Source: Negaprion brevirostris (taxonomy: Eukaryota). Taken from it: a stretch of 62,060 nt of DNA. The position numbers and the translations under genes were made by a program. How positions within the stretch are numbered: position 1 is the stretch's first letter; every line of letters starts with the position of its first letter. The stretch spans positions 27,699,497 to 27,761,556 of the forward strand of contig JARDVH010000115.1 of NCBI GenBank assembly GCA_030324005.1, read 5' to 3'. The notes under the pieces were generated by a model. The model was not told the DNA's origin. It made no database searches and worked only from the letters and a program-made list of their open reading frames with translations. This document shows, in pieces, positions 1-62,060 of this stretch.

Positions 1-645
1 CACAGACCTCTAAAAGTTGCCACTTAAGTGAATAGAGCCGTGAAGAAGGCTGGGTTTTAGCGTTTATTAACAGGGGGTTTTGAGTTTAAGAATTGTGGGG
101 TTATGCTGCAACTATACAGGACCTTGGTGAGACCACATTTGGAATATTGTATGCAGTTCTGGTCGCCTCACTAAGAAGGATGTGGAAGCATTGGAGAGAG
201 TGCAGAGGAGATTTACCAGGATGCTGCCTTGCTTGGAGGGTAGGTATTATGAGGAAAAGTTGAGGGAGCTAGGGCTTTTCTCTTTAGAGCAGAGGATGAT
301 GAGAAGCGACTTAGAGGTTTATAAGATGATAAGGGAGTTTAGATAGAGTGGACGTTCAGAGACTATTTCCTCGGGTGGATGTAGCTGTTACTCAGGGGCA
401 TAACTATAAGGATCATGGTGGGAGATATAGGAGGGATGTCTGAGGTAGATTCTTTACTCAGAGTGGTTGCCGTGTGGAATGCACTGCCTGCTGTGATAGT
501 GGAGTGGGACACACTCAAGCATTTATTGGATAGGCACATGGAACACATCAGAATGATAGGGAGTGGGATAGCTTGATCTTGGGTTTGGACGTAGCTTGGC
601 ACGACATCAAGGGCCAAAGGGCCTGTACTGTGCTGTTCTATGTTA
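1..645 (+). mobile_element. CR1/HER1-type LINE, decayed 3' end of ORF2 plus 3' UTR
   Basis: Encodes [19 protein letters not shown] and LERVQRRFTRMLP-like motifs with stops. Tail reads gggccaaagggcctgtactgtgctgttctatg. Confidence 0.9.
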
Positions 646-2569
646 AAATGGAGCAAGAGTTTATTATCAGTCCTATAAAATTATTCAGCTCGAGTGAAAT
701 TTCACTTTTCATTTTATAAAATGTAACTTTTTATTAGGTATTTTCAAAGAAATATTACAATATTTATAACTGTGCAAAAAGAGAGTTTGCATTTTCTTTA
801 GGCTATAGTTCCTACATTGAGCATTTTAATTGGCTTATTCCAGGCTGCGTTTGTGAAAAGAGAAGCAAAGCTAACATTTCAGGCCAGTGATCTTTCAGGA
901 ATTCTGAAATCTAAAGCTCTCCCTCACTGCTACCTCCCTTAGTATTTCCAATATTTTCTCTCTTTAATAACACAATTTGTTGATCTGAAGAAAATGGCCA
1001 CTTTGCATCTCAAATTTGGTACTTTAATTGTGTACGCAGAAGTCAAGGCTGTAATTTTCAAAACCATGTTGCACCAGGTAAGATCCAGATAAGGAATAAA
1101 CATTTTTAAAAATCTCAAGATAGACTCTCACCATTGTCAGGGCTAATGACGGTTATCCTGCAAATCCCTCCCAACTTACCTGGTAAATAAAGCAAATGGA
1201 AAGCACCAAGACCTGCACTAATCGAAAAAGAACAGTGAACTTTGAGGAAGTTAATTATAAAATCATAAATAAACCAAAGCATGACAACCATTGAAGGTAA
1301 GCTTGGTGCAGTACAAATCATTAAAAACTACATCACCAGTTGTAAAAAAAGTGTCTGGGAAGATTGATATTTTATAATTTACACTCAATAAGAATTTCCA
1401 ATAATCTTGACAGGGAAAAATCAGTCCATTGTTATAGCAATCTAATGTCAACAGGGTTCAAATTGCAGAGACCAAAGCTCGAAGTCACAGAGGTTGAAGC
1501 ACACTTAAAAACAAGTTCAGCCATAACCATCTGTAAACTGAACTACATATTTAATATATAAATAAAACAAAAGGAATGGGTGGACAGCCAGAGGACACAT
1601 ATTTAAGATAAATAAAGAACTAGAGGTAGCAATTTGTGATCAGCAGTTTTGGCAGCAATTGTCAAATTAGAGCAGTGTCACAGTTTTTGGATATTTTTAA
1701 AATACAAAGATAAATGTAGTTAAGTTTACAAAACTGGAGTCTTAAGTGTTTTCTTCCCTGTTGTATATGGTCTTAAACCTTCAGCTTTTTATTTGGATAA
1801 TGTGTAATTATCAGTTATATATTTCAAAATAATATTGAATGTGTGATCATTTCTGCTTCAAAATAGGATAAAAGTGAAATTTTGCTTCTGTTCAACTGTT
1901 CTCAAGTTCCTGTGTACAGATAGATGAATTATTTTATCTTGTTTCTTCCTGTGGGTAGCAAGTTGATTCAAGTGATGCAATGATAAGTAGAAAAAAACTG
2001 ACAGAACTTCATTCTCAGAATTAAACTCTGTCCAATTATCAGACTTCATTTCCCATTTGCATTTCATAATAATTGGTCTCAAAGATTTTGCTGAATATAA
2101 CAAGTCAAATTTTGACTTGATAGTTAATAAATATTAGTTGTATTGAAATCTGATTAGCAAGCTCTGTTTTATTTAACATGCACCAAAATAAGACTGATAA
2201 TGCATTTTGAGACTGTTTAAATTTAATGTGCAGATACTTGCAACTAGCAAAAAAATTCTCTGTACATACCTTTGCAAGGGCAAATTGTCAAATAAGGCAG
2301 CTTCTGGATTGCAGTGAACAAAATTTAAGAATCACTGCTATTAACATTTGAGATAGGTAGTCTTCTGTAAAATGCTGAACTCTCAATAAACAAAACAATG
2401 AGCAATAAAGTGTAGATAAGGGCTAGGTGTGCAGCGCTTCTATAATATTCTGTTTAGAAAATTGCTGTCAGGAGAGTATATTCAAAACACAGACTAGAGA
2501 ATAATGCAACAATGGCCCACCCTACGAGCTAGCTAAACCATCATTGGTGGTCCATGATGACATTACACA

Positions 2570-2920
2570 GGATCACAGAATGGTTACAGGAGGTGGTCAT
2601 TCGGCCCACCATGTCTGCGTCAGCTCTCTGAAGGAGCAATTCAGTTAGTGCCACTCCACTAACTTATCCTTGCAGGCATGGTCATTCTTTTTCATATAAT
2701 CAGTTCCTTCTCAAATGCCTTGGCTCCATCACATTCTCAAGCAGTGCATCCCAGAAACAAACTACTCACTTTGTCAAAGATTCTCCTTGTGTCATCACTG
2801 ATTCTTTTGCCAATTAATTCTAAATTTGTGCCTTTTGATTCTCAATCCTTCCAATGAGAACCGTTCCTCCCTATCTACTGTCAAGACAGATGAATTTGAA
2901 TACTCTTATCAAATCTTCAT
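2570..2920 (-). mobile_element. CR1/HER1 LINE 3' fragment
   Basis: Starts atcacagaatggttacag...cattcggccc, the reverse complement of the CR1 tail. Similar to 19340-19690. Confidence 0.7.
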
Positions 2921-5244
2921 GCTGAAGGTCTCACATCTGTGCAAATAATAATCAGTTTCTCTAACTGCACAGCAGTTTGAGAGTGTTAAATCAAGAACAA
3001 CAGATGTACTCAGCAAAGCTCAATGTTATTCAGGTGACTGGGCACGCCAAGTGTACATCTAGGTCATTTTCCACAAGAAATATTTGGACATGAATCTTGC
3101 ACAGCTTCTAATATTCACTGAACAGACCATCAGTTTGTTAAAAATCTTTAAATCTCGTTAGCTATTCTTTGAATGTCTTGTGTCATGGGAAGAAATATAT
3201 GAAGGCAGATAGAGGAAAGCTATACAGGAATAAGAAAGAAATTAATACTAGGATTACCTAAACCAAGATAAAAGAAGTGATTCAAACTCCATACTAATCT
3301 GTGGAAATCTGTAAGCTCAAATTCTGTATTCATAGCTTGATTGAGCTGCCACAATAATCTGTAGGCCTTATTTTGTGGACGTCACTCAAGCACCAGACTG
3401 TTTACAGCTGTTACGATCAAGAGTTACCATATAACAAAAGTTGCTTATCTGAAGATAAAAGAATTTAAGGGAAAAGGCACGGATGTGGAACAACTGAGTT
3501 CCTCTTGCAAAGCGCCGACACAAACATGACAGGCTGAATGTGATTGTAACCATTCTGTGATTCCAAGGATTGTGGTGTATGAGAAATCTAAATTAAATTT
3601 TGAATGCAGTTCTGCTGCTGGATGTGAAGGTCTTCCTGTTGTTTCTATGTACGGAAGTGAGGGGCTGCCTCAAAAATTTGAGGCTGGGGGCAGGGATTGG
3701 GCGGAGAAGAACTGACCTAAAACAAAGCTATAAAAAGTGAGTTTCCTTGACTGTAAATTTTCTCCCCTATAGGATTCAAGTAGTACCTATTTTTAGGGAA
3801 ACTCTGAAGAACTTGCAAGGAATGAGAAAGAACAACAGTAAGTAATTTGATACACACACACACAATGATTTTAATTAGCAAATTCTGATTTTTTTTCCTC
3901 CTATGAAAACAATTACAATTTTGTTAAATATTGTATTGTCTTTCACCACCACCCCACCCCCCCCAAGTCCTTCAGCAGACGAAGCTAACTTTGCACAGCT
4001 CAACAACCACAAGAGAATATCTGATGCAAGGGACACAAAAGGTAGCATACTAACAATTCCTCACTAACTACAAATTCAACAACAATATGCAAGAAATAAA
4101 GAGAATCAGTTGGAGATCTACAGGATGAAATCAATGTAGGTTACCAGCCACACTGGTCTGTGGGCTGAGATATTACTAATTTGAGGCACACAACACTCAA
4201 GTGCTGTGCTGCATGCTAATGAGGACTGCTGTAAAAATTGCCAACATCTTACTTAAATAGATATGAATGTACAAAATAACTAATTAAAAGTCATATATAG
4301 CAGTAATTTCAAATGAGAAGCTTTAAATTAATTTTGATATTTAAAAGGGATAGATTCAGAATTTGAAACAAACTGCAACAAAAAATTTAAACTCTAATGC
4401 TAATGTTCAGCAGCAAAGTACAAGACACTGTTTTCATATTTTTATTCTGCATGTCGAGTTTTCAAAGCCTGGCTGTTGGAAGAAGCCATACTCTTTTTAT
4501 GAAAGGGTTACCGCAGACCTTTATTGACAGCTAATTGCATATGTTCAAGCTTAAGTATGCGCCTCAAACTAAATGCATTTAACACTTCTATTTTTATCAA
4601 ACTAGTCAATTAATACAATAATTTGTTGATTTTCACGGGTGCAAAGTTAGGACACTATAAATGGAACTGTGAAAACCAAAGGTAGAAATCAGTGAGGTCA
4701 TGATTTTCATATTCAATAGAAAAACAATGGCATGACCTCAAAAATGTCTAGTCAGTTCTCATCACCGGAGACTTTAAAGTACATGTTAAATGGTCTACCA
4801 AGTGAAAAAAAACTGTCAAATAGTATGCAGAGTATCATTTATTCAAGCTTTATCTGTCTTTTACATTCTTCCAAGAAATCAGCATTAATCTGTACAGCAA
4901 ATTTATAATGTAGCATAACTCAACCCACAGTAATTCTGGGCTAGACTGCATGACAACTATAAAGTGTTTGGCACATCCTAAATTCTTTTACACTGATGAG
5001 GGTTATTATAACCTTGCAATTCTAACCCACAAGAAGTTGCCCCAACCAATTCCTCAATGCAACTGTTCCTAATCGGCATCTAATAAGGCCAGGTGTTAGT
5101 TTTTGGACCTTGGAGATGCATCAGCCACTGAAATACAAAGCTCAGAAACTTAAAAAAAAATGCATTGCTCATGAGAACTCTACAGCTGAGATAACCTTAA
5201 TTTTTCATACAAAGATTATCTCTTGTACCAAACAGTTAATGCAA

Positions 5245-6118
5245 AGGATTAATTACAGTCAAATTTATTTTTTTACAAGTGAAAATAAATGAACAGAAAA
5301 ACTATATTCAAGATTTTATGTATATTTTCTGAATTAGAAGCCACTTTCATTAGAGGATTAAAATTCGACTAGTGTAAATGATTATTGCTCCGTGACAAAC
5401 AGTATTTATACATATAGTACACAGTTGGTTTAATTTGAAACAATATTAAAATATGCTTAATAGAGAAGAAACATCTTCGTCTACAAAATACTTCTTCTGG
5501 GAGTTCTTGCACATCCCATTTAAGTCATTCTCTACTTGCATTAAACTATTAAGTGCAACTCTTTCTTAATACAAATCTATGATTGCAACATCCACCTCCT
5601 GAATCTCAAATTCAGGCCAGAAAGTAATGACTTAATTTCACCAAGTGCATTCCAGCTGCCTTTCAACCAGTTTCAATTTATAAATGAAAAACACAAAACA
5701 AAAATCAGTGCAAAATACACAGATATTAATCTGCAGGACTATTTAATGTACTGCAAATACTTTTTTGTTTCAGTAATTTTCTTCATTATACATATGATCA
5801 AAATACACAAACAAAATTGAAAAGTTATGATTGATAAAATGGTTTTTGGTTTTTTTTTACTGCTAATGCTGAAGAAATAAATTAGGATTCATGGAGTTAG
5901 CAGCCTTCTGATTTTACTTGAATAGATAAGCCCATGTCAAGAACTTACACTCAACATTGTTCCTCCAGTGTTAGTTCTACACAATACACAGCAGAATCCC
6001 GAACAAAAACACCACTATAATAAAACTGCNNNNNNNNNNTGTGGCTGAAGACCAGCTCCTGGCTCCAATGTCATTACTTCTTATCCTGTGACGAGGTTTG
6101 CTAGCAGTAGTGCGATGG
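5245..6118 (-). other. WDR20: Probable 3' UTR of the long WDR20 isoform (may extend to about 4430)
   Basis: AT-rich, TE-free sequence after the TAG. Minus-strand AATAAA occurs at 5264-5269, 4838-4843, 4520-4525 and 4441-4446. Confidence 0.55.
5264..5269 (-). terminator. Candidate poly(A) signal AATAAA (long isoform)
   Basis: Context ttgtaaaaaaATAAAtttgactgt has an upstream UGUA. Confidence 0.5.
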
Positions 6119-6172
6119 CTATACTACAGTCCCACTCGGCGAATTGGCTTGGTTTTGGGACGACAATAAGCC
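6119..6172 (-). CDS. WDR20: WDR20 distal terminal coding exon (GLLSSQNQANSPSGTVV*)
   Basis: Acceptor tgctgtgtttgcag|GGC, 17 codons plus TAG, phase 0. It resembles the recalled ...SP(S/G)GTVV C-terminus of the WDR20 long isoform and DMWD. Confidence 0.92.
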   Translation of the reverse strand, partial: GLLSSQNQANSPSGTVV

Positions 6173-6799
6173 CTGCAAACACAGCATTTCAAATTGTTAT
6201 ACCTTTTGTTATTTGGACTAAGTATTAGTTAATTTATTATTTATGACCCAATAAATGTTTCAGGTTTTTCTGTTGATCCGTCATAAAGTATAGGTAAATT
6301 GGGAACCTTTTCAAAAGCAAGGAAATGTTGATAAATGCTTTCAGTAAATTACTTTGAATTCAAAATGAGATGAAATCTAAACTCATTCAATAGGTGCAGC
6401 GCCAACAGAAAGGGCCAAAATATTAATATAGAAATTACTGAACCTCTATTTTACAGATGACGCCAAATGAAATCAGATGGCTCAAGTATTTAGCACATAA
6501 AAGTAGATAATTGGAAAACATTTTATTCCAGGATGACAAACTATTATGACAAACACAAAGCAGTTTGGAAAAGAAATACATTGCCTGGCTTAGTCATACA
6601 AAAAAGGCAAGCTCAAATTTTATATTTTCCAATTAGTTTACAAATACAAAAACGGATGTTTAAGTGGTATATTTCCAAAATGAATTAAAAGTGTTTGGCA
6701 ATATTTACACCCTCTATACAGCCAAGTTACAAAGATTGTTCATTTCACTTAATGACTTCTAATACTGAAGCCTCAAAAGGGCACAAAAATCGACACCAT

Positions 6800-9700
6800 T
6801 ATTTTGTGTGTGGTGTAAAAGAGATACGCATGTCCAAGAGAGATGTGTATAGTGTGTGGAAGAGAGAAAGATGGGGCATGAGTGAGAAGGGGCGAGAGCG
6901 AGAAGGGTTGAGACTGGGTTGCTGGGCACTGACATGCCAGATAGAGGGCACTCGAGATTGAGAGGGTGAGAGATAGTGAGTACTAGTGTGCGTGTATGTT
7001 AGTGAGCATCTGTGCAAGAGAGGAGCATGCATGAGAGAGAGAGAGAGAAGGGAGGGTGCAAGAGAGAGGGGAAGATTCATGAAAGAGGCACCTGGGCACT
7101 GAGATGTGCATGTTAGAGGACACTGACACGAGAGTGAGTTAGAGGGCACATGCACAGGAGAGAGTGAGGGGGTGTAAGAGAGGTAGTTGGCACTGGTGCA
7201 GGTGCAGTAGAGTGTGTGATTTAGTGGGGACAAGAGAAAAATAGAGGGCACTCTGTGCAAGAAAGCTCACGCGGGCTAGAGAGCACTAAGGCAAGTGTGA
7301 GCACGGGCTCAAGGGCACTGTTGCACGAGAGGACGAGTTAGAGGACACTGGCGCAAGACAGAGTGAGGTAGAAGGTGCACATGTGTGAGAGAGCACGAGC
7401 ATGAGCTAAAGGGCGCTTGCACGAAAGCGAGCGAACTAGAGGTTATTTGAGTTCACATGCAAGCAAAAGGGTGCTTGTTTATGCATGAGAGTGTGTGCAA
7501 GCTAAGGGTGTTCACATGCATGAGACAGACAGTGAGCGAGCTAGAATGCACATGCATGGCTGCACATGCTACAGGGCGTGAGCTATAACGTGCTGGTGTG
7601 AGAAAGGGCTACAGGGTATGTGCAAGAGAGAGCAAACTAACGGGCCTACACAAGAGAATGAGCTCGAGGGTGCTTTGTGTGCATGTGAGCGAACAAGCAA
7701 AAATGCATTCACACAAAAGAGTGAACAAGCAATGAGCTACAGCATGAAAAGAGCGATCAAGTGAGCTTGAGGCGACTTACCCCTAAGAGACCGAGAGCAT
7801 GAGCACACACCTGAGGGAGAGTAAGCTGGAGCTAGCGTATGTTTGAGAGAGATAGCAAGCTGCACAAAAGTGAGTGCACTACAGGACATGATCTAACAAG
7901 CTTGAGGGCACTTGAATGAACGCAAGAGAGAATTAGGGAGTGTTTGAGTGATGCTTGCATGCTATGAGAGAGAACAAATGAGCTAGAGGGGCCTGTGCAT
8001 CAGAGAGAGAGAGAGACAGACAGACAGACAGCCAGCCAGCAAGCAAGCCAGAGGAGACATGAGAAGACAAGCATGNNNNNNNNNNNNNNNNNNNNNNNNN
8101 NNNNNNNNNNNNNNNNNNNNNNNNNNNNNNNNNNNNNNNNNNNNNNNNNNNNNNNNNNNNNNNNNNNNNNNNNNNNNNNNNNNNNNNNNNNNNNNNNNNN
8201 NNNNNNNNNNNNNNNNNNNNNNNNNNNNNNNNNNNNNNNNNNNNNNNNNNNNNNNNNNNNNNNNNNNNNNNNNNNNNNNNNNNNNNNNNNNNNNNNNNNN
8301 NNNNNNNNNNNNNNNNNNNNNNNNNNNNNNNNNNNNNNNNNNNNNNNNNNNNNNNNNNNNNNNNNNNNNNNNNNNNNNNNNNNNNNNNNNNNNNNNNNNN
8401 NNNNNNNNNNNNNNNNNNNNNNNNNNNNNNNNNNNNNNNNNNNNNNNNNNNNNNNNNNNNNNNNNNNNNNNNNNNNNNNNNNNNNNNNNNNNNNNNNNNN
8501 NNNNNNNNNNNNNNNNNNNNNNNNNNNNNNNNNNNNNNNNNNNNNNNNNNNNNNNNNNNNNNNNNNNNNNNNNNNNNNNNNNNNNNNNNNNNNNNNNNNN
8601 NNNNNNNNNNNNNNNNNNNNNNNNNNNNNNNNNNNNNNNNNNNNNNNNNNNNNNNNNNNNNNNNNNNNNNNNNNNNNNNNNNNNNNNNNNNNNNNNNNNN
8701 NNNNNNNNNNNNNNNNNNNNNNNNNNNNNNNCACGCAATTGTCAAGAGTATGCTCAGGAAGGGAGTGCGCGACCATGTGGGCACTTGCACGCTACAAAGC
8801 ACTTGTCCAGGAAAATGTGAAAGCCAGAGGGCACCAATGAGACAGACAGAGAGAGTGAGTGTGAGTGAGCCAAAAAGCGTGCCCTCACTTATATGCAAGG
8901 CAGAGGATGATGGCGCAAGAGAGAACAAGCCAGCCAGAGGGGCTTGCAAGAGGGAGAGAGATAAGCCATCCAGAGGCTGCTCACGCACAAAGGAGAGCCA
9001 GGGGGCACTTGTGCGCAATAGAGAGTCAGAGTGCACTTACGTGCGCATGAGAGCGCGCAAACCAGAGGGTGCTCACAAGAGGGACAGGAAGCAAGCTTGG
9101 GGCACTCACATGCATATGACAGCATGCCAGCCAGAGGGTGCTTGCAGGAGAGAAAGGGAGGGGGTGGACGGCGGGGGACATGTGAGTGAAACAAAGGGGG
9201 AGTAGGGTACGCGCGAAGGCGAAACAAGGGATGGCTTACATGAGATAAAAATAAAGTGAAAGACAGTGTATGTGTATACCTGCATGTGTGAGGGATACAT
9301 GCAAGTATCCCTGAGAAACAAGGGTGCAGGTACATGTAGAAATACAGGTGTGTGCATGAGGACATCAGGCCTGAATGTGCACAGTATGAGAAAGAGGTGT
9401 ATGTGTGCACACACATTGAGAGACAGCATGTGTGTGGGTGCACACATAAGATGCATGAGAGGGTGTTGTGCACGTGTGAGGGGAAAAGTGTGAAGGTAAG
9501 TGAGAGAGGGTTTGTGTGCCTAAGTGTGTCATTGCAAGCATGATGGTGCCTGTGTGTGCACGCGAGAGGGTGTGTGCTCGCACATCTATGTGCATGAGTG
9601 AGCATGAGGGGCTGTGAGAGTGTGTGTCTCTGTATTTGAGTGTGAGTGGATGTAAGTATGTCTGCACATGTGCACGTTCCTGTGACAGCAAGGGTGTCAG

Positions 9701-9930
9701 TGTGTATGTGGGTGAGATTCTGTGTGCACGTATGTTGGGTCTGTGCGCACAGTGTTGTTGGGGTTGTGTGCTGTGCACATGTTGGGATCCTATGTGTTTG
9801 GCATGTGCAGGGTGCATGTGTTGTGTGCCGGGTCTCAGCACACACGCTGGTTATGTGCATGCATGCAAGAGGTTGCAAGCAAGGTCACGAGTGAGGGGGG
9901 CCAAGGGTGGTTGAGAGGTCAGGTCAGTGT
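6800..9930. repeat. Degenerate (GA)/(GT)-rich low-complexity or satellite-like tract containing a 656-N gap
   Basis: Recurring agagggcac, gagctag, gcatg and tgtgtgc motifs. It generates the many spurious ORFs between 6695 and 10075. Confidence 0.8.
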
Positions 9931-9949
9931 GTGGTGTGCAACAGATAGC

Positions 9950-10610
9950 GAACAGGGTTTTCCAACCTCGTTTTCAGGAATGGCAGAGGGGACTGAGAAT
10001 CAAGCAGGAGCTCCAAAACAGCTTTTATGTCAGCAGGATTTCCCCACTAGATTGTCACTGCCCTCCCATCAATGATGTAAAGGTAGTCCCAACTTTAAAG
10101 TTGGATCCCCATTTACATCAATGTGAATCGCACTGTGTGGATTTTACACCTGATAGTTCTCCATGTTAAATTACCTAATGAATCACGACTGGTTCCCCAT
10201 GACTGCAGCTGCTGAACAGGACTCACCAGAGGTGCACATGCTAGACAGTGAAAGTGTGCATGCATGCTGTGTAGGCAGGAGGTGCGAGGGCAGGAGGGGG
10301 AATGAGCAGGGTTGGGGGGTGACCACTTGAGAAACAGTGTTCATGTATCGTGTGTGTTTGAGAGACAGAGGCTNNNNNNNNNNACAGAGGCTGGGATTTT
10401 CAGGCCCCATGTGGACTTGCTGTGGGATTTTTGGTGGCAGAGGTCCATTGACTTTCAGTGGGTCTGGACAATCCTGATTGCGGACCAGAGTGCATGAGCT
10501 AGTGCGTGAGACAGAGTTGGTAGCAGGCAGGCTTACAGTGTATTGGTAGTGCACAGTAGAAAATATGAATGACTTTTCACCAAAATTTATACTGTATCCC
10601 CAGACAATTA
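9950..10610. mobile_element. MITE-like non-autonomous repeat remnants
   Basis: 9953-10090 resembles the reverse complement of 44330-44460 (shared acagc(c/t)ttta and gattgtc). A ggctgggattttc terminal-like motif is at 10389. Confidence 0.4.
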
Positions 10611-22529: not shown

Positions 22530-22685
22530 GATGTGGAGATGCCGGGTTGGACTGGGGTAAACACAGTAAGAAGTCTCACAACACCAGGTTAAAATCCAGC
22601 CAGTTTACTTGATAGTAAACCCACAAGCTTTCGGGGTTTGCCCCTTCATCAGGTGAGTGGAGAGTTCTGGTCTCAAACAGAGAAT
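22530..22685 (-). mobile_element. Penelope-like element terminal fragment
   Basis: gatgtggagatgccgggttggactggggtaaacacagtaagaagtctcacaacaccaggttaaa resembles a shark PLE-associated terminus (recalled). It carries a hammerhead core. Confidence 0.65.
22620..22657 (-). ncRNA. Minimal type I hammerhead ribozyme motif
   Basis: CUCAC-CUGAUGA-A-GGGG-CAAA-CCCC-GAAA-GCUU-GUGGG. Both core boxes are intact, stems I and II pair, and stem III is the palindrome AAGCUU. Confidence 0.7.
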
Positions 22686-23719
22686 ATCAGTATTTCTGAC
22701 AACAGGAAACATCCTCTTGGCATCAAGAATGTCAGGTCCCATTAGTCTTTTATGTTCCAATAAGATAATTTCTCATTCTTCTAAACTCCAATGGATACAT
22801 GCCCAATCTGTTCATCCTTACTGAATGGCGGAGAAGGTTCAAAAGGCTGAGGGGTCTACTCCTGTTCCAAATTTGTACGTTCATAAGTTCACCAAAACAT
22901 GACCTCTTGTTTACTCGTCATTATGTTGTTAGTCACAACATGGGTCTCGACAACTGAATTCACCCTTCCCTCTTCAATATGCTTTCATGTCCTGAGATGT
23001 GGCACCAGCTAGGAACCTTATCATGTGGGCATTGATCTTGCTTAAAAGAATGCTATACATCTTCTAATTACTGAATTCCTTGCAATTAACATATTTTCTC
23101 TCTTCGTGCTCCAGATTGCCACAGCTCAAATTCTAGCTATCTCTTTTCCTCANNNNNNNNNNNNNNNNNNNNNNNNNNNNNNNNNNNNNNNNNNNNNNNN
23201 NNNNNNNNNNNNNNNNNNNNNNNNNNNNNNNNNNNNNNNNNNNNNNNNNNNNNNNNNNNNNNNNNNNNNNNNNNNNNNNNNNNNNNNNNNNNNNNNNNNN
23301 NNNNNNNNNNNNNNNNNNNNNNNNNNNNNNNNNNNNNNNNNNNNNNNNNNNNNNNNNNNNNNNNNNNNNNNNNNNNNNNNNNNNNNNNNNNNNNNNNNNN
23401 NNNNNNNNNNNNNNNNNNNNNNNNNNNNNNNNNNNNNNNNNNNNNNNNNNNNNNTATCTACACACATATATATCTATTAGTTTGTATTATGTACTTTATA
23501 GTTTGCCTTTTAAAATTTTTTTTTACATACTGACTTGCACAAAGCTATTGAAACAAACTTTTAAATACTTACTGCCTCAAGCCAACAAGTACCAACAAAT
23601 ACAAATGCTGGAAGAAAAGGAAACATCTCCATCCCCTTTGCACCGAATTCTCTCTCTCCCTAATCTCCCAAATTTTACAAGAGTAAGATAGAGCAAAAAA
23701 AATTATGCTTTTAGTTTGA

Positions 23720-24060
23720 AATAAAAGCAAAAAATGCTGAAAATACTCAGCAGGTCTGGCTACATTTGATTCCACTGCCGAACACATCATTTCCTCCCCT
23801 CAGCTTCAAGGCTTCTGGCACTGGCCAGTCTTTAATCATCTCCCAGTACAGCCTTTCCCTTTCCACAGCACCTTCCCATACAAGTGCAGATGATGTAACA
23901 CCTATCTATGCTTCTGCCACCTCCCTTTACACGAATCAACATCCCAAACATTCCTCACAGGTGAAATAACAATTTACTTCTTTCAATTTAGTGTTGCAAT
24001 CACTTTGGAAACAGACTGGTATCATCTGCAGACTTAGTTAACAGCTTTGCTTCTAGTCAT
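23720..24060. mobile_element. Penelope-like element remnant
   Basis: aaagcaaaaaatgctgaaaatactcagcaggtctggc terminus followed by decayed PLE-like sequence. Confidence 0.5.
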
Positions 24061-24589
24061 TTGTATCCACTGCAACAGTTTTCTTCTGGGGCTTAGTGAC
24101 TGATCTCTTGTCATAATAACATAGCTCCATTATAGCAAATTTTAGCCTTCCTGGTTTAGTAATTTTCCATCCGCTTCAAGCCTTTTCCTTGTGAATGTAC
24201 TTGTGTAGCACTGTTCCAAACGTTCTGCAATCACATCTAGAGAATTCCTAATGTCAATAACGCCCATCATTCCCTTTTACAAATTGCTCTTTCAGGACAA
24301 CATTCCTTTTTGGAATTGATGCAGAATGATAGTTGCATTGATATAATCAATTTTGTTGGCTACTTTAGGCATCCTCATGAAATCCATCAAGGCCTAAACC
24401 TCATCTTGCTTTAATTTCAACAGTTCCAGTGTCCCACTACCTCATCAGAAATTTCCATTTATGTTACTACCTCCTTTGCTTAACTATTGATAGCGTGAGA
24501 CTGCCTAAGTCTCCCTAGGTGAACACAGGAGAATTAATTTAGTCAGAAGCTAGGTATCAGATAGTAAGCTGGCTACAAAAAGTGTTTAA

Positions 24590-26220
24590 ATGCAGCTCCT
24601 CAGGTTTGCAAAAGGTCTGAATTGATGCTCCACAAGGATCAGTGCTTGGACCACTGTTGTTCCTTACTTACATCAACAAATTGGAAGCTTAATTTCAAAT
24701 TTTAGGGATGACACCAAATCAGAGAGCTGCAGTTAATATAGAGAAACATTGTAACAAAATAAAGAAAGGTTGTAATAAACTTGCAAAACAGGAGCATAAT
24801 TGACAATTGAACTACAATGTAGGTTAATGTGAGCTAGTACATTTTAGTAAAAATTAGGAAGTCATGCAATCCTCGGAAAACAAATGTCTAAATAAATGTT
24901 GAAATAATATAGAGGAATGGAGGGATCTGGAAATACAGATGCACAGATCACTAAAAATAGTGACACAGATTGATAAGGCACAAAGAGTAAACAAAGCATT
25001 CTGATCAGACTTTCTGAAGAGGTAACAAATAGGGTTGATGAGGATAATGTAATTGATGTGGTGCACTTGAACTTCCAAAAGGCATTTGATAAATACCATA
25101 TTACAGGTTTGTCGGCAAAGTTGAAGCCCATGGAATTAAAAGAACAGTGGCAGCATGAACACAATGTTGGCTTAGTGACAGAAAACAAAGGAAGAGAATT
25201 GTTATTTTTTTGAACCAGGACTGGACAGTGGAATTCTCCAGGGGTTGGTAATTAGGACCATTGTTTTTTTGCTTTAAATTCATTTACGGGATGGGAGCAT
25301 CACTGGTTAGACCAGCATTTATAGCCCATCCCTGAGAAGATGAACCACCTTCTTGAACCACTGCAGTCCCTGATATATATCAATAACCTAGACTTAGAAA
25401 TGCAGGGCACAATTTTAAAACTTGCAGTATTGTGAACTGTGAGGAGCATCTAAATTTCCCTTTTTAAACATCTATTCCCTTCCGCCTCAAATGCTTATTT
25501 AGCTTTTCCTTAAAAAAAGAGTCCTAGCCTGTCAATCCATATATGTATATCCATACATTTCTGGTATCATCCTTGTAAACTGTGCATCCTGCAGTGCCTC
25601 TATATCATCTTTTATTGTAATATGGCAATCAGAGCTGCATGCAATAGTCAAAGTATGGTCTACCCAAGATTCAATACAAGTTTAGCATAACTTCCATACT
25701 TTTCAATTCAACTGTTAAGAAAAGGTTAATTAGGCATATGGGATCCTAGCTTTATAAATTGAAGCAGAGTGTATAAAAACAAGGGAGTATTGGTGATCCT
25801 TTATAAAACACTGGTTCGGCCTTAATAGGAGTAGTATGTTCAATCCTTGCACCACACTTTAGGAAGGCCATCAGGGCTTTTAAAGAGGGCGTAGAAAATA
25901 TTTTCAAGTATTGTTGTGAGGTGAGGGACTACGGTTACATGGACAGATTGGAGAAGCTGGAGTTGTTCTCCTTAGAAAAGAGAAGGTCAACAGGAGTTTT
26001 GACAGAGGTGTTCAAAATCATGAGGAGTCTCGATGGAGTAGACAGGGACAAACACTTTCTTTTACACAGTGAGCAGTTAGGATCAGAAATGCACTGCTTG
26101 AGAGTACGGTGGAAGCAGATTCAATCATGACTTTCTAAAGCGAATTATCTCAAGAAGAAGAAGTGATGTGGGAAAAAGGCTGTGAAGTGGGACAGCTAAG
26201 TTGGTTTTAGAGAGAACTGT
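24590..26220. mobile_element. Cluster of nested CR1 RT fragments
   Basis: PQGSVLGPLLF (24631), DDTK (24707), a D(F)QKAFDK-like motif (25065) and LEKLELFSLEKRR (ORF 25921-26130). Confidence 0.8.
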
Positions 26221-26323
26221 ATTTCTAAAGGGATAGAACTGTAAAGCTGAGAAGTTATGTTTAACTTGTATAAGAAAATCAAAATTTCAAAGATTGACTA
26301 TAGCCTGACTCTATTAAAGGAGG

Positions 26324-26660
26324 GGAGGTGGTGGCAGAGTGGTATTGTCATTGCACTAGTTATCCAGAGATCTAGGAACTGGATACAATCCCACTACTGC
26401 AGGTGGATAAATATGAATTCAATAAAAAAAACTGGAATTAAAAATTTAATGATGACCATGAAACCGTTGTCGATTTGTCATAAAATCTCATCTGATTCAC
26501 TAATGTCTTTTAGGGAAGTAAATTTATCATCTTTACTTGATCTGGCCTACATGTACCCCCAGATCCACAGCAATGTGGTTGATTCTTCAGAAAAGAAATG
26601 CTTTCTGAAATGGCCTAACAAGCCACTCAATCCAAGATGCCCACATCCAGTGAATTAAAA
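26324..26660 (+). mobile_element. tRNA-derived SINE whose tail matches the second LINE family
   Basis: A-box-like ggtggcagagtggta and degenerate B-box ggatacaatccc. The tail gatgcccacatccagtgaattaaaa resembles the LINE end at 54490-54525. Confidence 0.65.
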
Positions 26661-26769
26661 GTTTCTATACAAGTTGAACATAACTTTTTAACTTTTCAAT
26701 TCTATCCCTTTAGAAAAAATGCTTTGTTTATTCATTTTATGGCCAATGTCATTTCACTTTAGTGATCAG

Positions 26770-27174
26770 AGACCATTAAAAAGGTATGGAGGCATTGAAG
26801 ATGATGCCAAAAAGATTTACTGAAATGAAACAAGCACAGAAGTTATACCCTTCAGGGTAGGTTAAACAGGTTCTTCCTGGTAAAAGGAAAGCCAAAGAGG
26901 CAACTTCATTAAGGTCTTACTATTATGGTTTGATCAGGTATACTTTAAAAAATGTTCCCCTTTGCAGATGAGAATAGAAATAGGAGTCATCTAATAAAAA
27001 CAATGGAGAAATCAGGGAAAACAACTTTACCCAGAGAGTGGTTAGAACATGGAACGTGCGACTACAAGATGTAGTAGAAAGATGTGTTGATGGGGTTAGA
27101 TGAAGAGGGGCAGGAGGTGGTTCATGCAGACAGAAACACCTATAGTTTTGTTGGGTCAAATAATCTGTTTGTGA
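26770..27174 (+). mobile_element. CR1 3' fragment; host of the U2-derived insertion
   Basis: Contains aactttacccagagagtggttagaacatggaac (FTQRVVRTWN). The tail resumes at 27478. Confidence 0.75.
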
Positions 27175-27477
27175 CCTTTTGGCTCAGATCAAGTGTAGTG
27201 TCAACATGCTGCACTTGGTTGAAGTCATTAGGTCACATTTCAGCTTCATTTGAAGCAATTTTTTAAAGCGGCATCTGGGCCTTTTGGCTAAGATGCAAAT
27301 TAGATCAAGCCNNNNNNNNNNNNNNNNNNNNNNNNNNNNNNNNNNNNNNNNNNNNNNNNNNNNNNNNNNNNNNNNNNNNNNNNNNNNNNNNNNNNNNNNN
27401 NNNNNNNNNNNCCAACTTGTTGGGACTCTGAATTGGCTTTAATTTGACTTGATTGGATTGGAATAAAGTTTAAAAAA
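27175..27477 (+). mobile_element. U2 snRNA-derived retroposed element with a 13-bp TSD
   Basis: U2 nt 13-37 at 27175-27199 and U2 nt 4-27 at 27271-27294. AATAAA at 27462, then an A-tail. TSD aatctgtttgtga at 27162-27174 and 27478-27490. Confidence 0.8.
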
Positions 27478-28683
27478 AATCTGTTTGTGATGTAAATAAT
27501 TTGTAGAATATTTGCTATCCCTTGATCACTTGATTTTGAGTAACCTCTTGGATGATTCAATACTGTTTCAATTTCCTCTTATCTGCTTGTTGCAGAAATG
27601 CTTTAAAATAAATACTTGACATTTAAGATTCCCTGTGGCCTAAACTCATTTTTAATTTTAGGTTTTCTGACTAGTTCCTGGGTCCCTTTCATCATTTTTT
27701 TTAAAACACTCATCTCGCTTCATTGCACTACCCATTATGAACAATCTATCCTTTTGTCCTTTTTTCCTACATTACTTCAAGTGTTGTCCAGACTGACCTT
27801 TTTTCCTCTACTAATCTTCATCTTTTCTGGAGTCTTTTCTTGCAGTGCTTAGTGTTAGTGAACACAAGCTCATTTTCCTTCAATGCTTTATACTCCAAAC
27901 AGTGCTGTTCTCACTTCTTATCCTCACAAAATATGCCTTTTGTCATTTAATCTTTTCTGCCTTCCATCCTATCACAGACCTTCTTTGGTTCTCCCCACCA
28001 TCTCCCCTTCTCACCCACCACCCAACCCTCACCCCTGCTTTTGTACTATCTTAACTGCAAACATTTTTCCAATTTTAGGAAACGAACTTCAGGAAAGATA
28101 TGTTGCTGGCCTTGGGAGAGGGACAGCATTGATACACCAAAATAAGACCATACTATGACTGAACATGCAAATAATTTTTTTATGGTAATTTTAAAAGCTT
28201 GCAAAATCGTCCAACGAAACCCCAATTAATTATTGAAAAAATACTGAGGTGTAGAAGGGTTCTTTAGCTTTTAGATGTCCATGACAGTGAGATGCAGCTA
28301 ACTTATGAGCAAGAGAACACAGGCTGTGTATGCAATAAAGATGATGTTGACCTCTCAAGATTGTTGCAAATATACTATTAAAAAGTATGGTGTCTTGTGA
28401 TTTTAGTCTTTGAATAGCCTAATTTAATTAGGACAAATAAAACTATTACCAATTTGCTTGAAAGGAAATTAAGTGTTCTAAACAACAACTTTTCATTCTT
28501 TGTTAACATACACTCATCGTTCAGTAAGTTTCCTATACTGACATATCTTGTTTTTGATATTAACTTTTAGCTGCCATTCTTTAGCTTTCGAACACTTACC
28601 TCAAGCAGCCAAGTTAAATTACACACAGACAATAATGCAAAAATAATTTATTTTTGCAGATATTATTATGCAAGATGGAATAG

Positions 28684-28935
28684 TTTTATTAGTGTCACAA
28701 GTAGGCTTACATTAATATTGCAATGGAGTTGTGAAAATTCCTTAGTCGCCACACTCCGGCACCTGTTTGAGTAGATCGAGGGAGAATTTAGCATAGCCGA
28801 TGCACTTAACCAGCACGTCTTTTGGACTTTGGGAGGAAACTGGAGCACCCAGAGGAAACCCACAGAGACATAGGGAGAACGAGCAGACTCCGAACTGACA
28901 GTGACGCGAAGTCCCTGGTGCTGTGTGCTAAGTGC
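28684..28935 (-). mobile_element. HE1-related V-SINE, variant tail
   Basis: Core ggaggaaactggagcacccagaggaaacccacag. Tail ...gtaagcctacttgtgacactaataaa is shared with 49351-49652 and 20030-20100. Confidence 0.85.
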
Positions 28936-29175
28936 CATGTCAGAATAAGAGTTGTATCGTCATAATGTCAGAAAATTGTAAAAGGGAGTCTGATTTTGCA
29001 ATTACATTTTTTGAGAACCACATTTACGCCTGCAGTTTGCAATTGTTACTGAATATGGGACAATGACCAGTTTATAATTGACAAAAGCAAATATGGATAA
29101 TTTTAAAAAGTGCAAACATAGGCTAACCAACTACTGCTGCATAATGACAAGATCAAGACCTCATATGATACTCAC

Positions 29176-29358
29176 TTCCTCATTAAATAACTTGCTAGTT
29201 TCTTTCTTTACAGGGTCTATAAGTTGAACCTGTCCTGCAGAGAAGCCCACAAGTAGGGAGACACTTTCTGCTGTTGCTGTTAGATGGTTGAAGTCATGGC
29301 AGGTGGGCTGTGTTCCTTTGTATATCCGCTTGTCAATAGGTTTACTTAAATCTGCAGC
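29176..29358 (-). CDS. WDR20: WDR20 coding exon 2 (183 nt, phase 0/0): AADLSKPIDKRIYKGTQPTCHDFNHLTATAESVSLLVGFSAGQVQLIDPVKKETSKLFNEE
   Basis: Manually translated; absent from the ORF track. Acceptor ccctttttcttccttag|GCT, donor GAA|gtgagt. Confidence 0.97.
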
Positions 29359-32020
29359 CTAAGGAAGAAAAAGGGACATTCATCACATTTTTATTAGTCA
29401 TTCAGATATAATCAGATTTTAATTTATAAATCTTCTAAATTTCCAATAATTTGAAAGCCATTTTGCCTACTTCAATTGCATCTCCAGCAAGTTTTGTTTT
29501 TAATCAAAATTCTCTAACCCCTACATGTTCCTAAATCACAATTTTGTAATCAGAAGCTGAAATGTCACTAATGACAATCACAAAGGGTTTAATGAGGGAA
29601 TGGGGGAGCAGTGCATAAGTGGAAAAAATTAAAATTGCTCAACAGTTATCTTGGATAGGAATTTGATTTTATACAGCACATAAACTTTAATGCTGCTTAA
29701 ATTTTATGGACCATCACTATTCTTTCTTTCCCTTAACACACAATTTGGGACAAAACCAATTGTCTTGTACTGCAAATATAGTTTGTGTTTTCACTAAAAA
29801 TGGCACAGGAATACACAGAACTTGATTTGTTTCTCTAGATGAAGTGTGTTCAGCCAAACAATAGAAAACATTTACACTTGTGGTATGTGAAATATTGAAG
29901 TTTGTCTCAAGTATCCGTGCCTATGGGCAGGTCCAGAAATGCTCCACAGAAACTTTTATTTTAAGAAAAATCTAGAAATTAAAAATCAGGCCAGATATTT
30001 AGAACTGTGCCAAATGTTTATCTCCTCAATGCTAAGACAGGCTTGTGGTCAAAGATATCTTTGTCTTTTATTGAACAAGTTACACAAAAATTAAGCTGAT
30101 ATAGTAAAACAAAGAGGAGTTGTAGTTTTACTTTGTATTTTCTTTCTCCCCGTCATTATTTTCAATTTTTACTTCAAACTGTGAGCTGTCATAAGCACCA
30201 GCCTGCAAAATATCTTCCAATGTTACTGAATTTCCATTGCTGAAAAGTTTGACATTGTTGAATTCAAGAAACAGGAAATGCTATCATAATGGTGAACTGC
30301 CAGGTTAAATTGGTTAAAATAGTTTTAAAAAATTATTTATAATAATGCTGCTTAAAACAGCTAGAAAAGTATCAGATTTTTGAAGTGAAGATGCCAATGA
30401 GGCGAATGATCATTTATTTTCTCCAGTATTATGGTTAGCAGATTGAAGCAAATCTCCTTCATGACTGTGTTAATAGAACACATGGCTCCCAGAACTGAAC
30501 TGATCCAGATCTTATTGAAGGTAACAACTTAATACACATTAAATATCCCTGTGCAGCTGTTGAAGTACTTACTAAGTACTTGCACATAAAAATACTTTGT
30601 ATATTCTCTGGAATAAAAATAATCAATTTTAAAAGAATACCAGCCATACAGTTGTAATGTTTGTGTAGTAAACACCAAGCCAATTCAGGTCCAAATAACC
30701 TTGGCCACCAGCAGGCAAGTTTTGTTGATACTCAGTGATGAGTGCCAGGTATGTTGACTGCTTAGTGGCATATTATTCCATTTTCATGTTGAAAGAAGTA
30801 TAAACCAGTTCCACTGAACTAAAAGAAAATCTTCTACTCAAATCTTGAAACCAGCAATGGTGGCAGCAGTAGAGCAGTCCTCTCATACTAATGTAAAAAC
30901 AAACTTACGAAGTGTAGCAGCAGAGGCTATAAGACAGGAATATCCATTTCACCCGAGTTCACAAGTGATTAATCCAGGGGTAAACTAAAGACTGCAGTAG
31001 AAGGTAAAATCTATTTATTTTTGTGGTGTGGCAACTAGGTTTGGCCATTTTCCCTTGCATTTTTTGGCATCAGACAACATGAATGGTATAACAAAAGTCC
31101 TTCCCACTTCAGAAAAAAGATTTCCAGGATTTTCTACTAGAGTTCATTTGTGCTCTCATCCTCCAATATCTAATCACTACGTGCCCATTACAATAAGCCT
31201 CTGTTTTCCAGTAGCAAATAAATTCCTTTGCTCACTGATTTAGGGTAGTATTTTTTTTAAACACACATCAACAAATAGAACTGCTTGGCAGAAATAATGA
31301 ATGAACCCAGGATATTGGGCTCATTAAAAGGCCAGGCTTTGTAATGAAGAATTGACAGTTAGTATTCTAGCTGGTGGATATCAAATGGGCTGAAGACCAA
31401 TTTCCATTGAAAAGAATCTTGTCACCGTACTGCAGTTTCAAATAGAACAAACAACAAATTGAACTGTGACCTGATTTCAAAACAAAGTTTGGAATTTGTG
31501 ACGGAAAATGTGGAGATACACAATATAAAGGAGTAAACATTTGCCTTGAGGGGATAGGATGTTACCTATTCTGTTAAGGCTGCTCCTTGTTTCACAAATA
31601 TACTGGCAGACTTTCAAATTTGCTTCAGTCCTGACATTTTGGCTTAAAGCAAGAAAGTGAAGATGATGGTTGGAGAGCTGATAGAACCGTTGGAAATCAC
31701 AAGACAAATGGTTACAGACCTCATTCTCTCTTCATAGATATTGCCAGACTTGCTGAATATTTCCAGGAATTTTTGCTTTTCTTTTACGAAACCACAAGAA
31801 TTGTACAATCACTCGCTTCTGCGCTCACAATTTGATAGGTTTAAGAAAACCCAATTTTAACAAGCATTGCATGTCAGTTGCTTTATATTATGTGCATCGT
31901 GCCAAGATATAACATCTAAAGACTGAATATAATTCATGGGTGGAGGAGAAGTACGATCCCTTCATTCCCTCTGCCTACCCAATAGTTCCTCATATACTAT
32001 TAACATCTCTACATAAAGGT

Positions 32021-32245
32021 TCCTCAGCCTTTTGGTTAAGATCAAGTGTAGGATCAAGTGCAGGATCAAGTGCGAGATCAGGTGCAACGCCTGTTCTTGT
32101 CTGCTTGGATTTAGTATCTCTCTTTTGTGGGGACCATGAATTGGATTCAATTTGAACTTGGGCTTTGGAGCAAGTGCAAGGAGATGGATTCGGGACTTGC
32201 CCTTTCTACTCTGTGCACTGGCACTGTAACTCTGAGAAAGGAATA
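32021..32245 (+). pseudogene. Near full-length degenerate U2 snRNA-derived element with an internal 4x12-nt tandem repeat
   Basis: Collinear with U2 (recalled): ctcagccttttggttaagatcaagtgtag, ctgttcttgtc, ggaccat, tttggagca, ggagatgga, cttgccc, ctactc, ctggcactgta. The Sm site is degenerate (ggctttgg). Confidence 0.8.
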
Positions 32246-32449
32246 CTTTTTAAAAAAAATGATACACTACTTGAAAATGCAAAAACGCTCCACTGTTTTC
32301 ATTGCAATATTAACAACAAAGCCAAGATTTTGCATTCCAGGTTCAAACAATCATTGTTTACTGTAATCGTTCCATTCTCATGAAAGATTGGAAACTGGTG
32401 CGAGTCAGATAATTCTGGACCTGCTGTAGCACACACACAATTCAATAAA

Positions 32450-33260
32450 AATAAAAAATGAAAGAAATACCCAGCAGGTTAGGCAACACACGTGGAGAGA
32501 CAGAAACAATGTTGACCTGTCCGGTTGATGACCTTGAATCAGAAATGGGAAAAAACATATGTAGCAGAGGCAGGGCAAGGACCTTCAACATCCACATGTG
32601 TTAGGTTTGACACCAACCAGTGGAGAGTTTTCCTTGATTCTCAGTAAATTCAATTTTGCTAGAGTTCCTTGATCCCACAATTGGTCAAATGCTTTAATGT
32701 CTAGGGCAGTCATTCTCACCTCACATTTTGAATCCAGCTCTTCTGTCCATGCTTGGACCGAGGCTGTAATAATATATGGAGCTGGATGATCCTGTTGGAA
32801 CCCAGCTAAGCATCAATGAGGGTGAGGGGGCGCCACTGGATCATACTGTCAACAACTTCTTCCATCATTCACTGATGACTGAGGAGAGCATATCCTGAAT
32901 AGTGAATACAATACACTAAATGAAAAAATAAATCACCATTCTACCAAAGATGAGTGTTTAGGGCTATGGACATTGGAATATAAGGAGGCAAACGGACAAG
33001 TGTTTAATTTCCTATGCTAGCAATGGAAGACACCTTGGGAAGAGCAAGGGGTAATTGAAGTATGAGCTGGGAAGAAAGCTTTGGAATGTAGTGGAAGTGA
33101 TAGATGGAATTGTGCTGAAGATGGTAGAAAATAATCCATTTACTGTGAAGGCTGGGCATGGAAATTGAGGACAATGAAGTGCTAATATGACTCTTGAGGA
33201 GGAGGAAGATATGGGAACAGAAGTGCAGAAATTTGGTGTGGGGGGGTGGCGGGGAAGAAA
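32450..33260. mobile_element. Mixed remnants: Penelope terminus (32450-32570), second-family LINE on minus (32580-32885), Penelope-like fragment (32990-33260)
   Basis: Similarity to other copies in this window and recalled shark repeats; highly decayed. Confidence 0.45.
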
Positions 33261-34029
33261 TATTGGTAGCACTGGAATCAAAACACATGTATTTATTATA
33301 AAATGCAAACTAGTAGCCACAGATCAATTACCATTCACTTCATTTCTAAGGTCATGAATATTCAAACACGTCAAAACAGTAATGGTACAATCTGTTTCAT
33401 CAATACAAATGATTAAATTTTTAAAGTATTTTAAACCATGGATACAAAGGTAACATACACAGGAACTGCCACAGGGTGCACTTCCATTTGGAGCTCTACA
33501 TAATAGAGAAATATTGACGTTATTCTTTGCATGTTCAGGAATCACAGCAATTGCAATTTCCTGCCAATGGCAAAACCACAATTTAGTCATCTTGATATTG
33601 TGAAGATATAAATTGATGTAATCAATCCTAATTTTTTTTGTAAGTGACAGTGTGGCTATATTTCTATTCATCTGCAGCCTGTCCTGCATCAGAAAAATAT
33701 GTGAATCGTAGTAAGCCTACCATTAAAGCTGATCCTAACATATCAGATGTAGGCACAACTGGTTGGATTAATACCTCAGTTATTTAGAATTCTAAAATAA
33801 TTTATTTCAACCTTTTGGAATATTATGGCAAAATTTAATAATTATGTACAAAATTATATATGTTGTACAGAAAAAAATTGTAACACAACACAGCATATTA
33901 AAAAACTCAGATTGGAAGTGTAAATGGCAAATGAACTTCATTATACAAAAGTCTAATGTGCATTTCACTTAGAGGAGTTAGAAGACACCTCCATCTTGGA
34001 AAATCAGTGTAAGCAAGGAGCAAACATGT

Positions 34030-34327
34030 AGCACAGTAGCACAATGGTTAGTACTGCTACTTCACAGCTCTAGGGACCAGGGTTCAATTCCCAGCTTGGG
34101 TCACTGTCTGTGTGGGGTTTGCACATTCTCCTTGTGTCTGTGTGGGTTTCCTGTGGGTGCTCCGGTTTCCTCCCACAGTCCATAGATGTGTGGGTTAGGT
34201 TGATTGGCCATGCTAAAAATTGCCCCTTAGTGTCCAGAGATGCATAGGTTAGGAGGATTAGCAAGTAAATATATGGGGATATGGGATAGGACCTGGGTGG
34301 GATTGTGGTTGGTGCAGATTTGATGGG
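34030..34327 (+). mobile_element. HE1 SINE (tRNA head, V-SINE core, HER1 tail)
   Basis: tagcacaatggttagtactg (A box), ggttcaattccc (B box), gggtttcctgtgggtgctccggtttcctcccacagtcc (core). Confidence 0.92.
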
Positions 34328-34600
34328 NNNNNNNNNNNNNNNNNNNNNNNNNNNNNNNNNNNNNNNNNNNNNNNNNNNNNNNNNNNNNNNNNNNNNNNNN
34401 NNNNNNNNNNNNNNNNNNNNNNNNNNNNNNNNNNNNNNNNNNNNNNNNNNNNNNNNNNNNNNNNNNNNNNNNNNNNNNNNNNNNNNNNNNNNNNNNNNNN
34501 NNNNNNNNNNNNNNNNNNNNNNNNNNNNNNNNNNNNNNNNNNNNNNNNNNNNNNNNNNNNNNNNNNNNNNNNNNNNNCATCTGGTTCCTGAAGTATCTTT

Positions 34601-34921
34601 CATAGAAATCAGAGAAACCCTACAGTGCAGAAAGAGGTCATTTGGCCCATCGAGTCTGCACTGACCACGGTCCCACCCCCACATCTTTACCCACTAATCT
34701 CTCTAACTACATATCTCAAGACACTAAGGGGCAATTTTAGACGGCCAACCTAACCCACACATCTTCGGACTGTGGGAGGAAACCGGAGCACCCGGAGGAA
34801 AAACATGCAGACACAAGGAGAATGTGCAAACTCCACACAGACAGTGACCCAAGCCAGGAATTGAACTCAGGTCCCTGAGCTGTGAAGCAACAGTGCTAAC
34901 CACTGTGCTACCATACTGCCC
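34601..34921 (-). mobile_element. HE1 SINE, full length
   Basis: Reverse complement of the same head, core and tail; ends ctgcactgtagggtttctctgatttctatg. Confidence 0.92.
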
Positions 34922-35099
34922 AAAGTCACAAAGTCACATCTTTATGTGGCTTCCGAAGCCAGCTTTCAAACTGCTGGTCAAACAGGTAAGTTAGAGTAGA
35001 AGATTCTGCAAGGAGCTGCTCCTCAAATCATAGGCCATTCCTCTCCCATGTTTGCTCCTGATAGGCTCACGTGGGACAGAGAGGCCCCCTCAAGGGATG

Positions 35100-35350
35100 G
35101 AAAGGCCAGCAAATGAAAGCGAGTGTGTGGGAAGAGAGAGAGAGAGTGTGAGAGCGAGTGTGTGTGGCAGACAGAGGGTGAGAGGAAGTGTGAGTGGGGA
35201 GAAAAAGGGAGTGAGAATGAGTGTACGTGGGAGAGGGTGACTGTGTGTGGGAGCAAGAGAGGCTGAGAGCGAGTGGCACGTGGCAGAAAGCAAAATGATG
35301 GGAGCGAGTGTGTGAGACAGAGAGCAAGAGCAGTTGAGGAAGATAGCACA
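35100..35350. repeat. (GA)/(GT)-rich low-complexity tract
   Basis: gagagagag and gtgtgtg runs. Confidence 0.7.
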
Positions 35351-35549
35351 AGCACATTTTAGTTTACAATAATAGCCCATCCTATCCACAGATAAAAGCA
35401 AAATACTGAGGATGATGGAATCTGAAANNNNNNNNNNNNNNNNNNNNNNNNNNNNNNNNNNNNNNNNNNNNNNNNNNNNNNNNNNNNNNNNNNNNNNNNN
35501 NNNNNNNNNNNNNNNNNNNNNNNNNNNAGCCCATCCTATCCACAGATAA

Positions 35550-35735
35550 AAGCAAAATACTGAGGATGATGGAATCTGAAACAAAAACAGAAAATGCTGG
35601 AAAATCTCAGCAGGTCAGACAGCATCTGTCGAGCACTCTAACGAAGGGTCATCCAGCCTCAAAACATTGGCTCTATTTTCTCTCCACAGATGCTGTCAGA
35701 CTTGCTGGGATTTTCCTGCATTTTCTATTTTATTT
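35550..35735. mobile_element. Fold-back Penelope-derived short element with a decayed hammerhead
   Basis: Arms agaaaatgctggaaaatctcagcaggtcagacagcatctgt and acagatgctgtcagacttgctgggattttcctgcattttct. The centre reads ctaacgaagggtcatccagcctcaaaac. A related copy is at 60590-60755. Confidence 0.7.
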
Positions 35736-37439
35736 GAGCGCATCCTACCCAACTGTTCAATACCGGTTTTTGTATTCCAGACAAGCCTCCTCCCACCCTA
35801 TTTCATTTAGCCCAATGAAAGCAACCTTTTCTTCCTTATCTAGTGTTTCTTTAAATGCATCTATTTCACCTTATATGTTCCTTGTATTAGCAACTTCCAC
35901 ATTATAACTGTAGTCTAGGTGAAGAATTGTCTTACTAAAACAATTCATAGCTTCCCTTCTTGGAATCTTGAACCATGGTTATATGTTTTCCTTAAGAGAT
36001 TGGAAGGACTGCTGATCCTGCATGTACACAGCTCAGCTGTCTGGCATCCAAATGCCAATTTAAATTTATAGCTTTAGGTTAGAGCAAATGGCATGCATGG
36101 TGCTTTTTTTTTAACAGTTTGAAAACTTGCAAGATAGTACAATGCCAAATAGGATTTGTAGTACACAGTTTTCAGGTTGGCAGGACCACATTTTAATTTG
36201 CCTTCCAAATGGACGCTACTGCAAACGAAACCGGAGTCCTCAATATTACACCGCAGTGTTGACAGATTATGTGCTAGTCCCACCATGAGAAGAATCTGAC
36301 ATTTGCTTCACAACAGTTGCAGCTTTATTTGAATTGCTTTCATTTGATGCATAAATTAACCAAGCATGACTTGTCCCTAACCTTTATAGAAAATGTGAAG
36401 AGATTTCAAAGACAACATTACTCCAAGTCGAGTTCAAAGCTTATGTGCTGGCAGAGGCCAGTATCTCTTTTCCCCCCACAATTAGCTGACTCCAACTTCA
36501 AAAGCAGGGGATTGACATTTCTAAACACAGACTGCCAACCTGGCAATTGCAGAGCTTGCATATATATTTGCAACAACTACTGATCATGTTTGGATTTGCT
36601 GCTATGCCACACATGTATAATGAATATTTATACAAACTGTCAAAGTTTGTGAGGAGTAATGGGTTAGCATAAAGTCTTAATTCTATGACTTGGGTTCAAT
36701 GACAGACCAATGGTATGCCATCTCCTCCCTCTCCCATCAGAGTCAAGAGGGAGTGTACTTCTGAAATTAGTATAAGGCACAGTAAAAGAAATTTCTCTCT
36801 CCAGTCAGGCACACAAATGCTTTAGAGTATTAAGTGCTCCAAGTATAAAAAGGCTCCATTTCCCATCTCATATTTTATTAAATGTATTTCCTGTTAAAAT
36901 CTATCACCTATAGCTCTCTTGGAAAGCAAATTATAGAAGCATGAATTCTCTAGAGCAATTACTAAGGGAGTAGCCTAATTAAGAGAATTAAATGGCATCA
37001 TAAAGAAAGACAAAGTTCAAGATGTTAGTAAATTATTTGAACAAAGGCCAAACTCAAAAACAACAGGTGCAAATGAAGAGAGTTGGCATCTGACTCCTAC
37101 TTTTAAAAAAGGAAAGCTAGCATAGCAATTTCACACAAGATATTATTCTGCAAAATATTAAGAACCAAATAAACTACAATCCACTACCAATTTGAATATG
37201 TACACTGACCGTTGTATTTGAATACTGCTAGGAAGAGGCTGAATTAATCAAAGTTTCAATAATATCTTGAGGATATAATATCATGCAACTATACTGCTGC
37301 CACAAACATTTTTTGTTATGCAACTGCATAAAATAAGCTTGGACAATATCCATAATGATCAAAAAATTATTCTAATTACCATAGCATTACAGGAAGCCCA
37401 AAATAAGATATATGTTGAATGAAACAGGGTTTGAGTTTG

Positions 37440-37865
37440 ATGGTTTGAGTTATAAGGAGAGGCTGGATAGACTGGGACTTCTTCCTCTGGAGCGTAGAGG
37501 TCTATAAAATAATGAGGGGCATAGAAAAAGTAGATAGTCAATATCTTTTCCCAAAGGTAGGAATCTAAAACTAGAGGGCACAGGTTTAAGGTGAGAGGGG
37601 AGAGATACAAAAGTGTCCAGAGGGGCAATTTTTTCACACAAAGTGGTGAGTGTCTGGAACAAGTTGCTAGAAGTAGTAGTAGAGGCAGGTGCAATTCTGT
37701 CTTTTAAAAACCATTGAGATAGTTATATGGATAATATGGGTACAGAGGAATATGGGCCAAATGCAGGCAATTGGGATTAACTTAGGGATTTAAAAAAAAA
37801 GAGCAGCATGGACAAATTGGGCTGATGGGCCTGTTTTCATGCTGTAAACCTCTGACTCTATGAAA
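37440..37865 (+). mobile_element. CR1/HER1 LINE 3' end
   Basis: Reads SYKERLDRLGLLPL...TRGHRFKVRG...FFTQ...WNKL; tail gggctgatgggcctgttttcatgctgtaaacctctgactctatg. Confidence 0.9.
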
Positions 37866-38309
37866 CATAGAATCTAGTTATTTGAGCACCACTTCTCAAA
37901 GTCAGTCTAAAATCATATTTAATCATTCTGGAGCATTTCAGTGTTATAAACATAGTTAAACTTAGAGCCAGACATCTAATTCAATCATATTCAGACAAAA
38001 TAAATTCAAATATATTAAAGGATTTTCCTTAGTTACATGGCATGACATTTTTTTCTCTTTTCAAGGGGACAGAAGAGGGTTGGAGCTAGAGTGGCAAAGA
38101 ACAGAATTCTGGAATACAAAACAGAAAATGACAAAAATACTGGGCAGGTTAGCATCTGGAGAGAAAAATAAAGTCAATGTTTTAGATGTAACCCCTTCAC
38201 CACCTTGTGCTTACAATAAGTCACATTTGCAAGTTACTTCAAAAAGAAAATAAGCTTTTCATGAAATAAACATGATACTGAGCCATGCTGCACCAAGGTC
38301 AGAATTAGA

Positions 38310-40180
38310 GTTGTTATCGTGCAGGAGATCATTCAGCTCATCGTGTCAACGCCAGCTCTCCAAATAAGGTAATGACTTTGTGCCATTTTCCTGCCTTTTC
38401 TCCATACCCTTGCACTTTTTTTAATTCAAATAATCATTCAATGCCCTCTTGAATGCCTTGGTTGAATTTGTCTCCACCAGATTCAAGGCAATACATTCCA
38501 GATCTAAACCACTCGCTGTGTGAAAAAGTTTAGTCTCACATTACATTTGCTTCTTCTGCAAATCACTTGAAACCTAGTTTCTCCCTATCTACTCTGTCCA
38601 GCCCCCTCATGATTTTGAACAGCTTTACCAAGTCTCCTCTTAGCCTNNNNNTCAAAAACCTATCAACCCGCGTCTTAAATATATTTAGCGAGGCAGCCTC
38701 CACCACTTCAACGGGCAGAGAATTCCAGTGAACCTCCTCTGCACTCATTAATACGTTCACATCCTTCTTATTGTGTAGTTCTGGGAGCCACACTATGAGC
38801 ACAACCTTCTTGTTCTTACGCTCTATGCCCTATTAATAAACCCAGGATACCGTATGCTTTATTAACTGCTCTATCCACCTGTCATGCTACCATCAGTAAT
38901 CTACGTACATATGCACCTAAATTCCTCTTCTTCTGCACCCCTTTGAGAATTGTACTCATTTTTTATTGTCTACGTTCTTTCTACCAAATGCATTGTGGAA
39001 CACTTCCCCGCACTGAACTTCATCTGCCATCTGCCTAATCCAGCAACCTTTCCAAATTCTACAGTCCTCTCCTCAGTTTACAATAATTCCAAATTTCAAG
39101 TCATCCGCCAACTTTGAAATTGTCTCCTGCACAACAAGATGTAAGATCATGAACATATAATCAGAAAAAGCAAGGGTTCCAACATCAAGTTCTAGGAAAC
39201 TTAACTACAAGCTTTCTTCCAGCCTGAAAAATATCCACTGACCATTACTCAGGCAATTTTGTATCTACATTGCTACTGCCCTTCTACTCCTTGAGCTATA
39301 ACATTTCTCAAGCATGTTGTGTAGCACTGTATTGAATGCCTTCTGAAAGTCCATGTACACCACAGCAACGGCATTATGTTCATCAGCCCTTTCTATTACT
39401 TCCAAAGAGTTAGTTAAAGCGATTTCCCCTTTAGAAATTCATGCTGGCTGGTCCTAATCAACCCACATTTTTCCTTGTGACAACTACTTCAATCCCAAAT
39501 AATTGTTTCGAGAAGCTTCCCCACCACTGAAGTGACTGACTTATTTCTGATTGCTGGGCTTATCCTTACAACCTGTTTGAACAATGGCATAATGTCTGAA
39601 ATTCTCTAGTCCTCTGGCATCTCCCCAGAATCTCAGGAAGACTGAAAGATTTATGGTCTGCGCCCCTCCAATTTTCCCCTTCACTTCCTTCAGCATCCTT
39701 GGATGCATCTTAGCCAGTCCAATGCTTTGTCAACTTTAAGTATCAACAATCTATCCAACATTCCCTCATTATCAATTTTGAACACTTCTGGTGACACCTC
39801 TGTCACCATGGTGTGGGTAGCATTTACTTCCTTGGTAAAGACAGATGCAAAGTATTCATTTACTACCACAGCCATGTTCCCTGCCTCCATACAAAAATTC
39901 CCTTTTAGATCCCTAATCAACGCTAGTCCTCCTCCTATCACCCTTTTACTATCTAGAGAAAACTTTGGGATTCCTCTTTTCTCATAATCCTGTCTCTTTT
40001 CATAATCTGTTTCGCTTCTCTAATATACTTTTTCACTTCCCCTCTGAACCTTCTCTACTCCTCTTGGTTCTAAATTATATTTTCTAATCACTTGTCATAA
40101 GCACACTTGTTCTTTATCTTAATTTCTATCCCCTTTTTTATCCAGGGAACTCTTATTTGCCCTACTTTATCCTTTTGAGG
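38310..40180 (-). mobile_element. Long decayed CR1 LINE (ORF2 RT to 3' end)
   Basis: Minus-strand VVNEYFASVFTKE (ORF 39690-39941), VYMDFQKAF (about 39335-39360) and LRGDLVKLFKIMRGLDRVDREKL. Confidence 0.9.
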
Positions 40181-40554
40181 GAAATAAATGTTGACAAGGT
40201 CACTTACTCACACTGTAACAGGTGGTCAAACATGCAATCACATTTTACAAATTCCTAATTGGCTAGTTATTGACAAATCTTTACTGTCAATGCTTAAAAA
40301 CATACATAATTTTAACAGGACCTGGCAAGGATAATGGTTATTAATTGTAGAAGTACAAATTGCAAGTAAATTTGTTTTCATGTCCAAGTAACATCTAATT
40401 TATTTCATGGCTGGTCGAGAGGTAGAGCAAGTTGGTGAGAATATCAAGTTACTGAAATTTGCAATGTATTCCAGATACTTGTTTTTTGCCATTTGAACAC
40501 AGAATAGAAAACCATTTTTTTTAATGTAACGTGCTTACAAACTGTGGCACAAAC

Positions 40555-41290
40555 TATAGAACATATGAATTAGGAGGAGTAGGCCATAAGAACATAAGAA
40601 ATAGGAGCAGGAGTAGGCCATCTAGCCCTTTGAGCCTGCCCCACCATTCAATAAGATCANNNNNNNNNNNNNNNNNNNNNNNNNNNNNNNNNNNNNNNNN
40701 NNNNNNNNNNNNNNNNNNNNNNNNNNNNNNNNNNNNNNNNNNNNNNNNNNNNNNNNNNNACCTGCAGACTGGGTTTTTGCGACTCGTGCACAAGGACCCC
40801 CAGGTCCCTCTGCACCGTAGCATGTTGCAGCTTTTCACCTTTTAAATAATAATACCTCCTACTATTATTTCTGCCAAAGTGGATAATCTCACACTTGCTA
40901 ACATTGTACTCCATCAGCCAGGTCCTCGCCCACTCGCTCAGCCAATCCAGATCTCTCTGCAGACTTTCCATACCCTCCACACAATTTGCTTTTCCAAATT
41001 CCACATTCGACCCATTGTGCCTGCTCTGCCATTCAAAAAGATCATGGCTGATCTCATTGTGGCTTCAACCCTACATTCTACCTACCCCTGATATTCTCTG
41101 ATTCCCTTTTCAGTCAAGAACCTATCTACCTCTGCCTTAAAAAGATTCACTAATCCTGCCTCCACCACTCTCTAAGGAAAAAGCTCTCTCTCAAATGGGA
41201 GATATCTTATTTTCAAACTGTGCCCACTAATTCTAATCTCTCCCACTCTACTAAGTCCTCTCAGGATCTTGTATACCATTAGTGATTTAA
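40555..41290 (-). mobile_element. CR1/HER1 LINE fragments
   Basis: LQRDLDWLSEWARTWLMEYNVSKCEIIHFGR...QRDLGVLVHES (ORF 40657-41004), plus tails at 40555-40660. Confidence 0.9.
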
Positions 41291-41859
41291 CATCAAAAAA
41301 TAATCTAGTGCTTGCAAAGTATTTTGGTGCATGAAGACATGATAAGGCATTGTACAAATAAAGTTGTTTCTCTCAAGCCACTTTCTAACCTTGAACAGTA
41401 CGGGTTTAAATGAGATGCAGAATCAAAAATACCCAAGCTGTGAAAATCTAGCATGTACAGGACAGTATTGTATGATATACCACAAACATTGTCATACCCA
41501 GGCAGGAATTTTCCCAATTTGTAATGTACGTCATCTGATTTTGCACACACAAAAAGGCCTGGCAGCAACAATTTAAAATGGGAATGATGACAAGGATCAT
41601 CCATAAACAAAATTAGACTCTTTGGTCAGAAAGATATTCACATCATTCTGCAAAGAAACAGACAATGCAAAAATTATTCACAGTACATTGATTGCACTTA
41701 AGGCAAAAATTTTGGAAAAATATACTGTACTTTGAATAATGCCATGATGACAAAAGTTGATATTTCCTTAAGTACAACTTAAATGCTTTAATTTTAATAC
41801 ATCCCTTTTAATAAAAGGAGATGGACCAATATAGAGAATATGTTTTTGGCATTTTTTTT

Positions 41860-43037
41860 TTAACGATCCCAGTTGAAATTATAATTGACAAGATGATCTC
41901 AGAATGGTACCCTGGCTCAATAGATCGTAATGCTTTATTTATTTTAAGAAACGTAGGGGAAGTGTGTCACTGGACCACTAATTCATTTTAACAACAAGGA
42001 AAAGAATAAATGTGAAAAGTTTATGATACAATACTTCTTTACTCCCACCTTAGCATCATAAATATACACAGGTTTTAGAGTTAATACGTTACAAAGTATA
42101 TCTTAGCAATATATTGGTCTCAGTAGCACAGTCCCTTCAAACACACAGGCTGGCTGCAGTAAGACACACACTCCACTCTGAATCCAAGTGAATGTCTTTG
42201 GATTTCTCCTCAATATCCCCCCAGATGATTCTCATACAGTGAACGACCTTGTTTCACTAAACTCTGGCTTCTACAGGCTGGATTTCAAATTCAGCTCTCA
42301 CAAAGACACCCTCTCAAATCTTCTTTAAATACTTTCTTCAGCTGCCTTCAGGTCTCCTTTGCCCGACTGTTGCACAAACTCAATCACTTTACCTATCAAT
42401 TCATACACTGTATTAAGATGGCACCAAAGTTTTGATTTATCTCTGAAGTCTGTTTTCCCACTTTAAATCTGGTTACCGTAACTATCTCTAACTCAGAACA
42501 TTATCTGCTTTTCTCTTGATTCTCCTGAACAGCACACTGTTCAATTTCTTGGTGTCTGTTCCTTTAACTTCAGTCTTCATAAGACAATCATTTTGTCCTA
42601 ATTCCCTGGTTATCCAGACTCTGTCTGGTTCTTTGGGATGTCTGCCTTTTTTCAGTCCCCTTGTACTGTTCAGCTTTTCTTCTGGCAGACCTGAAAGATG
42701 ATTACTCCTCGACACCCCATCTCCAACTGCCATGGCTTCCAGTTAAACTAACAAAGGAAATGTTTTCCCTCAGCAAAGTGGCCCTGGTTACGAAGCAATG
42801 ACTTCTACCTCTACCACAGCTTTTATTCACTCTTCACGCCATAAATTTTTTAAGTACAATAGAAGCACAGTTTGAATTGAAATCAAANNNNNNNNNNAAC
42901 CCCACACATACAAATACTTTTGATCAGATTTACCCTTCCTTACACAGAAACAGCAAATTAAACCCATTTAAAACTACACCTTATTTCCAATATTTGCCAG
43001 TACAAATCCCTTAAATTTGGGTTTATTTTCCTAGCAC
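41860..43037. mobile_element. Putative solo LTR of about 1.18 kb
   Basis: Non-coding block starting taacgatcccag and ending cctagcaca, with minus-strand AATAAA near 41934. The 5' TG is degenerate and no TSD was confirmed. Confidence 0.35.
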
Positions 43038-43049
43038 ATTACTGAAACT

Positions 43050-44225
43050 TTTTTTTCATGTGTATGAGCATCATTGGTGGGACAATCATTTGTTGCACAT
43101 CCCTAATTGAGGTCAAGAACGTGGTGGAGAGCTGCCATCTTGAAATGCTGCAGTCCACGTAGTGTGGGGACACTGACAATGCTGTTAGGAAGGGCATTCT
43201 GTTTTTTTGATCCAGCAGTGAAGGAATGGTGACGTAGTTCAAAGTAAGGTTGGTGTGCAACTTGGAGTGAAACTTGTAAGTAGTGTTGTTCTGACATGCC
43301 TGTTGCCCTTGTCCCTCTGGGTGGTAGAGGTTCGATTTGGAAGATACTGTTGAAGCAGGTGTGGTGAGTTGCTGAAGTGCATCTTGTAGATGTTAACACA
43401 CTATTGCCTTTGCATATCCTGGTGGAAGGAATCAATGTCTGTAGTATTGATTGTGGTACTGTAATGTCCTATCTCAGGGGCTGTGGGTTTCAAACAAAAA
43501 GGAAAGGTGTGGTTTGCACGTCGATTCAAAGTAAGACACAACAGATTTATTTGAGGAGTTCTTGCCTATACAGAATACAAACAAACTAAAATAGCAACCT
43601 CTGAAACATCGTCATAACATTACCATTAAATCATGTGACTGGCTCTTAAAGCAATCATGCAACTTCTTAAATATATAACAGGTGCAAAGCAGGCTGTTTT
43701 GGTCTGAATTATGTTGAGATCCTAGATGTTGTTAGAGCAATAATCACCAAGGCAGGTGGAGACTATTCATTATAATGAATAATCTGAATTGTGCCTTGTA
43801 GATGGTGGACAAACTTTGGGGAGGTGATTTAGTCACCAAAGAATTCCCAACCTCCAATCTGGTCCTGTAGCCACAGTATTTTTAAATGTCTGGTCCAGTA
43901 TGTTTTTGCTCAATAGTAACACAAGGATGTTGATGGTATTACAGTGGAATATCTTGGGGAGATGGTCATTGCCTAGGATTTATGCTGCAAATGTTATTTT
44001 CCACTTGTCAGGTCAAGCCTGAATGTTGTCTTCGTCTTGATGCATATGGACACCAAACTGCTTTAGTATCATGAATCATGAATGGTGCTGAAATCCCACT
44101 TATGATCTTATGATGGAAGAAAGGCCATTGATGAAGCAGATGAAGGTGGTTGGGTCTTGACACTACCCAGTGAAACTCCTGCAGCAGTATTCTGACACTG
44201 CGATAATTGGTTTCCAACAATCACA
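43050..44225 (-). mobile_element. Second CR1-group LINE family, 3' portion, interrupted by a short LTR
   Basis: Reverse complement of sequence homologous to 53600-54530 (e.g. PLPPRGTRA). Confidence 0.8.
43460..43680. mobile_element. Short (221 bp) solo LTR
   Basis: TGTAAT...ATAACA termini with a 5-bp TSD ggtac/ggtgc; it splits a LINE copy. Confidence 0.65.
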
Positions 44226-45159
44226 ATGATGCAGACTCGATGGGCAAAATGGCCTCCTTTGACATAGTAAGGATTCTATAAATATCAAAATGTATAGCAA
44301 AGGGATTCCTGATTCTCATGGCAAGAACCCCATCACTTCAACGGCAGCAGGGAGAGGACAATCAGAACAGAAAATTCTGAAAGCGTAAAGGCTGTCTGAG
44401 GAGTCTCTGACTCTGCCACCATTCCCACCCGCCAAAAACAGGAGTAGAAAATCCCACCGCCCCCTTATCTTGAGGCTGTGCCCTCTAGTCCTGCTGTCCT
44501 TTCTAAGTGGGAAGAATCTCTCTACCTCTACCCTATCCATCCCNNNNNNNNNNNNNNNNNNNNNNNNNNNNNNNNNNNNNNNNNNNNNNNNNNNNNNNNN
44601 NNNNNNNNNNNNNNNNNNNNNNNNNNNNNNNNNNNNNNNNNNNCCAAAAACAGGAGTAGAAAATCCCACCGCCCCCCCCTTTCACCCCATACTTTGAGAA
44701 CTTTAAATTTCCCTCCTAATGCTTTTAAATTTCTTTCTGTAAGCTTTCTTGAACTCACTGTTCCACATGTTTTCCCCAAATCTGTATGACATGTACTTCC
44801 ATAATTAAATATGCCATGAAAATACAACTGCCAATTTAAAACATTTTTGTGAGCCAGGATTTTTCAATCCCATCCCACTTTAAAATTGGAGACAGATCAA
44901 GGCAGGATAGGGCCCAGTGGGAAGCCTTCCAGAGAATTTTACACATTACCCCACACACCCCCTATAAACCCACTGATGGGTTTGTCCACTGATTGTGGGC
45001 TTGCAGCACAAAATTCCTCACAATCAGACACAAATTCCTAGTATGCTGTCAAACTCAAAAATCACCAGACAGAAATAGTCCGTGCTGATGCAGTCCTGAG
45101 GTGATCTTTCCAGTTTGAGGTTAAAATATATTGTTGCAGGAGAGTAGCAGGAACTTGGG

Positions 45160-45792
45160 CTCAGTAATAGCAGTGAGACAGAGTTGCACTGTCAATGGTG
45201 CTAACTTTCAGATAAAAGATGTTCTCTGACTCAAAGTGATTTGCAAAATAAGCAAATGCAATGCGTGAGAAAAAAAAACAGCGAGTGGTTTGGGTCTGAA
45301 GTGCACTGCCTGGAAGTGTGGTGGGAGCAGGTTCAATTGAGGGACTCAAGAGGACATTAGATGATTATTTCACAATGTGAAGGGGTACAGGGGAAAGGCA
45401 GGAGAATGGCATAAAGACATAATGCTCATTTAGAAGGGCCAGTGCAGGCATAATAGGCTGAATGGCCTTTTCCTGAATCATAACAATTCTGTGAAATGTT
45501 AAATTGAGGGCCCACCTCACCTTTCACGTTAACATAAAAGATTCTGTAATACTATTTGAAGAAGAGCAGGCCATATTCTCCCAATTACTGGGAATTAATT
45601 TTCACTCAACCAATATCTATAAAACAAATGATCTGGTTATATTTAAGCTGTTTGTGGATCATACTATGTACAAGTTGGCTGCCACGTTTCCCTACTTAGT
45701 AACAGTGACTACACTTAAGTTGTAAAGTACTTTCAGCCATCCAGAAGTCATGAAAAGCTCTATATAAATGCAAGATTGATCCTTCTTTCTTT
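45160..45792 (+). mobile_element. Deu-domain SINE (SacSINE1/AmnSINE-like) interrupted by a CR1 tail (about 45230-45495)
   Basis: Contains taaaagattctgtaatactatttgaagaagagcagg, ttggctgccacgtttcc and the tail ctatataaatgcaag. Confidence 0.75.
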
Positions 45793-45956
45793 ACCCTCCA
45801 CCTATGTCTGATGAGAATGTTTGATGTAGGGACTAAAATAACAAAACTAAAACTAGTTTTAATTACCAGCTAATATCCCTTACCACAATGTGCACAAAAA
45901 AATCCAAAAAAGTTAAATTTTAGTACCATGTCTTTCAAAAAAAATCTAAAATATAG

Positions 45957-46252
45957 ACAGGCAGCACAGAGCAAGTGGTTAGCATTGTTGCCTCACAGTG
46001 CCAAGTTCAATTCTGGCTTCGGGTCACTGTCTGTATGGAGTTTGCACATTCTCCTCATATCAGTGTGGGTTTCCTGCCACAACCCAAAAATGTGCGGGTT
46101 AAGTGGATTGCCCATGCTAAATTGCCCCTCAGTGTCAGGGGGACTAGCAGAGTAAATTTGTGGGGTTACAGGGATAGGGCCTGGGTGAGATTGTTGTAGG
46201 TTCAGGCTCAATGGGTTGAATGGCCTCCTTCTGCACTGTAGGGATTCTATGA
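45957..46252 (+). mobile_element. HE1 SINE
   Basis: Head gtggttagcattgttgcctcacagtgcc, partly deleted core, tail ctgcactgtagggattctatg. Confidence 0.9.
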
Positions 46253-46589
46253 TGGTATGATAGACCTTGCAACTTGGTTTTATGAGTGCCATCAAGTAGA
46301 TTCAAGTCAAGTACTTTCATTGATGCTGCTATTCCATTGAACACAAATCAATTTTACATTCCACCAGACTTGCAGTCCATCTTCACCCAAAAGCAGGGGC
46401 TTTTGAATGATAATTTTCAATGCCATTTTCAAGAATCAGGGTAATTAGAAGGAATATCTAAGTTCATACTGCACTTTAAAGAGATTTACAGTAGACAAAT
46501 ATCTTCTCGTCTTCAACAAATCCCATCCACCTTTGAGTGCTGTCCATCCTATTCTAACTTGGAGGATATAAGGCACTANNNNNNNNNNC

Positions 46590-46935
46590 CAATCACATCC
46601 ATATGTTTGTAAATCCCTTCATGGCCTTATTGCTCCTTATCTCCAAACAATTACAACACCTTTTCAAATTCTCTGCCACTTCTGACTCCTGCCTTTTTCA
46701 AAACTCACTCCCTTTGCCCACCACTGTACCTACATGCCATGCAGCCAATTTTCTGGAATTCCCTCCCAAAGCAATCACATCCACACCTTTGTCTCCTCCT
46801 TCAAGATGTGTTTTTTAAACCCACCCCTTACTGGTCACCCCACCCAGTAATTCCTTTGCTGTACCTTTTGTCCTGATATGCTTCTATGAAGTTTTACTAT
46901 GTTAAAGGCATTACATAAATCCAAGTGCTGCTGTT
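46590..46935 (+). mobile_element. L2-like LINE 3' remnant
   Basis: ctggaattccctcccaaagc followed by the tail tttactatgttaaaggcattacataaatccaagtg. A similar remnant lies at 52450-52815. Confidence 0.55.
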
Positions 46936-47907
46936 TGCCACAGCTGAAAACACAAGTCAGTTAAACAGCTAGTTTTTAAGAAACTTACTGCAAACACTGA
47001 ATTTACCACAGCAATTTCATGTGTGCATATATCCTTCGTACTAATATTTCCCTTCTTAGTTTTCTAGCTGTTTTTGTTTTTTTTTGTTCACTGCAAACAG
47101 GCAGCACCCTTAATCAAAAGTGTGTGTACTGGCTAAATCCAAGCCATCACTTATGCTAGTCAAACTGATCATCAGGATGTGAATGCAACCTTGCCAAGTT
47201 ACCCTTCAATTTACCCTGCAATCTTGTGGCAAAGACTCTGTAACTGCACAGCAGTATGATGGATGTCCATAATTCAGTGTGGGAAACCATGGACATAGAT
47301 CTTCAACTTGTCTCGTAAATGTATCCTTGCCAAGTGTATTTTAACAATAGCAATGCAAAGTAATTCTTCCAAACAGTCTACCTGGCCCATTGACAGGGAG
47401 AAAGGGGGAGAATTTGTAAGTAATTATCTTTTGTAAACAAAGTATTATATGAAAATTTAATCCCATCAGGGAACACACTAGAGCATGTACAACTGTGTAC
47501 AATTGTACAGAAGTAGTCAACAGCTTAATACCACCAGAAATTTCATACAAGGACTAACATAGATAGGAACACAGAAGTAGTAAGCCATTCAGCCTGTCAA
47601 ACCTGCACCAGACCATTCAAACAGTTCATGGCTGGTCATCTATCTCAGGCATTTTCCCCACTTTCCTCATTTCCATTGATGTCATAAGCATCCAGAAATC
47701 TACTGATTTCCATTTTGAACATGTTCAATGATTGAACTTCCACAGCTCTCTGGGATAGAGAATTCTAAAGATTCACCATGCTCCAAGTGAAGAAATCATC
47801 CTCATCTCAGTCCTAACTGGTTTGCTCCTTGTACTGAGTTTGTGCACCCCACCCCCAGTTCTAGACTGACCAGCCAGAGTAAACATCCTACCTACACCTA
47901 TCCAGTC

Positions 47908-48075
47908 CTAAGATGTGCGGGTTAGGTTGACAGGTCATTTTAGAATAGACATAGTGTCAGGGAGATTAGCAGGGTAAATGTGTGGGGTTACAGGAATAAG
48001 GCCTGGATGGGATTGTGTTTGGTACAGACTCAATGAGCCAAATGGCTTCCTCCTGTACTGTAAGGATTCTATGTT
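47908..48075 (+). mobile_element. HE1 SINE 3' half
   Basis: gatgtgcgggttaggttga...ctgtaaggattctatgtttcta. Confidence 0.8.
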
Positions 48076-48396
48076 TCTACCTAAATTGTTACGTTCTGTA
48101 AGAATGTTGCAAGTTTCAATGCAATTGCTTCTCATTCTTTGAAATTCTCCTCATAAGACAATCCCACTATCCCAGGAGTGAGTCTGGTGAGCCTCTGTTG
48201 CATTCCCTCTATAGCAAGCATGTCCTTTCTTAGATCAGGAGACCAAACCTGGACACAATAATACAGATGCAATCTCACCAAGATTCCATACAACCGCAGC
48301 AGGACATCTTTATTCCTGCACTCAATTCCTGTTGCAATGAAGGTCAACATGTTATTTGCCTTCTTAATTGCTTGCTGCACCTGCATGCTAGCTTTT

Positions 48397-48665
48397 CATT
48401 GAATCACAGAAACCCTACAGTACAGATGGAGGCCATTTGGCCCATCAAGCCTGCACCAACAATCCCACCCACATATTTACTATCCTAGTCCCTCTGACAC
48501 CAAGCGGCAATTTAGCATAGCCAATCAACTTAACCTGCACATCTTTGGCGTGAGGAAGGAAACCGGAGCACTCGNNNNNNNNNNCAGTCATCTGAGGTCT
48601 GAATTGAACCTGCATCCTTGGCACTGTGAGGCAGCACTGCTAACCACTTTGCCACCATGCCGCCC
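48397..48665 (-). mobile_element. HE1 SINE
   Basis: Head on the minus strand gggcggcatggtggcaaagtggttagcagtgctgcctcacagtgcc. Confidence 0.88.
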
Positions 48666-49350
48666 TTTTAGTAACTCATGAACAATGACACCCATGTCCA
48701 TTGAGACATCAATAGATCCCAACCTATCATTTAAGAAATACTCTGCCTTTTTATATTTTTCATCATGAGGACAACTTCACACTTATTTACTTCATATTTC
48801 TTGCTCACTCATTTAGCCTGTCCAAATCCCCTTGTATCCTTCTCACAACTTCCACTTCGTTTTGCATCATCAGCAAATTTGGAAATATCACATTTGGTCA
48901 GCACATCATTTCACAGACTGAATTGTGACTCCAGCACTAATCCTTGTACCATCTCAATAGTAAGTCTGCCATCTTGAGAATTACTCATTTCTTTCCACTC
49001 ATCTGTTAACCACTTCTCAATCCTTGCAGTACATTACCCCTAATCCTATGTGCTCTAGTTTTCTTTACCAACTTCCTGGGTGGGCCCTTATCAAATGTCT
49101 ATCTGAGAATCCAAATACACCATATCCATTGGTTCTCTTTTGTCTATGTTACAGGTAATATCCTCAAAAAACTCCCAGCAGGTTTGTCAAACATGAGTCC
49201 CCTTTCATAAACTATGTTGACTCTGAGACCAGATTATTATTTTAATAAATTCTAATATTTTCCAATGACTAGCGTCAAAAGTTCTTCATTTTCTCTCTCC
49301 CTCCCTTCTTAAGTAGTGGGGTTACACATGCTACTTTTCAGTCTGCCAAG

Positions 49351-49652
49351 ATGACACAGTGGTTAGTTAGCACTGCTGCCTCACAGCACCAGGGACCTGA
49401 CTTCAATTCCTGGCTTGGGTCACCATCTGTGCAGAGTCTGCACGTATTCCCCATGTCTGTGTGGGTTTCCTCTGAGTGCTCCAGTTTCCTCCCACAGTCT
49501 GAAAGACGCGCTGATTAGGTGCATTGGCCATACTAAATTCTACTTCAGTATACCTGAACAGGTGCTGGAGTGTGGCGATTGGGGGATTTTCACAGTAACT
49601 TTATTGCAGTGTTAATGTAAGCCTACTTGTAATACTAATAAATAAACTTTAA
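49351..49652 (+). mobile_element. HE1-related V-SINE, variant tail
   Basis: Same head and core as HE1; tail gtaagcctacttgtaatactaataaataaacttt. Confidence 0.88.
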
Positions 49653-49819
49653 ATCTTTCCAAAATCTATAGAAATGTTGCATTTTATCCAGATGACAGAC
49701 ATTCGAACAAGGGGCTCTGATAAGAGAGAGTTTGATGGGAGTACATAAAGTTCTCTCAGTCCAACTCATGCATCAGTAATATGACTAATTCTATCAAAAA
49801 ATTCTATTACAAAAATATA

Positions 49820-50190
49820 ACAAGTTCCCTGTCAGTCCAGTCAGTATTTGAGGCACAGGTCAGGAAAGTTCAGGTTCAATACTCAGTATGTTTTGAGTTA
49901 GATCTAAGTGATAAAAGTAAAGGGCATTAAAACTAGCTTCAGTATTGCAGGTTGAGGGAAAGTGGTAACGGGGAAAGAACAACAACAAGGTTTGGGCTTC
50001 TGTGCCCTATCAAGAATATCCTTCTAGGTATGTAGTCGGAAGTGAACTAATGTCACCTCCAGTTCAAGAATCTGGCTACTGTTATTATTGAGGTTCATAC
50101 ATGAACAATAGTCAGGTACATGAGTTATTGAATGATCCTGGAAACAAATGATTAGCACTTAAGAAATCAATGTATTAAGAAAGGAGAAGA
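49820..50190 (+). mobile_element. Old, decayed tRNA-derived SINE (family uncertain); related fragment at 57460-57605
   Basis: B-box-like ggttcaatactc; resemblance recognised by eye only. Confidence 0.35.
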
Positions 50191-51835
50191 AAAATAACCA
50201 AGAAAAAGATTGCAAAAATAATTTTATCTTCTCAAAGATTGGGTGAATTCTGCAAGTTATGAAAATAATCTGCATTCTTCAAATATTCTCTCCCCCAAAG
50301 ATGCTTGCCCCTGTTTCGCACAATAAAGTTAGTACAAACTGGCCTTTTATATTTTTCTAGTCCCAACTGTCCTGCACATTTGAAAGAAGACCCTATGACA
50401 CCAAGTATTTGAGTGCTGGAAGGTCTAAGATTCTAGCTATTCATGTCACCTTTAGAAATTTTAGTGCTGTATCAGGAGGATTCATAATAGACTGTTTAAA
50501 GCAGTTTGATTGTGTCGGAGATTATTGTCTGTCAGCTTGAATACATTTTTAAAATACTGGGCTGTTGAAGCAAATAAGCAATTGGTTTATCAATGAGCTT
50601 AAATGCAATTTGCTCAAAAGCATAGTACTTTCATCAGCGGCACTGCCCAATTCAAACTTTCTTTTTCTCACGACATGTGCTTTCCTCTGTTAGAGAGAAT
50701 TTTTATACAGGAAACCTCAGCAAAACTTGCCACAGGTAGAGGAGCAAAAAAAAAAATTGGGTGTTTAAGTAAACCAAACGCTTCTGAATTTGAAACAAGC
50801 AAAAAGGAGCCAGAACAGCTCCACAATCAGCAGAAGCAAGAGTCTAAGGTTTTTAAAAAGACAGGTGGTCAGATGGGTCCTGAAATCAGATCTCAACTGT
50901 AAGATGAGCTAAATGGGTTGCATTCCTTCAGCAGGACTTTTTTCTTTTGTTTGATTAAAAAATATCTTCCTGACACCTGAAGGTTGTCTCTCTCTCTCAC
51001 AAAACTATTTTTATTTTCTATATTTTGAAAAGATTTTGNNNNNNNNNNAAAACAAAATCTTAAATCAATGGGTGAAAACAACTTCATCCTATGTGAAATG
51101 CAAAAATTCTTATGCAGCACTACAGTTAATATTCAAAGAAGCTTAGCATAAGAAAGTTTAATTTGGGTGAATAGGTCATACTGAAGGGTGGGTACCTTTC
51201 CTTTCCCAATTCTGAAAAACAAAGCAAGCAGAAGTAACACGCATGCCTTCATTGCCTGCAGCAATAACAATTTCCCCGCTTTCTCTCACTCTCAAGGGGA
51301 CTCAGGAAATATTTGATACAATGCTGTATAGAAAGAAGTTGTTGTACACCTGTTGATCTTTAAAAGTAAACCTGTAAAATTGTTAGGTAGGGCTACATTT
51401 GTCACANNNNNNNNNNNNNNNNNNNNNNNNNNNNNNNNNNNNNNNNNNNNNNNNNNNNNNNNNNNNNNNNNNNNNNNNNNNNNNNNNNNNNNNNNNNNNN
51501 NNNNNNNNNNNNNNNNNNNNNNNNNNNNNNNNNNNNNNNNNNNNNNNNNNNNNNNNNNNNNNNNNNNNNNNNNNNNNNNNNNNNNNNNNNNNNNNNNNNN
51601 NNNNNNNNNNNNNNNNNNNNNNNNNNNNNNNNNNNNNNNNNNNNNNNNNNNNNNNNNNNNNNNNNNNNNNNNNNNNNNNNNNNNNNNNNNNNNNNNNNNN
51701 NNNNNNNNNNNNNNNNNNNNNNNNNNNNNNNNNNNNNNNNNNNNNNNNNNNNNNNNNNNNNNNNNNNNNNNNNNNNNNNNNNNNNNNNNNNNNNNNNNNN
51801 NNNNNNNNNNNNNNNNNNNNNNNNNNNNNNNNNNN

Positions 51836-52410
51836 CCGGGTACTCCGGTTTCCTCCCACAATTCAACGATGTGCGGGTTAGGTTGATGGGCCGTGCTAAG
51901 AAATTGCCCCTTAGTGCCTAGGGATGCGTAGGTTAGCGGGATTAGTGGGTATAATATGGGGGTAGGGCCTGGGTGTTCAGTGCAGACTTGATGGGCCGAA
52001 GGGCTTCTTTTGGCACTGTAGGATTCTATGATTCTACAAGGTACAAGAGTTGCACCGAGCTTGCCAAGAATGGAGAACTTTAGCTATAAGGAAAGAATGA
52101 AATTGTGCAGGCTTTATACAATGGAGGTGTATAAAATTACGAGGGACCTAGATAAAGTAGGTAAGGAGGGTCTATTTCTCTTAGCAGAGAACATAGCTTT
52201 AAGGAAATGAGTAGAAATTAAGGGGAGTTCAGGAGTAATTTTTTTTCACTCAGAATGTTGAGGGTCTGGAACACACTGCCTGAACAGGTGATTGAGGCAG
52301 AAACTCTGATCGCATTTAGAAAAGTACTTGGAAATGGACTTGAGGGCTATGGTCCAAGAGCTGGGAGGTGGGATTAGGCTGAATAGCTTTACTTTTGGTC
52401 AGCATTGTCA
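51836..52410 (+). mobile_element. HE1 SINE 3' part (51836-52035) followed by a CR1 3' remnant
   Basis: ccgggtactccggtttcctcccac...ctgtaggattctatgattcta, then ENFSYKERM...EVYKITRDLDKV. Confidence 0.85.
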
Positions 52411-53029
52411 TAATCAGAACTCTGTTGTCTATAGTCAATGCTGCAGCAGGTCCCAATCATTCATCATGCCTGTTTATGGTCACTCACATTGGTTCCTGGG
52501 TATCGTAACACCTCCAAATTTAACACTTTAATGTCTTCAAATGCCTTCACAGTCTTACTTCTCCCAATTCTGTAATCTCTCCAACCTTCCACCATCTTCA
52601 CAATTCACTATTCTAACCATGCTGCCCCCTTGGCACCATCATGGATGATATTAAACCCACCCCCCCACCCCCACCATAGCTTCTTCTTTGGTGCAATATC
52701 CATCATTGTCCAAGGACAAAAATAATTTATGCATTAATTAGCCACTGCACTATTTTTACCAAATGAAGCAGCAGGAATATTTTTCTACCTTCAAGGCTCT
52801 GTATAAATACAAGCTGTTATGTCTACATACATGATAACAATTGCATTGCCTTTCATGCTATCTACTTATGGTGTCACTTCTAATGACAAGCATGTGCGGA
52901 TCTCTGCTCTAAAATATTACAATTTAAAATGTATTCCTTTTCCTAATTTATAAAAGATAGCTATCCGAGAAGCTCCTGCCATCTATTTTTAAAATGTATG
53001 TGATTTTTTAATAAATTTATCAGCCCCCA

Positions 53030-54530
53030 TACCAGGGAGTTCAATGAAGAGTGCGGGAGGGCACATCAGGTGCAGTACCAGGAATACCTAAAAACGAAGA
53101 GTCAACCTCGTGAACCTACAATACAGGAGTGCTTGAATGTCATCAGATGCAGCATTCAATTGACAGAACTAAATAATCCCACAATAAACAGATCAAATCA
53201 AAGCTTTGCAGTCTGCCACACCCAGTCATGAATAGTGTTGGACAGCTAACAAGAGGAGGCACCACCACCAATATTCCTTTCTGTAAGAATGGAGAAGCCC
53301 AGCACATCTGTGACACTGAAAAGGCTGAAGCATTTGCAACCAACTTCAACTAGAAGTGCCAAGTGGATAATCCATCTTGCCTCCTCCTGAGGTCCCCAGA
53401 ATCTCAGATGACAATCTTCAGCCAATTTGATTCACTTCTTGTGATATTAATAAACGGCACTGAATACTACAAAGGCTATGTGCTCTGACAACATCCCAGC
53501 AATAGTACTGAAAACTTATGAAGAATTCGCCACGGTTTGGAGTCAACGTAACACAAAGGAAGGTGGTTGTGATTGTTGGAGGTCAATCATCTCAGTCCCA
53601 GGACATCACTACAGAAGTTCATAAGCTAATGTCCTGGGCCCAATCATCTTCCACTGCTTCATCATGACCTTCCTTAAAGATCAGAAGTGGGGATGTTCAT
53701 TCATGATTGCACAATGTTCAATACTATTTGCAACTCCTCAGATTCTGAAGCAGTCCATACCAATATGAAGATATGGACAACATTCAGGCTTGGATTGATA
53801 AATGGCAAGCAACATTCACACAACACAAATGATCATCTCCAACAAAAGAGAATTAATTCACCACTCCATGACATTCAATGGCATTAATATCACTGAACCC
53901 TGCATTACCATTAACCAGAAACAATACTGGAGTTGCCATTTGAACACTTGGACTACAAGAGGTCAGAAACTGGAAATTCTGTGTTACTGCACACCTCCTG
54001 AACCTCCAACGCCTATCCACCATCTGTAAGACACAAGTCAGAATTGTGATGGAATTCTCTCCACTTGCCTGGATGAATGGGCTCCAACAACAGAGGAGAA
54101 GCTCAATACTGTTAAAATGTTTCATCAGTACCCATCCATCAAAGTAAACATTCACTCCCTCCACCACTGACAGCAGCGTGCTTCATATGCAAGGTATACT
54201 GCAGCAACTCACTAAGGTTCCTTCACAGCACCTTCAAAACACATGTCCTCTGCCACCTTGAAGGACAAGGGCAACACATGCACAGGAGCACCCACCACTT
54301 GCACACTCCCCTTCAAGCTACACACCATGCTGACTAGGAACTATGTTGCCATTTCTTGATTGTCGTAGGGTTATAATCCAGGAACTTCCTTCCCAGCAGC
54401 ACTGTGGGAGTACCTGCACCAAACAGACTGCAACATTTCAAGAAGGTGCCTCACCAACACCCTGTCAAGGCAATTAGGGATGGGCAACAAATGACACCCA
54501 TATTGCATGAAAGAACAAAAAGAAAATCTA
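53030..54530 (+). mobile_element. Second CR1-group LINE family, decayed RT and 3' end
   Basis: KAEAFA, GPIIFxCFI, a degenerate F(A)DDCT, TFNGINITE and IYKxQVRxVMExSPLAW-like motifs. Tail ggcaattagggatgggcaacaaatg. Confidence 0.85.
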
Positions 54531-54794
54531 AACATTTACAAAATAGATGGTATAAATGGAAATGCTATGGTCCAAGACAGGATATCGTCCACCATAAAAT
54601 TCCATTTCAAGTTTAAAAAGGACAGCTCAGTTATCAGTAATTTTGTTTTTGTATGTTATTCCAATTTATTATTTCATGCCTTTGATAAAACATATATGCT
54701 TAAGCACAAAGTTCGATTCAGTTCTTTGGTGCTCAGGTGGTTTGAACAGAGCGGGGCAGGCCAACAGCCATTTCTTGAAAAGGCCTCAGTCCAA

Positions 54795-54935
54795 AAATAG
54801 GTTAGGTGGATTGGCCATGCTAAATTGCCTCTTCATGTCAGGGTAAATTAGCAGGGTAAATATGTGGGGCTGTTGGTACTGCAGGCGCAAGGGCTGAAGG
54901 GCCTCCTTCTGCTCTATATGCATTCTATGACTCTA
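54795..54935 (+). mobile_element. HE1 SINE 3' fragment
   Basis: ggttaggtggattggccatgctaaattgcc...cattctatgactcta. Confidence 0.75.
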
Positions 54936-54974
54936 AATGATGATCTAATCTAGCCTGGAAAAAAAATTAACAGG

Positions 54975-55700
54975 AGAGACAAAAAACAGGTGAGTAAGTT
55001 TAAGGTGGTTAATTCCAGAGAATAGGGTTGAAGCAGCTGATGGCTTTCAGTCATCAATGGGTCATCATGAACATGCATTGAATACATAAAAGGCCAGAAT
55101 CAATGAATGGAATATTTGGGAAAAAATAAAGGGGGAAATTGCAAAAGATGGGGCAAGATCATGGAGGGAGGTGCAGAAAAGGTCAAGGATTTTGAATCAA
55201 ATGTTGTGGGGATTAATGGTGAAGATGCAGTTAAGAAGTGAGCAGTGCTCAGTGAGGGAAAGGATCTTTGAGATATTTGTGTTCAACTTTATATGGGGTG
55301 GAGGGTCAGAGATCAACGAGGGAAGTAGTCAAGTCTGGAGATGATAAAGGTATGTGTTAGGGTTTTAGTGGCAAAGATGTTAAGGAGTGGAAAGAGGACA
55401 ACAATGTTTTAGAATTGAAATAAGTGGTTGTACTGACAGTTTGGATGTGGTGTTGAAAACGAACTTCAGGGTCAGATAGGTTGTCAAGATTACAACAGCT
55501 TAATTCTGCCAGACAGAACTGGCAAGGGGGATCAGTCATAAAAGGGCAGAGTTTGTGGTGGTGGATATTGGCTTTGATCATCTCACCATTGACCCAGAAA
55601 AGCACAGAACTCATGACAAACAGTCTGACAGCACAAAGGGAGGCATAAGATTGAGACATGATGGACAAGTATGGGACCACGCAACATAACTGAATGATGG
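54975..55700 (-). mobile_element. L2-like LINE remnant
   Basis: Purine-rich decayed sequence with ggaagtagtcaagtctggagatgataaaggtatg, typical of reversed L2 ORF2 (recalled). Confidence 0.5.
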
Positions 55701-55769
55701 AGGAAGCCATATACATTTAATTGACACTTTAGGGAATCAGACTGCACAGAAAATTCAAGCAGTTGATAA

Positions 55770-56000
55770 CCATGGCTCAGTTAAGAACATTCTCATCTGA
55801 GTCAGAAGGCTGTGGGTTTCAGTCCCACTCAATGGCTTGCACACAAAAATCATGGCCAGCCCTCAGAAATGAGGGAATTTGGCGTTGTTGGGTTGCCAAC
55901 TTCCCAATGATCCTTCAAGTGAACACAAGAGATCCCATAATGGCACTTCAAAAGAACATGGGAGTTATCCCCAGTATGTCAGTCAACATCTCAAAACAGA
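55770..56000 (+). mobile_element. Deu-domain SINE 5' part; related tail at 56760-56935
   Basis: Head catggctcagtt...tctgagtcagaaggctgtgggtttcagtcccactc; core gatcccataatggcacttc. Confidence 0.7.
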
Positions 56001-56308
56001 AAGCTGAATTTTAACCATGGTGCGCTGTTCCTGATGCCAGAAAGAAGATAATGCTACTTTCAATATCTTCTCTTTTGCAGTTCCCACTCAATTATAATTA
56101 AAATGTATAATGTCAGCAGTGTGCCCAGGAGTCACATGTAATCCTTCACTTTATATGAAAACAAACTGGATGCCACAAGGTCCTCGTGCGACACTAGCTT
56201 TATATATTTTTTAAATATGCTAATGAGTATTCATGGCATGCATATGTATTGAAAGTGGGAGTCCACCATAGGATAGCATGAGGTTCGACCCACCACAAAC
56301 ACTGTGCC

Positions 56309-56646
56309 AGGGCGGCACGGTAACACAGTGGTTAGCACTGCTGCTTCACAGCTCCTGGGTCCTGGGTTCGACTCCTGGCTCAGGTCACTGTCTGTGTGGA
56401 CTTTGCACATTCTCCTCGTGTCTGCATGGGTTTCCTCCAGGTGCTCTGGTTTCCTCCCACAGTCCAAAGATGTGCGGGNNNNNNNNNNNNNNNNNNNNNN
56501 NNNNNNNNNNNNNNNNNNNNNNNNNNNNNNNNNNNNNNNNNNNNNNNNNNNNNNNNNNNNNNNNNNNNNNNNNNNNNNNNNNNNNNNNNNNNNNNNNNNN
56601 NNNNNNNNNNNNNNNNNNTTCTGCACTGTAGGGTTCTATGGTTCTA
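56309..56646 (+). mobile_element. HE1 SINE spanning a gap
   Basis: gggcggcacggtaacacagtggttagcactgctgcttcacagctcc...ctgtagggttctatggttcta. Confidence 0.92.
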
Positions 56647-58814
56647 ATAAACGTACCACTGACTTGATCTCTGCATCACAACCCAACAGGAGATCAGGAA
56701 ATTCAGTTGTCACCTAATTCAGTCACCCCAATGAAATCAGATCCTCTCCCCAATTTGCCAGATTATCTGGTCTCCCTCACAATGTTATTGGTGGTGGGAT
56801 TTTTCACTGCACAACTTGGCTGCGTTGTTTCTAACATTACAATACTAAGTATGCTTCAAAAATATCTAATTGGCTGTAAAGCACTTTGAGATGTTCAGTG
56901 GTCATGAAAAGCACTATATGAATGCAAGTCTTTCTATTAACAGTAGAAAATCTGGTCATCTCAAGAGCCTGGTGATAATGCATAGCTAACTTAGAGGAAA
57001 GCAAAACAACTGCAGTGACTCTAACATGTATAGTTCACTGATAAATACTTAAAGACAGATACCCTAACAAATGCAGCTTATTAAGCCCTCCATTTTACCA
57101 ACCACAATTCCAGGGCTTTCAGTACTGCTGCTCCACAATCTCTCTCAGTACGAAGCACGAAAATCACAGGAAAAGGCTGAAACTGATTCTAATAACACAA
57201 ATAATAGCAACCGGAGAAAATTCTCAAGTCCCTTTGTACTAGATTTTCTTCAAATAAATGTTAATTATAACATCATAATGAGGAACCACACTAAAATACA
57301 CTGTGATGCTCAATTCTTGCCACAGGATGGCAAGGCACTTGCAGTTCCCTCTNNNNNNNNNNNNNNNNNNNNNNNNNNNNNNNNNNNNNNNNNNNNNNNN
57401 NNNNNNNNNNNNNNNNNNNNNNNNNNNNNNNNNNNNNNNNNNNNNNNNNNNNGCAGTTCCCTCTGCCTCCAGTCCCACCCACCTGGTCTCATTGCATCTG
57501 GTTTGGGAAAAGACAGGAAATGGCAAATGCTCCCACTCCTGATCAGAATTCAGCAACCCTTGCTGAAAGTAGCATGCATGCATGGATACAGACTATGGTA
57601 AGATCACATTCAACTGTAATAAATTCCCACAGATAATCTAAATTCATATATGAATGACAACTTGGTCAAGTTAACTGCATGAGTGTGATTTTCCATTGCC
57701 CATACTACCATTAGAACATAAAATGCCTACTGAAGCTCAGCTCAGCTCTCTAGTACAGCACTCTCTTATCATGGCATTCAATAGTATATTAAATAATAAT
57801 AATTCTTCGCTTTTATTACTTTGCTTGGCAGATTAAAAGTTAGTTGCATAAAGTTTTACTTTTAATTTATTAATTTCTATTTACATCCTTCGGTCCAACT
57901 TTTCTTTTTGGTTTTACTCATCTATATCATTTATTGTGGTGCTCCTTGTATCATGACCCTCTTCTAAATTTGATCCAAGCTTTAGCATATCCTCCTGTTC
58001 TGTCTCCTTAGGCAACCATTCTGAGTAGCTGTTTTAATTGCTTCTTCATGATACAAAATCATTTCACCTCTCTGAGCAAGATTGTTAATTAGAGAATAGT
58101 TCTACAATACAAGTGAATGTTCAGGAGGATCTAGGTTAAGATCGCCAAATTCATTTCACAAAGCTTTGCTTGACTTTCATTCCATCAATCTCGGATAGAT
58201 TTCAATNNNNNNNNNNAAAAATGATAAGCCAATGTCTAAACCACTGCATTCTGACCAAATGCCTATCTTTTAATAAAAACTTCATCAAATTTAAAGACCC
58301 AAAAGTTTTAATAACTTGTACCTGTCCTCTTTCCTTCCAAAGTGAGTTTTTAAAAAAAAGAAAATCACAAAGATGTTCTTAGAAAAGTATCAAATATTTC
58401 ACCAAACACATCTCGAATGTAATCCACCTAAATCAAATATTTTAATGACAGCAGAAATTTTCTCACTCTTCTGTGAAAGCCAAATTGATACAAGGAAAAG
58501 AAAATTCTTGCTATAGCAAACAAATATCTAGAAAGTGTTGTTAATACTGTTGTGTACCTTTCCATATATGGCACCTTTAAGTAAGACTGGAATGCAGCTT
58601 CACCATAACAAATTTTTGCTGCACTCTAAACCCTACAGTGAGTTATTTTTCATTTGCAAGACCAGCATTTATTGCCCAATCCTAATTGCCTTTGAGAAGG
58701 TGATGGTAAGTCATTGAATCACTGCAGTCCATCTGGCACAGGTACATCCATCATGGTGTTAGAGTAGTTGTTCCAGGATTTTGACTCAGCAATAGTGAAG
58801 GAAAGCCTTACATC

Positions 58815-60203
58815 AATGGGAGGGAAATAATTGGAGAGGATTCTTTGAGACAGGATTTATTCCCATTAGGAAATAAATGGACGTAATAGTGACAGGCAAT
58901 ATGGTTTTAGAACATAGAATATAGAACAGTACAGCACGGTACAGGCCCTTCAGCCCTCGATATTGTGCCACGCAAATGTTTGATATTTGTGGAGGAAGTG
59001 ACAAAGATGATTGGTGAGGGTAGGGCAGTGGATGTTATCTAAATGGAATTCAGTAAGGCCTTTGACAAAGTCCCTCATGGCAGGCTGATGCAGAAGGTGA
59101 AGTTGCATGGGATCAAAGATGAGCTGGCAAGGTGNNNNNNNNNNNNNNNNNNNNNNNNNNNNNNNNNNNNNNNNNNNNNNNNNNNNNNNNNNNNNNNNNN
59201 NNNNNNNNNNNNNNNNNNNNNNNNNNNNNNNNNNNNNNNNNNNNNNNNNNNNNNNNNNNNNNNNNNNNNNNNNNNNNNNNNNNNNNNNNNNNNNNNNNNN
59301 NNNNNNNNNNNNNNNNNNNNNNNNNNNNNNNNNNNNNNNNNNNNNNNNNNNNNNNNNNNNNNNNNNNNNNNNNNNNNNNNNNNNNNNNNNNNNNNNNNNN
59401 NNNNNNNNNNNNNNNNNNNNNNNNNNNNNNNNNNNNNNNNNNNNNNNNNNNNNNNNNNNNNNNNNNNNNNNNNNNNNNNNNNNNNNNNNNNNNNNNNNNN
59501 NNNNNNNNNNNNNNNNNNNNNNNNNNNNNNNNNNNNNNNNNNNNNNNNNNNNNNNNNNNNNNNNNNNNNNNNNNNNNNNNNNNNNNNNNNNNNNNNNNNN
59601 NNNNNNNNNNNNNNNNNNNNNNNNNNNNNNNNNNNNNNNNNNNNNNNNNNNNNNNNNNNNNNNNNNNNNNNNNNNNNNNNNNNNNNNNNNNNNNNNNNNN
59701 NNATTTGGAGAGGGTGTAGAAAAAGTTTTCCAGGATGTTGCCTGGTATGGAGGGCATTAACTATGAGGAGAAGTTGGAGAAACTTGATTTGTTCTTATTG
59801 GCACGATGGAGGTTGAGGGTGACCTGATAGAAGTCTCCGAGATTATGACAAGCATGGACAGAGTGGATAGTCAGAAGCATTTTCCCAGGTGGAAAAGTCA
59901 ATTACTAGGGTGCACAGGTTTAATGTGTGAGGGCAGGATTAAAGGAGATGTACAAAGCAGATTTTTTTTTTTTACATAGAGGGTGATGGGTGCCTGGAAC
60001 TCATTGCTGGGGTAGGTACTAGGAGCAGATATGGTAGTGACTTTTAAAGGGCGTCTGGACAAATACATGATGGAAATAGGATGGGAATAGAGAGATATGG
60101 TCCCCGGAAGGGGAGAGGGTTTTAGTGAAGTCAGGCAGCATGGTCAGTGCAGGCTTGGAGGGCCAAAGGGCCTGGTCCTGTGCTACAATTTTCTTTGTTC
60201 TTT
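58815..60203 (+). mobile_element. CR1/HER1 LINE (RT to 3' tail) spanning a gap
   Basis: MEFSKAFDKVPHGRLMQKVKLHGI (ORF 59043), LERV, and tail ggagggccaaagggcctggtcctgtgctacaattttctttgttcttt. Confidence 0.9.
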
Positions 60204-60810
60204 GAATGGTGGTATAGTTCAAAGTCAAAATGATGTGCGGCTTGGAGGGAAACTTGTAGGTGGTGTTCCCATTTGTCTGCTGCTCTTGCTCTTCTAGGTT
60301 GTAAAGGCCGCACGTTTAGAAGGTGTTTTCAAAGGAGACTTAGCAAGTTGCTGCAATGTATTTTCTAGATGCACATTTATATACTGATGCTTCAGAGACT
60401 GAATGTTTAAGGAAGGTGGATAGGGTGCTGCTCAAGCAAGCTGCTTGGTCCTGGATGGTGTCAAGCTTCTTAAGTGTTGTTGGGGCTGCATTCGTCGAGG
60501 CAAGTGGAAAGTATTCCATTACCCACCTAACTTGTGCCTTGTAGATGGTGGACAGGCATTAGGGAGTCAGGAGCCAAGTTACTTTCTACATAAAAGCAAA
60601 TTATTGCAGATGCTGGAATCTGAAACCAAGAGAAAATGCTCGAAAATCTCAGCGGGTCTTGTGGCACCTGTAAGGAGAGAAAGGAGCTGACATTGAGTCC
60701 AATTGACCCTTTGTCAAATCTGCTGAAATTTTCCAGCATTCTCTCTTTTAGTTTTACTTTCTATATAAGCTAGAGTTCCCAGCCTCTAATCTGCTCTTGC
60801 AGGCACAGTA
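60204..60810 (-). mobile_element. Second-family LINE fragment interrupted by a fold-back Penelope-derived element (60590-60755)
   Basis: RPLQPRRARAADKWEHH (ORF 60131-60313); arms gaaaatgctcgaaaatctcagc and gctgaaattttccagcattctc. Confidence 0.75.
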
Positions 60811-60994
60811 TTTTGTATATTCTTGAACTTTAGTAATTTTTTTTCAGTAGAAACATTTTTACAATAAAAGAAATTATCTTAAAAGCATTTTCTTCACAAT
60901 GTTAAATTATTTACAACCACCATAAAGGATTTCAATGTTCTATATGCCGCTCAGCATCTTTGTTGCTATTACATGGAAATCTATTCCCAAAACC

Positions 60995-61410
60995 ACAAGA
61001 ACTATTCTCATATTTCTCAAAAATCTTTTTTTTTTTACACTGGAAGAATTATTCTGAAGTGCAGTCACGAGGGCAAATACACTTAGGTAGACAAACGTAA
61101 TAGGCATTTTACACAAAGCTAGGTCCCACAAACAGTATTTAAATGAATACTAGTTACTTATTTTGAAAGTGTTGCTCGAGGAATGGATGTTGATGAGATA
61201 CCTGGTGGACTCTTCTATTCTTGAGTTATGTCATTGAAACTTAATATCAACATTCATTGGGCCTGTAAAGTTGAACTTCAGTTTAATGTCCCATCCAAAA
61301 GATGGCACTGCTCCCTCAGTATTTCATTGAAGGGTCAACTTCATTATTGTGCTCAAGTTCTAAAGTATGACTTGAACCCATAACCTTCTGACTCAGAAGG
61401 GAGCGTGTTT
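60995..61410 (-). mobile_element. Deu-domain SINE (SacSINE1-like)
   Basis: gtttaatgtcccatccaaaagatggcac, ctccctcagta and gacttgaacccataaccttctgactcaga are the reversed core and head. Confidence 0.75.
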
Positions 61411-62060
61411 TGCATCAGTCATTATTTATTTGTATTCACAACTGGTTTTGTAATTTACTAGTAATCTTACAGTATAGGTTTTACACAAACATATTTTTGA
61501 TTAGATTTTGGGCACCAAGTCAGACTTAGTGTTTTCACACAGAATGGAGGGAAGTCTTTCACTTTGGACTGTTCTTGCACACCATTTAGTCATTGAATTT
61601 TCTTTTGGTCAGCTAGGTGCCTGACATACAAAAAGCTCCTCATTATAAATTCAAGTCTCCAAGCGAAGCTGTGGAGAAATCCAGTAGTGGAGCGTCTCTT
61701 CATTCAGTATTGAGTATATACTTTATCCTTTAGGAGGACTCCTCACTTACCTAAACCCAGCGAACTTCAGCGCAGACTTACAGAGCTATGGTTTAGGAAT
61801 TGCAACCCATGCATTGCACCCACCCATCCCCCCCCAGTCTTTAAATATCCACCAGGTAACAATGGAGTTTAGTCAGCATGAACCACATCACCTACTAGCA
61901 CAGAGTACTGTTCCTCCATTCAAGCGCACTGTATACACAAGGTTCGGTGTCTGGAAAACTAGGAAGCATTTCAGATTTGAATGACAAGCCTACCTCTCCA
62001 AGTACCAGTTAGTAAGCCAAATTAGCTGATTGACCAACTGTGCTCTAGTGTGCTTCAGAT

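Follow-up and report, generated by a model that had tools for sequence, protein, structure and literature searches.

At positions 27162-27490 of the DNA analysed here (62,060 nt from the shark Negaprion brevirostris, hereafter the window), two 5' pieces of U2 snRNA, an assembly gap, a polyadenylation signal and an A-run are enclosed by a direct repeat. The locus raises the question of whether this arrangement is a single chimera or one copy of a retroposon family and, in the second case, how an snRNA-headed SINE without an internal promoter comes to be transcribed. The window element is a member of a young, non-coding retroposon family of about 310 nt that is built from U2 (family A), and the window also holds a copy of an older sister family (family B).

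The window element and its family

The features of the element, of its host sequence and of the family B copy are as follows.

26780..27161, + strand: decayed 3' end of a LINE, CR1-like, that hosts the insertion (translated left flank)
27162..27174, + strand: 5' target-site duplication, 13 nt (sequence)
27175..27202, + strand: first head, U2 snRNA nt 13-40 (sequence, comparison with the genome's U2)
27206..27232, + strand: diverged inverted copy of U2 nt 13-39 (17-18 of 27 matches, folds)
27233..27270, + strand: remaining spacer with a small hairpin and a T-run
27271..27311, + strand: second U2 head (nt 4-27), a longer stem and the start of the part apparently derived from family B
27312..27411, no strand: assembly gap of 100 N in place of some 102 nt of the element, judged by intact copies
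27412..27461, + strand: 3' body that apparently goes back, by way of family B, to stem-loop IIb and the Sm-site region of U2
27462..27479, + strand: AATAAA (27462-27467) and A-tail (27472-27479) (sequence)
27478..27490, + strand: 3' target-site duplication, whose first two A are common to the tail (sequence, script)
32016..32260, + strand: copy of family B, a diverged U2 of nearly full length that is A-tailed and has its head duplicated internally

Every part that the original prediction had listed (target-site duplications, both U2 heads, gap, AATAAA and A-run) was recovered in its place. The 13-nt direct repeat (27162-27174 and 27478-27490), read directly and by script, bears out the claim of a clean target-site duplication. 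With a numbering that follows the genome's own U2 genes, U2 nt 13-37 are found at 27175-27199 with the one mismatch that had been reported, which arises only against the single-copy-type U2 gene (L105); against the U2 variant of a tandem array (L110-L112) there are 0 mismatches over U2 nt 13-37. The mismatch does not reflect decay, since the window head has the position-23 letter of the tandem-array variant. The second U2 5' copy (nt 4-27) is present at 27271-27294 with 2 mismatches. Identity to U2, which had been said to stop at nt 37, extends to nt 40 in most copies, and the first 27 nt of the approximately 70 nt regarded as non-U2 are in fact the diverged inverted copy of U2 nt 13-39; the rest of the spacer (27233-27270) does not significantly resemble either U2 (361 of 500 shuffles) or family B (80 of 500). 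The window copy is 5'-truncated, full copies beginning at U2 nt 1. It interrupts a LINE that we take to be CR1 from a C-terminal motif in the translated left flank, and no uninterrupted copy of this host sequence (an empty site) was present among the 346 other fetched loci. A search of the full window with Rfam did not recover the element at 27162-27490; its only match, to U2 at 32016-32249, was sub-threshold. Elsewhere in the window, two pairs of short-spaced direct repeats, one of 71 nt at 18265-18506 and one of 54 nt at 35374-35581, each 100% identical, are perhaps local duplications or assembly overlaps.

A 17-nt motif from the tail has at least 575 exact matches genome-wide, compared with 1 for the reversed control, and a first look through the 2.69-Gb genome with the 137 nt that precede the gap yielded 1,955 candidates. 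Forty of these were scored, and the 39 other copies among them are 95-99% identical to the window copy. Full copies are about 310 nt long, start at U2 nt 1, all carry two heads and end in AATAAA and poly(A). In an unbiased set of 90 copies, drawn from the first 100 tail matches listed and not ranked by similarity, family A sequence lies upstream of the tail in 90/90 and an A-run of at least 4 is present in 87/90. Sixty-one gap-free rows cover the whole element; they are 85-100% identical to the reference and show linked subfamily alleles. Where the window has its gap, intact copies carry 102 nt that hold two further hairpins, and therefore the window structure is one element. The 100-N gap in the window copy and in many others could suggest that the structure is an isolated chimeric U2 pseudogene, or that the assembly joined two separate sequences at the gap, yet the gap-free rows, the exact tail matches and the 102 nt at the gap position leave that explanation next to no probability. 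With that many exact tail matches, the structure is also not the single-copy chimera against which the original prediction had hedged.

Target-site duplications of at least 8 nt occur in 13 of the 52 unbiased copies in which both junctions are readable (shuffled pairings: mean 0.85, maximum 4), and duplications of at least 10 nt in 10 of 52 (shuffled mean 0.04, maximum 1); an adjacent duplication of at least 8 nt is absent in 39 of the 52. The duplications and A-tails support the predicted multi-copy, U2-headed, SINE-like family with copy-specific duplications, as well as retroposition of the L1/Tx1 type rather than the CR1 type. A genome-wide preference for U2-like targets, suggested by the window duplication, was rejected, with 2 of 87 unbiased 3' flanks resembling such a target compared with a background of 3.8%. 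Most family A copies are at sites without a U2-like target. A U2-target-like flank start was seen in 4 of 19 young-head and 0 of 34 old-head copies, in a post hoc split of similarity-ranked loci.

At least half of the sampled words of the family are contained in 14 of 24 listed runs, comprising six organisms and four unlabelled runs, and run X20 contains a small share (0.08). The 3' body is present in 82 contigs of run X16 and 104 of run X19, both only guessed to be RNA; in the raw DNA runs X21 and X22, 0 reads fell on this part, which is no test of the element. An assembly gap stands on the 5' side of 37 of the 90 unbiased copies, and short-read assemblies probably undercount and fragment family A. 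One copy (L256) has an inverted, doubled U2 head at its 5' end and resembles a twin-priming or fold-back product.

U2 ancestry of head and body

Full heads are the genome's own U2 nt 1-40, and the junction between head and body at nt 40 is constant across copies. Extra U2 5' pieces, with ends from nt 26 to 58, precede the copies at L013, L027, L080, L196, L298, and L342. The position-23 variant is present in 39 of the 86 heads read, nearly all of them on young body alleles, and also in the array U2 and in three LINE 5' ends; this shared letter suggests that the family A head has been refreshed from the array.

U2 recognises branch points through a sequence within this head, and the inverted copy of U2 nt 13-39 is predicted to base-pair with the head across that sequence. 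The predicted fold of an intact copy has an energy of -115.9 kcal/mol (z = -6.7, 0 of 200 shuffles). One pair in the hairpin derived from stem-loop IIb varies among the 61 gap-free rows (C-G in 37, T-A in 10, T-G in 9, and C-A in 1), and no other pair in these rows has more than three double changes. The variation is probably a single event and lends modest support to selection on structure. Rfam matched copy L018 to U2 with an E value of 2.6e-05, under the gathering score, and on an intact copy no family besides U2 had a useful score; weak matches to snoU2-30 and Afu_191 were discarded, being to the antisense of the head. There is no tRNA gene in copies L003 or L018 and no 5S or 7SL match. 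The missing tRNA gene and the T-runs inside the element argue against transcription by polymerase III.

Family B provides the link between U2 and the body of family A. Its copy in the window scores 27.2 bits against the Rfam U2 model, below the cut-off, and has 2,183 candidates in the genome, with 39 other scored places at 76-83% identity. None of 500 shuffles reaches the score of family B against U2 nt 38-191. The 3' half of family A matches family B with a local score of 76 (0 of 500 shuffles), in line with the predicted relation to the other U2-derived element at 32 kb in the window, and the mid part, from the second head onward, matches both U2 and family B (0 of 500 shuffles each). Compared with U2 directly, the 3' half gives a weak match (10 of 500 shuffles; 231 of 500 for the post-gap window piece alone). 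Since the 3' half matches family B and family B in turn matches U2, the U2 ancestry of the body appears to run through family B, the apparent ancestor of the 3' half. Judged from these comparisons, family A is almost wholly U2-derived. Birth from a junction of U2 with a retroelement, as had been proposed, finds no support, since nearly the whole body traces to U2 or family B and a Tx1 3' end precedes 0 of the 53 unbiased copies with a readable 5' side.

Insertions in U2 genes and the Tx1-type LINE

The genome contains a tandem array of the variant U2 gene (L330:4758-6310, G000 C157) that has a 492-nt unit and is bounded by gaps; its U2 is 84% identical to the single-copy-type U2. Copies of family A lie in U2-array DNA, and some carry array flank along with them. 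An A-run is joined exactly to U2 nt 39 onward at 9 junctions in the genome, compared with 0 in the reversed control. Upstream of these 9 junctions are family A in two cases (L136, L322), a family-B-like sequence in one (L319), Tx1-type tails in four, and sequence not assignable in two. As far as the accessible text of PMC6136364 describes it, this junction is the 3' target of Keno, and it is here that 4 of the 9 follow Tx1-type tails. The link to the Keno site made in the original prediction stands in that family A and a Tx1 LINE do insert there, and is not supported, as worded, as an account of the family's origin.

At L331, one array unit has a Tx1 3' end that runs into U2 from nt 43, and the next unit, beyond the array spacer, has U2 nt 1-39 followed by family A. 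At L297, about 85 nt of array 5' flank lead into a family A element. At L298, what appears to be a duplication encloses a scattered copy together with 42 nt from the 5' flank of the array and one more U2 piece; its RNA began upstream of +1, and it therefore places the copy in an array without indicating initiation at +1. Outside the intact three-unit array, array flank running into U2 +1 is interrupted at U2 nt 35-44 in 7/7 loci, by family A at three and by Tx1-type sequence or an A-run at four; this count leaves out L299 (5 nt of possible array flank), L338 (a gap after the spacer), and L340 (no U2 +1). One of the 90 unbiased copies (L194) is inserted in an older copy at head nt 38/39. The tails at L319 and L322 run on into U2 nt 39-53 and another A-run, an arrangement that would result if a U2-embedded copy gave an RNA polyadenylated just downstream. 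Array units in which the element lies share about 75-88% identity with the intact array and come from small or scattered contigs; they may be dead orphan units rather than today's sources. U2 gene flank precedes 0 of 30 copies selected for a full head from nt 1, which is expected if the RNA starts at U2 +1.

Several other U2 loci were encountered. The whole contig at L106 (G000 C2094) has a divergent U2 gene adjoining a 5S rRNA gene and a run of a 5-nt repeat, presumably of the kind that forms arthropod telomeres, and is possibly from a parasite or contaminant; similar divergent U2 genes are present at L107 and L108. Dispersed U2 retrocopies with the same 3' flank as the L105 gene occur at L113-L118, L130, and L132, and those at L130 and L132 begin at U2 nt 37-39.

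The LINE found at these junctions can itself carry U2. At five loci, U2 5' pieces are joined to a common Tx1 5' region that leads into an open reading frame with a weak match (below cut-off) to RBD_ZCCHC3_2nd, and at one of the five (L337) the full array spacer still stands in front. Of its ORF2 only fragments were recovered, with zf-RVT above cut-off and RVT_1 weak (below cut-off); two other LINE pieces have no Pfam match. An APE-type endonuclease is listed in 6 of 8 homologues of the LINE ORF pieces. These features fit a LINE of the Tx1 type. U2 nt 38 onward follows 0 of the 29 closest other copies of the L140 family, the Tx1 family examined, which is mostly dispersed. This LINE clusters with the SINEs: in 4 of 29 family B copies the preceding sequence is a Tx1 tail, and at L284 Tx1 is followed by two family A copies. 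None of the 90 unbiased tail matches revealed a LINE with the element's tail, 37 of them running into a 5' gap. One further locus (L327:534-862, G000 C84), with U2 nt 1-55, the Tx1 5' region, a 100-N gap, and the family A tail within one apparent duplication, is a tandem or a chimera of LINE and SINE. Another (L343:872-1152, reverse strand, G000 C1) has four stacked U2 5' pieces before the Tx1 5' region.

Possible transcription and spread, and comparable systems

Family A is a genuine SINE-like family, young and derived from U2, and there is evidence that it homes into U2 genes. The presence of copies in tandem U2 genes at a known retrotransposon site suggests that the element borrows the U2 promoter. 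We consider it likely, with a probability of roughly 65%, that source copies in U2 genes, inserted near nt 37-40, are transcribed from the upstream U2 promoter and are spread by a Keno-like Tx1 LINE. RNA polymerase II would initiate at U2 +1 of the interrupted gene and continue through U2 nt 1-40 into the element; polyadenylation would take place at the element's AATAAA or sometimes slightly further, inside the downstream U2. The endonuclease and reverse transcriptase of the LINE would act on this poly(A) RNA without a common tail. Were the endonuclease specificity relaxed, most copies would scatter as promoter-less dead ends, and a few would insert in U2 genes again and serve there as new sources. 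By folding back, the stretch behind the head would mask the sequence that recognises branch points. A fuller account is that independent SINE families made almost wholly of U2 pieces have arisen in sharks, homing with a Keno-like LINE, taking over the external U2 promoter, refreshing their head from the array, and being kept by the fold-back from acting as a false U2; we offer it tentatively, at somewhat short of even odds.

Two other explanations bear on how the heads and the U2 insertions arose. Under template switching, the main alternative, copies would be transcribed from chance host or LINE promoters, heads would be added or refreshed from mature U2 snRNA, and the array copies would be passengers at a favoured site. 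The six loci with extra U2 5' pieces of varying ends would follow naturally from such a process, by which Kojima 2015, in the accessible portion (PMC4494074), accounts for head additions in SINEU. However, mature snRNA has no upstream spacer, yet array flank is attached at L297, L298, and L331; the downstream U2 with a second A-run at L319 and L322 needs a template within a U2 gene; and the head-body junction at nt 40 is fixed. Template switching as the full explanation is therefore rather improbable. It is also conceivable that another L1- or Tx1-type LINE without a preference for U2 moves the element, U2 sites being reached only beside Tx1 tails or earlier copies. The unbiased flanks without a U2-like target, the Tx1 tails before family B and before the paired copies at L284, and a tail that is not common to the LINE are consistent with this possibility. 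Against it, Tx1 sequence is absent from the junction where the element tail is directly joined to U2 nt 39 onward (L136), where a copy lies inside an older one (L194), and where family A directly follows U2 nt 39 (L331), and we rate such a LINE as the mover quite unlikely.

The borrowed U2 promoter and the Keno-like partner can be set against known systems. SINEU-1, -2, and -3 are snRNA-headed SINEs of crocodilians, and the available text of Kojima 2015 (PMC4494074) reports that none was found outside crocodilians and leaves their transcription open. As far as that text describes them, family A resembles SINEU in its U2-derived head and in being a short (<500 bp; about 310 nt in family A), non-coding, poly(A)-tailed retroposon; in heads stacked by repeated 5' addition of snRNA pieces; in an internal oligo-T and the lack of a polymerase III head; and in the lack of a LINE with a common tail, with duplications in part of the copies and tandem insertions. 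The probable Tx1 partner is itself able to carry a U2 head in both cases. Family A and SINEU are each a true family of common structure rather than the sum of independent chimeric retrocopies. Family B, like SINEU-3, is a remodelled U2. In contrast, the preferred target named for SINEU is Mariner-N4_AMi (PMC4494074), whereas family A is found in U2 arrays at the Keno site, with array flank or downstream U2, and bears an AATAAA signal as well as a sequence that folds back over its head. On five descriptive features we regard family A as a variant of the SINEU kind and do not assign it to a named family. We infer that it is independent of SINEU in origin, the two being set side by side by description and not by body sequence.

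We found no report of a shark SINEU in the literature outside subscription journals, Repbase, Repbase Reports, Dfam, and supplements, and the accessible text of two repeat papers (PMC8455134, PMC5499810) has none; Repbase, Dfam, subscription journals, or supplements may hold family A already. If correct, transcription from the U2 promoter would explain how snRNA-headed SINEs can be expressed although they lack an internal promoter, and the explanation is testable, since one genome combines young copies, copies in U2 arrays, flanks on both sides, and a U2-headed Tx1 LINE. With family A, snRNA-headed SINEs would be known from one more vertebrate lineage besides crocodilians, and, given at least six organisms with half or more of the sampled words, the family would provide young insertion markers.

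Keno, an autonomous, coding, U2-specific Tx1 non-LTR retrotransposon that inserts after U2 nt 37 according to the accessible parts of its descriptions (PMC6136364, PMC4640811, PMC4494074), has the same insertion point as family A, and the domains seen in pieces of the junction LINE fit the Tx1 type. Family A differs from it in being non-coding, and most Keno copies as described there are U2-specific, whereas U2 follows 0 of the 29 Tx1 copies here. Utopia, in the available text of PMC4640811, uses the same U2 site, makes duplications in its reptile families, and can be represented by several families in one U2 array; it has a restriction-like endonuclease, and the domains seen in the LINE fragments found here are of the L1/Tx1 type. 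The proposed logic of insertion in a transcribed multicopy RNA gene and use of its promoter is that of R2, an autonomous, strictly site-specific element transcribed by polymerase I together with 28S rRNA genes (co-transcription as cited in PMC4494074). Family A, in contrast, is non-autonomous, mostly dispersed, and likely transcribed by polymerase II.
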